Shown here one piece after another: positions 1-11,455 of a DNA stretch of 11,455 nt; positions within the stretch are counted from its first letter, which is position 1; every line of letters starts with the position of its first letter. The stretch is from a virus. Where the stretch lies: the UHGV virus genome UHGV-0118720. One strand, written 5' to 3'. The position numbers and the translations under genes are program-made. The notes under the pieces are model-generated. The model did no database searches. It was not told the DNA's origin and worked only from the letters and a program-made list of their open reading frames with translations.

Positions 1-200
1 ACAACCCAAGCCAGTAAGTGGGGAAATAACACTGGCAGCCACTGAAAGATGAACCTCCTGTCTTATGGCAAAAAAGATTCTTTGTGGTGGCGGACTGATG
101 GAAAGACATCGGTTATTGCAGAGACCATTCAATGAGTGGTCTCGACAATGGCTTATACCCTACACGGGATAACTTAACTGATATCCCTTTTAACGGATAA

Positions 201-455
201 ATGGAGCCAACAATGGCAGAGATTATTCCCATGACTGAAGAACAGAAATTCCAGTTAGAGATTTACAAGCTGGTCATGAACCAGAACGCAGCCGCAGAAG
301 AAGCATTTCAATTCATTGGCACTGACGAGTTGAAGCTTGAGCTATTCAAAATTCACTTCCAGTCAGGCGGCGCTAATTCAGATATCACGACCCGCACTAT
401 CGAAGCGGTGCGTAAATCGAAGGAAGCGTTAGACCTGTTCACTACCGGAGCATAA
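201..455 (+). CDS. Hypothetical small protein (84 aa) immediately upstream of the small terminase gene
   Basis: Intact ORF whose stop lies 2 nt before the small terminase start. ATG at 201 abuts the TAA of a preceding micro-ORF; an alternative ATG at 213 has a better RBS (GGAG at 204-207, 5-nt spacer). No motif recognised. Confidence 0.5.
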   Translation: MEPTMAEIIPMTEEQKFQLEIYKLVMNQNAAAEEAFQFIGTDELKLELFKIHFQSGGANSDITTRTIEAVRKSKEALDLFTTGA

Positions 456-457
456 AC

Positions 458-898
458 ATGGCGCGCCCAACAAAGTATCAAGAGGCGTACGCCGAACAGG
501 CACGCAAACTGTGCTTGCTGGGCTATACAGACGCAGAGCTTGCTGATTTCTTCGAAGTCAGTGAGTCAACTATTAACAAGTGGAAGCTTGATTATCCTAA
601 GTTTTCGGAGTCCATAAAAAAGGGTAAGGCCGTCGCTGATGCAGAAGTTAGTGATCGTCTTTATCAACGCGCTATGGGCTTCGTGGCTCCAGACATCGAT
701 ATTCGTGTTATTGAAAACAGAATTGTCGAAACTCCGCTTGAGAAGTATTACCCGCCTGATACAACCGCCGCCATCTTCTGGCTTAAGAACCGACAGAAGG
801 ATAAATGGCGCGACAAGGTTGATCACGAATTAACAGGCAAAGACGGCGGCGCAATCCAGATTGAAACATCACCGATGAGCACTCTATTCGGAAAATGA
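458..898 (+). CDS. Terminase small subunit (functional equivalent of P22 gp3; not P22 gp3-like in sequence)
   Basis: 146-aa ORF with RBS GGAG at 447-450. Its TGA (896-898) overlaps the large terminase ATG (895-897) as ATGA. Size, position and an HTH-like N-terminal segment (TDAELADFFEVSESTINKWK) fit a small terminase. Confidence 0.75.
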   Translation: MARPTKYQEAYAEQARKLCLLGYTDAELADFFEVSESTINKWKLDYPKFSESIKKGKAVADAEVSDRLYQRAMGFVAPDIDIRVIENRIVETPLEKYYPPDTTAAIFWLKNRQKDKWRDKVDHELTGKDGGAIQIETSPMSTLFGK

Positions 899-2310
899 CC
901 TCGATTAATCCTATCTTTGAACCGTTCATTGAGGCGCATCGCTACAAAGTCGCCAAAGGCGGTCGAGGTAGCGGTAAATCATGGGCAATTGCGAGGCTGC
1001 TTGTTGAGGCGGCGCGTCGGCAGCCTGTGCGTATTCTCTGCGCTCGTGAACTGCAAAACAGTATCAGCGATTCGGTAATCCGGTTGCTTGAAGACACCAT
1101 AGAGCGGGAAGGGTATTCGGCTGAGTTTGAAATTCAGCGTTCAATGATTCGTCATCTCGGAACGAATGCTGAATTCATGTTCTACGGCATAAAAAACAAC
1201 CCGACGAAGATTAAATCGCTCGAAGGCATTGATATCTGCTGGGTGGAAGAAGCGGAAGCGGTAACAAAGGAATCGTGGGATATCCTGATCCCAACCATCC
1301 GTAAGCCGTTCTCTGAAATATGGGTGAGCTTTAACCCGAAGAACATCCTCGACGATACCTATCAGCGATTCGTAGTAAACCCTCCCGATGATATTTGTCT
1401 GCTGACGGTGAACTACACCGACAACCCGCACTTTCCTGAAGTTCTCCGGCTGGAGATGGAAGAGTGTAAACGCAGAAATCCGACACTGTATCGTCACATC
1501 TGGCTTGGTGAGCCGGTAAGCGCAAGTGATATGGCAATCATCAAACGTGAATGGCTTGAAGCCGCAACCGATGCGCACAAGAAACTCGGATGGAAAGCGA
1601 AAGGCGCTGTTGTCTCTGCGCATGACCCATCAGATACAGGGCCAGATGCTAAAGGTTATGCATCGCGTCACGGTTCGGTGGTTAAGCGCATTGCCGAAGG
1701 TCTACTGATGGACATCAACGAGGGTGCTGACTGGGCTACTTCTCTGGCGATTGAAGACGGCGCTGACCACTACCTGTGGGATGGCGATGGCGTTGGTGCC
1801 GGGCTACGCAGACAGACAACGGAAGCATTCTCCGGTAAGAAAATCACCGCCACGATGTTTAAGGGCAGCGAATCGCCGTTCGATGAAGATGCACCGTATC
1901 AGGCCGGAGCATGGGCTGATGAAGTCGTGCAGGGCGACAACGTTCGCACTATTGGCGATGTGTTCCGCAATAAGCGAGCGCAATTCTATTACGCGCTGGC
2001 TGACAGGCTGTATCTGACATATCGGGCGGTTGTCCACGGTGAGTATGCAGACCCCGACGACATGCTGAGTTTCGACAAAGAAGCAATAGGCGAGAAGATG
2101 CTGGAGAAGCTGTTTGCAGAACTTACGCAGATTCAGCGCAAATTCAATAACAACGGGAAGCTGGAGCTTATGACTAAGGTCGAAATGAAGCAGAAGCTCG
2201 GTATTCCATCTCCTAACCTGGCTGATGCGCTGATGATGTGCATGCATTGCCCGGAGTCGGCTGCGCAACCCGACTATTCCAGTTACTCAATTCCTTGTGG
2301 TGTAGGTTGA
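895..2310 (+). CDS. Terminase large subunit (ATPase/nuclease)
   Basis: 471-aa ORF with a Walker A P-loop near the N-terminus (VAKGGRGSGKSWA) and a probable Walker B/acidic segment (DICWVEEAE). Size and position, directly upstream of the portal gene, are typical. Confidence 0.93.
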   Translation: MTSINPIFEPFIEAHRYKVAKGGRGSGKSWAIARLLVEAARRQPVRILCARELQNSISDSVIRLLEDTIEREGYSAEFEIQRSMIRHLGTNAEFMFYGIKNNPTKIKSLEGIDICWVEEAEAVTKESWDILIPTIRKPFSEIWVSFNPKNILDDTYQRFVVNPPDDICLLTVNYTDNPHFPEVLRLEMEECKRRNPTLYRHIWLGEPVSASDMAIIKREWLEAATDAHKKLGWKAKGAVVSAHDPSDTGPDAKGYASRHGSVVKRIAEGLLMDINEGADWATSLAIEDGADHYLWDGDGVGAGLRRQTTEAFSGKKITATMFKGSESPFDEDAPYQAGAWADEVVQGDNVRTIGDVFRNKRAQFYYALADRLYLTYRAVVHGEYADPDDMLSFDKEAIGEKMLEKLFAELTQIQRKFNNNGKLELMTKVEMKQKLGIPSPNLADALMMCMHCPESAAQPDYSSYSIPCGVG

Positions 2311-2311
2311 T

Positions 2312-4510
2312 ATGGCAGAAAAAAAGATGACTGACTGGCATCGCAAGGTGCTGTGCAACTTTGATAATGCCTGGTCAGCAACGCAGGATATGCGTGAGCA
2401 GATTATTGAGGCTCAACGTTTCGTCAGGGTGTCCGGCGCACAGTGGGAAGGTAGCACAAACGCTGGTTACTCGTTTGATGAGGGCAGGTTTGAGCATTAC
2501 CCGCGCTTTGAACTGAATAAGATTGCCCGTGAATGTGATCGCATCATTGGCGAGTATCGACAGAATCGCATCAGCGTTAAATTCAGACCGAAGGACGATA
2601 AGGCATCGGAAGCGTTAGCCGAAAAGATGAACGGCAAATTCCGCGCTGATTATCAGGAAACATCCGGTGGCGAAGCGTGTGATAACGCATTTGATGATGC
2701 TGTAACGGGCGGATTTGGTTGTTTCCGCATGTGTGCCGATTACGAAGATGAAATGGATCCGAGTAACGAGCAGCGACGCATCAGCCTTCTTCCTGTTTAC
2801 GACCCAGCGACATGCGTCTTCTTCGATCAGGACAGCAAACAATATGACCGCTCTGATGCTATGTGGGCTATGGAAATGTTCTCCATGACGCCCAAAGCGT
2901 TCGAGGCTGAATACCCTGATTCCATCGCGGCAAGCCTTTCTCGAGATGACACTGGCACTCAATATGACTGGTCAACGCCAGATGCCATCTATGTTGGACG
3001 CTACTACGAAGTTCGCATAGAGAAGGTGAAGCTCACGGCGTGGCGCAACCCTGTTAGCGGAGAAACGGCAATCTATGATGAAGAGCAAATCAAAGATGTT
3101 GTTGACGAGCTGACCGATGGCGCATTCGAACTGATTGGTGAGCGGACAGTGAAGAAACGCCGAGTTTATTGCGGTCTTCTGTCTGGTGCTGAATGGCTGG
3201 AAGAGCCGAAGCGTATTCCGGGCGAACATATTCCTCTCATCCCGGTATATGGGCGTCGTTCATTTGTTGATAATCAGGAGCGAATCGAAGGCCACGCAGC
3301 AAAAGCGATGGATGCGCAGCGTCTTGAGAACCTGATGGTTTCCATGATTGCAGATAACGCTACTCAGGCTGGCGGTGATGGCATTCCTGTAGTTGATGTT
3401 GACATGATTCCTGGTCCTCTCGCCACTCATTGGGCAGAGCGCAACAAAAAGCGCCCGGCGTTCCTGCCGATGGTCAGTCTGAAAAACAAAAACGGAGATA
3501 TTACTGCGCAGGCTCAGGTCAGCAGTTATACGCCTCCGACACAAATGCCTCCAGCTCTTGCCGGGCTATTGCAGTACACCGGAACGGCTATTCAGCAAAT
3601 TACAGGTGCGTCGCAGCTTGAGAACATGCCGAGCAACGTCGCCACCGATACCGTTGATAGCATCTTTAACCGGATGGATACGCAGTCCTATATCTACATG
3701 GACAACATGGCTAAATCCATGCGTCGCGCTGGCGTTGTGTGGCTTTCTATGGCGCGTGAGGTCTATGGCAGTGATACGCCGATGCGTATCGTTAATGAGG
3801 ACGGCAGCGATGACGTGGCGCTGATGACTGGTGAAGTGGTTGACCGTCAGACAGGGCAGGTTATCGCGCTTAATGACCTTTCGCAGGGCAACTATGAAGT
3901 GACTGTCGATGTCGGTCAGTCGTTCGCTACTCGCCGTGATGCAACGGTTAAGTCGTTACTTTCCATGCTGGCACTTATCCCGCCAGGAACGCCGAAGCAT
4001 GACCTTGTATCGTCGATGATTCTCGACAATATGGACGGCGAAGGGATGGACGACCTGAAAGAATACAACCGCAATCAGTTGCTTCTGTCTGGAGTTATCA
4101 AGCCGAGAACACCAGAAGAACAGCAGATGGTTGAGCAGGCGAAACAACAACAGGCCAGTCAGCCAGATCCGGCTATGGTTGCAGCGCAAGGTCAGCTTCT
4201 TGCAGGTCAGGCTGAATTGCAGAAAGCGCAGAACGAACAGGCAGCCATTCAGGTTAAAGCATTCCAGGCACAGACTGATGCTCAGGTTGCAGCGGCAAAC
4301 GTTGTGAAAATCCTCGCATCTGCCGATAGCCAGCAGAAATCTGATATCCGCGAGGCTCTGAAACTGCTCGGACAGTTCCAGCAACAGCAAGGAGACAATG
4401 CCCGTGCTGATGCAGAGCTTGTCCTGAAAAGTCAGGCACAGGGCCATGCGCAGCGCATGGACATCAGCAGCATCCTGCAAAAATCAACTCAGCAACAAGC
4501 ACAGCAGTAA
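2312..4510 (+). CDS. Portal protein (P22 gp1-like, with C-terminal helical barrel extension)
   Basis: 732-aa ORF starting 1 nt after the terminase stop. Segments such as KKRRVYCGLL...GEHIPLIPVYG and the C-terminal PEEQQ...DPAMVAAQGQLLAGQAELQKAQN...RMDISSILQ match my recollection of P22 gp1 (about 725 aa). The C-terminus is Gln/Ala-rich and helical. Confidence 0.93.
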   Translation: MAEKKMTDWHRKVLCNFDNAWSATQDMREQIIEAQRFVRVSGAQWEGSTNAGYSFDEGRFEHYPRFELNKIARECDRIIGEYRQNRISVKFRPKDDKASEALAEKMNGKFRADYQETSGGEACDNAFDDAVTGGFGCFRMCADYEDEMDPSNEQRRISLLPVYDPATCVFFDQDSKQYDRSDAMWAMEMFSMTPKAFEAEYPDSIAASLSRDDTGTQYDWSTPDAIYVGRYYEVRIEKVKLTAWRNPVSGETAIYDEEQIKDVVDELTDGAFELIGERTVKKRRVYCGLLSGAEWLEEPKRIPGEHIPLIPVYGRRSFVDNQERIEGHAAKAMDAQRLENLMVSMIADNATQAGGDGIPVVDVDMIPGPLATHWAERNKKRPAFLPMVSLKNKNGDITAQAQVSSYTPPTQMPPALAGLLQYTGTAIQQITGASQLENMPSNVATDTVDSIFNRMDTQSYIYMDNMAKSMRRAGVVWLSMAREVYGSDTPMRIVNEDGSDDVALMTGEVVDRQTGQVIALNDLSQGNYEVTVDVGQSFATRRDATVKSLLSMLALIPPGTPKHDLVSSMILDNMDGEGMDDLKEYNRNQLLLSGVIKPRTPEEQQMVEQAKQQQASQPDPAMVAAQGQLLAGQAELQKAQNEQAAIQVKAFQAQTDAQVAAANVVKILASADSQQKSDIREALKLLGQFQQQQGDNARADAELVLKSQAQGHAQRMDISSILQKSTQQQAQQ

Positions 4511-4600
4511 TTAACTCATAACGTGCAATGGCTGTCTTTATGAGGCCTGGCACCCTATTGCCTTCCGATGGGCTGAACATCGAGTAAACAGGGGTAACAA

Positions 4601-5494
4601 ATGGACCAGATGGCAGAAAACACACCAGAAGTTGAAATCGAACCCGACGCGTCAGAGCAGATTCCTGATGATGTCGAACTGGCTGAAGAAGTCGAAAAAG
4701 CAGATGGCAGTGAGTCCTCAGGAAATGATGCAGAGGAAGATACTGACACTGATGACGACGAATCAGAACAGGAATTCTACTTTGGTGACGAAAAGCTGGA
4801 TTCGCCAACCAGCGAAGATGGCGCAGAGCATGGACTGGTAAAACACCTGCGCAAGACGATTAAAGAGAAAGACCGTGAGCTGAAAGAGCTGATGCGTCAG
4901 TCTCAGAAACCCGTCGAGCAGCAGCCGGTAATCACTCAACCACCGCGAATGCCAAAACTGGATGATGAGGACATCGGTTTCGATGAAGAAATCTACCAGC
5001 AACGCATGGCTAAGTGGGCAGAGGATAACGGCAAGTACCAGCAACAGGAGATGGCTCGCAAGCAGAAGGAGCAGGAGCTTCAGGCTGCCTATCAAGATCG
5101 ATTATCCAAATATCAGCAACGTGTTAAGGCTCTCAAAGTTCCTGGCTATCAGGAAGCTGAGCAGGCCGTACTCGAGGAAATTCCCATCGAGACACAAAAC
5201 GCGATCCTGTTTGAGTCAGAGAAGCCGGAAATCGTTGTTCTGGCGCTCGGTCGCAACGCTGAACTGCGCAAGCAACTGGCAGAAGCTACCAACCCCGTAG
5301 CAATTGGTCGTCTGCTGGAACGTATCGAATCGAAGGCCAGAATCATGCCAAAAGCAAAAACCACGGCAGCCACAACCCCGACAGTTAAGGGGAGCAACGG
5401 CGCAGTAATCAACAACCTCGACAAATTGAAAGCCAAGGCGCTGGAAACTGGTGACTGGACGCCGTATTTCGCCGCTAAAAAGGCAAAAAAATAA
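4601..5494 (+). CDS. Scaffolding protein (P22 gp8-like)
   Basis: 297-aa ORF between portal and coat genes, RBS GGGG at 4591-4594. It has a strongly acidic N-terminal third, charged helical middle, and a basic C-terminal coat-binding-like tail (DKLKAKALETGDWTPYFAAKKAKK). Size is close to P22 gp8. Confidence 0.85.
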   Translation: MDQMAENTPEVEIEPDASEQIPDDVELAEEVEKADGSESSGNDAEEDTDTDDDESEQEFYFGDEKLDSPTSEDGAEHGLVKHLRKTIKEKDRELKELMRQSQKPVEQQPVITQPPRMPKLDDEDIGFDEEIYQQRMAKWAEDNGKYQQQEMARKQKEQELQAAYQDRLSKYQQRVKALKVPGYQEAEQAVLEEIPIETQNAILFESEKPEIVVLALGRNAELRKQLAEATNPVAIGRLLERIESKARIMPKAKTTAATTPTVKGSNGAVINNLDKLKAKALETGDWTPYFAAKKAKK

Positions 5495-5512
5495 CCTATC
5501 GGAGCATTAAGC

Positions 5513-6766
5513 ATGGCTAACCAATTAGCAAAAGACCTTGAAATCATGTTCGAAAACTACGTTGAAGGCTTTGAGGCCGCCTGCGTAGTTTCCCGTAACG
5601 CTAAAAAATTCCGTCCCGGTGATACAGCAATGCAGCGAGCAGGTGATGTTCTGTATCGTCCGCAGCATTACCACATGAACATTGAAGAAGGCCTCGATCT
5701 CAGCAGCAAAACGCCAACAGCACTGGTTCAGCGCCTTGTTCCTTCTGTGTTCAAGGAGCCGAAAAACATTCTGTACACTCTGGATGCGCGTGAAATGCGT
5801 GACCCTGAGCATAAAACTGAAGCTGGTCGCGCCGCAGGTATGCGCCTTGCTGCACAGATTGACTCTGACCTGATTTCCATGGTCACGCAGCGTGCTACTA
5901 ACGTGATCACAATGGCTGACTCAACCACTGGTTCACAGGGCCGTGATTTGTGGAACTGTGCGGCAGGTATTGATGCCACCATGACGGCGATTGGTGTACC
6001 ACAGGGTATCAACCGCCGCTCTTTCTGGAACCCCTTCAACTACAAAGACCTTGCTGGCGAGCTTGGTCACCGTGCCTATGCTCAGGGCGCAACCCTGACA
6101 GCATACGAAAAAGCGCAGATCCCTCCGGTTGCTTCCTTTGATAGCTACAAGACCGATATTTCTGGTCGTGTTCCGAAGGGTACAGCAACTTCCCTGACGC
6201 TGGCGGCTGAACCTGCGCACAAGGTTGAAGCGAAAGATGCCAACGATATGCCAGTGGATAACCGACAGGGGACCATTACGGTATCTGCATCTGGTTTGCA
6301 GGTTGGCGATGCGTTCACCATTGCAGGGGTGAATTCCGTACACCAGATCACCAAAGATACCACCGGGCAGCCGCAGGTATTCCGCGTTCTGGCAGTAAGC
6401 GGAACGACAGTAACTATCTCCCCGAAAATTCTGCCGCCTGACAACGCGGATGTCGCCAGCCGACCATATGCAAACGTTGATGCTAACGCGGCAAATGGTG
6501 CAGCAATTACCATTCTCAACAAAAATGCCGCACCGGCTAACCTGTTCTGGGCTGATGGTTCTGTTGAACTGATGTACGGCAAACTGGCGTTCCCGACTGG
6601 TCAGGGTCCACAGGTAATGACAGCAACCACCGAGCAGGGCGCTACGCTGATCATGTCTTACGCCTTCGACCACATCAAAGGTGTAACCACAGCTCGTTTC
6701 ACCACTCTGTACGGTTGCTCGGTACTGGTTCCTGAATATACGGGCATCGTTATTGCCGGGCAGTAA
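5513..6766 (+). CDS. Major coat (capsid) protein (P22 gp5-like)
   Basis: 417-aa ORF with RBS GGAG at 5501-5504, following the scaffold gene and followed by a strong hairpin terminator. Size and position match P22-like coat proteins; a conserved-looking motif FWADGSVEL is present. Confidence 0.9.
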   Translation: MANQLAKDLEIMFENYVEGFEAACVVSRNAKKFRPGDTAMQRAGDVLYRPQHYHMNIEEGLDLSSKTPTALVQRLVPSVFKEPKNILYTLDAREMRDPEHKTEAGRAAGMRLAAQIDSDLISMVTQRATNVITMADSTTGSQGRDLWNCAAGIDATMTAIGVPQGINRRSFWNPFNYKDLAGELGHRAYAQGATLTAYEKAQIPPVASFDSYKTDISGRVPKGTATSLTLAAEPAHKVEAKDANDMPVDNRQGTITVSASGLQVGDAFTIAGVNSVHQITKDTTGQPQVFRVLAVSGTTVTISPKILPPDNADVASRPYANVDANAANGAAITILNKNAAPANLFWADGSVELMYGKLAFPTGQGPQVMTATTEQGATLIMSYAFDHIKGVTTARFTTLYGCSVLVPEYTGIVIAGQ

Positions 6767-6772
6767 TTTTGG

Positions 6773-6796
6773 TGGGGCTTCGGCCCCATTTTTATT
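6773..6796. terminator. Rho-independent terminator candidate downstream of the coat gene
   Basis: Perfect 6-bp GC-rich stem TGGGGC/GCCCCA (6773-6778 and 6783-6788) with a TTCG tetraloop (6779-6782), followed by a T-run (6789-6793). It starts 7 nt after the coat stop codon. Confidence 0.65.
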
Positions 6797-6807
6797 GGGA
6801 GAAGGCA

Positions 6808-6996
6808 ATGGCACGAACAATGCTCTATAAGCCTGGCAACATGATCACCTGTGGTCAGTTTGCTGTCGATTACATCATTGTTGATGACGAAGAAGTTAAA
6901 TCTCACCTGAAAAAAGGTTGGGTAAAAACTCCTGAAGAAACCGCAACGAAGCAAAAAGTGGCTAAGGCGGAAGAAGATGGCGAAAACGAAGGGTGA
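6808..6996 (+). CDS. Hypothetical small protein (62 aa) between the coat and gp4-like genes
   Basis: ATG at 6808 preceded by GGGAGAAGG (6797-6805). The ORF track's TTG start at 6769 lies inside the terminator hairpin and is unlikely. The 3' end overlaps the gp4-like gene start by 20 nt in another frame. C-terminus is Lys/Glu-rich. Confidence 0.45.
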   Translation: MARTMLYKPGNMITCGQFAVDYIIVDDEEVKSHLKKGWVKTPEETATKQKVAKAEEDGENEG

Positions 6997-7438
6997 TCTC
7001 GTTCTAAAGGCTTTACGAAAAGCCGGGCTGTATTCCAATGCCACGTTGACAGATGCTGACCCTCAGGCAATTGAAGATGCCATTAATGACCTCGAAGACA
7101 TGATGGCAGCATGGCAGGCGAAAGGTATCGAGCTTGGGTATCAGTTTGCTGATACAGAAAACGGCATCATGCCGTTACCTGACGATGATTCAGGTATCCC
7201 TGCATGGGCAAATGATGGCGTCGCTTTGAAACTCGCTGTGCAAGTGTGCATGGATAACGTCATTCAGCCGTCGGATGCTCTCCTTACCGCTGCTGACTGT
7301 GCATATCAGACAATCTGTATCGCTTTAACCAAAATACCACCACTTGAGCGGCGAAATGACATGCCTCGCGGTAGTGGTAACAAAAGCGCGTTTACGTGGA
7401 ATCGGTTTTACATCGAGAAAGATGATCCGAGTACGTGA
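6977..7438 (+). CDS. Head-to-tail adaptor / portal-closure protein (P22 gp4-like)
   Basis: 153-aa ORF. The N-terminus KTKGDLVLKALRKAGLYSNATLTDADPQAIEDAINDLEDMMAAW and C-terminal PRGSGN motif match my recollection of P22 gp4. It is syntenic between the coat and gp10-like genes. Confidence 0.88.
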   Translation: MAKTKGDLVLKALRKAGLYSNATLTDADPQAIEDAINDLEDMMAAWQAKGIELGYQFADTENGIMPLPDDDSGIPAWANDGVALKLAVQVCMDNVIQPSDALLTAADCAYQTICIALTKIPPLERRNDMPRGSGNKSAFTWNRFYIEKDDPST

Positions 7439-7447
7439 GGTGAATAA

Positions 7448-7552
7448 ATGCCGATTCAGCAACTTCCGCTTATGAAAGGTGTCGGCAAAGATTTCCGAAA
7501 CGCTGACTATATCGACTATCTGCCAGTGAATATGCTGGCAATTTTGATATAA
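7448..7552 (+). pseudogene. Truncated 5' remnant (34 codons) of the gp10-like tail-hub gene, displaced by the insertion
   Basis: RBS GAGG at 7437-7440, then [31 protein letters not shown] followed by ILI and a stop. The first 31 codons align codon-for-codon with the start of the full-length gene at 8121; similarity ends exactly at 7540/7541. Confidence 0.8.
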
Positions 7553-7553
7553 T
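7545..7553 (+). promoter_or_regulatory. Candidate extended -10 promoter element (TGaTATAAT) for the endonuclease gene
   Basis: TG at 7545-7546 and a perfect TATAAT at 7548-7553, about 36 nt upstream of the endonuclease ATG. No good -35 is seen, which extended -10 promoters often lack. Motif match only. Confidence 0.35.
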
Positions 7554-7588
7554 AAGTACATGAAAAATCGAAACTTTAAGGAGTAGAT

Positions 7589-8173
7589 ATGCTTTCTGAG
7601 AATGCTAAAGATATACCTGGATTTGAAGGTGTTTATGCCGTAACAGAAGATGGCAGGGTATATTCTCACTCACGTGTTGTTAAGGCTGCGCATGGCAGCA
7701 CGCAACTCAGAAAGGGGCGCTGGTTAAAGCCTAAAATCAATCAGGGAAGGGTGCTTTATAATATCGGAGCAAAATGGACTTTTGCCCATCGAATCGTTGC
7801 AATGACATTCCTGCCAAATCCTGAAAACAAGCCTCAGGTAAATCATATTGATGGCAATCCACTCAATAATAACGTCAATAATCTTGAGTGGTGCACTCAA
7901 AGCGAAAACATCAAACATGCATACGCCACCGGATTAAAGAAGCCAATCAAGTTTTTCGGAACCAAGCACCCAAAACACAAGTTGAGTGATGACGATGTTC
8001 TTGCAATCAAGTCATCAAAAGAAAGCTTGTCAGTAATTGCGGCTAAGTACGGGATATCTAAGACCTGGGCAAGTAGGCTAAAGCGTGATGCTAACTGGGT
8101 TCATATAAAGGTTGATTCCAATGGCAATACAACAACTACCACTAATGAAGGGATTGGGGAAAAGTGCGGTTAA
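7589..8173 (+). CDS. HNH homing endonuclease (NUMOD4-like N-terminal motif, HNH_3-type catalytic core, C-terminal HTH-like DNA-binding module)
   Basis: Own RBS AAGGAG at 7578-7583, 5-nt spacer. Motifs: IPGFEGVYAVTEDGRVYS (NUMOD4-like), HRIVAMTF...VNHIDGNPLNNNVNNLEWCTQSENIKH (HNH core), LSDDDVLAIKSSKESLSVIAAKYGISKTWASRLKR (HTH-like). The last 18 codons overlap the gp10-like gene start out of frame. Confidence 0.85.
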   Translation: MLSENAKDIPGFEGVYAVTEDGRVYSHSRVVKAAHGSTQLRKGRWLKPKINQGRVLYNIGAKWTFAHRIVAMTFLPNPENKPQVNHIDGNPLNNNVNNLEWCTQSENIKHAYATGLKKPIKFFGTKHPKHKLSDDDVLAIKSSKESLSVIAAKYGISKTWASRLKRDANWVHIKVDSNGNTTTTTNEGIGEKCG

Positions 8174-9539
8174 TGCTGATTATATAGACCAACTTCCAGT
8201 CAATCTTTTAGCTACGCCCAAGGAGGTGTTGAATTCATCGGGATATCTTCGCTCATTCCCGGGCATTGCAAAACGTTCTGATGTGAACGGTGTATCTCGC
8301 GGCGTCGAGTACAACATGGCGCAGAATGCTGTTTATCGTGTGTGTGGTGGCAAGCTGTACAAAGGAGAAAGTGAAGTCGGTGACGTTGCCGGAAGTGGTC
8401 GCGTATCAATGGCGCATGGTCGTATATCACAGGCGGTAGGGGTTAACGGGAAACTGGTCGAGTATCGCTATGATGGCACGATTAAAACCGTCTCAAACTG
8501 GCCTACAGACAGCGGATTCACGCAGTATGAGTTAGGATCAGTCCGCGACATTACGCGCTTACGTGGGCGTTATGCGTGGTCAAAAGACGGCACTGATTCA
8601 TGGTTTATCACTGACCTTGAAGACGAATCGCATCCTGACCGTTACAGCGCACAATATCGCGCAGAATCGCAGCCTGACGGCATCATCGGCATAGGAACAT
8701 GGCGAGACTTCATCGTCTGCTTTGGTTCATCGACGATTGAATATTTCTCCCTGACTGGCGCAACCACAGTTGGTGCTGCTTTGTATGTCGCACAGCCATC
8801 ACTGATGGTGCAGAAAGGCATTGCCGGGACTTACTGCAAAACGCCATTCGCTGATTCGTATGCGTTCATCAGCAATCCGGCAACAGGTGCGCCGTCTGTA
8901 TACATCATCGGCTCCGGTCAGGTGTCACCAATCGCCAGCGCGAGCATTGAGAAAATCCTCCGCTCCTACACTGCTGATGAACTGGCTGATGGTGTGATGG
9001 AATCGCTGCGATTTGATGCTCATGAGTTGCTGATTATCCACCTTCCGCGCCATGTTCTCGTGTACGACGCATCTTCAAGCGCCAATGGTCCGCAATGGTG
9101 TGTGCTGAAAACAGGTCTGTATGACGATGTGTACCGCGCTATCGACTTCATTTACGAAGGCAATCAGATAACGTGCGGCGATAAACTGGAGTCCGTGACC
9201 GGGAAATTGCAATTCGACATCAGCAGCCAGTACGACAAGCAACAGGAACACCTGCTGTTTACTCCACTGTTCAAAGCGGATAACGCCAGATGCTTCGATC
9301 TGGAGGTGGAATCATCCACTGGCGTAGCTCAGTACGCCGACCGCCTGTTCCTCTCTGCAACCACTGACGGCATAAATTACGGGCGTGAGCAGATGATTGA
9401 ACAGAATGAACCGTTCGTTTACGACAAGCGTGTTTTGTGGAAGCGTGTCGGGCGCATCAGGAAAAACATTGGCTTCAAATTGCGCGTTATCACGAAGTCA
9501 CCTGTCACTCTGTCTGGCTGCCAGATAAGGATTGAGTAA
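8121..9539 (+). CDS. Tail hub / needle-socket protein (P22 gp10-like), full length with a chimeric N-terminus
   Basis: 472 codons from ATG 8121; the ORF track's 8112 start is TTG and less likely. From about codon 32 ([19 protein letters not shown]...) to the end it matches my recollection of P22 gp10. The first 31 codons are a recoded variant of the upstream remnant. Confidence 0.9.
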
Positions 9540-10303
9540 TGGCGGATTCGAATCTCAATGTGCCGGTAATCATTCAGGCTGCACGGCTCGACACATCAGT
9601 CCTTCCACGCAATATCTTCTCGCAGTCGTATCTGCTTTACGTTATCGCACAGGGCACTGATGTTGGTAACGTGGCTAACAAGGCCAACGAGGCCGGACAG
9701 GGCGCTTATGATGCACAGGTCAGGAACGATGAGCAGGATGTGATTCTCGCTGACCATGAGCAGCGAATTTCTGCTGCGGAAGCAACGCTTGTTAATCATG
9801 AGGAGCGAATCAGCCAGGCAGAATCAACTCTTCAGGAACATGAAACGCGCATCGATGCTCTTGAGTATGCCACTACTCGTAAGAAATCAGAGGTTGTTTA
9901 CTCTGGCGTATCAGTAACAATCCCGACAGCGCCTACCAACCTTGTTAGCCTGCTGAAAACGCTCACGCCGTCATCCGGCACGTTGGCACCATTCTTCGAC
10001 ACCGTTAACAACAAGATGGTTGTGTTCAACGAGAACAAAACTTTGTTCTTCAAGCTGTCTATTGTCGGGACGTGGCCCAGCGGAACCACCAACAGGTCAA
10101 TGCAGCTAACATTTTCCGGCTCTGTTCCTGACACACTGGTCAGCAGTCGTAATGCGGCGACAACAACCGACAACATCCTGTTAGCTACGTTCTTCAGCGT
10201 GGATAAAGACGGATCTCTTGCCACAAATGGCAGTACGTTAACCATCCAGTCAAATGGTGCGGCGTTTACTGCCACAACCATCAAGATAATCGCGGAGCAG
10301 TGA
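9539..10303 (+). CDS. Tail needle protein (P22 gp26-like N-terminus and coiled coil, plus a C-terminal knob domain)
   Basis: ATG overlaps the gp10-like stop (TAATG). The N-terminus [18 protein letters not shown]...[14 protein letters not shown]...[13 protein letters not shown]...DEQDV matches my recollection of gp26. A short coiled coil with three 14-residue repeats is followed by a roughly 140-aa Thr/Ser-rich beta-type domain absent from P22 gp26. Confidence 0.88.
9755..9880 (+). repeat. Three tandem 42-nt (14-codon) repeats encoding the coiled-coil segment of the tail needle
   Basis: Units begin with CAT GAG/GAA at 9755, 9797 and 9839, encoding [14 protein letters not shown] / [14 protein letters not shown] / [14 protein letters not shown]. 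Confidence 0.55.
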
Positions 10304-10758
10304 TGATTCAGTTCAAACCAACGCGAAACATCGACCTGATCGAAGCAGTCGGAAATCACCCTGACATTATTGCCGGGAGCAACAACGGTGATGGATACGA
10401 CTACAAACCTGATTGCCGTTACTTTGAGGTGAACGTGCACGGGCAGTTCGGCGGCATTGTTTACTATCAGGAGATTCAGCCGCTGACATTCGATTGCCAC
10501 GCCATGTACCTGCCAGAGGTTCGTGGATTCAGCAAGGAAATCGGGCTGGCGTTCTGGCGATACATTCTGACTAACACCACCGTTCAGTGCGTCACATCGT
10601 TCGCTGCACGCAAATTCCGCCACGGTCAGATGTATTGCGCAATGATTGGCCTTAATCGTGTAGGAACCATCAAGAAATACTTCAAAGGCGTGGATGACGT
10701 GACGTTTTACAGCGCCACACGCGAAGAACTAATCGACTTCCTGAATCACGGGAGATAG
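10303..10758 (+). CDS. P22 gp14-like virion protein (assigned by synteny; function uncertain)
   Basis: About 151-aa ORF whose ATG (10303) overlaps the needle stop (TGATG); a GTG at 10300 is an alternative start. It sits between the needle and gp7-like genes, as gene 14 does in P22. No motif recognised. Confidence 0.55.
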   Translation: MIQFKPTRNIDLIEAVGNHPDIIAGSNNGDGYDYKPDCRYFEVNVHGQFGGIVYYQEIQPLTFDCHAMYLPEVRGFSKEIGLAFWRYILTNTTVQCVTSFAARKFRHGQMYCAMIGLNRVGTIKKYFKGVDDVTFYSATREELIDFLNHGR

Positions 10759-10760
10759 CT

Positions 10761-11453
10761 ATGTTATATGCATTTAAGCTGGGCAGAAAACTGCGCGGCG
10801 AGGAACCTTATTGCCCTGAAAAAGGCGGGAAAGGTGGCAGTTCTGATAAAAGCGCAAAGTATGCCGCAGAAGCTCAGAAGTATGCCGCAGACCTGCAAAA
10901 TCAGCAGTTCAACACCATCATGAACAACCTGAAGCCGTTTACTCCTCTGGCTGATAAGTATGTCGGAAGCCTCGAAAACTTATCGTCTCTGGAGGGGCAA
11001 GGTCAGGCGCTTAACCAGTATTACAACTCTCAGCAGTACAAAGATCTTGCTGGTCAGGCTCGCTATCAGAGTCTGGCGGCAGCGGAAGCAACAGGTGGAT
11101 TGGGTTCCACCGCAACCAGTAATCAGTTAGCAACAATCGCACCAACGCTTGGTCAGCAATGGCTATCTGGTCAGATGAACAACTACCAGAATCTGGCAAA
11201 TATTGGTCTTGGCGCACTGCAAGGTCAGGCAAACGCCGGGCAGACATATGCCAACAACATGAGTCAGATTTCGCAGCAAAGTGCGGCTCTTGCAGCGGCA
11301 AATGCCAACAGACCATCAGCAATGCAATCTGCTATTGGCGGAGGTGCGTCTGGTGCTATTGCTGGGGCCGGACTTGCGAAATTAATTGGCTCATCAACTC
11401 CGTGGGGGGCTGCGATCGGCGGCGGTCTTGGTCTGCTTGGCTCGTTGTTTTAA
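10761..11453 (+). CDS. Ejection (injection) protein, P22 gp7-like
   Basis: 230-aa ORF with RBS GGGAGA at 10750-10755. It has a basic N-terminus (MLYAFKLGRKLRGEEP...GGKGGSS), a Gln/Ala/Asn-rich body and a Gly/Ala-rich hydrophobic C-terminus. Size and position match P22 gp7 (about 229 aa). Stop is 2 nt from the window end. Confidence 0.75.
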   Translation: MLYAFKLGRKLRGEEPYCPEKGGKGGSSDKSAKYAAEAQKYAADLQNQQFNTIMNNLKPFTPLADKYVGSLENLSSLEGQGQALNQYYNSQQYKDLAGQARYQSLAAAEATGGLGSTATSNQLATIAPTLGQQWLSGQMNNYQNLANIGLGALQGQANAGQTYANNMSQISQQSAALAAANANRPSAMQSAIGGGASGAIAGAGLAKLIGSSTPWGAAIGGGLGLLGSLF

Positions 11454-11455
11454 GG

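Follow-up and report, generated by a model that had tools for sequence, protein, structure and literature searches.

A stem-loop with a U-rich tail located directly downstream of the coat gene in the late operons of P22-type phages

Gene organization around the coat gene

The DNA analyzed is a stretch of 11,455 nucleotides of the virus genome UHGV-0118720 (hereafter the window), and the genes and features identified on its + strand are listed in Table 1. The coat gene ends with the stop codon TAA at 6764-6766, and its product shows 100% amino acid identity to the coat protein of phage Sf101. The region 6400-7100 is 94-99% identical to the corresponding regions of the Lederbergvirus phages Sf101, Kapi1, JEP4, Huey and CUS-3, the identity to Sf101 being 99% across this region. 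An initial annotation, made from the sequence alone, had described a hairpin with a UUCG-type tetraloop and a U-run between the coat gene and the downstream genes, and this element was confirmed at 6771-6796.

Table 1. Genes of the late operon and elements of the coat-proximal spacer identified in the window
Feature	Position	Strand	Basis and remarks
Small terminase	458-898	+	PHROG search
Large terminase	895-2310	+	PHROG search
Portal	2312-4510	+	PHROG search
Scaffolding protein gene	4601-5494	+	phrog_648, E = 1.3e-118
Major coat protein gene (417 aa)	5513-6766	+	phrog_283 major head protein, E = 2.5e-121; P22-type fold family, CUS-3/Sf101 subtype
Hairpin	6771-6790	+	Read from sequence, folds and scans; starts 5 nt past the coat stop
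5' arm GGUGGGGC	6771-6778	+	
Loop UUCG	6779-6782	+	cUUCGg tetraloop, closed by C6778-G6783
3' arm GCCCCAUU	6783-6790	+	
U-tract UUUUUAUU	6789-6796	+	U-run 6789-6793, then A, then UU 6795-6796
Shine-Dalgarno-like GGGAG	6797-6801	+	Read from sequence; 6 nt 5' of ATG 6808
62-aa ORF (phrog_1175)	6808-6996	+	E = 9e-29; CDS annotated in relatives
gp4-type adaptor	6977-7438	+	PHROG search
HNH endonuclease ORF	7589-8173	+	phrog_59, E = 4e-53
gp10 (intact copy)	8121-9539	+	PHROG search
Needle gene	9539-10303	+	PHROG search

Low-copy genes follow the hairpin as initially described, but the immediate neighbor is not the adaptor gene: the first gene on the 3' side is the 62-aa ORF, the end of which overlaps the start of the gp4 adaptor gene. 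This ORF is homologous to P22 orf69 by position and, weakly, by sequence (26% identity across 42 aa, E = 4e-7).

In the complete Sf101 genome, the gene annotated as 'antitermination Q' is followed by the lysis genes and then by the terminase, portal, scaffold and coat genes; the 11,455-nt window itself carries no Q gene. On the basis of this synteny with Sf101 (Q, lysis genes, then head genes), the hairpin is located inside a lambdoid Q-dependent late operon, and its original placement within a polycistronic late operon is upheld. Modification of RNA polymerase by Q suppresses hairpin-dependent termination. Antitermination by Q is the switch that turns on lambdoid late operons (PMC2629481). 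Within this operon, the scaffold and coat genes are proposed to form a high-abundance block that ends at the hairpin.

Structure of the post-coat hairpin

The sequence on the 3' side of the coat TAA reads UUUU-GGUGGGGC-UUCG-GCCCCAUU-UUUAUU-GGGAG-AAGGCA-AUG. The Watson-Crick core of the stem (6773-6788) contains six base pairs as first reported, but is not a perfect GC stem, being composed of five G-C pairs and one U-A pair, and two G.U pairs extend the stem to 8 bp. The first two U's of the U-tract are able to take part in the stem, pairing as G.U with 6771-6772. The hairpin end is separated by 6 nt from the GGGAG sequence and by 17 nt from the ATG, within a coat-to-ORF spacer of 41 nt in total.

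The minimum free energy of the hairpin was -14.7 kcal/mol (z = -2.62), and three of the 200 shuffled sequences folded equally well; taken alone, the fold is modestly unusual. The free energies obtained lay between -13.1 and -14.7 kcal/mol, and the hairpin was kept when a 161-nt context was folded. In the predicted fold, the Shine-Dalgarno sequence is left unsequestered by the hairpin. The features of an intrinsic terminator are present, namely a GC-rich stem (5 bp or more) carrying a loop within the range of 3-8 nt and, on the transcribed strand, a U-tract that directly adjoins the stem on its 3' side. On the - strand there is no U-run after the stem, so the element is directional. A search of the whole window against the Rfam families gave no match at the gathering score.

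Two other assignments were rejected, a terminator of antisense transcription for the lack of a U-tract on the - strand, and an RNase III site for a stem that is far too short.

Terminator-like sequences in the window and in the Sf101 genome

A loose consensus scan of the window detected 19 terminator-like sites, against 11.4 +/- 3.3 expected from shuffled sequences, and the terminator-like pattern by itself is therefore not rare; the post-coat hairpin ranks first among the 19. A strict scan required a perfect stem, a loop of 3-8 nt, dG <= -8 and a U-rich tail. Under these conditions only two sites remained on the + strand of the window, of which the post-coat hairpin is the sole one located directly after a stop codon, and three sites on the + strand of the whole 38.7-kb Sf101 genome. 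The other two sites of Sf101 (locus L106) are located at 31697-31720 in the nin region, between Sf101_0045 and ninA, and at 37359-37378, 3' of the lysis genes and 5' of a Rha-family gene.

Conservation among close relatives

The hairpin is nearly invariant across about 90 sequences of the CUS-3/Sf101 type. Across 11 phage records, the 41-nt spacer differs at only two positions, both in the flanks, and the core and the U-tract are invariant. From IMG/VR, 80 loci with coats 90-100% identical were collected, of which 78 had a coat-end anchor that allowed location of the spacer; the core is invariant in all but two of these 78 loci, and the U-tract is also almost invariant. The variations observed among the 78 were at two bases 5' of the core and, in one locus, a mismatch in the stem. 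A single loop variant was also found among these 78 loci, UUCG being changed to UACG, which still belongs to the UNCG class. Two more divergent IMG/VR loci carry the same GGGGC-UUCG-GCCCC core within other flanking sequences.

Within the CUS-3 clade, the nucleotide diversity is 0.0036 for the core stem-loop and 0.015 for the spacer, against 0.03-0.07 at the synonymous sites of the small ORF, of gp4 and of the flanking 180 nt of coat. The low diversity of the core fits purifying selection, but this within-clade signal is weakly powered, because it is based on 16-41 sites in a region of generally low diversity that includes the downstream genes. As a separate observation, synonymous diversity reaches 0.28 in the middle of the coat gene (6137-6586) but is only 0.03-0.07 from about 6587 onward, across the small ORF and gp4. 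This suggests that a recombination (mosaic) boundary lies within the 3' portion of the coat gene and not at the hairpin.

Conservation among distant relatives

Coat loci of 15 further lineages, with coat identities of 25-73%, were each subjected as a whole locus to the same strict scan. In 14 of the 16 sequences (the window counted), which cover a range of 25-100% coat identity, a hairpin with a perfect stem and a U-rich tail begins 5-34 nt past the coat stop. The lineages with the hairpin include P22, Sf6-like, Vibrio and Proteus phages as well as virulent phages of the Sortsne, Skarpretter and Lumpael types. The 14 lineages carry about 12 distinct stem sequences, such as AGGGGC-UGCG-GCCCCU in P22, AGAGGGAGC-UUCG-GCUCCCUUU in the Sf6-like phages, GGGCGGC-UUCG-GUCGCCC in Vibrio phages and AAAGGGGAGCC-AUU-GGCUCCUCUUU in Lumpael; the position is thus kept while the sequence changes. 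Elsewhere in the same loci, comprising about 65 kb, there were 10 strict hits. In phage PVA1, the hairpin is present but its U-tail is poor. In Firinga, the hairpin follows an extra ORF of 229 aa instead of the coat gene, but is still located directly 5' of the phrog_1175 gene. Genes of the phrog_1175/3769 type are situated 3' of the hairpin in several lineages, and between the hairpin and the start codon there are about 15 to 55 nt, depending on the lineage.

A second set consisted of 76 loci of an environmental clade, the coats of which are 72-94% identical to that of a Manatee Spring phage and 35% identical to the window coat. A hairpin with dG <= -10 (median -17.5) was located 5-20 nt past the coat stop in 73 of the 76 loci, against an expected background of 0.036 per 60-nt window, corresponding to an enrichment of about 25-fold over the background hairpin density. 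The loops are cUUCGg in 30 loci and of the GNRA class in about 23. The U-tail filter was passed by 50 of the 76 loci, the U-tract of the remaining 26 being poor; conservation thus extends further for the hairpin than for the U-tract. A pair count on hand-cut stems gave 100% pairing, but this count is circular, the stems having been picked as stems, and was excluded from the evidence. Conservation in related phages had been named beforehand as a check on the hairpin, and it is borne out in both sets.

Because it is found at the same spot in almost all of the related phages, the hairpin is, on these comparative grounds, real and under selection. A functionless origin, either as a chance GC palindrome or as a relic of recombination at a module junction, would agree with the modest z value of the single sequence, with the many sites of the loose scan and with the diversity shift near the coat end, which fits a nearby mosaic boundary. 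Such an origin is nevertheless extremely improbable: the position is kept with changed stems, with coats down to 25% identity and in unrelated capsid families (see below), and together with the enrichment over background the comparative data effectively refute it.

Several further features were observed in individual relatives. The 229-aa ORF of Firinga, a Ralstonia phage (locus L022), occupies 2469-3158 between the coat gene and the hairpin; it gave no match in the PHROG search, and may encode an extra abundant head protein, for instance a decoration protein. In the virulent relatives, the post-coat hairpin is followed by a tract of seven to eight U's, and in Lumpael, IME_EC2, Sortsne, Kc237 and sortkaff a conserved sequence (G/C)GC(T/A)TATACT (the GGCTTATACT motif; loci L011 at 2500-2520, L013, L015, L016 and L017) is located directly 3' of the U-tract. 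In Lumpael and IME_EC2 it forms the arrangement TTGGCT-17 nt-TATACT, which overlaps the 3' arm of the hairpin. Judged from its sequence, the TATACT motif of the virulent relatives is probably a promoter paired with a terminator, and the arrangement suggests a genuine terminator-promoter boundary at the hairpin in these phages. The motif is absent from the temperate phages, the window included. A promoter directly 3' of the hairpin was likewise rejected for the window, where the hairpin and the ATG are a mere 17 nt apart and no promoter-like site was detected between them by the scan.

In Skarpretter, C130_2, Vibrio 1.079 and PVA1, a terminator-like hairpin is also located in the gap 5' of the scaffold gene (L012 77-99, L014 29-58, L024 93-112 and L023 191-208). 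Together with the post-coat hairpin it brackets the scaffold and coat genes of these relatives, an arrangement resembling that of the major tail gene of HK97. No pre-scaffold hairpin was found in the 90-nt portal-scaffold gap (4511-4600) of the window.

Counterparts in other phages

The closest counterpart is the 'stem_loop' annotated at 6102..6119 of P22 (NC_002371.2), between gene 5 (coat) and orf69, which is marked 'putative' in RefSeq and noted as 'similar in location to stem-loops in phage HK97 and phage lambda'. It is located 6 nt past the coat stop and 5' of an orf69-type small gene, within the same type of late operon, and has a U-rich tail. Its core, AGGGGC-UGCG-GCCCCU, is nearly identical to that of the window, UGGGGC-UUCG-GCCCCA, while the two coats are only about 28% identical and the P22 tail (UUCUUUAU) is weaker. 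The record of HK97 (NC_002167.1) carries a 'putative terminator' at 5192..5213, 7 nt past gp5, with the loop GAAA; such sites also bracket the major tail gene of HK97, an arrangement for which the podovirus of the window has no equivalent. In lambda, the strict scan detected AUGGCCC-UUCG-GGGCCAU 3 nt past gene E, with a cUUCGg loop and in an intergenic gap of 41 nt as in the window, but with a poor U-tract (tail UGUUUCUC).

The likeness of lambda and HK97 to the window thus consists in a GC hairpin with a stable tetraloop, 3-7 nt past the capsid stop and in a Q-dependent late operon, whereas the capsid families and the downstream genes are unrelated to those of the window. The window hairpin, being on the same strand as the capsid gene, near the capsid stop and inside a Q-antiterminated operon, joins a class of features already annotated in the P22 and HK97 records. 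The literature searched contained no experiment testing the post-coat hairpin of P22, lambda, HK97 or any other Q-antiterminated operon; strand-specific RNA-seq data of P22, taken at 30, 60 and 90 min of infection and induction, have been published (Fillol-Salom et al. 2021, PMC8575938).

The position of the hairpin, 5 nt past one gene and 6 nt before the Shine-Dalgarno-like sequence of the next, would also suit an element serving the small downstream gene, either by uncoupling the coat ribosomes, by protecting a processed downstream 5' end, or by setting the accessibility of GGGAG. The Firinga hairpin, which adjoins the phrog_1175 gene rather than coat, and the recurrence of phrog_1175/3769-type genes after the hairpin agree with such a role. 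We consider it very unlikely, as the hairpins of lambda and HK97 precede unrelated genes, the distance to the start codon is variable, and the Shine-Dalgarno sequence is free in the predicted fold.

Terminators after capsid genes are also known or predicted outside the Q-dependent phages. In T7, T-phi is located directly 3' of gene 10A 'and even it terminates incompletely' (PMC6068830), and in the T7-like phage LUZ100 a strong terminator is located 3' of the capsid gene (PMC10134795). The window would resemble these in having a leaky terminator after the top-expressed structural gene, with read-through feeding the downstream virion genes (PMC6068830, PMC10134795). T-phi, however, acts on the single-subunit RNA polymerase of the phage, and genes 9 and 10 have dedicated promoters, whereas the window depends on the host polymerase under Q antitermination and has no evident promoter nearby. 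Phage phiX174 carries weak Rho-independent terminators, TJ, TF, TG and TH, located 3' of structural genes, the capsid gene F among them, which generate nested transcripts and a graded mRNA dosage; TJ, TF and TG pass 0.59-0.80 of transcription (bioRxiv 10.1101/2020.03.05.979765). This is a small single-stranded DNA phage without antitermination and with several terminators in series, and its efficiencies are measured values. For SPP1, a terminator has been predicted at 8775-8815, directly at the 3' end (8777) of the capsid gene 13 (PMC6316719).

Proposed role of the hairpin

The initial annotation had offered two functions, a partial terminator and an mRNA-stabilizing 3' hairpin. Both are sensible candidates in view of the positional conservation, and the sequence is compatible with either. 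The extra-stable tetraloops and the conservation of the hairpin beyond that of the U-tract suggest that the folded RNA has a role of its own. Our preferred reading, which we hold to be somewhat probable, combines the two: the element would be a leaky terminator of the intrinsic type, the hairpin of which mainly forms or protects the 3' end of the abundant scaffold-coat message. It is favored because the operon is Q-antiterminated and because fewer relatives have kept the U-tract than the hairpin.

From these features we infer a course of events that involves termination, read-through, stabilization and effects on protein ratios. RNA polymerase starting at the late promoter would be modified by Q to a terminator-resistant form, and would mostly read through the hairpin into the genes for the small ORF, the adaptor, gp10, the needle and the ejection proteins. 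A minority of polymerases would stop at the hairpin, being either unmodified, for example after starting at internal promoters, or left terminator-sensitive by failed antitermination. Within the read-through RNA, the hairpin would block 3'-to-5' exonucleases after endonucleolytic cuts further downstream. Both routes would leave RNA 3' ends at about 6790-6796, and for this reason the scaffold-coat mRNA would exceed the downstream segment in both abundance and lifetime. The predicted net effect is a modest dosage bias in favor of coat and scaffold, added to differences in translation initiation. Four coding-strand promoters have been located inside the capsid gene cluster of the P22-like prophage BTP1 (PMC7067206), and internal promoters of this kind would, by analogy, supply unmodified polymerase.

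The anatomy and the perfect U-tract, which is invariant in the CUS-3 clade, speak for an intrinsic terminator. On the other side, the Q-modified polymerase may ignore the site almost completely. Termination is not the universally selected activity, because the 26 environmental loci and PVA1 keep the hairpin with a poor U-tract. Furthermore, the coat stop codon, which is heavily used, is only 5 nt away, and ribosomes terminating on it would cover part of the 5' arm of the hairpin. The initial proposal that termination at this site sets the stoichiometry of the transcripts is probably overstated, in view of the Q-modified polymerase and of the one-third or so of the environmental clade without a good U-tract. 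The copy numbers of coat and adaptor differ about 35-fold, and this gap leads us to doubt the proposal, because it far exceeds what a single leaky terminator could give. For lambda, Sampson et al. in 1988 reportedly ascribed the differences in late-gene output mainly to translation initiation.

Intercistronic hairpins that are located 3' of the major-subunit gene and shield the upstream mRNA from 3' exonucleases, and thereby lead to differential expression within one operon, are known from papBA, puf and the malEFG REP sequences, and hairpins of the type C(UUCG)G are carried by intercistronic regions of T4. An element of this kind could act at the present site without any termination, Q-directed read-through being complete and the hairpin serving as a barrier to PNPase and RNase II that lets the decay intermediates of scaffold-coat mRNA persist. 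The Q antitermination of the operon, the environmental loci and PVA1 with a hairpin but a poor tail, the weak tail of lambda, and the loops belonging to the extra-stable UNCG and GNRA classes are all in agreement with pure 3'-end protection. Bacterial stabilizer hairpins, however, are generally without a U-tract or do not need one. An exonuclease barrier would thus leave unaccounted for the perfect and invariant U-tract of the window and its clade, the U-rich tails right after the stem in most lineages, and the seven to eight U's of the virulent relatives, and we regard protection alone as possible but doubtful.

The leaky terminator with 3'-end protection described above leaves most downstream expression to read-through. 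A full terminator for unmodified polymerase, coming from internal or spurious promoters or by read-in from the host in the lysogen, would instead make downstream expression strictly Q-dependent. The strong terminator anatomy, the internal promoters of BTP1, and the presence of only three such hairpins on the Sf101 + strand (post-coat, in the nin region and after the lysis genes) are compatible with insulation of this type. It is unlikely, in our estimation, for it would explain neither the position after the most abundant structural gene in nearly all lineages nor the hairpin of virulent phages, which have no lysogeny, and of clades with poor U-tracts.

The distance between stop codon and hairpin raises one further possibility. 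In the Q-dependent temperate phages, the hairpin is located 3-10 nt past the capsid stop (5 nt in the window, 6 nt in P22 and the Sf6-like phages, 3 nt in lambda), and a ribosome on the coat stop would, because of this short distance, cover part of the 5' arm. In the virulent relatives, the hairpin is 17-34 nt from the coat stop, and is accompanied by the probable promoter. Formation of the 3' end might thus be tied to the distance between ribosome and polymerase and to the translation of coat, a gating that we hold to be rather improbable. If true, the supply of the low-copy downstream transcripts would be coupled to coat translation.

From one long transcript, a tailed phage makes about 400 copies of coat and about 250 of scaffold, but only about a dozen of neck and tail proteins. 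If the hairpin biases mRNA dosage as preferred here, it would be part of how the excess of coat and scaffold over the neck and tail proteins arises. According to the present survey, nearly all phages with a P22-type coat gene carry a stable post-capsid hairpin, and such a hairpin recurs in the unrelated capsid families of lambda, HK97 and, as a published prediction, SPP1. It should be useful as a landmark for annotation, and in phage engineering and P22 virus-like-particle constructs its deletion or inclusion could alter coat yield or downstream expression. None of these points will be surprising to a specialist.

An HNH insertion within gp10

The second strict-scan site of the window is located at 7521-7540 on the + strand (UGCCAGUGAAUAUGCUGGCA, then AUUUUGAU; dG -9.9). 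Leftover codons of gp10 (LPVNMLA), at the left-hand junction of an insertion, make up this hairpin, which lies just 5' of the HNH gene. The HNH gene is free-standing (7589-8173), and is inserted 31 codons into gp10 (region 7439-8173); Sf101 is without this insert. The original 5' end of gp10 (ATG 7448) retains 95% DNA identity to Sf101, but is cut off by stop codons, while a second copy of the gp10 5' end, 66% identical to Sf101, starts at 8121 within the 3' end of the HNH ORF and runs into the intact gp10 (to 9539). The same spacing of 742 nt was observed in four IMG/VR loci (L052, L058, L071 and L097). From its sequence, the insert looks like a homing-endonuclease cassette that brought with it a recoded target site.

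Follow-up and report, generated by a model that had tools for sequence, protein, structure and literature searches.

A probable homing endonuclease cassette at the start of gene 10

The window, the 11,455-nt stretch of virus genome UHGV-0118720 that was analysed here, very probably carries a free-standing 700-bp homing endonuclease cassette inserted at the beginning of gene 10 in a P22-like (Lederbergvirus) phage or prophage. This is the best explanation for an anatomy, a foreign working 5′ end, an intact catalytic motif, a patchy distribution, a trough of diversity among carriers and a recurrence in distant lineages that were all observed directly. The features of the region are as follows.

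6977..7438, + strand: gene 4 (gp4, head-tail adaptor), the upstream neighbour, outside the mobile unit (Pfam P22_Tail-4, E = 8.7e-41)
7448..7552, + strand: displaced native gene 10 5′ end, as judged from its sequence (the stub), with codons 1–31 at 7448..7540 followed by ILI and TAA TAA
7541..8240, + strand: mobile unit, comprising the leader, the endonuclease gene and replacement gene 10 codons 1–40, as delimited by the diversity trough and GC content
7541..7588, + strand: cassette leader, with stops in all three frames
7545..7553, + strand: extended -10-like motif TGATATAAT in the leader
7566..7574, + strand: leader element AATCGAAAC
7578..7583, + strand: Shine-Dalgarno sequence AAGGAG, 5 nt before the endonuclease ATG at 7589
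7589..8173, + strand: free-standing HNH endonuclease gene (194 aa) with its own start, stop and ribosome-binding site
8121..9539, + strand: working gene 10 (gp10 tail hub/head-completion protein, 472 aa; Phage_stabilise, E = 7.5e-299, full length)
8121..8240, + strand: cassette-borne replacement gene 10 codons 1–40, overlapping the endonuclease ORF by 53 nt (8121..8173)

Two in-frame copies of the same 31 gene 10 codons lie 673 bp apart and are separated by a 580-bp block (7541..8120), the stub/cassette junction falling at 7540/7541. The stub and the working copy (8121..8213) agree at 61 of 93 nt (66%) and at 24 of 31 amino acids; elsewhere on the + strand of the window, no 93-mer agrees with the stub better than 44/93. 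The base composition of the block is foreign, with a GC content of 41% in the mobile unit compared to 49–51% in its flanks. The stub, the 580-bp block, the endonuclease gene with its own ribosome-binding site and the intact second copy had all been described in an earlier note on this DNA, and each was found at its reported position. The insertion into gene 10 proposed there is also present, but it does not truly disrupt the gene, which keeps an intact working ORF and has the stub left over as a displaced remnant.

The displaced stub and the replacement 5′ end

The stub is 34 aa long in total and closes with two stop codons. It is nearly identical in the window to the gene 10 start of the insertion-free phages Kapi1 and Sf6, is identical in Salmonella phage UPF_BP1 to the P22-type allele, and follows the local native allele in three backgrounds. 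Taken alone, it matches Pfam Phage_stabilise positions 1–28 (E = 7e-11) and PHROG 578 ‘head closure Hc3’ (E = 1.4e-8). By these sequence comparisons the stub is a native gene 10 allele left behind as a dead, displaced remnant. The equivalent stretch in E. coli genomes is annotated by PGAP as an incomplete pseudogene, and the cassette explains why NCBI’s pipeline flags a pseudogene in these prophages.

A strong native ribosome-binding site sits before the stub. A terminator-like hairpin at 7521..7540, followed by ATTTT, was not taken as functional and is unconserved in the lineage with a 69% identical endonuclease. The C in ATGCTG and a GCA codon at the stub end were considered as P22-type co-converted tracts; this two-site reading was dropped, since both positions vary among insertion-free alleles and T is found in some carriers.

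From position 8241 onward, gene 10 is 93–96% identical to insertion-free phages, whereas the working 5′ copy is about 66% identical to native alleles. Relative to native Kapi1, 46 of the first 123 nt (codons 1–41) of the replacement copy differ, with synonymous-only differences in 23 codons and 8 amino acid changes. Working gene 10 is thus, on sequence grounds, a chimera of a cassette-borne 5′ end and a resident body beginning at 8241. Since the replacement copy joins the resident body in frame at codon 41, full-length gp10 is still made. The earlier proposal that a donor-derived 5′ end arrived together with the cassette is supported, except that the donor block ends at codon 40 (8240) and not at codon 31.

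The replacement block is almost invariant among 30 carriers and was always accompanied by the endonuclease gene (28/28 in IMG/VR). The window lacks an intact native junction, and the native 27-mer spanning codons 32–40 was found only in loci without the 5′ cassette. Nearly all changes in codons 32–40 are synonymous, which had initially been read as specific recoding against cleavage. This reading was softened, as some native alleles (L043, L208–L211) have replacement-like codons 34–37 (KEV). Given these KEV-type alleles, the divergence of the replacement block may reflect foreign ancestry rather than selection for cleavage resistance.

The endonuclease and its leader

Both domain profiles suggested earlier for the 194-aa protein were matched above their Pfam cut-offs: NUMOD4 (PF07463) at residues 7–53 with 35.3 bits (cut-off 23.4, E = 1.3e-8) and HNH_3 (PF13392) at residues 65–107 with 40.6 bits (cut-off 24.8, E = 1.9e-10). 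The protein also matches the HNH endonuclease family PHROG 59 (E = 3.9e-53). Its only significant solved relative is I-HmuI (1U3E; sequence E = 1e-8, fold E = 9.8e-7). The AlphaFold model of the endonuclease has a pLDDT of 88 and is of low confidence in the tail only. A fold search with this model returned 1U3E as the sole PDB match at E ≤ 0.001, with a probability of 1.00 and a TM score of 0.42–0.46, a modest value that is expected for an extended multi-domain protein modelled without DNA.

The HNH catalytic residues are present, His and Asn being invariant across 58 homologues. In full, N85, H86, N98, N107 and H110 are invariant in this set at identities down to 37%, and H86 and N107 align with I-HmuI H75 and N96. 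The residue preceding the catalytic His is Asn85, invariant in the subfamily, in place of the metal ligand D74 of I-HmuI. Based on sequence and model, the 194-aa protein is predicted to be an active I-HmuI-like HNH endonuclease of NUMOD4 + HNH architecture.

The endonuclease gene is free-standing and is neither intron- nor intein-borne. Its reading frame differs from that of gene 10, with no in-frame fusion to the host protein, and an Rfam cmscan of 7300..8400 at E ≤ 1 detected no group I intron and only a chance MicA match. Residues 174–194 form a tail that is read out of frame across the gene 10 start and, among the 58 homologues compared, is confined to the gene 10 5′ lineage.

In the leader, TGnTATAAT, AATCGAAAC and GGAGTAGA are invariant in the window and in five loci with 69–83% identical endonucleases, while neighbouring bases vary. 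The extended -10-like motif was not called by a simple promoter scan because a -35 hexamer is absent. Its invariance down to the 69% lineages makes independent transcription conceivable, and judging from the motif the nuclease could be transcribed on its own, possibly even from a resident prophage.

Distribution and diversity among carriers

The cassette is rare, with 18 carriers among the 917 E. coli genomes holding the junction. All of 127 matching phage records were insertion-free except two, both of the single phage UPF_BP1. Gene 4 is followed directly by an uninterrupted gene 10 in Kapi1, Sf6, HK620, CUS-3, P22-type phages and ~900/917 E. coli genomes, which is the normal arrangement anticipated in the earlier note. 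Insertion-free alleles dominate, and the interrupted layout is therefore not an ancestral feature lacking empty alleles. A scan of species-representative genomes yielded no carriers; the HNH genes it recovered were all distant, at ≤49% identity across most of their length.

Diversity among the 30 carriers is 0.4–0.8% across 7541..8240, compared to 4–6% to the left and 5–15% to the right in gene 10. This trough is tenfold below either flank and its edges are sharp, coinciding with the cassette ends. Within it, the endonuclease gene differs between carriers at a mean of 3.8 of 585 nt, and its ORF is intact in nearly all of them. The stub immediately upstream shows 4.4–5.7% diversity, with 21 haplotypes among 30 loci that mirror native alleles. 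The carriers’ gene 4 falls into at least three very different types (99% vs 40–42% amino acid identity to that of the window), their coat proteins are 26–100% identical, and their needle proteins (gp26) are of several types. The diversity trough shows recent spread of the cassette across backgrounds. It follows from the pattern that, in carriers, gene 10 has a different history in its first 120 nt than in its remainder. In E. coli ES5 a decayed copy of the cassette is split into two ORFs, a state to be expected once a selfish endonuclease gene nears the end of its life cycle.

UPF_BP1 is represented by the complete genome record of a named Salmonella phage, and its existence suggests that the chimeric gp10 works. 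The cassette also explains why the annotated start of UPF_BP1 gene 10 lies 108 nt too far downstream. A long right-hand tract initially considered in this phage proved to be a complex mosaic with no clean gradient; nt 300–600 of its gene 10 are 100% P22-type and lie between E. coli-type segments.

Recurrence in related lineages

The same layout of stub, endonuclease and gene 10 recurs with endonucleases that are 83, 82, 72 and 69% identical to that of the window, and in each case the position of the junction is the same to within a few bases. For the lineage at 69%, insertion-free relatives agree with the stub at 84–89 of 90 nt and with the working copy at only 47–51 of 90. The stub is shorter in one lineage (L166). 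The second copy of codons 1–31 is in frame, retains its ATG and is conserved in every lineage. Searching the phage collection with the 69% lineage gave no matches, and searching it with the 82% lineage gave UPF_BP1 alone at 81.5%, together with short matches of ~40 nt. A donor lineage in which the cassette first formed, with the endonuclease gene and no stub, was not found.

Alternative explanations

The most serious competitor is passive mosaic cargo, in which a single illegitimate entry was followed by homologous recombination in the flanks and the nuclease is inactive or has another role. We regard this as improbable. No targeted break is in principle required to move a linked block, since ordinary homologous recombination together with selection could do so, and P22-like genomes are strongly mosaic, as the alternation of P22-type and E. 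coli-type segments in UPF_BP1 gene 10 illustrates; the Asn that replaces the Asp before the I-HmuI catalytic His also fits a nuclease without activity. Nevertheless, a sharp-edged tenfold trough needs recent, repeated transfer of just the cassette into many backgrounds. The intact ORF in nearly all carriers, the catalytic residues that remain invariant down to 37% identity and the persistence of the layout with endonucleases diverged to 69% likewise argue against passive carriage, as does the presence of paralogues at two or more other sites, which is typical of active homing endonuclease families.

Three further explanations were considered, each less probable than passive carriage. A local tandem duplication of the gene 10 start, with later divergence and an unrelated gene landing between the copies, would account for the 31 codons being present twice in frame at a distance of 673 bp and is very improbable. 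Divergence in place would give a drifting dead copy and a conserved live one, yet it is the dead upstream copy that is near-identical to native alleles and the functional copy that differs at 46/123 nt; moreover, the stub tracks the local native allele in three backgrounds and the block is foreign in base composition. Equally improbable is a self-splicing intron, or another form of bypass, that would make the ATG at 7448 the true gp10 start. I-HmuI-type HNH endonucleases are classically encoded in group I introns and the stub has a strong native ribosome-binding site, but no Rfam intron family was detected across the region, the stub closes with two stop codons and is shorter in L166, and splicing would make the second copy of codons 1–31 redundant even though its ATG, frame and conservation are kept in every lineage. 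Least probable of all is that the HNH protein is not a mobile element but a DNA-packaging helper acting with terminase, as in cos-type phages. Such helpers are known in phages such as HK97, whereas P22-like phages package by the headful mechanism. The gene is placed ~5 kb away from that for the large terminase, between gp4 and gp10; it is absent from ~98% of related prophages and encodes an HNH_3/NUMOD4 member with I-HmuI as its nearest structure.

Comparison with known systems

The homing cassette appears to find its closest analogue in the fungal mitochondrial mORFs that replace gene 3′ ends, described for Allomyces macrogynus atp6, for Glomus atp6, atp9, cox2 and nad3, and for Endoconidiophora atp6 and cob. 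In both systems an endonuclease ORF travels with a foreign, diverged end of an essential gene that becomes fused in frame, and the native end is displaced and retained as a stub. The figures are comparable too. In Glomus atp6 the inserted end is 63.5% identical in nucleotides to the native one, the protein is largely conserved, and it is the native end that agrees with the close relative (PMC3630166; PMC6279837); at the cassette, the two copies are 66% identical and the stub matches relatives. The cassette is a mirror image of the fungal mORFs in that the 5′ end and start codon are replaced, and it must therefore also bring translation signals. It further differs in its enzyme, which is HNH rather than LAGLIDADG or GIY-YIG, in its host, a bacteriophage structural gene rather than a mitochondrial one, and in its endonuclease ORF, which overlaps the host ORF start out of frame and is unfused.

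I-HmuI and I-HmuII are intron-encoded HNH nicking endonucleases of Bacillus phages SPO1 and SP82. The model of the window enzyme places an N-terminal beta-strand DNA-binding region, the HNH motif and a C-terminal helical region in the same order as in I-HmuI, which likewise resides in an essential phage gene. The two proteins share only ~25% identity, and the window enzyme differs from I-HmuI in the absence of an intron and in the Asn found for Asp before the catalytic His.

Among T4-like phages, the Seg/Mob families (SegF, SegG, MobE) consist of endonuclease genes located between or beside genes that cut a nearby conserved gene in phages lacking them. They spread with co-conversion of flanks, and the carrier allele is protected by sequence differences. 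Insertions inside genes of T4-like phages split the gene in two, as in Aeh1 nrdA and gp43 of some T4-like phages. No Seg/Mob case is known to have a duplicated host-gene end. The free-standing homing endonucleases of T4-like phages are discussed in general in PMC10448857. Unlike the Seg/Mob genes, the cassette brings along a substitute for the gene end, and the stub left behind would double as a homology arm. In the literature searched, neither a paper on this element nor a description of the design for a phage or for a 5′ end was found.

Proposed mechanism

From these features we infer how the enzyme would cleave, where its target would lie and how homing would proceed. The enzyme would nick or cut gene 10 alleles that lack the insertion, its target site straddling the codon 31/32 junction. 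This site would be lost in carriers, where the stub has the left half only and the replacement copy has diverged from Kapi1. The break would then be repaired from the carrier genome, with homology arms supplied by the stub on the left and by the gene 10 body on the right, and the cassette would thereby be copied in. Resident codons 1–31 would be pushed upstream and left as the 34-codon stub. As both putative arms are gene 10 sequence, the cassette could enter phages whatever their highly variable gene 4. The longest identical run common to the two repeat copies is ≤5 nt, so the copies should not recombine and delete the cassette. I-HmuI nicks DNA, its own allele included, and the logic of a target destroyed in carriers may therefore be too simple.

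The earlier note calls such interruptions of essential structural genes rare, yet homing endonucleases usually reside in conserved essential genes. The window indicates that a homing endonuclease gene can sit at the beginning of an essential gene with neither intron nor intein, by bringing its own replacement start and 40 codons. P22, Sf6 and their relatives are genetically tractable, which makes cleavage, co-conversion and the role of the stub directly testable.

More tentatively, and rather unlikely on present evidence, the nuclease of a carrier lysogen may cut the tail-hub gene of incoming cassette-free P22-like phages, making the element more than a passive parasite. Were this the case, such phages would be excluded or converted, and the stub, as a homology arm carried along by the element, would make it independent of the hypervariable gene 4.

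Paralogues at other sites

Paralogous HNH genes, 55% and 43% identical, are located between gene 10 and gene 26 in other P22-like phages, and no fewer than two sites other than that of the window’s cassette harbour paralogues in this phage group. Those between gene 10 and gene 26 belong to the same enzyme family as the window’s cassette and share with it a common leader (AAATCGAAAC..GGAGTAGATATG). They too travel with a diverged gene 10 end, in this case the last 300–340 nt. Unlike the window’s cassette, they have no stub, since insertion cleanly between genes leaves none. Such neighbouring paralogues offer a natural system for studying endonuclease competition. If carrier nucleases do act on incoming phages as tentatively suggested above, competing nucleases would be a main driver of mosaic boundaries and of interference among P22-like phages. 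One of the paralogue sites adjoins a late promoter.

Organization of the gene 10 locus

The window contains a P22-like (Lederbergvirus) phage late operon, arranged in the order small and large terminase, portal, scaffold, coat, gp4, gp10, gp26, gp14 and gp7. The start of gene 10 is present in two copies, an upstream stub and the start of the working gene, separated by a predicted endonuclease gene.

Features of the gene 4 to gene 10 region (window positions)
6977..7438, gene 4, upstream of the stub
7448..7552, stub ORF, 34 codons: 31 gene 10 codons followed by ILI and two stops
7541..7588, cassette leader, 48 nt, ahead of the endonuclease ORF
7589..8173, endonuclease ORF, 194 codons, with AAGGAG upstream
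ATG at 8121, working gene 10, 472 codons, starting within the 3' end of the endonuclease ORF in a different frame

The product of the working gene 10 matches Pfam Phage_stabilise over its full length (E=7.5e-299), and the stub by itself matches positions 1-28 of the same profile (E=7e-11). The two 93-nt copies are identical at 61 nt and at 24 of 31 residues, with a longest identical run of 5 nt, compared to a best score of 44/93 for the stub against every other + strand 93-mer of the window. This identity, together with the profile match of the stub, confirmed that the duplication described in the earlier note is real and not a chance resemblance. A terminator-like hairpin, TGCCAGTGAATATGCTGGCA then ATTTTGATAT, is located right at the stub/cassette junction (7521..7549); it is not kept in more distant P22-like loci whose endonuclease is 69% identical to that of the window (the 69% lineage) and is therefore probably incidental.

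The predicted HNH endonuclease

The 194-aa protein cleared the curated Pfam cut-offs for both HNH_3 and NUMOD4, in agreement with its initial assignment as an HNH enzyme, and also matched PHROG 59. I-HmuI, the SPO1 intron endonuclease, was the only significant solved relative by sequence (E=1e-8) and the sole match in a fold search using an AlphaFold model (pLDDT 88; E=9.8e-7). H86 and N107 align with H75 and N96 of I-HmuI, and no variation was seen at N85, H86, N98, N107 and H110 across 58 aligned homologues. Residues 174-194, modelled with low confidence, are confined to the lineage at the gene 10 start and represent an out-of-frame reading across the first gene 10 codons. Rfam intron families gave no match in the region, indicating that the endonuclease gene is free-standing.

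Native and replacement gene 10 starts

Gene 10 directly follows gene 4 in insertion-free relatives, including Kapi1, Sf6, a P22-type phage and many others, as would be expected from the insertion proposed earlier. The gene 10 start of these relatives is nearly identical to the upstream stub, unlike the working copy, which differs from Kapi1 at 46 positions in the first 123 nt (23 codons with synonymous changes only and 8 with amino acid changes). Identity of the working copy to native alleles reaches 93-96% only from codon 41 (8241) on, so the foreign block extends to codon 40. The proposed donor-derived 5' end was thus supported, with its boundary moved about ten codons past the duplicated part. 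At the left junction, the window reads ...CTGGCA|A then TTTTGATATAA, where native genes read CACCCAAAGAA. Some insertion-free alleles carry replacement-like codons 34-37 (KEV, GAGGTG; L043, ~1654..1680; L208-L211, ~1594..1620), and such alleles may resist the enzyme naturally or may hint at where the replacement block came from.

Recurrence in distant lineages

A protein search identified endonucleases 83, 82, 72 and 69% identical to that of the window, all between gp4 and gp10 of more distant P22-like phages. All of them overlap the start of gene 10 and have a gene 10 stub upstream, which in most of these lineages ends in ...VNML(A), no more than a few bases from where the window stub ends; the stub is shorter in one carrier (L166). 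Eight close relatives of the 69% lineage lacking the endonuclease gene were compared. At the native gene 10 start, these relatives agree with the carrier stub at 84-89 of 90 nt and with the carrier working copy at 47-51 of 90 nt, so a second lineage independently shows the pattern of the window. Divergence of the endonuclease has gone hand in hand with that of the replacement 5' end over a long time, with the stub renewed from each resident gene. In the leader, TGATATAAT (7545..7553, extended -10-like) and AATCGAAAC (7566..7574) are invariant in the window and five loci with 69-83% identical endonucleases, and the surrounding bases vary among the same six loci. The lack of a -35 hexamer kept a simple promoter scan from calling the TGATATAAT site.

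Distribution and mobility of the cassette

Among records holding the junction, the cassette was carried by 2 of 127 phage records, both of the single Salmonella phage UPF_BP1, and by 18 of 917 complete E. coli genomes, in which the NCBI pipeline labels the stub as an incomplete gp10 pseudogene. All 28 IMG/VR carriers are ordered gp4, stub, endonuclease, gp10, and each occurrence of the replacement block (28 of 28) was accompanied by the endonuclease gene. Their gp4 is either 99% or 40-42% identical to that of the window, their coat proteins range from 26% to 100% identity, and several gp26 types are represented.

Nucleotide diversity, computed by segment across 30 carriers, was 4.4-5.7% in the stub (7448..7540), 0.4-0.8% in the cassette (7541..8240) and 5-15% in the rest of gene 10 (8241..9539), with a sharp drop at both cassette edges. 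The cassette has a GC content of 41% compared to 49-51% in the flanks. The stub occurs as 21 haplotypes in the 30 loci, mirroring the alleles of insertion-free phages; the UPF_BP1 stub is a P22-type allele. In E. coli ES5 (NZ_CP133871.1), a decaying copy of the endonuclease ORF is split into two annotated ORFs (452..1035; NUMOD4 protein and hypothetical protein) with the stub and gene 10 intact. Truncated cluster representatives (P0005, 140 aa; P0007, 108 aa) likewise point to decay.

A homing endonuclease gene would be expected to show recent horizontal transfer of one block with sharp limits into varied backgrounds, alongside numerous empty sites and some decayed copies, and the cassette fits this picture. 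The homing interpretation is therefore supported by patchy presence, the diversity trough, empty sites and decay, and the cassette is well supported as a mobile element with a predicted enzyme function.

The most likely mechanism, which we infer from these comparisons, is cutting or nicking of empty alleles followed by copying of the cassette during repair. The enzyme would recognize a site in empty gene 10 alleles spanning the codon 31/32 junction. Since all bases left of the junction persist in the carrier stub, the target must include bases to the right, which carriers would retain in diverged form only. The intact native junction is absent from the window, and all loci in which the native codon 32-40 27-mer was found lack the 5' cassette. 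Because I-HmuI, a nicking enzyme, is able to act on its own allele too, this target-destruction argument is not watertight. A carrier genome would serve as the repair template, with the stub and the body of gene 10 as homology arms. As each arm consists of gene 10 sequence, spread would be independent of the hypervariable gene 4, which fits the range of gene 4 types in carriers. Additionally, with no identical run above 5 nt between the repeats, the cassette should be safe from deletion through recombination of the two copies.

Comparison with known systems

Free-standing endonucleases of T4-like phages spread much as the cassette would, but to our knowledge without a duplicated gene end. The closest described design is that of fungal mitochondrial mobile endonuclease ORFs, which carry a foreign carboxy-terminal segment of atp6, atp9, cox2 or nad3 fused in frame and leave the native gene end downstream (PMC3630166; PMC6279837). 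For Glomus atp6, DNA identity between the inserted and the native end is 63.5%, and the native one is the end that agrees with the sister species (PMC3630166). The phage cassette is a mirror image in that it replaces the 5' end, bringing a new start codon and ribosome-binding site, and differs in its predicted HNH enzyme and its location in a phage structural gene. No published description of the cassette was found among the papers searched. The cassette is readily testable in a model phage system.

Paralogues and the UPF_BP1 record

In other P22-like phages, two HNH paralogues with 55% and 43% identity to the window enzyme lie cleanly between gene 10 and gene 26 (L033-L044 and L052-L056, about 2950..3540 each; L013, L015 and L016, 4973..5509). 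They accompany a diverged 3' end of gene 10, covering its last 300-340 nt (50-60% nucleotide identity to native), with no stub left, and three contigs have an endonuclease gene at both gene 10 ends. Window 7589..7740, the first ~150 nt of the ORF, is ~85-100% identical to 3001..3150 of L033 (55% paralogue); beyond this identity falls to 25-60%, a drop suggesting that paralogous endonuclease genes have recombined with each other. The window cassette and the 55% paralogue also have the leader motifs AATCGAAAC and GGAGTAGAT in common. A further paralogue (47% identity, 172 aa; L045-L050, e.g. L050 3001..3519) is located in P22-like contigs, with the Q-type antiterminator gene on one side and the holin/lysozyme/Rz lysis genes on the other, and marks a third insertion site of the family in these phages.

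In the UPF_BP1 record (NC_047875.1), the gene 10 stub (1502..1594) is without annotation, and the annotated start of gene 10 is 2283, which lies 108 nt downstream of 2175, the start that aligns with all other gp10 genes. Mosaicism is evident within this gene 10: a stretch at about nt 300-600 matches a P22-type phage at 100% identity, and the segments on either side are 93-98% identical to the E. coli-phage type and 75-87% to the P22 type.

Follow-up and report, generated by a model that had tools for sequence, protein, structure and literature searches.

The window analyzed here, the whole 11,455-nucleotide stretch of the virus genome UHGV-0118720, very probably contains a discrete mobile unit (7541–8240), in which a homing endonuclease gene travels together with divergent codons 1–40 of the tail-hub gene gp10, both of foreign ancestry. 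The unit appears to have entered gp10 after native codon 31, leaving resident codons 1–31 as a dead stub, while gp10 would have been rebuilt by joining the carried codons 1–40 in frame to resident codons 41–472. Judging from its sequence, the cassette gene belongs to the free-standing homing endonucleases of the I-HmuI type and brings along a substitute for the gene end that it displaces.

Organization of the gp10 region

The features of the region are listed in Table 1.

Table 1. Features of the mobile unit and its surroundings (positions in the window).
Feature	Position	Strand	Evidence and properties
gp4 head-to-tail adaptor gene, native upstream neighbor	6977–7438	+	Pfam P22_Tail-4, E=8.7e-41; 48.7% GC
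Resident gp10 remnant (stub), native codons 1–31	7448–7540	+	Pfam Phage_stabilise, E=7e-11
Palindrome TGCCAGTGAATATGCTGGCA in native gp10 codons 25–31	7521–7540	+	Consensus scan
Cassette leader: left junction, stops for the remnant frame, Shine–Dalgarno sequence	7541–7588	+	Read directly from the sequence
I-HmuI-like HNH homing endonuclease gene, 194 aa, NUMOD4 + HNH_3	7589–8173	+	Pfam
Replacement gp10 codons 1–40, cassette-borne	8121–8240	+	41.7% GC, GC3 0.375
Resident gp10 codons 41–472, Sf6/E. coli-type tail hub	8241–9539	+	51.3% GC

The stub comprises 34 codons, its reading frame being extended by the cassette residues ILI before two consecutive stops (7550–7555); compared with native 5' ends, it differs by 1–8 nt per 93. 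The palindrome TGCCAGTGAATATGCTGGCA stops exactly at the insertion point. Together with the cassette's ATTTTGATAT, it was scored in a consensus scan as a putative terminator-like hairpin, and it was lost in the new gp10 copy (CTTCCAGTCAATCTTTTAGCT). A Shine–Dalgarno sequence, AAGGAG (7578–7583), was located five nt upstream of the endonuclease ATG in an intergenic stretch (7553–7588) with 27.8% GC; from 7565 onward, the leader shares 87% with the HZ41-type endonuclease gene. We failed to find a sigma-70-like promoter in 7300–8400.

The new ATG of gp10 lies within the 3' end of the endonuclease ORF, so that the last ~18 endonuclease codons overlap gp10 in another frame. The replacement codons 1–40 cover the insertion point (codon 31/32) and nine codons past it. 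The whole gp10 ORF matched Pfam Phage_stabilise (7.5e-299, model positions 1–469 of 469) and, over its full length, the tail-hub structures 7SG7 and 8TVR; from 8241 on, it was 94–95% identical to Sf6 and many E. coli phages. An internal repeat search returned short chance repeats only; it missed the gp10 5' copies because the two are too diverged.

Homing endonuclease gene

A NUMOD4 DNA-binding module (residues 7–53, Pfam E=1.3e-8) and an HNH_3 domain (residues 65–107, Pfam E=1.9e-10) were identified in the endonuclease. The structure of I-HmuI (PDB 1U3E) was matched over residues 7–116 with E=1e-8, and the alignment keeps the catalytic H/N positions, H(I)DGN...NN...N. Beyond residue 107, there was no Pfam match; phage relatives align to about residue 173–176. 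Cleavage activity and a target site are predicted. The ORF differs in frame from gp10, has stops upstream and is preceded by its own Shine–Dalgarno sequence. Neither an intron nor a ribozyme was detected by Rfam at E<=1 in 6900–8700, where only a chance MicA-like match (E=0.96) was obtained; the endonuclease is not borne by a group I intron or an intein.

Boundaries and origin of the carried gp10 5' end

In genome comparison, the left edge of the island proposed in the initial annotation (7540/7541) was exact, with an ambiguity of 1–2 nt. The right edge had been placed at 8213; genome comparison moved it to 8240/8241, and the same boundaries were seen in the alignment with UPF_BP1 and Sf6. Consequently, not the first 31 residues, as had been proposed, but 40 codons (8121–8240), reaching 27 nt past the insertion point, constitute the foreign part; a 31-codon boundary was rejected since phages lacking the endonuclease gene align only from 8241. 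Against 70 native 5' ends, positions 8121–8240 showed 45–48 differences per 120 nt (60–62% identity), including 13 of the 27 nt to the right of the insertion point. The native 5' ends differ among themselves by 0–10 nt per 120, and the same range, 0–10 differences from native sequences, was found for 8241–8360.

Separate searches with the two halves of the region, as had been proposed, recovered different relatives: 7541–8213 matched Salmonella phage UPF_BP1 only, plus a partial match in phage HZ41, and 8214–9539 matched 127 P22-like phages. As the halves have different relatives, gp10 is chimeric, in agreement with the initial annotation; UPF_BP1, deposited in GenBank as a phage genome, has the chimeric gp10 as well.

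A purely synonymous recoding of the 5' end was rejected: at 8 of its 40 residues, the new N-terminus departs from the native one, which is almost invariant (P2A, V12L, D15S, F16A, R17V, Y24Q, M29L, and I36V), and 22 further codons were changed synonymously. The N- and C-terminal extensions of the Sf6 tail hub form a lamin-B1-like domain docking between two adaptor subunits (PMC9728967). The earlier remark that the new N-terminal residues must still support assembly on gp4 seems reasonable by analogy.

The closest natural allele to the new N-terminus was that of lineage L210 (37/40 aa, 95/120 nt), while L205 and L209 share L12, S15, Q24, L29, and V36 with it. Because it resembles natural alleles of divergent P22-like phages, the new N-terminus is, on sequence comparison, a borrowed allele, acquired rather than randomly recoded. 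L210 differs at 25/120 nt, so some of the divergence may postdate the capture.

Searches for a donor gave the following results. When 50,697 phage records were searched by tblastn with the 40-residue N-terminus, nothing was found between UPF_BP1 (100%) and about 84% identity. The 54-residue new N-terminus retrieved 19 short native-type fragments and no donor from a 5.8-billion-sequence protein collection, and a back-translated peptide scan of GTDB species representatives gave no match. The endonuclease protein, scanned against GTDB species representatives, revealed no Enterobacterales donor; its relatives there had <=49% full-length identity and belonged mostly to low-GC Firmicutes and other MAGs. 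Among the remaining relatives of the endonuclease, the closest (55–61%: HZ41, L144–L155) are all intergenic, between gp10 and gp26, and in none of them was the hypothetical ancestral gp4–endonuclease–gp10 arrangement present. Nor did the searches yield a donor in which a complete gp10 of this allele immediately follows the endonuclease gene.

Alternatively, the 5' end of gp10 might have been duplicated in tandem, in situ, around the endonuclease gene, and the copy recoded by selection for escape from self-cleavage and from repeat-mediated deletion, with no foreign donor involved. The failure to find an exact donor, the 25 nt that separate even the nearest natural allele, the excess of GC-to-AT (17) over AT-to-GC (11) changes, and the synonymous change in 22 of the 32 residue-conserving codons, dense across the presumed site, would all suit such an origin. 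However, five to seven of the eight amino acid differences are states of the natural divergent lineages L205, L209, and L210; both serine codons switched family (AGC to TCA and AGC to TCG), each switch presumably needing several nucleotide steps; and the divergence ends at one sharp point, with the endonuclease gene and flanks nearly unchanged among the copies. We regard the in situ duplication as improbable and prefer capture of a foreign gp10 allele.

Distribution, diversity, and transfer

We compared 31 distinct carriers: E. coli prophages, Salmonella phage UPF_BP1, and IMG/VR contigs. The cassette was present in 18 of 905 gp10-bearing complete E. coli genomes and was absent from about 98% of related prophages. 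Nucleotide diversity (pi) inside 7541–8240 was 0.004–0.006 among the 31 carriers (leader 0.004, codons 1–40 0.006), compared with 0.039 in the stub and 0.059 in the next 120 nt just outside the cassette; it was 0.059–0.13 in resident gp10 and 0.32 at gp4. The nearest polymorphic sites to the cassette were 7535 and 8258, and the junction, GGCA followed by ATTTTGATATAA, was identical in all carriers. Among 22 carriers, 15 distinct stub sequences with native polymorphisms were counted. At least four different gp4 3'-end sequences were found upstream of the cassette, and the swapped N-terminus is tolerated beside them. The new N-terminus accompanied the endonuclease gene in every cassette-type occurrence checked (IMG/VR contigs with the N-terminus and with the endonuclease were matched by name; eight metagenome matches were verified). 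The element is present sporadically at one identical site, and its history is decoupled from that of its flanks.

The flanks of UPF_BP1 are mosaic. On the left, the sequence agrees with P22 at every position of the 93-nt stub and of the 300 nt before it; on the right, ~180 nt next to the cassette are of the E. coli/Sf6 type (91–96% to Sf6, 83–90% to P22), beyond which 300 nt are again 100% identical to P22. This single example points to co-conversion of flanking sequence on transfer. In E. coli AVS0578, the endonuclease gene is absent, and nt 1–57 of gp10 are of the native type, with nt 58–120 being 100% identical to the cassette copy. Such a hybrid allele is consistent with later loss of the endonuclease gene; in principle, it might instead be a precursor, or a mosaic that arose independently.

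The genomes of P22-like phages are mosaic to a high degree, and one may ask whether a single ancient insertion, now immobile and with an endonuclease that is inactive or has another role, was spread by general mosaic recombination. The flanking modules gp4 and gp26 are famously shuffled (pi above 0.3), gp10 of UPF_BP1 is mosaic past the cassette too, some copies reside in decayed prophages, and the endonuclease gene in E. coli ES5 is frameshifted (decaying). Ordinary recombination about one old insertion may account for part of the diversity in the flanks; nevertheless, random recombination predicts gradual decay and not the observed abrupt step in diversity, tenfold within 20 nt on each side. 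Moreover, the endonuclease ORF was intact in 30 of 31 distinct copies, with 12 synonymous versus 7 non-synonymous variants, and the cassettes of E. coli and Salmonella phages with a 6% difference in the gp10 body were 99% identical. We therefore give an immobile insertion little credence, even slightly less than the in situ duplication, and retain the mobile unit.

GC content and codon usage

The AT-rich island first noticed at 7541–8213 was confirmed: its 673 nt had 40.6% GC, while the whole window had 50.0%, positions 1–7447 had 50.5%, and the part from 8214 to the end had 51.0%. The lowest-GC 673-nt stretch of the window begins at 7538; stretches of this length outside the region had a minimum of 45.2% and a mean of 50.8% (sd 1.7%). 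Hand counts of 60-nt samples made in the initial annotation agreed with the computed ones, which gave 35–53% GC (median 42%) in the endonuclease gene and 45–57% (median 52%) in gp10 (8241–9539). The differences were significant both for the unit versus the rest (Mann–Whitney p=1.2e-5) and for 7541–8240 versus the rest (chi-square p=1e-6).

GC3 of the endonuclease gene was 0.407 versus a null of 0.536±0.033, with 0/1482 same-length blocks as low. New gp10 codons 1–40, with a codon-preference score of -0.378 versus 0.098±0.067 (0/2894 blocks as low), were the most atypical 40-codon block of the window by this score; their GC3 was unusual only at the margin, since 4.6% of blocks reached values as low. 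The native remnant had typical codon usage (GC3 0.516) and a GC2 of 0.258. The profile of GC content and codon usage thus showed a clear shift and not the flat course that, according to the initial annotation, would have spoken against an island.

The maximum-likelihood low-GC segment was 7406–8210, and a slight AT-richness is already native to the end of gp4 and the start of gp10; composition on its own sets the edges of the island only loosely. The 70 native gp10 5' ends had 44–49% GC over 120 nt, all being GC-richer than the new one. The proposal that the new 5' end shares the character of the cassette was upheld by its atypical codon usage; its GC content by itself is weak evidence because native 5' ends also lie below the gene average, and we rejected it as sufficient proof of foreignness for the same reason. 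What decides for a foreign 5' end is its codon usage, together with its divergence in sequence and its association with the endonuclease gene. The related endonuclease genes of P22-like phages are AT-rich as well, with 35–43% GC versus 48–49% in their flanks. With GC content and codon usage differing significantly from those of its neighbors and boundaries matching the insertion, the region is a horizontally acquired island.

A local compositional quirk without foreign DNA—AT-rich gene starts and spacers plus a Lys/Asn-rich endonuclease—is hardly credible: native 5' ends below the 51% gene average, the low GC2 of the remnant, and the start of the maximum-likelihood segment at ~7406, ahead of the cassette, would fit it, but GC3 and synonymous codon choice are shifted to values reached by none of the 1482 and 2894 blocks, the new 5' end is less GC-rich than every native one, and the tract is missing from most related prophages and strongly diverged from native alleles.

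Comparison with known systems

The concept of intronless homing by free-standing phage endonucleases is summarized in PMC12724721. Like the genes of the T4 SegF/SegG/MobE type and the I-HmuI-like HNH genes of lactococcal Skunavirus, the cassette gene stands alone, outside any intron or intein, occupies a fixed site in some genomes while being absent from it in others, is AT-rich relative to the host phage, and probably co-converts flanking markers (~180 nt in UPF_BP1). However, those genes are intergenic, as is the ordinary HZ41-type endonuclease of P22-like phages between gp10 and gp26, whereas the cassette is placed within a structural gene that is essential and brings a substitute for the displaced gene end. 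With I-HmuI of Bacillus phage SPO1 (1U3E), both the NUMOD4-like N-terminal module and the HNH module align; but I-HmuI resides in a self-splicing group I intron, while no ribozyme was detectable here, and the C-terminal third of our endonuclease has no sequence match to I-HmuI.

In fungal mitochondria, free-standing GIY-YIG/LAGLIDADG genes arrive with a partial copy of the neighboring gene and leave a pseudogene, as described for the atp9 N-terminus and for partial duplications of atp6 and cox1 (PMC7487136). As in these cases, the endonuclease gene and a foreign gene terminus appear to move as a unit, the resident terminus is displaced and decays, and the host gene stays functional as a chimera. 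The fungal cases are organellar and involve other nuclease families, whereas a phage late-operon gene and an HNH enzyme are concerned here. The piece carried in fungal mitochondria is usually the 3' end; here, it is the 5' end, and the new start codon overlaps the endonuclease ORF. The atp6 gene of Allomyces macrogynus is said to be a further case of a free-standing endonuclease gene with a partial neighbor-gene copy. In Aeromonas phage Aeh1, a mobE insertion reportedly splits nrdA into two polypeptides that reassemble (genes in pieces). The cassette likewise places a free-standing endonuclease gene within a coding sequence with host function retained; unlike nrdA, gp10 is not split, because the duplicate 5' end restores a single full-length ORF. 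In literature searches on UPF_BP1 and homing endonucleases in P22-like phages, as well as on partial duplication with homing endonucleases in phages, the cassette was not described.

Proposed mechanism and significance

The enzyme is proposed to nick or cut unoccupied gp10 alleles near codons 25–40, and repair of the break would draw on a genome with the cassette, either that of a co-infecting phage or that of a resident prophage; homology would be provided on the left by the stub and on the right by gp10 from codon 41. An occupied genome would be immune to the enzyme because the stub represents a half site and about 40% of the positions across the site are different in the carried copy. Divergence of the 5' copy would also suppress recombination between the direct copies, which would delete the endonuclease gene. 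The carried 5' end probably came from a different gp10 lineage and traveled with the endonuclease gene, not with the host gene; low GC content and odd codon usage would then be due to foreign ancestry. We also infer the direction of transfer and a first (illegitimate) insertion event.

That a homing endonuclease gene lies in an AT-rich island is by itself expected and ordinary. Less ordinary is an endonuclease gene within an essential virion gene, the damage being mended by the carried first 40 codons, with a forced allele swap in that part of the tail hub which, in Sf6, contributes to the adaptor-docking domain (PMC9728967). Annotation is affected, too: the start assigned to gp10 of UPF_BP1 is about 108 nt short (locus 3689–4999 versus an ATG near 3581), and the stub figures in the PGAP annotation as an unexplained partial pseudogene. 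P22 and Salmonella offer a tractable system for measuring intronless homing into coding sequence, for mapping a new I-HmuI-like target site, and for learning by what means selfish elements promote mosaicism and the exchange of residues in structural proteins.

We tentatively suggest, with slightly more doubt than confidence, that a divergent, cleavage-resistant copy of a gene end gives homing endonucleases a third general way, next to introns and inteins, of residing in essential phage coding sequence, of which the present 700-nt unit would be an actively homing example. If this is true, the whole life cycle is visible in public genomes: invasion into P22 and E. coli-type phages, decay, and a resistant hybrid after loss. 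Such units could then be an overlooked force behind the exchange of N-terminal alleles in structural genes of phages.

Organization of the Locus

The window covers the late structural block of a P22-like (Lederbergvirus-type) phage or prophage, with genes for terminase, portal, scaffold and coat followed by gp4 (head-to-tail adaptor), gp10 (tail hub), gp26 (needle, with a knob of the Sf6 type), gp14 and gp7. A cassette comprising a leader, an HNH endonuclease gene and a replacement gp10 start (codons 1–40) interrupts gp10, leaving native codons 1–31 upstream as a stub.

Features of the locus (window positions unless another sequence is named) and nucleotide diversity (pi) over 31 distinct carrier sequences
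Feature	Position	Description	pi
gp4	6977–7438		
gp4 3′ end	7048–7438		0.32
34-codon ORF	7448–7552	between gp4 and gp10 body; codons 1–31 are the normal gp10 start	
Stub	7448–7540		0.039
Cassette	7541–8240		0.004–0.006
Double stop of stub frame	7550–7555	upstream of endonuclease ATG	
AAGGAG	7578–7583	upstream of endonuclease ATG	
194-codon endonuclease ORF	7589–8173	NUMOD4 and HNH_3 domains	
AAAGG, weak	8107–8111	7 to 9 nt spacing before gp10 ATG	
Full-length gp10 ORF	ATG at 8121	start within 3′ end of endonuclease ORF	
gp10	8241–8360		0.059
gp10 3′ end	9101–9539		0.13
Related gp10–gp26 endonuclease gene	L003 (phage HZ41) 3024–3569; L005 4521–5054; L144–L155		

Relatives of the endonuclease remain homologous to it only as far as residue ~176 (nt ~8117), four bases 5′ of the gp10 ATG. 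The last ~18 codons of the ORF (8117–8173), absent from the relatives, correspond to the new gp10 start in a different reading frame, so that dual coding of the first 53 nt of the carried end is merely incidental. Since the ORF tail merely continues into gp10, the ancestral endonuclease gene may have lain directly upstream of its own phage's gp10. The late operon is presumably the source of endonuclease expression, with the stub initiation region, the double stop and AAGGAG upstream; the gp10 ATG is preceded by the weak AAAGG. In GenBank, gp10 of Salmonella phage UPF_BP1 is annotated from locus position 3689, ~108 nt downstream of the ATG (locus ~3581, window 8121).

Boundaries and Composition of the Foreign Segment

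The initial annotation had proposed a chimeric gp10 with 31 foreign residues and separate searches of 7541–8213 and 8214–9539. The former matched only UPF_BP1 (98.8%) and, partially, phage HZ41; the latter matched 127 P22-like phages, of which the endonuclease-free ones align only from 8241. In a three-way alignment, the window is identical to UPF_BP1 from inside the stub through the cassette, and Sf6 rejoins at GGATATCTTCGC (8241). Compared with 70 native 5′ ends (gp10 starts without the cassette), 8121–8240 differs from each at 45–48 of 120 nt (60–62% identity); the natives differ among themselves at 0–10 positions, and over the 120 nt that follow, the window departs from them at just 0–10. 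Because divergence is confined to 8121–8240, the foreign tract comprises 40 codons, reaching 27 nt past the insertion point (codon 31/32); the foreign start is thus upheld, and its extent of 31 residues is not. Eight residues of the carried end are altered (P2A, V12L, D15S, F16A, R17V, Y24Q, M29L, I36V), and 22 other codons are altered synonymously.

The AT-rich island proposed at 7541–8213 was confirmed: its GC content is 40.6%, compared with 50.0% overall, and among all 673-nt stretches of the window the one starting at 7538 is lowest in GC; outside the region every such stretch has at least 45.2%. The hand-counted 60-nt samples behind this proposal proved accurate (35–53%, median 42%, in the endonuclease gene; 45–57%, median 52%, in gp10 from 8241). 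Sliding-window GC and codon-usage analysis revealed the expected shift: the endonuclease gene has a GC3 of 0.407 versus 0.536 ± 0.033 in equal-length structural-gene blocks (0 of 1482 as low), and its synonymous codon choice lies ~6 standard deviations off the structural block; the GC dip therefore reflects more than amino-acid content. AT-richness is expected for such genes, relatives in P22-like phages having 35–43% GC versus 48–49% in their flanks.

Carried gp10 codons 1–40 (GC3 0.375) showed the most atypical codon choice among 40-codon blocks (0 of 2894 as low), and stub codons 1–31 were wholly typical (GC3 0.516). Native 5′ ends are themselves mildly AT-rich (44–49% GC over 120 nt in 70 genes); the left edge is therefore blurred in composition (maximum-likelihood low-GC segment, 7406–8210), and raw GC is insufficient alone to prove the 5′ end foreign. 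Thus, the claim that the new 5′ end shares the character of the cassette holds for codon choice.

Source of the Carried 5′ End

Back-translated peptide scans for a donor showed that divergent P22-like phages whose gp10 is uninterrupted share the 'unusual' N-terminal residues of the carried end: the N-termini of L205 and L209 begin MP(I/V), and that of L210 matches at 37 of 40 residues and 95 of 120 nt. The carried end is thus a natural allele of another lineage rather than an arbitrarily recoded copy. We failed to find the exact donor in sequence and peptide scans, and the same searches did not reveal an ancestral gp4–endonuclease–gp10 arrangement. L210 (IMGVR_UViG_2909177499_000003; gp10 from reverse-strand position 4049) is natural and endonuclease-free; after the first 40 residues its gp10 is of the Sf6 type for ~500 nt (83–95% to the window), and identity falls again from ~nt 600. 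This gene is itself a mosaic, possibly related to the donor lineage.

Distribution and Mobility

The cassette was found in 18 of 905 complete E. coli genomes having a P22-like gp10, in UPF_BP1, in 26 IMG/VR contigs and in 8 metagenome contigs, all sharing the junction GGCA|ATTTTGATATAA. The stubs bear ordinary native polymorphisms (15 distinct stubs at 22 loci), and carriers have four unrelated gp4 3′-end sequences upstream and several gp26 types downstream. The tenfold step in pi at both cassette edges, with the nearest polymorphic sites at 7535 and 8258, would be predicted by repeated break-repair insertion; no such step is expected from diffuse recombination around a single old insertion.

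Of 31 distinct copies, 30 keep the endonuclease ORF intact. The copy of E. coli ES5 (L011, 2549–3132) is decaying: loss of 1 nt at window position 7824 shifts the frame, and two ORFs are annotated. E. coli STEC308 (L004, 2115–5165) retains the cassette in what is left of a heavily decayed prophage (gp4 truncated, needle and downstream genes partial) adjoining chromosomal sugar-metabolism genes. Polymorphisms at 7660, 7738, 7930 and 8156, of intermediate frequency, define two haplotypes (~17:14 among distinct copies), apart from which the cassettes are near-identical.

UPF_BP1 matches P22 at 100% over the upstream 300 nt and the 93-nt stub; right of the cassette, ~180 nt of E. coli/Sf6-type gp10 (83–90% to P22) are followed by 300 nt again 100% identical to P22, and from gp10 nt ~600 the sequence is mosaic once more (L001, about 2600–5000). 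The pattern resembles insertion of the cassette into a P22 genome, accompanied by a short tract of co-conversion on the right. E. coli AVS0578 (L212, NZ_CP124374.1, 2501–2620) lacks the endonuclease gene and has a hybrid gp10, the only such allele among the 905 genomes: nt 1–57 are native and nt 58–120 are 100% identical to the carried copy. The allele looks like the trace of endonuclease-gene loss, in which the stub would have recombined with the carried copy, or of conversion without insertion, in which a break would have been repaired from the carried copy alone; by either route it differs from the natives across the presumed target.

Endonuclease and Tail-Hub Function

The endonuclease is I-HmuI-like (1U3E match, E = 1e-8, catalytic positions aligned), and no intron signature was found at the cassette locus. 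It would target native gp10 around codons 25–40, and the homology arms for repair would be the stub and gp10 from codon 41 onward. A genome already bearing the cassette would be protected, since its stub breaks off at the site and its carried copy has diverged heavily there. A palindrome of native gp10, TGCCAGTGAATATGCTGGCA (7521–7540; TGCCAG...CTGGCA), stops precisely at the insertion point; combined with cassette sequence ATTTTGATAT (7541–7550), it scores as a terminator-like hairpin. This palindrome may belong to the recognition site, may have been a hotspot at which the first illegitimate joining took place, or may act as a weak terminator.

In the Sf6 tail hub, N- and C-terminal extensions form a lamin-B1-like domain inserted between two adaptor subunits (PMC9728967); assembly might therefore be affected by changes in gp10 residues 1–40. 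The chimeric gp10 is present in UPF_BP1, a sequence deposited as a phage genome, and this, together with the occurrence of the cassette beside four gp4 3′-end types, suggests that the chimeric N-terminus is tolerated.

Other P22-like phages have a second, related endonuclease gene (55% amino acid identity) located between gp10 and gp26, and E. coli K56-43-un has both genes. The HZ41-type gene and the cassette gene are 87–90% identical in nucleotides across 7565–7728, which takes in the leader of 24 nt and about 47 initial codons, and diverge thereafter; this suggests that modules have been shuffled within the family.

Literature searches returned no description of such an architecture for phages, nor of the cassette itself. 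The same logic applies to free-standing endonuclease genes on record from fungal mitochondria, which are associated with partial duplications of atp9, atp6 or cox1 (PMC7487136). As an enzyme, the nuclease is ordinary among free-standing HNH homing endonucleases; what is unusual is the architecture, in which the element is inserted inside a gene and rescues it by bringing a replacement for the gene end.

Follow-up and report, generated by a model that had tools for sequence, protein, structure and literature searches.

A homing endonuclease cassette in gene 10 of a P22-like prophage, its ribosome-binding site and a candidate extended -10 promoter

Does a homing endonuclease gene that sits in the late operon of a temperate phage carry its own signals for expression, and could it be transcribed while the prophage is repressed? 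The question is raised by ~50 bases within 11,455 nucleotides of viral DNA (UHGV virus genome UHGV-0118720; this whole stretch is called the window below), which an earlier note had flagged for a promoter-like element and a ribosome-binding site (RBS) in front of an endonuclease gene. The late operon of a P22-like prophage (Lederbergvirus) makes up the window, with the gene order gp4, gene 10 remnant, HNH endonuclease and gp10, and a selfish homing endonuclease cassette, inserted into the tail gene 10, begins with the flagged bases. The cassette belongs to an already known kind, the free-standing homing endonucleases; a literature search found no description of this endonuclease in a P22-like gene 10. 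The best overall explanation, which we consider probable, is a mobile cassette with a real RBS and a relic -10 box, for which late read-through would be the main route of expression.

The endonuclease, here termed HEG-A, is encoded at 7589-8173 on the plus strand (194 aa) and is labelled HNH endonuclease in RefSeq and GenBank. Pfam searches identified NUMOD4 (E=1.3e-8) and HNH_3 (E=1.9e-10) domains, both above the curated cut-off. The related I-HmuI of Bacillus phage SPO1 is an intron-encoded nicking enzyme. HEG-A matches its structure entry (PDB 1U3E) with E=1e-8 over residues 7-116, shares with it the layout of a NUMOD4-like beta region at the N-terminus, an HNH catalytic core and a helical DNA-binding part at the C-terminus, and aligns its motifs VNHIDGN and LEWCTQSEN with VDHKDGN and LRWVTQKIN. 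Unlike the intron-encoded I-HmuI, HEG-A is free-standing. From these matches, it is very likely an I-HmuI-like free-standing HNH homing endonuclease with predicted nuclease activity. Two sister endonucleases occupy other sites of the late operon: HEG-B lies where gp10 meets gp26, and HEG-C precedes the holin gene.

Alignment of the filled site with the empty site of phage Sf101 places the left junction at 7540|7541 and reveals a duplicated gene 10 start. The 0.7-kb cassette (7541-8245, plus strand; the right edge is approximate, 8240-8250) enters gene 10 at codon 31 and consists of a leader, the endonuclease gene and a foreign gene 10 5' end. The segment 7541-7588 would then almost surely be the 5' leader of a mobile free-standing endonuclease cassette of the I-HmuI type (NUMOD4 plus HNH). 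To the left of the junction lies a remnant of the 5' end of gene 10, the packaged-DNA stabilisation gene (7448-7552, plus strand), whose 34 aa comprise 31 native codons followed by ILI and the stop TAA, with a second in-frame TAA directly behind it at 7553. Remnant residues 4-31 match positions 1-28 of Pfam Phage_stabilise (E=7e-11), 88/93 nt are identical to the Sf101 gene 10 start, and the equivalent stretch in other genomes is annotated as a pseudogene in RefSeq. A hairpin at 7521-7540 (plus strand; TGCCAGTG-AATA-TGCTGGCA, then ATTTTGAT) was picked up by a terminator-like scan and weakly resembles an intrinsic terminator. It consists nearly entirely of gene 10 sequence (RNA fold -11 kcal/mol, z=-2.8) and is not specific to the junction, because the empty site folds into a different hairpin of similar stability.

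The functional, full-length gene 10 (8121-9539, plus strand; 472 aa) matches Pfam Phage_stabilise over its full length with E=7e-299 and starts inside the endonuclease ORF, which it overlaps by 53 nt. Its first ~120 nt, up to about 8240, are a foreign allele delivered by the cassette. Over the first 93 nt, this allele is identical to the empty-site allele at 61 positions, and the protein is conserved. The 32 differing positions include some around the junction, which is consistent with, and indirectly supports, resistance of the carrier's own allele to site-specific cleavage or nicking. The cassette-free target 62-mer starts with CCAGTGAATATGYTGGCTACACCC.

That the cassette moves is indicated by its diversity and distribution. 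Its GC content is 39-45% against ~50-53% in the flanks. Across 32 copies, which are ~99.4% identical over the cassette, nucleotide diversity (pi) is 0.006-0.007 inside it versus 0.048 and 0.062 in the flanks, an 8-10-fold reduction. This pattern identifies the cassette as a unit that spreads through diverged P22-like backgrounds, and the block from 7541 to ~8245 would have swept into them almost unchanged by homologous repair. The filled site was found in 18 of 5,426 E. coli genomes, in 26-27 IMG/VR contigs and in phage UPF_BP1. E. coli MS 115-1, LD39-1 and VTB96777v are among the lysogens with the cassette. The empty site is present in about 860 E. coli genomes and in phages Sf101, CUS-3, HK620, Sf6 and P22, so that presence or absence is polymorphic at one precise gene 10 site in otherwise homologous genomes.

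The RBS is the better supported of the two expression signals. Direct reading bears out AAGGAG at 7578-7583, followed after a 5-nt spacer by the ATG at 7589. This Shine-Dalgarno (SD) sequence is part of a family-conserved leader, ATCGAAACTTTAAGGAGTAGAT (7567-7588, plus strand), which is invariant in the 32 copies. In the sister cassettes the ATG is preceded by ATCGAAACT(A/C)AAGGAGTAGAT (HEG-B) and G(G/T)GGAGTAGCTC (HEG-C). As an AAGGAG-N4-8-ATG arrangement the signal occurs once in the window against 0.45 expected; the RBS is well supported because SD and start codon are kept in two sisters at other sites of the late operon, and the claim of a strong RBS belonging to the endonuclease is upheld. 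The same holds for the claim that translation is uncoupled from the remnant. The leader contains stops in all three frames (TGA 7545, TAA 7550, TAA 7553, TGA 7561, TAA 7577 and TAG 7584), and since three of them (7550, 7553 and 7577) separate the two ORFs in frame, a fusion of the endonuclease to the remnant is impossible. Comparison with the sisters thus shows AAGGAG-N5-ATG to be the real translation start of the endonuclease, independent of the remnant. Taken jointly, the identity of the cassette and its RBS are held with high confidence.

RNA folding did not find a T4-type RBS-hiding hairpin, of the kind that gates I-TevI, segB and Aeh1 mobE, either in the read-through transcript or in one started at the box. 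What folds stably in 7500-7610 is the junction hairpin further upstream, and the SD lies outside it. Without that hairpin, the structure around SD and AUG amounts to ~-6 kcal/mol and is no better than in shuffled sequences (z +0.6 to +0.8). The leader of 29 nt predicted for a start at the box is similarly unstructured (folded as 7560-7625, -5.3 kcal/mol, z=+0.8). An 8-codon mini-ORF running from ATG to TAG (MKNRNFKE*; 7560-7586, plus strand) ends 2 nt before the endonuclease ATG; it is probably fortuitous, and no counterpart was found upstream of HEG-B or HEG-C.

The second signal is an extended -10 element, TGATATAAT, which was confirmed at 7545-7553 on the plus strand, overlapping the TAA (7550-7552) that closes the remnant frame opened by ATG 7448. 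The earlier note had the insertion junction itself carrying this perfect element. The insertion is real and the stop does overlap the box, but the box was not made by the junction and travels inside the cassette: because the left junction is 7540|7541, the box belongs entirely to the insert and lies 5 nt within it. TGATATAAT truly matches the consensus (hexamer 6/6) and is as such a putative promoter. The best -35-like hexamer, GTGAAT (7526-7531, plus strand; 3/6 match to TTGACA, 16-bp spacer), is the only promoter part in remnant DNA and falls below the 4/6 rule of the two-hexamer scan. Consensus extended -10 promoters, it should be noted, function without a -35 element. By the standard sigma-70 spacing, transcription from the box is predicted to start at the A at 7560 (plus strand), 7 nt downstream of it.

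How exceptional the box is depends on the frame of reference. Over the two strands of the 11.5-kb window, TGNTATAAT is found a single time, against a mean of 0.23 in shuffled sequences with at least one occurrence in 41 of 200, which at the level of the window is unremarkable. In a crude sigma-70 weight matrix, the box ranks first of 22,838 positions (score 11.2 vs 9.1 for the next). For a 48-nt leader of cassette composition, the chance of containing the box is ~0.0014. That a perfect TGnTATAAT has a chance expectation of ~0.1% in a leader of this length could mean selection and is a point against seeing the box as a relic or an accessory.

Comparison among the cassettes gives the box less weight. 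It is intact in 31 of the 32 copies and reads TATGAT (A7551G) in the remaining one. Upstream of HEG-B and HEG-C it is absent despite the remaining leader being common to all, and the best upstream score is at most 6.7 versus 11.2; the element was therefore not conserved in relatives beyond neutral expectation. It lies outside the HEG-A/HEG-B homology block, in a 26-nt stretch unique to the HEG-A cassette. Because diversity in the leader (pi 0.007) equals that in the ORF (pi 0.006), there is no sign of constraint on the box; at the same time, the 32 copies are so alike that selection on it is beyond the reach of a comparison within HEG-A.

The 26-nt stretch can itself be read as coding sequence. 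Positions 7540-7563 (plus strand), AAT TTT GAT ATA ATA AGT ACA TGA, translate to NFDIIST* and probably represent the end of a donor gene 4, within which the -10 box is contained. The last 9 nt of this stretch, AGTACATGA, are identical at 8/9 positions to AGTACGTGA at the end of the window's own gene 4 (7430-7438), and NFDIIST* fits the C-terminal pattern of gene 4 alleles, D-[D/I]-[P/I]-[S/N]-[T/A]-stop. Further, in HEG-B the common leader begins right after the stop codon of the upstream gene. On balance, descent of the box segment from the coding end of a donor phage gene 4 appears likely. The sequence upstream of the leader element ATCGAAAC is, when read in this way, a gene 4 end. An unsampled donor phage would first have carried the cassette between its genes 4 and 10, and illegitimate repair would then have joined the last 7-8 codons of donor gene 4 to codon 31 of recipient gene 10, giving rise to the 34-aa remnant ORF and the foreign replacement 5' end of gene 10. 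A derivation of the segment from the 3' end of gene 10 was considered and dropped, as the gene 4 3' end fits better.

Searches for the donor layout (gene 4, endonuclease and gene 10 without a remnant) covered several collections. By tblastn against phages, the foreign gene 10 N-terminus was found only in UPF_BP1. The exact leader pattern had no match in GTDB representative genomes, and protein-guided loci in the same genomes returned relatives of at most 49% identity over most of the protein, with no donor layout among them. In IMG/VR, a degenerate NFDIIST-stop pattern recovered the known cassettes and three chance matches that are not ORF ends. Since the donor arrangement was found in none of the collections searched, the relic origin rests on the 8/9-nt match and the architectural parallel with HEG-B.

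What, then, drives expression of the endonuclease? The assured route would be antiterminated late transcription that reads through into the gene, as in the sisters HEG-B and HEG-C, which have no promoter. Independent transcription from the box, as proposed by the earlier note, is plausible. Some -35-independent sigma-70 initiation near 7560 is likely and would yield the 29-nt leader, and we would rather expect than not a detectable activity of the box in a reporter. Biologically meaningful expression in lysogens is a more doubtful matter, though a distinct possibility, and any transcription from the box in the prophage state would be an accessory, so far unselected bonus.

The strongest competitor to this reading is that the box is a dedicated, selected promoter, which would make the endonuclease independent of the late operon, also in a repressed prophage, and, with the enzyme made continuously, allow lysogens to cut the cassette-free gene 10 of superinfecting or co-resident P22-like phages. 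The perfect match, its first rank in the window and its low chance expectation in the leader all speak for such a promoter, as do the unstructured predicted leader and the strong SD. Further, the late operon is otherwise depleted of promoter-like sites (2 found vs 11.2 +/- 2.9 expected), and a textbook TTGATA-17-TGGTATAAT lies upstream of a distant relative (L070/L071). However, HEG-B and HEG-C have the leader in common but no promoter, the box falls within a segment readable as a gene 4 coding relic, and leader and ORF are equally diverse. Moreover, a terminator of the cassette's own 3' of the endonuclease gene was not found: the first terminator-like site on the plus strand is weak and lies inside gene 10 (8701-8717). 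Because there is no terminator downstream, firing in lysogens would carry transcription on into gp10 and the genes for the needle and for ejection. A dedicated promoter is possible but rather unlikely.

Co-resident copies of the site bear on the same question. None of the 18 cassette-bearing E. coli genomes also has an empty target, and two lineages, STEC306-308 and ET729, have two filled sites, an indirect hint at expression in the prophage state. By our arithmetic, with a filled-locus frequency of about 2.4% and independent loci, two concordant double carriers would turn up with a probability of ~6e-4. The second copy of ET729 was not located, three differently designed queries all leading to copy 1. 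In STEC308, one copy lies in a truncated prophage remnant without upstream late genes or a late promoter and yet keeps an intact ORF, which again suits a dedicated promoter. Strain Eco_23-3571 has the remnant copy as well. Comparison of the flanks of the two STEC308 copies found only ~100 nt of extra identity and is weakly informative, limited by a cassette and a gene 4 type-2 fragment that are nearly invariant everywhere. Among the matches listed for IMG/VR isolate genomes, there was no overlap between those with a filled and those with an empty site. The concordance of co-resident prophages is easier to reconcile with expression in lysogens that survive than with expression that is purely late and tied to lysis. 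However, phage population structure, transient expression late in the cycle or exchange through RecA could also produce it.

At the other extreme, the -10 match may be functionally silent, a by-product of an AT-rich relic and of stops in three frames, possibly H-NS-silenced, with late read-through as the sole source of the endonuclease. The three TATAAT hexamers that the window contains all fall within the AT-rich cassette and the leader is indeed stopped in every frame, the -35 is poor and does not pass the two-hexamer scan, the sister cassettes are promoter-less, and the natural TATGAT variant accompanies an intact endonuclease gene. Nevertheless, a box that is a perfect match and the best site in the window would not need a -35 to work, and the concordance of co-resident prophages is harder to explain if expression occurs only in lysing cells; complete silence is improbable. 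Finally, although many I-HmuI-type enzymes are intron-encoded, location of the endonuclease inside an intron or intein, with the leader as intron sequence and gene 10 restored by splicing, is scarcely credible, as a search of 6900-8700 at E<=1 found neither a group I/II intron nor any other Rfam family (save a chance MicA-like match on the opposite strand), gene 10 is complete from 8121 with its 5' end duplicated and not split, and the remnant closes with tandem stop codons.

The preferred reading of a mobile cassette expressed mainly by late read-through has close precedents. Like the seg and mob genes of T-even phages, HEG-A is a selfish endonuclease gene that lies among or inside phage genes and points the same way as its neighbours (PMC2988022), shows presence/absence polymorphism at a fixed site, and shares with them co-transcription with host-phage operons and an SD of its own. 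About half of the free-standing T4 endonuclease genes come as promoter-less cassettes; the remainder are served by promoters that lie either in the gap before them or within the 3' end of the preceding gene (PMC2988022). Promoters of these two kinds, found for T4 segA, segG, mobC and mobD, match the proposed origin of the -10 box (PMC2988022). Unlike in the T-even examples, the RBS of HEG-A is not hidden by an RNA hairpin, and HEG-A does not occupy a clean intergenic gap: its insertion has cut the target gene short and provided a replacement for the lost 5' end. Further, the T4 genes use T4 middle or late promoters, whereas the host of HEG-A is a temperate P22-like prophage, and a host sigma-70 promoter could therefore act in lysogens.

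In Aeromonas phage Aeh1, mobE reportedly splits its host gene into two functional pieces, and late and middle promoters are said to have been described for it by Gibb and Edgell. There too, an HNH endonuclease gene with its own expression signals interrupts an essential phage gene without an intron, mobE being embedded in the ribonucleotide reductase gene (Gibb & Edgell 2007 and 2009, cited in PMC2988022). However, at HEG-A the 5' piece is a dead remnant and the complete gene is rebuilt downstream, and the RBS-sequestering hairpin of mobE (PMC2988022) was not seen. Morons, the independently expressed inserts of late operons (PMC2629481), are similar in being an extra AT-rich gene relative to related phages with a promoter-like element upstream. 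Unlike them, HEG-A is a selfish mobile gene rather than one of benefit to the host, its 3' end overlaps gene 10, and the terminator that follows a moron was not found by the terminator-like scan. The 2008 phage epsilon34 genome paper reported no morons in P22-like morphogenetic clusters except for the ant region (PMC2629481).

Should the box fire in lysogens, the selfish gene would be active in the prophage state and not just in lytic co-infection. It could then spread between co-resident prophages and into incoming phages, possibly as a prophage-encoded weapon against related phages, which would widen to temperate phages a view of homing that is based on T4 and help to account for the mosaic gene 10 alleles of P22-like phages. 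Should it be silent, HEG-A would be an ordinary promoter-less endonuclease cassette, but still a clean example of illegitimate repair with a target-gene remnant and a replacement 5' end. In the most far-reaching version, the endonuclease would be transcribed from its own sigma-70 extended -10 in the repressed prophage, even in decayed remnants without a late promoter, and lysogens would constantly cut cassette-free gene 10, converting and perhaps excluding such phages, with possible self-repression through a retained half-site over the -35 and spacer. We regard this version as unlikely. The idea of self-repression draws on I-TevI, which represses its own promoter through an overlapping operator that is similar to the homing site (PMC2988022). 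The likeness is purely positional, and an insertion event leaves a half-site automatically: the left half of the presumed homing site (gene 10 up to 7540) has been kept directly over the putative -35 and spacer.

The window corresponds to the late (virion) operon of a CUS-3/Sf101-type prophage from the P22-like genus Lederbergvirus. The genes for terminase (895-2310), portal (2312-4510), scaffold (4601-5494), coat (5513-6766) and gp4 (6977-7438) are followed by a 34-aa remnant of gene 10 (7448-7552), a 194-aa NUMOD4 + HNH_3 endonuclease (7589-8173; here HEG-A), a complete gene 10 (8121-9539), and the needle and ejection genes from 9539. Among solved structures, HEG-A matches I-HmuI (1U3E; E=1e-8), and the catalytic motifs of the two enzymes align. 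No intron or other RNA family was found around the endonuclease in Rfam. A weak MicA-like match on the minus strand at 7331-7395 (23 bits, gathering threshold 41, E=0.96) was taken as chance.

The extended -10 box upstream of HEG-A is a real consensus element, and it belongs to the mobile cassette. Direct reading of the window places the box, TGATATAAT, at 7545-7553, the TAA that ends the 34-codon remnant ORF begun at ATG 7448 at 7550-7552, and AAGGAG at 7578-7583, 5 nt before the endonuclease ATG at 7589; the earlier note had located all four elements correctly. It had also described the insertion junction as carrying a perfect extended -10 element, which holds for the consensus match but not for the position. 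Alignment with the empty site of Sf101 (an uninterrupted gene 10) and with four filled copies places the break after codon 31, at 7540|7541, and the box therefore consists entirely of insert DNA, 5 nt in from the left end. Gene 10 supplies only a weak -35-like hexamer and the spacer.

At the level of the whole window the presence of TGNTATAAT is not striking: it occurs once on both strands, against a shuffle mean of 0.23, and at least once in 41 of 200 shuffles. For a 48-nt leader with the base composition of the cassette, the probability of the box is ~0.0014. A crude sigma-70 weight matrix ranked it first of 22,838 positions (11.2 versus 9.1 for the runner-up). The best -35 is GTGAAT (7526-7531, 16-bp spacer), and since this has only 3/6 matches, the box is missing from the list of a standard two-hexamer scan. 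The window contains 2 two-hexamer sigma-70-like sites where dinucleotide shuffles give 11.2 +/- 2.9, so promoter-like sites of this kind are depleted in the late operon. By the weight matrix, the endonuclease leader is the single strong exception. An eight-codon mini-ORF (7560-7586, MKNRNFKE-stop) begins at the predicted transcription start and stops 2 nt short of the endonuclease ATG; RNA from A7560 would be leaderless for it, and it has no counterpart upstream of the sister endonucleases HEG-B and HEG-C.

Both sisters, found in IMG/VR, lie in the same operon type and orientation as HEG-A. HEG-B (177-181 aa, 55% identical to HEG-A) follows gene 10 and precedes the needle gene in many P22-like prophages (L006 383-928; L007 2246-2791; L035-L046; L054-L058). 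Its end overlaps the needle gene start, and its carriers have a diverged gene 10 3' end, ..SGLSIRVT-stop in place of ..SGCQIRIE-stop. HEG-C (172 aa, 47% identical to HEG-A) occurs in lambdoid/P22-like prophages (1501-2019 in L047-L052), where a late-leader hairpin precedes it and the holin gene follows; its start region is G(G/T)GGAGTAGCTCATG. The N-terminus MLSENAKDI and the start GGAGTAG(A/C)T(A/C)ATG are common to all three, and the 22-nt leader ATCGAAACT..AAGGAGTAGAT is common to HEG-A and HEG-B over its whole length. Comparison thus supports the RBS, whose function is hardly in doubt, in line with the strong RBS (AAGGAG-N5-ATG) that had been proposed. Translation had further been said to be uncoupled from the remnant, and in-frame stops at 7550, 7553 and 7577 indeed lie between the two ORFs.

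The promoter, unlike the RBS, gains no support from the sister cassettes. TGATATAAT falls within 26 nt (7541-7566) that are confined to the HEG-A cassette, the common leader of HEG-B starts directly after the gene 10 TAA stop, and promoter scores ahead of HEG-B and HEG-C reach at most 6.7, versus 11.2 for HEG-A. A distant relative (L070, L071; 38% identity) carries a textbook promoter, TTGATA-17 nt-TGGTATAAT, together with a Shine-Dalgarno, upstream of 1501, so some members of the endonuclease family carry canonical promoters of their own. HEG-A and HEG-B share a tract that spans the leader and ~155 nt at the start of the gene, within which 66 consecutive nt match perfectly; beyond this tract, identity is ~55%. 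This mosaic (window 7567-7740 and L006 362-530 near-identical, the remainder ~55%) suggests that the two share an N-terminal module, joined by recombination to C-terminal DNA-binding parts that differ. Three IMG/VR contigs (L092, L098, L112) contain both the HEG-A leader and the HEG-B leader pattern, and one phage may thus carry both cassettes.

The box itself is probably a coding relic. In frame, 7540-7563 reads AAT TTT GAT ATA ATA AGT ACA TGA (NFDIIST-stop); its last 9 nt agree with the window's own gene 4 end, AGTACGTGA (7430-7438), at 8 of 9 positions, and the peptide conforms to the C-terminal pattern seen in gene 4 alleles of two types, ..KDDPST-stop and ..GDIPNA-stop. This gene 4-like end, together with the HEG-B layout of a stop codon and then the leader, makes it rather probable that in a donor phage the cassette once separated gene 4 from gene 10, in which case the box would be left over from codons for Phe-Asp-Ile-Ile. 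The donor arrangement was not found among phages, GTDB representative genomes or IMG/VR. The insert also brings a replacement gene 10 5' end (8121 to ~8240); with 61/93 nt identical to the resident allele and the protein conserved, it is a foreign allele of another lineage, and that low identity led us to reject a lightly recoded copy. Remnant and replacement together would be the product of illegitimate double-strand-break repair with limited homology, which Parker, Belisle and Belfort reportedly described in 1999 for T4 intron homing. The complete gene 10 overlaps the end of the endonuclease ORF by 53 nt (window 8108-8173). Only AAGG (8108-8111) is present 9 nt ahead of its start, compared with the stronger GAGGTG still in place at the dead remnant, so translation of gene 10 may be reduced or altered by the insertion.

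RNA folding predicts that a promoter-proximal transcript (from ~7560) would be unstructured, at -5.3 kcal/mol (z=+0.8). Read-through RNA has only one notable structure, a junction hairpin at 7521-7540 (7500-7610 as a whole: minimum free energy -22.5 kcal/mol, z about -2). In its outer stem, UAUAUCGA (7510-7517) in the remnant pairs with UUGAUAUA (7544-7551), which overlaps the -10 box; this pairing lengthens the hairpin and is probably fortuitous. Both folds leave the Shine-Dalgarno uncovered, so T4-style translational gating is predicted to be absent and any transcript should be translated. Together with AUUUUGAU, the hairpin looks like a weak terminator. Since gp23 antiterminates late transcription in P22, read-through is expected.

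Like its promoter-less sisters, which must be, HEG-A is certainly co-transcribed with the late operon. The candidate -10 box can probably initiate some transcription as well. Free-standing T4 endonucleases provide precedents both ways: about half are promoter-less cassettes, and the others have promoters in the upstream gap or the upstream gene's 3' end (PMC2988022). The HEG-A cassette belongs with the free-standing phage homing endonucleases, a known group in which a dedicated promoter is optional. Transcription from a repressed prophage, which the earlier note had envisaged, is a reasonable hypothesis but a doubtful one.

A hint in its favour comes from complete E. coli genomes (n=5,426), searched with a chimeric query of a HEG-A-specific segment (7760-8120) and three variants of the empty-site junction 62-mer. 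HEG-A occurred in 18 and the empty site in ~860, filled loci making up ~2.4% of all gene 10 loci; a co-resident empty site was found in 0/18 HEG-A genomes. The STEC306/307/308 clone and ET729 had two matching places, also with a HEG-A-only query, so both P22-like loci are filled in these four genomes. That two independent double carriers are both concordant has, by our arithmetic, a probability of ~6e-4 under independence. The STEC308 chromosome carries two filled copies (L320 4826-7876 and L319 7020-9602). One lies in a truncated prophage remnant adjoining cscB, without any upstream late gene, and this remnant is identical (3001/3001 nt) to that of Eco_23-3571, which has no second copy; the other lies in an intact-looking prophage at 3.51 Mb. 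The copies show 0/707 differences in the cassette and 0/100 in the next 100 nt, ~6% in the gene 10 body (offsets +759 to +1869), and are identical again in the needle gene 5' part.

This pattern fits conversion between elements in cells surviving as lysogens, for which the endonuclease would have to be expressed outside the lysis-committed late programme. It amounts to no more than a hint, because the cassette and type-2 gene 4 fragment are nearly invariant everywhere, and because the second ET729 copy was not located (queries returned copy 1). Transient late expression during lysogenisation, instead of prophage-state expression, is possible; RecA-mediated exchange or phage population structure could give the same pattern.

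Across 32 filled copies (the window, 27 IMG/VR contigs, three E. coli chromosomes and Salmonella phage UPF_BP1), pi is 0.006-0.007 in the cassette (7541 to ~8247), versus 0.048 in the remnant on its left and 0.062 in the gene 10 body on its right. Such low diversity relative to the flanks is the signature of a homing element's recent sweep through diverged backgrounds, with the -10 box travelling together with the endonuclease. The sweep also leaves no power to detect selection on the box, which reads TATGAT in 1/32 copies; T-to-C at 7557 occurs in 2/32. In the E. coli ES5 copy (L008 1652-2235), the endonuclease gene is broken into two ORFs by a frameshifting 1-nt deletion (window-equivalent 7824), as is usual for homing elements in decay; the -10 box and RBS of this copy are intact.

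Follow-up and report, generated by a model that had tools for sequence, protein, structure and literature searches.

A probable mobile homing-endonuclease cassette that carries its own 5' end of the essential gene 10 in P22-like phages

Mobile endonuclease open reading frames (mORFs) that carry a foreign gene terminus have been described in atp6 of Allomyces macrogynus and in atp6, atp9, cox2 and nad3 of Glomus (PMC3630166, citing Paquin et al. 1994). In these fungal mitochondria, the endonuclease ORF lies in a protein-coding gene without an intron and supplies a diverged version of the terminus that it pushes aside. The original terminus survives next to it as a remnant that still resembles the endonuclease-free relatives, and the inserted end is of foreign or untraceable origin (PMC3630166). 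In T4-like phages, the free-standing Seg and Mob endonucleases, which are patchily distributed among related phages, use 'intronless homing'. They are spread by break repair with co-conversion of the flanking markers, and the carrier allele is resistant by sequence differences. Most endonucleases of this kind lie between genes and cut hundreds of base pairs away; mobE in nrdA and mobA in gene 39/60 split their gene into two polypeptides that reassemble (PMC2988022). A similar logic has been engineered in the HomeR and cleave-and-rescue gene drives, where a nuclease is directed against an essential gene, inserted at the cut and accompanied by a recoded, cleavage-resistant copy of the disrupted part (PMC7968924, PMC6442612, bioRxiv 10.1101/2023.11.29.569221). 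The known failure mode of these drives is the rescue-only or functional resistant allele.

We analysed a stretch of 11,455 nucleotides of the UHGV virus genome UHGV-0118720, called the window here, which covers virion genes of a P22-like phage. A mobile cassette is located between its gene 4 and gene 10 and consists of a leader, an endonuclease gene and a recoded 5' end of gene 10, termed the block. Our overall reading, in which we have good though not full confidence, is that nucleotides 7541 to 8240 are a mobile homing-endonuclease cassette in the essential gene 10 that would spread by homing and carries its own 5' gene end as a rescue. The mORF is the closest known kind, since the cassette shares with it the intronless endonuclease ORF with a diverged copy of the displaced gene end, the adjacent native remnant and the untraceable origin of the inserted end. 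However, mORFs are mitochondrial, encode LAGLIDADG or GIY-YIG enzymes and exchange the 3' (C-terminal) end of their gene, whereas the cassette encodes a NUMOD4/HNH enzyme, resides in a temperate enterobacterial phage and exchanges the 5' end. A replaced 5' end also requires the cassette to bring its own ribosome-binding site and start codon. In its working it resembles a mORF, but it does not belong to that class by descent. With the Seg and Mob genes it has in common that the endonuclease gene is free-standing and patchily distributed, and it would likewise spread by break repair and have a carrier allele that resists cleavage through sequence differences. Unlike nrdA with mobE, gene 10 remains a single full-length ORF because the cassette supplies a duplicate 5' end; the remnant merely duplicates residues 1-31 and complements nothing. 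The parallel with the engineered drives is one of logic and not of ancestry, as those are synthetic, guided by CRISPR RNA and built for diploid insects, whereas the cassette is natural, has a protein-recognised target and is carried by a phage. A literature search for this cassette and for the phenomenon in phages found no description of the former and nothing specific on the latter.

All features lie on the + strand. Gene 4 (6977..7438), which encodes the tail accessory factor or head-tail adaptor, was identified by Pfam P22_Tail-4 (E=8.7e-41). Carriers of this cassette with other backgrounds share no more than 57-63% identity here, and gene 4 is the left flank, a property of the recipient phage outside the cassette. 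It is followed by the remnant (7448..7540), which corresponds to the native codons 1-31 of gene 10 and matches the gene 10 starts of endonuclease-free phages as well as positions 1-28 of Pfam Phage_stabilise. The remnant version is the normal gene 10 5' end in the endonuclease-free Kapi1, HK620 and Sf6. In the window, the remnant retains gene 10's own ribosome-binding site, and its ORF continues through ILI to the TAA TAA stops at 7550..7555, giving 34 codons in all. PGAP calls the remnant a pseudogene.

The leader of the cassette (7541..7588) has 23% G+C and holds an extended -10-like TGATATAAT (7545..7553), the conserved AATCGAAAC (7566..7574) and the ribosome-binding site AAGGAG (7578..7583). 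TGnTATAAT, AATCGAAAC and GGAGTAGAyATG are kept in five of five cassette lineages despite diverged surroundings. From this motif, TGATATAAT may have promoter activity. A strict sigma-70 -35/-10 scan found no promoter, and no consensus RNA structure was detected in this conserved region. The endonuclease gene (7589..8173) encodes 194 amino acids with the Pfam domains NUMOD4 (E=1.3e-8) and HNH_3 (E=1.9e-10) and belongs to PHROG 59, HNH endonuclease (E=3.9e-53). It resembles PDB 1U3E (E=1e-8), which is I-HmuI, the intron-encoded HNH nicking endonuclease of Bacillus phage SPO1. The likeness covers the NUMOD4/HNH core and the similar size; I-HmuI resides in a group I intron, whereas the cassette endonuclease has no intron. 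The enzyme is under strong purifying selection, with an omega of 0.05-0.08 between lineages.

The last 21 or so codons of the endonuclease are read-through into the gene 10 start in another frame. The block begins with an ATG located 53 nt into the endonuclease ORF and preceded by the ribosome-binding site AAGG (8108..8111). The block (8121..8240) is the cassette-borne replacement of gene 10 codons 1-40 and is 61-63% identical to the E. coli-type native alleles, compared with about 95% for the rest of gene 10. From there, gene 10 continues to 9539 as a complete ORF of 472 amino acids (8121..9539). Its product gp10 functions in the stabilisation of the packaged DNA and head closure; it covers positions 1-469 of 469 of Pfam Phage_stabilise (E=7.5e-299) and belongs to PHROG 578, head closure Hc3. 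Gene 10 restarts with its own ATG, and the cassette is embedded neither in an intron nor in an intein. An Rfam search of 6900..8600 (E<=1) returned no intron, group I introns included.

The remnant and the start of the block were then compared codon by codon (7448..7540 and 8121..8213). The original prediction had counted 9 identical, 15 synonymous and 7 replaced codons among the 31, and our recount gave exactly these numbers, with the replacements P2A, V12L, D15S, F16A, R17V, Y24Q and M29L from remnant to block. The nucleotide identity is 61/93 (65.6%), with 8, 3 and 21 differences at codon positions 1, 2 and 3. The dN/dS calculation that had been proposed for this pair was run by the Nei-Gojobori method and gave pS=0.95, i.e. 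saturation, and pN=0.17. For comparison, codons 41-472 of gene 10 differ from the endonuclease-free Kapi1 by dS=0.31 and dN=0.008. To calibrate the identity, codons for the protein sequence of the functional copy were drawn at random and scored against the remnant. This gave 62.1 +/- 2.6 identical nucleotides, as compared to 61 observed. The two copies are thus as similar as random synonymous codons would make them, so that nothing of a shared nucleotide ancestry remains, and the copies do not avoid each other beyond chance either. The statement that almost every wobble position had changed was overstated: 15 of the 22 conserved codons with synonyms differ, and 14.4 +/- 2.1 are expected at saturation. 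Also, the diverged block does not end at 8213 but extends to 8240 (codon 40), where it stops abruptly before GGATATCTTCGC. The longest run of identity between remnant and block is 5 nt, and a DNA repeat finder does not detect the pair. GC3 over codons 1-31 is 0.26 in the block and 0.52 in the remnant.

The cassette is shared by phages that are otherwise different. Over its 700 nt it is 98.9-99.9% identical between phages that share only 54-66% in their coat and gene 4 regions. It was present in 18 of the 913 complete E. coli genomes having the gene 4/gene 10 locus, always with the same junction, and in 27 IMG/VR contigs and 8 metagenome contigs; most P22-like phages are without it. A scan of genome contigs with one genome per species showed no endonuclease relative above 49%, so the cassette is absent from these species representatives and no donor lineage came from there. 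The remnants are polymorphic as native alleles are (17 haplotypes in 25 contigs), always in frame and with an identical junction throughout. Among the carriers is the Salmonella phage UPF_BP1, in which gene 4 is 100% P22-type. UPF_BP1 is a mosaic with crossovers inside the remnant and at about nucleotide 266-300 of gene 10; the first 19 or so codons of its remnant are P22-type, which places the left crossover inside the remnant. In the UPF_BP1 record, gene 10 is mis-started. Judged from these sequences, the cassette would be a free-standing homing element: it has a nuclease of the matching family, is present or absent at a fixed site, is far more identical between carriers than its flanks and lacks an intron or intein. 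The endonuclease is frameshifted in strain ES5. In the prophage of E. coli AVS0578 it is absent, and gene 10 starts as a chimera in which native codons 1-19 are followed by block codons 20-40. The crossover in AVS0578 falls in the best micro-homology available (GAyTATAT), and the chimera is the product expected from endonuclease loss or from rescue-only repair. Such chimeric or rescue-only alleles were found once against 18 cassette carriers in the complete E. coli genomes, and not at all among the 34 further block carriers. A second candidate chimera, L195, looked like one at the protein level only and was ruled out at the nucleotide level.

Four further diverged P22-like lineages have a cassette at the same site, with endonucleases that are 69-83% identical. 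Each has its own remnant, the conserved leader and its own block, which is 53-66% identical to its remnant. The remnant ends at ...LPVNML(A) in four of the five lineages; in lineage L256 it is shorter and ends at codon 26. The longest identical run between remnant and block is 5-8 nt in all five. Between the window and the L255 cassette, the block is 84% and the endonuclease 81% identical, with pS 0.54 and pN 0.07 for the block and pS 0.58 and pN 0.08 for the endonuclease; pN for gene 10 codons 41-86 is 0.21. By these values, block and endonuclease diverge in step. The endonuclease-free relatives of the L257 lineage are 93-99% identical to its remnant and 48-67% to its block, and 85-97% identical from codon 32 on. 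This pattern is an independent replicate of the arrangement in which the remnant is the native allele.

The block hardly varies among 26 IMG/VR carriers, which have two main haplotypes of it, and apart from the one chimera it occurs at the nucleotide level only together with the endonuclease. The original prediction had proposed a donor allele from a diverged lineage. This can now be sharpened: the block belongs to the mobile cassette and diverges in step with the endonuclease, which argues that it would be an old gene 10 allele of the cassette itself, passed on together with the endonuclease through many phage backgrounds and drifted to complete synonymous saturation relative to whichever native allele is displaced. 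Age alone explains the saturation. The proposed database search for the donor was carried out; the source lineage itself was not found, the best endonuclease-free allele among the natural gp10 N-termini having no more than 69% nucleotide identity to the block. The amino acid variants of the block each occur singly in some natural allele, except A2. When the 54-residue recoded N-terminus was searched against a set of 5.8 billion proteins, only 19 short fragments were returned, all at <=85%; even the gp10 of the carriers was not among them, so this result says nothing about a donor. SEN22 had appeared closer, at 90.6% over residues 18-49, but proved to be a diverged allele of the ordinary kind whose record contains a frameshift.

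From these comparisons we propose the following mechanism. The I-HmuI-like enzyme would cut or nick an endonuclease-free gene 10 across the insertion point, at about codons 26-36. Repair from a cassette-bearing genome would use the remnant as the left homology arm and gene 10 from about codon 41 as the right arm. The remnant is probably such an upstream homology arm for homing. The incoming cassette would bring the ribosome-binding site, the start codon and codons 1-40, fused in frame to the recipient's codon 41 onward, and the recipient's codons 1-31 would be stranded upstream as a dead-end ORF of 34 codons. The cassette genome itself would escape cutting, as a complete site is found in neither of its two copies. 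The remnant would present the left half followed by the leader, and the block a changed left half (M29L and TTA for L30); the divergence of the remaining codons would be unnecessary for immunity. Since no identical run exceeds 5 nt, recombination between the copies, which would remove the endonuclease or transfer only the rescue, could not easily take place.

This last point raises the alternative that survives best, namely that selection acts on the element to keep the homology of remnant and block low and so actively preserves their divergence. Such selection would block the deletion of the endonuclease between direct repeats and steer the broken end into the remnant, so that the whole cassette is copied. 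The short identical runs in five of five lineages, the single rescue-only allele beside 18 E. coli carriers with none among the 34 further block carriers, and the AVS0578 crossover in the best micro-homology all fit this idea, and engineered drives likewise recode the rescue copy against cleavage (bioRxiv 10.1101/2023.11.29.569221). However, in the window the identity is no lower than random synonymous codons would give (P=0.13-0.57), and such selection is therefore not demonstrated. Old age and the differing base composition (GC3 0.26 versus 0.52) are sufficient, and a trajectory is not seen, as none of the cassettes is young with a block still in the course of diverging. We regard this selection as possible but rather unlikely.

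Another explanation is that all 31 codons were recoded under selection for escape from cleavage by the cassette's own endonuclease. The original prediction had offered this, and it holds, at most, for the junction codons at about 24-31. Block codons 24-31 (QLPVNLLA, 8190..8213) adjoin the junction and, from the comparison of the five lineages, are the presumed determinant of immunity. All blocks are altered at codons 27-30, and in five of five M29 is replaced (M29L/C) and L30 is encoded by TTA; all remnants keep AAyATGCTk. In the L257 lineage, the block and the native allele differ only up to codon 31, and the block adjoins near-native codons from 32 onward. The target must therefore span the junction, and some change is needed against re-creation of the site. 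Native sequence at codons 24-31 would probably re-create the full target against codons 32 onward. A search of the window for the native 39-mer across the junction, allowing up to 3 mismatches, gave no match. We had also considered that no recoding in codons 1-31 serves immunity, which was dropped since the L257 block boundary at codon 31 shows that the junction codons matter. For the rest of the 31 codons, escape does not hold. The native codons 1-31 persist unchanged as the remnant in the same genome, where a site wholly inside them would still be cut, so that only changes near the junction matter. Moreover, the AVS0578 chimera has native codons 1-19 and retains the block from codon 20 on; it looks like a resistant allele, by analogy with the failure mode of the engineered drives. 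The divergence is also uniform and equal to random codon choice, and an I-HmuI-type HNH enzyme contacts a few tens of base pairs and not 93 to 120. Escape from self-cleavage as the cause of the entire recoding is thus unlikely. Some natural endonuclease-free alleles already encode VNLL, and therefore M29L need not be specific to the cassette.

The remnant might also have been retained for a function of its own, as a 34-residue peptide, by translational coupling to gene 4 or as a transcription signal for the endonuclease. It is intact and in frame in every carrier examined and keeps the gene 10 ribosome-binding site, and a terminator-like hairpin (7521..7540) is formed by a native palindrome at its 3' end with the T-rich start of the cassette. 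Yet the remnant of L256 has only 26 codons, the hairpin is not conserved in L257 or L255, and the stop positions vary between lineages. An intact remnant is expected without any function, since each homing event would rebuild it from a functional recipient gene. We consider a separate function improbable. A recent tandem duplication within this genome, in which one copy of the gene 10 start then mutated rapidly or drifted under relaxed constraint, would account for two colinear copies in the same orientation 673 nt apart but can practically be dismissed, as the original prediction had argued, since the copies are synonymously saturated (pS 0.95) next to a gene with a dS of about 0.3 from its relatives, it is the functional and conserved copy that has diverged, with hardly any variation across carriers, the same block occurs in unrelated backgrounds including a Salmonella phage, and the diverged cassettes share the architecture.

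If the cassette reading is correct, a homing endonuclease can inhabit an essential phage structural gene without a splicing element by bringing a replacement gene start. The locus is an experiment-ready case: carriers occur in several backgrounds, one of them, UPF_BP1, is an isolated phage related closely to the genetically tractable P22, and there are diverged sister cassettes, an endonuclease in decay and a putatively resistant chimera without the endonuclease. It would also be a natural system for questions of synthetic drives, such as how much recoding a rescue needs and how often rescue-only repair yields resistant alleles. For annotation, it teaches that sharp mosaic boundaries in phage virion genes can be endonuclease footprints. 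A wider generalisation, which we offer tentatively and do not yet favour, is that HNH elements colonise essential coding sequences by a third route besides introns and inteins, with the divergence maintained by selection on the element. If true, P22-like phages and unrelated phages and bacteria would share a class of elements made of a promoter, a nuclease and a codon-diverged gene end. These would be natural home-and-rescue drives, in which the native end serves as the homology arm and the divergence blocks re-creation of the site, deletion of the endonuclease and rescue-only repair. The basis for this wider reading is four loci of unrelated phages or bacteria (L166, L134, L142 and L127). Versions with a replaced 3' end and the same HNH family were noticed in other bacterial loci.

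The window corresponds to the virion-gene region of a Lederbergvirus (P22-like phage) and finds its best matches in E. coli prophages and in phages such as Kapi1 and CUS-3. Gene 4 (6977..7438) is followed by a 31-codon fragment of gene 10 (7448..7540), the remnant, which keeps gene 10's own ribosome-binding site and reads into stops at 7550..7555. An AT-rich leader of 48 nt then separates the remnant from an endonuclease gene (7589..8173) that encodes 194 residues of the NUMOD4/HNH_3 type, a relative of the homing endonuclease I-HmuI. The locus contains no group I intron. The complete gene 10 (8121..9539) covers Pfam Phage_stabilise positions 1-469 of 469, and its ATG falls 53 nt within the endonuclease ORF. 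An in-frame TTG three codons before this ATG (8112..8120) gives rise to a mechanically listed ORF of 475 aa; the start at ATG 8121 is favoured by the way RefSeq annotates identical prophages and by an alignment with all gp10 homologues. In the endonuclease-free phages Kapi1, HK620 and Sf6, gene 10 comes immediately after gene 4 and starts with the remnant version. Over codons 1-40 the window's functional gene 10 matches this type at 61-63%, and beyond them at about 95%; there, dS to endonuclease-free relatives is 0.2-0.3 and dN about 0.01.

The remnant was then compared with the start of the complete gene 10 (8121..8213). Retranslation gave 9 identical codons, 15 synonymous differences and 7 replacements (P2A, V12L, D15S, F16A, R17V, Y24Q and M29L from remnant to complete gene), exactly as originally counted. 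In total, 61 of 93 nt are identical, with 8, 3 and 21 differences at the first, second and third codon positions. Identical runs are at most 5 nt long, and the pair escaped detection by a DNA repeat finder. The Nei-Gojobori method yielded pS=0.95 and pN=0.17, so synonymous sites are completely saturated. The divergence is nevertheless no greater than chance, since randomised synonymous codons for the same protein matched the remnant at 62.1 +/- 2.6 nt, against the 61 observed. It also does not end at 8213, as the original prediction had it, but extends through codon 40 (8240), with an abrupt end there. We refer to 8121..8240 as the block and to leader, endonuclease gene and block together (7541..8240) as the cassette.

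The cassette is mobile: its junction (...CTGGCA followed by ATTTTGATATAATAAG), endonuclease and block recur in 18 of 913 complete E. coli genomes with this locus, in 27 IMG/VR contigs, in 8 metagenome contigs and in the Salmonella phage UPF_BP1. The cassette is 98.9-99.9% identical over 700 nt, whereas the coat and gene 4 regions of those phages reach just 54-66%. Gene 4 of UPF_BP1 matches a P22-type phage at 100%, and the remnant of UPF_BP1 is P22-type up to about codon 19 and cassette-linked from there on. Past the block, about 270-300 nt of E. coli-type gene 10 are followed by sequence that is again 100% P22-type. This mosaic is a co-conversion tract with the insertion at its centre. Remnants vary as native alleles do, with 17 haplotypes in 25 contigs, and the block has two main haplotypes, one synonymous base apart.

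Endonucleases 83, 82, 72 and 69% identical to that of the window (P0021, P0022, P0023 and P0025) occur at the same position, with gene 4 on one side and gene 10 on the other, in P22-like phages that are more distantly related; the nearest relative of one of these sister lineages is a Proteus phage. Each lineage has its own remnant, which breaks off at ...LPVNML(A) in all but one of the five; in that one, lineage L256, it stops sooner, at codon 26. Conserved across the five are an extended -10-like TGnTATAAT directly past the junction (window 7545..7553) and the leader AATCGAAAC...GGAGTAGAyATG (window 7566..7588), for which structure prediction gave no consensus RNA fold. In the carrier L018, TATAAT is replaced by TATGAT. 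Each lineage's gene 10 start is 53-66% identical to its own remnant, with identical runs of at most 8 nt. The architecture is thus old and conserved. Between the window and the sister lineage L255, pS and pN are 0.54 and 0.07 for the block and 0.58 and 0.08 for the endonuclease, whereas pN is 0.21 for the remainder of gene 10. The block has diverged like the endonuclease and unlike the remaining gene, and therefore travels with the endonuclease, which is under strong purifying selection (omega 0.05-0.08).

The original prediction had proposed a diverged donor allele or an escape from self-cleavage, and not a recent duplication. The first proposal was essentially right: the block is an old copy of the start of gene 10 that the cassette carries as a rescue. 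A donor search led to the cassette lineage itself, because the block was found at the nucleotide level solely together with the endonuclease and none of the endonuclease-free gene 10 starts compared exceeded 69% DNA identity to it; the ultimate source was not found. Residues L12, S15, A16, V17, Q24, L29 and V36 each occur singly in natural endonuclease-free gp10 N-termini, and A2 occurs in none of those compared. Both the block and the endonuclease favour A and T at third positions, with GC3 of 0.26 (block codons 1-31) and 0.41 (endonuclease), against 0.52 in the remnant. Escape from self-cleavage is plausible for the junction-adjacent codons (about 8190..8213), since all five blocks change M29 (ATG to CTT, TGC or CTG) and use TTA for L30, while all remnants that reach codons 29-30 retain AAyATGCTk. 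It does not account for the other two-thirds of the segment. A recent duplication is excluded.

A target wholly within codons 1-31 would be self-destructive, because the remnant keeps these native codons in the same genome. A search of the window for the native 39-mer across the insertion point, with up to 3 mismatches allowed, gave no match. An independent test was provided by the sister lineage L257 and eight endonuclease-free relatives. The L257 remnant matches the relatives at 93-99%, its block at 48-53% (nt 1-60) and 58-67% (nt 61-93), and its gene 10 at 85-89% (nt 94-120) and 93-97% farther on. Since this block departs from the native allele only up to codon 31 and the remnant stays native, immunity would have to rest on a putative target that spans the junction. 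The remnant would then present the left half of the target followed by the leader, and the block a changed left half ahead of near-native codons 32 onward.

The final 20 nt of the remnant (7521..7540) form the native palindrome TGCCAG-TGAATATG-CTGGCA, which together with the T-rich cassette start (ATTTTGATAT to 7550) scores as an intrinsic-terminator-like hairpin. This hairpin is probably incidental, because its conservation does not extend to the L255 and L257 cassettes; the palindrome nonetheless lies within the inferred target. Several endonuclease-free IMG/VR loci (L193-L195, L203, L204, L206 and L209) encode VNLL, not VNML, at gene 10 codons 27-31, within the putative target. Such natural alleles may already resist cleavage; if so, an arms race with the endonuclease family would be indicated.

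E. coli AVS0578 (L262 1150..; NZ_CP124374 1849847..) has an endonuclease-free gene 10 with native codons 1-19 and block codons 20-40, the crossover lying within a GAyTATAT micro-homology. Such an allele is the product expected from recombination between remnant and block, or from a broken recipient that copied the rescue segment alone, and is a candidate resistant footprint. It is one allele against 18 carriers among the complete genomes, and no chimera was seen in 34 further block carriers. In E. coli ES5 (L007 2652..3235) a frameshift splits the endonuclease into two ORFs of 84 and 108 aa. With its remnant, block and gene 10 still intact, this is a copy in decay. Both cases are consistent with the usual cycle of invasion, decay and loss, and they suggest that loss is kept rare by the low homology between remnant and block. 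Low homology may have been selected to this end, but the divergence lies within random expectation.

The literature searched yielded no description of this cassette or of any endonuclease in P22-like gene 10. Free-standing endonucleases of T4-like phages are mostly intergenic or divide genes into two polypeptides (PMC2988022), whereas gene 10 of the window is unsplit. The closest known kind is a fungal mitochondrial mobile endonuclease ORF that replaces a C-terminal gene end with a foreign one, the native end persisting as a remnant (PMC3630166). Compared with it, the cassette is a 5'-end mirror image with an HNH enzyme and a phage host. Its logic is shared with engineered home-and-rescue gene drives, which carry a recoded rescue copy, and the cassette is well suited to experiment.

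A quick survey of 134 other NUMOD4/HNH_3 homologue loci (L041-L174) revealed the same design, judged by eye, in four distant loci. In L166 (2729..3665), from a metagenome-assembled Treponema, the endonuclease is preceded by a remnant of 35 codons from the 5' end of a helicase-like gene and followed by that gene in full length. L134 (781..1888), L142 (2422..3723) and L127 (984..2604), on further bacterial or phage contigs, have a second, codon-diverged copy of a gene's 3' end downstream of the endonuclease. Third codon positions differ at 48-71% in the nucleotide-level pairs of L166, L134 and L142. A paralogous NUMOD4 endonuclease, 55% identical, lies between gene 10 and gene 26 of other P22-like prophages (L009 4662..5195; also L010, L041-L051 and phage HZ41) and sometimes shares a genome with the gene 10 cassette. 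The window has no such gene, and gene 10 adjoins gene 26 directly at 9539. The paralogue and the cassette endonuclease have in common the leader AATCGAAAC..AAGGAGTAGATATG and their first residues, MLSENAKDI. At the paralogue loci no remnant was detected, and the gene 10 3' end (..PVTLSGLSIRAT and stop) and the first gene 26 codons diverge from those of the window.

Two gene 10 starts are annotation problems in public records. In UPF_BP1 (L001 2283..3593; KX776161 / NC_047875), the annotated gene 10 begins at an internal ATG, 108 nt past the true start at locus position 2175, and the remnant is unannotated. The SEN22 record (L014 about 1790-1840; KT630648) contains a one-base frameshift close to gene 10 codon 16 and annotates the gene from a start farther downstream.

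Follow-up and report, generated by a model that had tools for sequence, protein, structure and literature searches.

An out-of-frame gene overlap in a P22-like late operon as the probable seam of a mobile homing endonuclease cassette inside the tail-hub gene gp10

The overlap between an endonuclease gene and the start of the tail-hub gene gp10 is probably not an ordinary gene junction but the right-hand seam of a mobile homing endonuclease gene (HEG) cassette situated inside gp10; the overlap would then exist because the cassette rebuilt the gp10 5′ end within the gene. The window, by which we mean the whole analysed stretch of 11 455 nt from the virus genome UHGV-0118720, is a P22-like late operon. 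A preliminary description of it had missed a second, truncated gp10 N-terminus at 7448-7552, and this additional copy changes the meaning of the overlap. The features discussed below are as follows.

6977-7438, plus strand: gp4, the head-to-tail adaptor gene (Pfam P22_Tail-4, E = 8.7e-41), the next gene upstream, included in the left homology flank.
7448-7555, plus strand: orphan gp10 5′ remnant, with native codons 1-31 at 7448-7540 and the native SD GAGGTGA upstream.
7521-7540, plus strand: hairpin-capable inverted repeat TGCCAGTG-AATA-TGCTGGCA, found by a terminator-like scan in the last remnant codons, directly before the insertion junction.
7541-8242, plus strand: heterologous insert of ∼700 bp (the cassette proper), delimited by alignment with empty sites and by the two-piece matches of empty-site phages.
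7545-7553, plus strand: extended -10-like motif TGATATAAT, candidate sigma-70 promoter for the endonuclease, which also gives the remnant its stop codons.
7566-7588, plus strand: endonuclease leader, with AATCGAAAC at 7566-7574, SD AAGGAG at 7578-7583 and a 5-nt spacer.
7589-8173, plus strand: HEG, 194 aa, with NUMOD4, HNH_3 and three C-terminal helices, I-HmuI-like.
8108-8111, plus strand: weak SD AAGG of the rebuilt gp10, 9-nt spacer; other lineages have GAGGTG and GGAGAAG at homologous positions.
8121-8173, plus strand: endonuclease/gp10 overlap of 53 nt, out of frame, gp10 codons 1-18 against the endonuclease tail.
8121-8242, plus strand: cassette-borne re-coded gp10 codons 1-40, joining the resident gene in frame at codon 41.
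8121-9539, plus strand: hybrid gp10 (tail hub), 472 aa, with cassette N-terminus and resident body.

The overlap as described earlier was borne out: the endonuclease ORF and the gp10 ORF starting from ATG 8121 run in different frames, and the sequence confirmed that the tail-hub SD is weak and lies within the endonuclease gene. Read from this ATG, gp10 gives a Pfam Phage_stabilise match that covers residues 4-472 (E = 7.5e-299); the mechanical ORF start, TTG 8112, was rejected as the gp10 start since it differs from the homologous one. Salmonella phage UPF_BP1 and four more diverged cassette lineages have an overlap of 47-53 nt at this position, and the identical 53-nt overlap is annotated by RefSeq/PGAP in E. 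coli prophages; this is more than a chance occurrence in one sequence. Across lineages its sequence is conserved no more than gp10 coding demands. A programmed frameshift producing a HEG-gp10 fusion was considered and rejected, as inspection of the overlap by eye revealed no slippery heptamer in frame and the substitutions track the gp10 frame.

Codons 1-31 of gp10 occur twice in the window, as direct copies 673 bp apart. The upstream copy, the remnant, hardly differs from the start of the uninterrupted gp10 genes of Sf101, CUS-3 and phiKp_30; after codon 31 it enters cassette sequence, ATT TTG ATA (ILI), and ends at tandem stop codons, TAA 7550-7552 and TAA 7553-7555. PGAP labels it a gp10 pseudogene ‘missing C-terminus’. 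The insert replaces native gp10 codons 32-40, with a net gain of ∼673 bp, in the order remnant-TGNTATAATAA-HEG-gp10. Unlike the insertion points of intergenic free-standing HEGs, this one is intragenic (in gp10, after codon 31), and the interrupted gp10 is made complete solely by the new 5′ end that the cassette brings; full-length gp10 is made from the new start since SD, ATG and codons 1-40 all come with the insert. We characterize the cassette, with high though not complete confidence, as a ∼0.7-kb mobile free-standing HEG element inside the essential tail-hub gene. The hairpin at 7521-7540, tried as a conserved terminator, was rejected: it is missing from the L008-type cassette and is, therefore, probably merely native gp10 sequence.

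By its domains, motif residues and fold, the HEG product is an I-HmuI-type HNH homing endonuclease, its cleavage activity being putative. Both Pfam matches exceed the gathering cutoffs, HNH_3 (PF13392) with E = 1.9e-10 (40.6 bits versus 24.8) and NUMOD4 with E = 1.3e-8 (35.3 bits versus 23.4), and the residues of the HNH motif, H86, N98, N107 and H110, are invariant among 19 homologs. I-HmuI (1U3E) is the only significant PDB relative both by sequence (E = 1e-8, residues 7-116) and by fold; in the Foldseek search 1u3e_M was the sole match with E ≤ 0.001 (probability 1.00 over 197 columns, TM only 0.32). Helices are predicted at residues 134-165. Nearly all cassette copies have an intact HEG ORF; in prophage ES5, which may or may not be viable, the HEG is frameshifted and gp10 is intact. 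A scan of genome contigs with the HEG protein detected only distant HNH genes in unrelated bacteria (≤49% identity over most of the protein) and no cassette loci.

The low-complexity tail of the endonuclease had been proposed to be incidental read-through, and three kinds of evidence agree with this: (i) distant homologs end earlier; at least 13 of them, each ≤55% identical, terminate at ‘...W.H.NG’ without the tail, and a sister HEG at the gp10/needle junction ends ...HVNG*, with the downstream ATG embedded in AAT GGC TGA; (ii) substitutions in the overlap are gp10-like; among close cassette variants we observed pS 0.52-0.72 and pN 0.06 in the gp10 frame versus pS 0-0.10 and pN 0.16-0.25 in the HEG frame; (iii) the tail is predicted to be disordered (pLDDT < 50, and 33-36 for residues 179-194). 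Read-through into gp10 is thus supported for the last ∼15-17 endonuclease residues. An early functional end, placed before at ...NWVHIKVDS, holds as such; the exact point has to be moved, to about ...VDSNG. The gp10 ATG 8121 is embedded in the enzyme's Asn-Gly codons (tcc AAT GGc), with no stop afterwards. The ancestral enzyme would have ended at Asn-Gly, with the ATG of the downstream gene embedded in those very codons.

The insertion is polymorphic. Empty sites are found in many related phages, among them Sf101, CUS-3 and phiKp_30, where gp4 and gp10 lie side by side without insert; the window and UPF_BP1 carry the same insert after codon 31. Among 5426 E. coli genomes, the uninterrupted junction was present in 874 and the cassette in 18, a cassette frequency of ∼2% of such loci. 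The insertion junction is identical in the window, UPF_BP1 and 26 IMG/VR contigs, and the cassette occupies the identical site in E. coli-type and Salmonella P22-type backgrounds. In a comparison of 27 cassette loci, the cassette was 98.9-99.9% identical, with gp4 at 59-99% (several gp4 types were present), the remnant at 83-98%, the gp10 body at 92-98% and the needle gene at 62-97%. Nucleotide diversity (pi) in these 27 loci is ≤0.02 from ∼7523 to ∼8272 and 0.03-0.39 outside, a 5-20-fold drop restricted to the cassette, with edges falling within tens of bases on both sides. The remnant exists in 18 haplotypes among 30 loci, with nearly all differences synonymous and many of them shared with native alleles; the HEG protein (P0006) is identical in three different phage backgrounds. 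An invariant cassette amid variable flanks is what we read as the population signature of homing.

Five diverged lineages, with HEG identity down to 68%, share one architecture: remnant, TG[AC]TATAATAA, AATCGAAAC, SD, HEG and overlapping new gp10 start. All five also have the endonuclease leader in conserved form, as does the sister HEG between gp10 and the needle gene. As far as the sequences can tell, the cassette design is old. In one locus, L007, the remnant has acquired a premature stop and its 3′ end has decayed.

The cassette carrier UPF_BP1 was submitted as a phage isolate, with its host named. In this phage, gp10 shares ∼95% identity with gp10 of the window and 70-87% with that of the P22-type BTP1, gp4 and remnant being P22-type; this is suggestive of co-conversion of the whole gp10 with the cassette, ordinary mosaicism being the alternative. 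In E. coli-type loci the near-identity tract stops ∼30 nt beyond the re-coded segment. The UPF_BP1 records annotate gp10 from an internal start, as a protein of 436 aa that is 36 codons too short; the cassette architecture misleads annotation. In the literature, we found no description of this endonuclease, of UPF_BP1, or of gp10-associated HEGs in P22-like phages.

The new gp10 5′ end differs strongly from the one that it replaces. Remnant and new copy are 66% identical at the nucleotide level (pS 0.95, pN 0.17-0.19), with the longest identical run of 5 nt; the native Sf101 allele is 64% identical to the new copy and ∼97% identical to the remnant. Mean pS is 0.92 for new versus native copies and 0.71 for native versus native, the estimate of excess synonymous divergence resting on ∼21-28 synonymous sites. 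Searches of 50 697 phage records (blastn-distant, tblastn) returned no donor lineage with a cassette-type native gp10 start, the best native 5′ end reaching 73% nucleotide and 85% amino acid identity to the new copy. Among lineages, pN/pS of the new copy is 0.12-0.50; thus it is a translated, constrained coding sequence under purifying selection. The cassette-specific residues LP.N[LC]LATPKEVLN accompany the endonuclease across lineages. The excess synonymous divergence is partly explained by the lower GC3 of the cassette (0.26-0.48 versus 0.52-0.68), and the re-coding could mark foreign origin rather than selection for re-coding.

The motif TGATATAAT is probably an extended -10 promoter of the endonuclease, to judge from its conservation. 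Each of seven other cassette loci contains it a single time, in the corresponding place, and six cassette-less loci lack it; the spacing is constant, with the remnant ATG 96-97 nt away and the homologous HEG start 42-44 nt away. The form TGNTATAAT has a single occurrence in the whole window. By itself, TGATATAAT is unremarkable in the window (0.23 occurrences expected; at least one in 41 of 200 shuffles). A generic sigma-70 -35/-10 scan of 6900-8400 returned no sites, and there is no -35 element; the promoter idea therefore rests solely on the conserved extended -10 motif. The motif is absent from the gp10/needle-junction sister HEG, and TATGAT takes its place in one locus. Conservation of TGATATAAT could also reflect only its role in providing stop codons.

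We considered whether endonuclease and gp10 could simply be an ordinary overlapping pair downstream of gp4, with gp10 translation coupled to that of the endonuclease because its own SD is weak; the preliminary description had raised such dependence. The overlap and the weak AAGG are both real, the endonuclease has a strong SD (AAGGAG with a 5-nt spacer), and the ribosomes translating it must traverse the gp10 start. Still, the dependence is not supported by what we found. The HEG stop codon (8171-8173) is located 50 nt 3′ of the gp10 ATG, so that there is no classic stop/start coupling junction; RNA folding of 8071-8170 gave a stability like that of shuffled sequences (z = -0.25), with no significant structure over the gp10 RBS; diverged cassettes have strong SDs, GAGGTG or GGAGAAG, at the same gp10 start; and in ES5 the HEG is frameshifted and gp10 nonetheless intact. 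As the gp10 hexamer requires only six copies per virion (PMC9728967), weak independent initiation may be enough. The idea of an ordinary pair also takes no account of the orphan copy of the gp10 5′ end or of the insertion polymorphism, and we find it improbable. Only slightly less doubtful, though still unlikely, is a relic, i.e. a single entry into gp10 of an enzyme that is inactive or never targeted gp10, with the present distribution due to general homologous recombination. P22-like late operons are strongly mosaic (62-97% for the needle gene and 59-99% for gp4 among these loci), and general recombination among such phages could partly mimic homing patterns; as the cassette is rare and one copy, in ES5, is frameshifted, some or all copies might be inactive relics. 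A relic does not account well for a HEG ORF that is nearly always intact with invariant HNH residues, for a diversity drop bounded sharply at the cassette edges, for an essentially invariant cassette surrounded by 18 remnant haplotypes, or for the identical site in E. coli-type and Salmonella P22-type backgrounds. All these features are expected from repeated recent homing and would hardly arise by random mosaicism.

Two further explanations appear to us very remote. One is an intron at 7541-8213 carrying the endonuclease, or else a split gene, made of a 34-aa remnant peptide and a truncated gp10; nrdA of phage Aeh1 is a HEG-split gene. An in-frame gp10 would result if 7540 were joined to 8214, the remnant retains the native SD and ATG, and the gp10 annotated by the UPF_BP1 depositors begins internally. 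Nevertheless, the Rfam scan of 7300-8400 (E ≤ 10) identified no group I or group II intron or other credible RNA family, the matches being MicA (0.58), ceN53 (5.3) and SAM-SAH (9.1), all far under gathering scores, and the ∼46 nt and ∼40 nt outside the HEG ORF could not accommodate a ribozyme core. The HEG stands by itself as a free-standing ORF and is out of frame with gp10. Complete in-frame codons 1-40 with their own ATG, protein-conserved in five lineages, make splicing as well as a two-piece protein unnecessary, and the decayed L007 remnant with its premature stop does not fit either version. The other explanation, equally remote, is a tandem duplication of the gp10 5′ end with later insertion of the endonuclease, the new copy not being mobile. 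It would account for the same 31 codons present twice, 673 bp apart. Against it, the copies differ at ∼95% of synonymous sites with the remnant near-identical to native alleles, the residues LP.N[LC]LATPKEVLN of the new copy travel with the endonuclease across lineages, and the new copy shares the low-diversity block with the HEG.

Returning to a mobile cassette, from the observed architecture, presence/absence polymorphism, population signature, frame-specific constraint and enzyme family we infer the following homing cycle. When a cell holds a cassette-bearing genome together with a cassette-free relative, the enzyme would nick or cut the conserved native gp10 at about codons 25-41; enzymes of the I-HmuI type are nickases. 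The break would be repaired from the cassette-bearing genome, copying the cassette in, with the orphan fragment as the left homology arm and the gp10 body as the right one. With so many synonymous positions changed in its new 5′ end, the cassette would have lost the enzyme's site and be self-immune; the re-coding would also leave too short an identity for recombination between the two gp10 5′ copies, an event which would delete the cassette.

One could speculate further that the cassette is an actively maintained three-function design, combining an internal promoter, selected re-coding and an orphan serving as homology arm; we consider this joint proposition possible but rather unlikely. The sigma-70 extended -10 motif would express the endonuclease independently of the late operon, possibly from a resident prophage; re-coding would be selected, not merely inherited, for self-immunity and as a block on recombinational excision; and the orphan would be retained as the left arm that permits homing into phages with gp4 only ∼60% identical. 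If true, a lysogen would attack superinfecting P22-like relatives that lack the cassette, and convert or exclude them.

To our knowledge, HEGs are thought to persist only at harmless sites, in introns, in inteins and between genes. The cassette would add a fourth possibility for phages, namely entry into the coding part of an essential virion gene together with a re-written substitute for what is displaced, whose start codon is embedded in the enzyme's last codons. As the P22/Sf6/CUS-3 family is among the best genetic and structural phage systems, the target site, co-conversion, the role of the orphan arm and the cost of a foreign N-terminus are directly testable there; the gp10 N-terminal domain docks on the gp4 adaptor (PMC9728967).

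Several known systems share parts of this organization. The closest structural relative of the enzyme, I-HmuI of Bacillus phage SPO1 (1U3E), has the same N-terminal beta domain (NUMOD4 region), HNH motif and C-terminal helical DNA-binding module, and a similar size (174 residues versus ∼177 functional ones in the HEG product), though identity is only ∼22%. I-HmuI is a strand-specific nickase encoded within a group I intron of the DNA polymerase gene; the cassette HEG has no intron. Other P22-like prophages (L005, L006, L120-L131, L139, L143) have sister HEGs, with 55% and 43% identity, where gp10 meets the needle gene. They have in common with the cassette the leader AATCGAAAC...GGAGTAGATATG and a downstream ATG embedded in terminal AAT-GG codons, yet they are plain intergenic insertions with an 8-nt overlap, without duplicated fragment, TGNTATAAT or read-through tail.

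The T4 seg and mob HEGs and the ‘HEG-islands’ resemble the cassette in adjoining an essential structural gene, in presence/absence polymorphism and in a sharp identity boundary. Typical free-standing HEGs are intergenic, whereas the cassette joins a fragment, a new 5′ end, an embedded start and re-coding as one unit in five lineages. Essential-gene fragments beside HEGs in HEG-islands were proposed to be recombination substrates (Barth et al., PMC10055350); the proposal fits the orphan gp10 piece, although it is a passing remark there, without a defined architecture.

Another T4 system, the mobA/gene 60 cassette, is one that Bonocora et al. reportedly described in 2011. It consists of a free-standing HNH HEG and a 50-nt bypass element in the topoisomerase gene (bioRxiv 10.1101/2022.08.31.505936). 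Like the gp10 cassette, it lies inside an essential coding sequence, uses extra sequence to save the function and alter the target, and is found at the same site in many phages. In T4 the gene ends up as two subunits and ribosomal bypassing is employed, whereas the cassette-bearing gp10 stays one polypeptide because the cassette gives it a substitute N-terminal segment and start codon.

The nearest parallel in working principle comes from the fungal mitochondrial mORF ‘gene hybrids’, known in atp6 of Allomyces macrogynus and in atp6, atp9, cox2 and nad3 of Glomus (PMC3630166, citing Paquin et al. 1994). In these hybrids, as in the cassette, an endonuclease ORF is located between a foreign-looking inserted gene terminus and the displaced native copy, and the hybrid gene is functional. 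At the DNA level, the inserted part shows 64-81% identity versus 91-98% for the native remnant in mORF hybrids, and 66% versus ∼97% in the cassette; the protein is conserved in both. The mORF hybrids replace the 3′ end of the gene (the C-terminus), and the cassette, as a mirror image, replaces the 5′ end including a new SD and ATG. The mORF endonucleases are of LAGLIDADG or GIY-YIG type, often in phase, and mitochondrial, whereas the cassette encodes an HNH enzyme with an out-of-frame overlap in a bacteriophage and, unlike mORF hybrids, includes a conserved promoter-like motif. The cassette thus works like the mORF gene-hybrid family but is not a member of it by descent, and the mirroring of mitochondrial gene hybrids suggests convergent evolution of the same solution.

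The virion genes in the window form the late operon of a P22-like podophage (Lederbergvirus type):

895-2310, large terminase gene
2312-4510, portal gene
4601-5494, scaffold gene
5513-6766, coat gene
6977-7438, gp4 adaptor gene
7448-7552, ORF of an orphan gp10 fragment; 34 codons, the first 31 being the gp10 N-terminus, with a further in-frame TAA adjoining
7589-8173, HNH endonuclease gene
8121-9539, gp10 tail hub gene; Pfam tail-hub model matched from residue 4 to the end
9539-10303, needle gene, Sf6 type with C-terminal knob (Pfam Phage_tail_NK)
3′ of the needle gene, ejection-protein genes

The overlap of the endonuclease gene with gp10 is real: the endonuclease ORF ends at 8173 and the gp10 ATG is at 8121, preceded, as the preliminary description stated, by a 9-nt spacer and AAGG (8108-8111). 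A second gp10 start is situated directly 3′ of gp4, behind a native-looking SD sequence, GAGGTGA. The feature behind the overlap is a cassette with a homing endonuclease that has interrupted gp10 and rebuilds its start. A MicA sRNA-like match inside gp4 (7331-7395, minus strand) was weak (E = 0.58; 23 bits, with the gathering score at 41) and is almost certainly due to chance.

Phages Sf101, CUS-3 and phiKp_30, in which gp4 is followed by an uninterrupted gp10, match the window up to gp10 codon 31 (...GTGAATATG(C/T)TGGC(A/T)); beyond it, unrelated sequence of ~700 bp (7541-8242) follows in the window and in Salmonella phage UPF_BP1, and similarity to uninterrupted gp10 restarts at codon 41 (GGATATCTTCGC...). 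Because the match extends to codon 31, gives way to the insert and resumes from codon 41, the alignment places the endonuclease gene unambiguously inside gp10, not between genes. The 3′-end of the insert is its own copy of gp10 codons 1-40, by which a complete reading frame is restored. Independently of our analysis, the RefSeq pipeline annotated the same order in E. coli prophages: a gp10 pseudogene of 93 nt (‘missing C-terminus’), an HNH endonuclease and a full gp10, with a 53-nt overlap between the last two.

Exactly at the insertion junction (7521-7540, plus strand) we saw an inverted repeat, TGCCAGTG-AATA-TGCTGGCA followed by ATTTTG, flagged as terminator-like; native alleles have a weaker form and the repeat is not conserved in the cassette of the L008 type. 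The repeat might be tied to the cleavage site or be a coincidence. In UPF_BP1 (locus L001; NC_047875.1 / KX776161.1) gp10 occupies locus positions 3675-5093; both deposited records call it from an internal start at 3783 (436 aa) rather than from the true one at 3675, which lies in the overlap and gives 472 aa, and the upstream 93-nt gp10 remnant is also unannotated.

The uninterrupted gp4-gp10 junction was present in 874 of the 5,426 complete E. coli genomes and the cassette, at ≥99% identity, in 18; it was further found in UPF_BP1 and 26 IMG/VR viral contigs. Identity over 27 loci is 98.9-99.9% for the cassette, against 59-99% for gp4 (several gp4 types), 83-98% for the orphan fragment, 92-98% for the gp10 body and 62-97% for the needle gene. 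Diversity (π) stays at or below 0.02 from ~7523 to ~8272 and is 0.03-0.39 just outside, on both sides. Around the near-invariant cassette there are 18 orphan-fragment haplotypes, which differ almost only synonymously, and many of these variants are also present in native gp10 alleles; such a pattern would be expected if the functional recipient gene that is converted differed from one homing event to the next. UPF_BP1 has the same cassette at the same nucleotide, yet with a P22-type gp4 and a P22-type orphan fragment, and one identical endonuclease protein (cluster P0006) occurs in three different phage backgrounds. These patterns speak for a mobile unit. The architecture and the population signature are established from the sequences; homing, cleavage and its target site in native gp10 are inferred.

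The whole gp10 of UPF_BP1 is ~95% identical to that of the E. coli-type window and 70-87% to that of the P22-type phage BTP1 (L013), and its mosaic boundary coincides with the left junction of the cassette; co-conversion over a long tract could explain this, as could unrelated mosaicism. Of all genes at cassette-bearing loci, that for the needle is the most mosaic. In E. coli ES5 (locus L175, NZ_CP133871.1; 947-1530) a 1-nt deletion at endonuclease nt 236 has split the gene into two ORFs, with gp10 and remnant intact; the copy is in decay, a stage that the homing endonuclease life cycle predicts. Truncated endonucleases, in clusters P0005 (140 aa) and P0007 (108 aa), likewise suggest decay.

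Identity of the new copy to the orphan fragment is 66% in the window, with a longest common run of 5 nt (5-9 nt within any one genome); ~95% of synonymous sites differ and only ~17% of non-synonymous ones. Over all pairs, mean pS was 0.92 for new versus native copies, 0.71 between native and 0.65 between new copies. Among 50,697 phage records no native gp10 resembled the new copy above 73% (nt) or 85% (aa). Of the 60 nt across the junction, 20 are changed in the new copy relative to conserved native sequence, e.g. TCA TCG for AGC AGC. As read from these differences, the presumed enzyme site in native gp10 would be destroyed in a cassette genome, being split on the left and re-coded on the right, and the direct repeats would be too unlike to recombine and delete the cassette; the re-coding may have adaptive value. 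Alternatively, the synonymous divergence may reflect mere foreign origin, since synonymous sites are few and GC3 is lower in the cassette (0.26-0.48 versus 0.52-0.68). Among lineages, the new copy evolves in the gp10 frame under purifying selection (pN/pS 0.12-0.50) and is therefore the translated gp10 start. The cassette changes 8 of 40 N-terminal residues of gp10, yet is accompanied by several gp4 types. The tail-hub N-terminus is part of a lamin-B1-like domain inserting between two adaptor subunits (PMC9728967); thus, the cassette exchanges a functionally engaged segment.

The 194-aa endonuclease has NUMOD4 and HNH_3 domains, both over Pfam thresholds; its sole significant PDB relative is I-HmuI (sequence E = 1e-8; predicted fold probability 1.00), an HNH homing endonuclease that an intron of Bacillus phage SPO1 encodes. 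An alignment of 19 homologs showed no variation at the HNH-motif residues; no intron model matched within 7300-8400, even at E ≤ 10. The first part of the gene resembles the endonuclease at the gp10/needle junction of an E. coli prophage (L005): the leader and first ~46 codons (window 7565-7728, L005 2001-2163) are 88% identical in DNA and the remainder of the proteins only ~50%, which looks like modular exchange among endonuclease genes, with a shared N-terminal module and differing DNA-binding parts.

The preliminary description was half right on the overlap. Its view of the low-complexity endonuclease tail as incidental read-through is supported in four ways. At least 13 of the more distant homologs stop at ...W.H.NG, short of the tail; the C-terminal extension is limited to the clade of gp10-5′ cassettes, where it is the least conserved part of the enzyme. 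In the sister gene at the gp10/needle junction the enzyme ends ...HVNG*, with the needle ATG embedded in AAT GGC TGA; the gp10 ATG in the window is embedded likewise (tcc AAT GGc = ...S-N-G; a ATG Gca = M-A), without the stop, so that the endonuclease ORF continues to the first stop in its frame. Close variants differ in the overlap by substitutions that are synonymous in the gp10 frame (pS 0.52-0.72, pN 0.06) and alter amino acids in the endonuclease frame (pS 0-0.10, pN 0.16-0.25). In the AlphaFold model the final helix ends at residue 165 and residues 179-194 have pLDDT of 33-36.

The suggested coupling of gp10 translation to that of the endonuclease may exist but found no support: the endonuclease stop is 50 nt past the gp10 ATG, RNA around the gp10 start is no more structured than shuffled controls, and other cassette lineages have strong SD sequences (GAGGTG, GGAGAAG) ahead of the same start. 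In strain ES5 gp10 is intact behind the broken endonuclease gene, in a prophage that may not be viable. Six gp10 copies suffice per virion (PMC9728967).

The motif TGNTATAAT occurs once in the window (7545-7553; chance expectation 0.23), 42-44 nt 5′ of the homologous endonuclease start codon, and supplies the tandem stops of the orphan ORF. It was found once, at the homologous position, in 7/7 other cassette loci and in 0/6 cassette-less loci. The motif fits an extended -10 promoter, a type that requires no -35 element; a generic -35/-10 promoter scan gave no site, consistent with this reading. Judged from sequence, we give promoter function of TGATATAAT about an even chance; sister endonuclease genes at the gp10/needle junction lack the motif and one locus has TATGAT. 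The sole cassette copy with TGATATGAT for TGATATAAT (L097, IMG/VR 2541047825_000009, about 2460) retains the stops (TGA TAA) and weakens the -10 consensus.

The layout of the locus is an old, conserved one, shared by all endonuclease homologs traced to contigs (83, 82, 72 and 69% identity): gp4; the orphan gp10 5′ fragment with ATG intact; TG[AC]TATAATAA; AATCGAAAC; GGAGTAGA[TC]ATG; the endonuclease; and a new gp10 start overlapping its 3′-end by 47-53 nt. The orphan ATG is 96-97 nt from TGNTATAAT in every traced lineage, even in diverged cassette L007, where a premature stop has arisen in the fragment and its 3′-end is decayed; this constancy therefore points to one ancestral insertion point. 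The new 5′ copies carry residues absent from native genes (LP.N[LC]LATPKEVLN...) and diverge in step with the endonuclease. In L007 (Logan ERR14928264, 3560-5353) gp10 is called at 597 aa versus 472, which suggests a C-terminal extension or fusion. The gp10/needle junction of other P22-like phages (L005/L006, E. coli prophages, 2024-2569; L120-L131, L139 and L143, IMG/VR) holds at least two other types of endonuclease from this family, at 55% and 43% identity, with neither a duplicated gene fragment nor TGNTATAAT.

These sister elements show what is usual for the family: insertion between genes, in compact form, with the start codon of the next gene inside the enzyme's last codons. An element like them, situated in the gp4-gp10 interval of a lineage whose gp10 was diverged, could have been the ancestor of the cassette. 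When it invaded a P22-like phage, repair would have used homology on the right (gp10 body); on the left, where gp4 types (~60%) were too unlike to pair, the end broken at codon 31 would have been joined illegitimately. The illegitimate join would have created the orphan fragment, which could then serve as an ideal left homology arm for precise homing into phages sharing the conserved gp10 5′-end.

We found no description in the literature of this cassette or of homing endonuclease genes in gp10 of P22-like phages. Barth et al. remarked in passing on phage HEG-islands that essential-gene fragments adjoin such genes and may be recombination substrates (PMC10055350). The T4 mobA/gene 60 cassette is alike in being inside an essential gene with function-rescuing sequence, but its mode of action is a split gene with ribosomal bypass (bioRxiv 10.1101/2022.08.31.505936). 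The closest analogue is the mobile endonuclease ORFs of fungal mitochondria, by which a foreign C-terminal gene segment is inserted along with the ORF and the native C-terminus is pushed downstream; the same logic of origin has already been proposed for mitochondrial gene hybrids (PMC3630166). The phage cassette is their mirror image, with the 5′-end of a phage gene and an HNH enzyme.

Follow-up and report, generated by a model that had tools for sequence, protein, structure and literature searches.

The question raised by this locus is how a tail needle that closely resembles that of Shigella phage Sf6 in its plug and knob came to have so short a shaft, and whether a needle of this kind can still serve a virion. 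The window, i.e. the whole stretch of 11,455 nucleotides analysed here, comes from a human-gut metagenome, and its positions 9539-10303 encode an Sf6 gp9-type tail needle, which belongs to a P22-like temperate phage or prophage (Lederbergvirus-type). The reading that we favour, at a probability of roughly 0.85, is that of an Sf6-type needle lacking one 84-nt cassette, with a shaft that acts as a mutable length module and a short form that is probably functional. The gene stands in the following setting:

8121..9539, plus strand: tail hub gene (orthologue of P22 gp10 and Sf6 gp8), 472 aa, docking partner of the needle, directly upstream (PF11134, 991 bits)
9539..10303, plus strand: tail needle gene (orthologue of Sf6 gene 9 and P22 gene 26; ORF, PDB and Pfam matches)
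10303..10758, plus strand: gp14-like gene (DUF2824), directly downstream of the needle (PF11039, 179 bits)
from 10761, plus strand: gp7-like ejection protein gene, next after the gp14-like gene (PF25688, read on the identical contig L004)

The reading frame is intact, with 254 codons and a TGA; at both ends it overlaps its neighbours, the ATG with the stop codon of the hub gene (TAATG) and the TGA with the start codon (ATG) of the gene that follows. This position between the gp10 tail hub and the gp14/gp7 genes is that of a P22-like late operon, and contig L004, which is 100% identical, carries gp4, gp10, needle, gp14, gp7, gp20, gp16 and then the tailspike in this order. Outside an 84-nt gap, the gene shares 95-98% nucleotide identity with genes annotated as 'tail needle knob protein', the name that databases also give to 254-aa copies. 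Family, structure and general length variation of these needles are already published, and the 254-aa needle is an ordinary protein of this known family, a rare allele with an unusually short shaft. Its parts are as follows:

9539..9724, plus strand: N-terminal domain, residues 1-62, a helical hairpin predicted to plug the gp10 channel (matches to 8EAP chain B, 5BU5, 2POH and 3C9I)
9725..9871, plus strand: predicted trimeric coiled-coil shaft, residues 63-111, 7 heptads (register analysis, AF2 monomer model)
9872..10300, plus strand: C-terminal knob, residues 112-254, a TNF-like jelly-roll equivalent to Sf6 residues 140-282 (3RWN, 4K6B, Foldseek)
10214..10216, plus strand: codon 226, Ser here and Phe in 18 of 18 aligned relatives (Sf6 F254; alignments)

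At the N-terminal end, the initial annotation had seen a P22 gp26-type tip in the first 60 or so residues, and this is borne out: residues 3-64 match 8EAP chain B, a 62-residue gp26 fragment built in the P22 tail (E 6e-27), and residues 1 to ~106 match the N-termini of the P22 gp26 and HK620 needles with E-values of 1e-37 to 5e-41 (5e-41 for residues 1-106 against 5BU5). Judging from the P22 and Sf6 literature, which also describes the hub-plug role of the N-terminus (PMC3741392; PMC9728967), the needle would act as a homotrimer, closing the tail channel and keeping the DNA inside. By analogy with the near-identical solved homologues, it is the hairpin of residues 1-62 that would plug the hexameric gp10 hub and hold the packaged DNA in the head.

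The following residues 63-111 would form a parallel three-stranded coiled coil projecting from the centre of the tail. The a/d heptad pattern, worked out on the sequence, is continuous from N63 to L108 and includes an N63-x-x-Q66-D67 polar layer as well as His73, His87 and His101 at heptad position d, a register that agrees with the Ca2+ site of gp26 with N at a and Q at d (PMC13580157). The AF2 model, a monomer of moderate confidence (overall pLDDT 69.5), has an unbroken helix over residues 42-112 with pLDDT >90 at residues 71-100. Counted as the 11 heptads of Sf6 (PMC3741392) minus the four that fall in a 28-residue gap, the shaft comprises 7 heptads and lies below the published range of 11-16, which is descriptive of the known members and not defining. 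In an infection, the needle is thought, by analogy, to reach the outer membrane after the tailspikes have worked through the O-antigen, and would then be expelled, opening the channel.

At the C-terminal end, a knob resembling those of Sf6- and HK620-type needles had been proposed, and the first half of this comparison stands. The Pfam profile PF16532 (Phage_tail_NK, 'Sf6-type phage tail needle knob') matches residues 85-254 with 345.4 bits (cut-off 27, E 6.6e-104) over profile positions 6-175 of 175, and the alignment of residues 102-254 with the knobs of Sf6 (3RWN) and HS1 (4K6B) is full-length, at E ~1e-88, with ~97% identity and ~4 differences. Foldseek with the predicted model returned the same two structures first (TM 0.81 on target), followed by PRD1 P5 and TNF-family folds, so that profile and structure comparison both match the domain to needle knobs. 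The PRD1 P5 vertex knob and the TNF/C1q-family jelly-rolls belong to the same trimeric jelly-roll fold class, a likeness already remarked for such knobs (PMC3741392), but their sequence identity is 11-16%, their TM 0.3-0.5 and their biological contexts are different.

The second half of the comparison, with HK620, has to be dropped. P22 gp26 (233 aa; 2POH, 3C9I) and HK620 gp26 (233 aa; 5BU5) share with the window's needle a homologous N-terminal plug, the first shaft heptads and the gene position, but end in a P22-type tip and carry no knob. A Pfam search with the HK620 protein gave no PF16532 match, and the alignments decay past residue ~106, for P22 gp26 just as expected from the earlier remark that it lacks this C-terminal domain. 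The C-terminus of the window's needle shows no convincing alignment to the P22 gp26 tip and has PF16532 instead.

In Sf6, the knob contacts L-glutamate through E146, K200, S248, D250, L255 and K277 and carries a distal S-R-N triad (PMC3741392). The equivalent residues E118, K172, S220, D222, L227 and K249 are all present in the window's needle, together with the triad S203-R204-N205. By analogy, residues 112-254 would fold into the distal knob, a TNF-like jelly-roll in which the glutamate-site residues are intact; the substitution F226S, private to the window allele, adjoins the glutamate-contacting Leu. The suggestion that the knob is an envelope-contacting tip is in keeping with the literature, which, however, gives the knob no receptor role: a knob swap left the host range unchanged and altered only the kinetics of DNA delivery (PMC3741392).

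Sf6 gp9 (AAQ12199.1, 282 aa; knob 3RWN) has the same architecture and gene position, ~97% amino acid identity over the aligned residues and likewise an N-terminal plug, an NxxQD layer, HExRI shaft units, a knob, the glutamate-site residues and the S-R-N triad. In contrast to Sf6 gp9, the window's needle is without Sf6 residues 101-128 (four heptads, 84 nt), leaving 7 heptads against 11, and has four knob substitutions including the private F-to-S at Sf6 position 254. The needle of the E. coli HS prophage HS1 (317 aa, 16 heptads; 4K6B) and the allele of phage vB_EcoP-720R6 are >97% identical to the window's in N-terminus and knob, whereas their shaft is 63 residues (9 heptads) longer, and its units have diverged in sequence and vary in number along a separate series.

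On the DNA level, the window allele corresponds to Sf6 gp9 without the 84 nt (28 aa or four heptads) that lie between CATGAAAC direct repeats. When it is aligned with Sf6 gp9, E. coli S10 and phage 720R6, as protein or as DNA, one clean, CATGAAAC-flanked 84-nt gap opens, and the missing cassette reads HETRIAQNESDI[A/S]SLDTRVQSLESQVSD (28 aa). The break falls inside the 8-nt repeat, which opens the cassette and recurs straight after it; the E. coli S10 allele has the two copies at 301 and 385. The features concerned are:

9839..9849, plus strand: deletion junction CATGAAACGCG (HETR), single copy; 282-aa alleles carry two, 84 nt apart (DNA alignment)
9755-9796, 9797-9838 and 9839-9880, plus strand: three 14-codon units (nucleotide identities 62, 48 and 38%)

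The loss is in frame and removes exactly four heptads, so that the a/d register is kept, and it would stem from slipped-strand or short-homology recombination. The junction pattern CAGGANCATGAAACNCGCATCGATGC (9833-9858) occurs once in the window, and in a set of 179 loci only those with the short form contain it; a scan of IMG/VR and JGI metagenome contigs gave 0 matches. Since most carriers are short-read draft or metagenome assemblies, we also considered the 254-aa gene as an artefact of short-read assembly in which the repeat had been collapsed. This explanation is barely credible and was rejected as the source of the deletion, because the flanking repeat measures 8-11 nt, far shorter than the k-mers of assemblers, the rest of the cassette is unique sequence, and independent assemblies of many samples, taken from ENA, Logan and NCBI, have the identical junction.

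The 14-residue units deserve a closer look, as the initial annotation had described three near-identical copies and had taken their number for a slippage-prone length module. Near-identity does not describe them: 9/14, 6/14 and 5/14 amino acids are common (26/42, 20/42 and 16/42 nt), and measured against a gene-wide background of 12.5 +/- 4.8 nt for 42-nt in-frame windows 42 nt apart, only units 1 and 2 stand out clearly. The third unit belongs half to the shaft and half to the knob linker, and is itself a product of the deletion junction. Tandem Repeats Finder, run on 9400-10450, detected no 42-nt array; the sole repeat that it reported in this interval is a weak one of 9 nt at 9668-9694.

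The idea of a length module itself holds with another unit. In the shaft sequences of the 120 best homologues, the cassette is found zero times in needles of 254 aa, once in those of 282, twice in those of 310 and three times in those of 338 aa, so the copy number is not invariant among relatives and shaft length does vary in repeat-sized steps. What is gained or lost in the window's lineage is the 84-nt (28-aa) cassette and not 42-nt units, and the window represents the zero-copy state. Single 14-aa (42-nt) units are also lost or gained by relatives elsewhere in the shaft (268 and 296 aa), and the HS1-type series runs through 268, 303, 317, 331 and 345 aa. Most needle lengths equal 254 plus multiples of seven (254, 268, 282, 296, 303, 310, 317, 324, 331, 338 and 345 aa), with a few off this quantum (285, 288, 298, 309 and 316 aa). 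That the cassette is present 0-3 times, and that the zero-copy state occurs on several backgrounds, suggests that the shaft behaves as a mutable length module. With the longest public alleles of 345 aa, equal to 20 heptads, the natural shaft range extends from 7 to 20 heptads and is wider than the one published. Further new points are that length variation in this needle lineage proceeds via gain and loss of the 84-nt cassette at the CATGAAAC repeats, and that the shortest state is found on several allele backgrounds.

How often the short form arose can be approached from its 11 distinct DNA alleles, which fall into ~7 groups (haplotype backgrounds). Each group differs by 5-20 of 762 nt from the nearest 282-aa allele and by 21-35 nt from the nearest other short group, and flanking haplotype SNPs on both sides of the junction are common to most short groups and their 282-aa counterparts. 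As the short groups are nearer to 282-aa alleles than to one another, the alleles suggest recurrent deletion, although short-patch gene conversion may be expected to leave the same pattern in these data. A deletion that arose once and spread by homologous recombination, with no recurrent slippage, is possible but on balance doubtful. Such a spread would suit the strong mosaicism of P22-like prophages, in which head, ejection and tailspike modules vary among loci with one needle allele, and the same junction sequence is present in all short alleles. However, this identity does not discriminate, because independent recombination at the same 8-nt repeat gives identical junctions. Moreover, short alleles have haplotype SNPs in common with particular 282-aa alleles to the left and right of the junction, with as few as 5-6 differences in 762 nt (L016 versus L031, L181 versus L063), and a single origin would need repeated conversion tracts within ~100 nt of the shaft.

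Whether arisen once or repeatedly, the short form is rare: none of 5,426 complete E. coli genomes and none of 50,697 deposited phage records has it, nor does IMG/VR, where each of the best 80 among 511 relatives measures 282 aa, and it was not found in JGI metagenome contigs. About 40 distinct short protein sequences compare with clusters that have 3,620 (282 aa) and 1,430 (317 aa) members. This rarity, including the absence from isolated phages, and the private F226S beside a ligand-contacting residue would be understandable if the 254-aa allele were a damaged needle in decaying prophages, the deletion being neutral or harmful and without a role in virions. We consider this unlikely, given that the deletion preserves the a/d register over exactly four heptads, that the ORF is intact in all 11 DNA alleles, and that the surrounding late operons are otherwise complete from terminase to tailspike. 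Both E. coli and Salmonella enterica subsp. salamae harbour the short form, whose carriers include the assemblies GCA_021913055.1, GCA_018013815.1 and GCA_019816225.1, and the modules around it vary, with at least three kinds of head module and tailspikes measuring from 589 to 724 aa. One short allele (copies at most 3 nt apart) recurs in mosaic backgrounds that differ in their head modules and ejection-protein genes, which implies transmission via viable recombinant phages. On these sequence grounds, we regard the short needle as probably functional. The pN/pS of 0.07 among short alleles was set aside as evidence on this point, because most of the divergence predates the deletions and the value is no proof of selection on the short form.

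In physical terms, the short needle is probably ~42 A shorter than that of Sf6, estimated from 28 residues at a rise of ~1.5 A. Bhardwaj et al. 2009, as cited in PMC3741392, reportedly tie needle stability to coiled-coil length, and a 7-heptad shaft might be less stable.

An adaptive meaning of the length differences appears improbable to us, namely that the cassette (0-3 copies) and the 14-residue HExRI units form a recurrently mutating length adjuster under selection, with the 7-heptad allele adaptive to certain tailspikes or host surfaces. If true, such an adjuster would set the projection of the knob relative to tailspikes and polysaccharide and thereby tune membrane sensing and DNA release. 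Slightly less probable still is a matching of shaft length to the tailspike or the surface polysaccharide, with short needles selected alongside short tailspikes. With each tailspike type counted once, the median tailspike measures 603.5 aa for 254-aa needles (n=8), 663 aa for 282-aa needles (n=47) and 687.5 aa for 317-aa needles (n=30), with Mann-Whitney p ~0.015 (254 versus 282) and 0.017 (254 versus 317) and a Spearman rho of 0.29 (p = 0.007), whereby cases and controls stem from different databases and are phylogenetically non-independent. Out of sample, two of four checks were as predicted (needles of 345 and 331 aa with tailspikes of 724 and 826 aa), but the other two were contrary (338 aa with 553 and 268 aa with 748), and rho drops to 0.25 (p = 0.017) once these pairs are added, which leaves a weak rank correlation overall. 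The coupling was not adopted because of these two contradictions. Furthermore, a 254-aa needle occurs with a 724-aa tailspike, 317-aa needles occur with tailspikes of 478-553 aa, one 604-aa tailspike type is common to 254- and 282-aa needles, and the number of residues is a crude measure of physical length. At first the short needle had seemed to go closely with a single rare tailspike of 643 aa, for which megablast gave no match in phage records or complete E. coli genomes; this association dissolved once further short alleles gave tailspikes of 589-724 aa.

Under the favoured reading of a mutable length module, the natural length series could be used to test what the reach and stability of the needle mean for the retention of DNA and the timing of its ejection in P22-like phages, a question left over from the knob-swap experiments (PMC3741392). 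As a minor point, an antisense ORF of 241 aa at 9898-10623 was dismissed as a gene because its frame has a stop codon in most relatives.

The ORF at 9539-10303 encodes an Sf6-type tail needle, a member of an already known family, and the initial annotation was correct in calling it a tail needle. It lies in a stretch of P22-like prophage late operon, and all 11,455 bases of the window recur with 100% identity in an ENA human-gut metagenome scaffold (L004) and in a Logan assembly contig (L006). The genes run in the order DUF2560, small terminase, large terminase, portal, scaffold, coat, a 62-aa ORF, gp4, an HNH/NUMOD4 gene, gp10 tail hub, needle, gp14-like (DUF2824) and gp7, and the longer contig L004 continues with gp20, gp16, an immI-like region, a 643-aa tailspike and an integrase. 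The needle gene overlaps both of its neighbours: its ATG with the gp10 stop, and its TGA with the ATG of the following gene.

9539-10303, + strand: needle ORF, 254 codons
9839-9849, + strand: single remaining copy of a short repeat in the needle shaft

A 241-codon antisense ORF (9898-10623, - strand) overlaps the knob-coding part of the needle gene and the gene after it; since most relatives have a stop codon in this frame, we rejected it as very likely no gene.

As previously proposed, the needle has a P22-type N-terminus: its first 106 residues align to the HK620 needle (5BU5, E 5e-41) and to several entries for P22 gp26 (E ~1e-37), and residues 3-64 also match the 62-residue segment of gp26 present in the P22 tail model (8EAP, E 6e-27). 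The suggested likeness of the C-terminal domain to an Sf6-type knob was borne out by both profile and structure searches. This domain scores 345 bits with Pfam PF16532, 'Sf6-type phage tail needle knob' (cut-off 27), and the crystal structures of the Sf6 gp9 (3RWN) and prophage HS1 (4K6B) knobs match residues 102-254 in a gapless alignment, with E ~1e-88 and roughly four substitutions. The AlphaFold2 monomer model (pLDDT 69.5) has a single long helix (42-112) and a beta-rich domain (116-253), and a Foldseek search of the PDB with this model placed 3RWN and 4K6B at the top, followed by PRD1 P5 and TNF/C1q-type folds. The knob also contains the distal S-R-N triad and all L-glutamate-site residues listed for the Sf6 and HS1 knobs (PMC3741392). 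The parallel drawn to HK620-type needles does not hold for the knob, as the HK620 needle carries a P22-type tip at its C-terminus instead of the Sf6-type knob; PF16532 was not found in it, and its similarity to our needle stops near residue 106. Besides, codon 226 (10214-10216) encodes Ser, whereas Phe (Sf6 F254) is kept in 18/18 aligned relatives; this codon directly precedes the Leu reported as a contact of the knob-bound L-glutamate.

In all close relatives from the phage and E. coli collections, the match to the needle gene is split in two and extends over 849 or 954 bp, versus 765 bp here. Alignment with Sf6 gene 9, the E. coli S10 prophage and phage 720R6 revealed a single clean gap of 84 nt, equal to Sf6 residues 101-128 (HETRIAQNESDISSLDTRVQSLESQVSD). 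In 282-aa alleles, this cassette starts with CATGAAAC(A)CG, and the 8-mer recurs 84 nt later, after the cassette, as CATGAAAC(G)CG. We set the heptad register with Ile/Leu on a and Ala/His on d; the missing stretch then amounts to exactly four heptads, d to d. N63 falls on a and Q66 on d, the NxxQD layer reported to bind calcium in gp26 (PMC13580157). As the published shafts comprise 11 heptads in Sf6 and 16 in HS1 (PMC3741392), the four-heptad deletion leaves 7 heptads in the 254-aa, cassette-free needle, compared to 11 in the 282-aa Sf6 gp9 with its one cassette. By our own estimate (~1.5 Å rise per residue), the shaft is about 42 Å shorter than that of Sf6. The window allele belongs to the shortest class seen, made by loss of a defined four-heptad cassette.

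The description of the coiled coil as three near-identical 14-residue (42-nt) units was too strong. Their nucleotide identities are only 62, 48 and 38%, with a background of 30 ± 11% across the needle gene, their amino acid identities are 9/14, 6/14 and 5/14, and Tandem Repeats Finder did not find a 42-nt array at the needle gene. Since the window keeps a single 8-mer copy at 9839-9849, where the 84 nt were lost, the third unit is a fusion across the deletion junction.

Nevertheless, the shaft is indeed a variable length module, and repeat number is not invariant. Among the best 120 of 2,481 needle homologues, most lengths equal 254 aa plus multiples of seven residues (254, 268, 282, 296, 303, 310, 317, 324, 331, 338 and 345 aa), with both cassette number and gain or loss of a 14-aa unit varying.

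Shaft changes and resulting needle lengths
28-aa cassette, no copy: 254 aa
28-aa cassette, one copy: 282 aa (Sf6)
28-aa cassette, two copies: 310 aa
28-aa cassette, three copies: 338 aa
First 14-aa unit lost: 268 aa
First 14-aa unit duplicated: 296 aa
Parallel HS1-type series: 268, 303, 317, 331, 345 aa

The series from 254 to 345 aa extends the natural range to 7 to 20 heptads, beyond the published 11 to 16. Lengths off this quantum are due to N-terminal extensions or internal duplication (285, 288, 298 aa) or to non-heptad indels in the shaft (309, 316 aa). Two homologues, P0002 (309 aa), with a 27-residue shaft duplication that is not a whole number of heptads and would disrupt their register, and P0023 (298 aa), with a doubled 16-residue segment in the N-terminal plug domain, may be defective or mis-assembled.

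The allele comparison drew on the needle genes of 184 sequences, of which 25 are short (the window and 24 loci), 85 encode 282 aa and 74 encode 317 aa. The short DNA alleles comprise 11 distinct sequences in about seven groups; over 762 shared nt, each group differs from some 282-aa allele at 5-20 positions and from any other short group at 21-35. To either side of the junction, most groups also share diagnostic SNPs with their own 282-aa counterpart. The data fit independent losses, apparently repeated at the same short repeat. It is also possible that one original deletion spread through short-patch gene conversion.

Several observations speak for a working short needle. The deletion keeps reading frame and heptad register, the ORF is intact in all short alleles, and the surrounding late operons look complete. 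Short needles occur in E. coli and Salmonella enterica subsp. salamae; the terminase/coat modules found with them are of at least three kinds, gp20 and gp16 come in several variants, and the tailspikes measure 589, 597, 600, 603, 604, 605, 643 and 724 aa. One short allele (≤3 nt apart) is present in different mosaic backgrounds, implying passage through viable phages. The low pN/pS of the short alleles (0.07) mostly reflects divergence older than the deletions and so does not count in favour. Against a working needle stands its rarity, with ~40 distinct short proteins versus thousands of 282- and 317-aa forms. The short form is absent from 50,697 phage records and from 5,426 complete E. coli genomes, in which all junction-spanning matches were two-piece, 178-bp ones. 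In IMG/VR, the best 80 of 511 relatives are all 282 aa long, and junction pattern scans had no match there or in JGI metagenome contigs.

By homology to P22 and Sf6, the N-terminal hairpin would plug the gp10 hexamer and keep the DNA in, and the coiled coil would hold the knob out from the tail centre. After O-antigen processing by the tailspikes, the needle would contact the outer membrane, and its release would open the channel for ejection proteins and DNA (PMC3741392, PMC9728967). Since published knob swaps left host range unchanged and altered K+ release kinetics (PMC3741392), the knob is more aptly called a delivery modulator than a receptor-binding protein.

The first short needles fetched all adjoin one rare 643-aa tailspike, a tie that we rejected when further short alleles broke it. 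Per tailspike type, needle and tailspike lengths show a weak positive rank correlation (rho 0.29, p = 0.007); four out-of-sample checks were split two for and two against, giving rho 0.25 (p = 0.017, n = 89) when added. Clear counterexamples exist, and a coupling of the two lengths is improbable. The 643-aa tailspike (L004 18000-19931, downstream of the window on the same contig; also L010-L014) is 99% identical across five prophages with different head modules, and its receptor-binding part has no megablast match in the 5,426 complete E. coli genomes or the 50,697 phage records.

Homing-endonuclease-like genes seem to insert often into the late operon of these phages. A free-standing HNH/NUMOD4 gene (ORF 7589-8173) sits inside the 5' end of the gp10 gene (window 7448-8240), downstream of a 34-codon remnant of a P22-type gp10 start (ORF 7448-7552). 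The full-length 472-aa gp10 (start 8121) begins with another, diverged copy of the remnant codons (24/31 aa and 61/93 nt identical), which overlaps the 3' end of the HNH/NUMOD4 ORF. In three related loci lacking the insert (L015, L016, L022), gp10 directly follows gp4. In several related prophages (L002 5939-6454, - strand; also L011-L013), a different HNH endonuclease gene separates the scaffold gene from the coat gene and is encoded on the other strand. Finally, a 2013 survey reported Sf6-type knob needles only in Escherichia and Shigella (PMC3741392); we also found them in Salmonella enterica subsp. salamae (L015, GCA_002035805.1) and Klebsiella phage phiKp_30 (LC768498.2).
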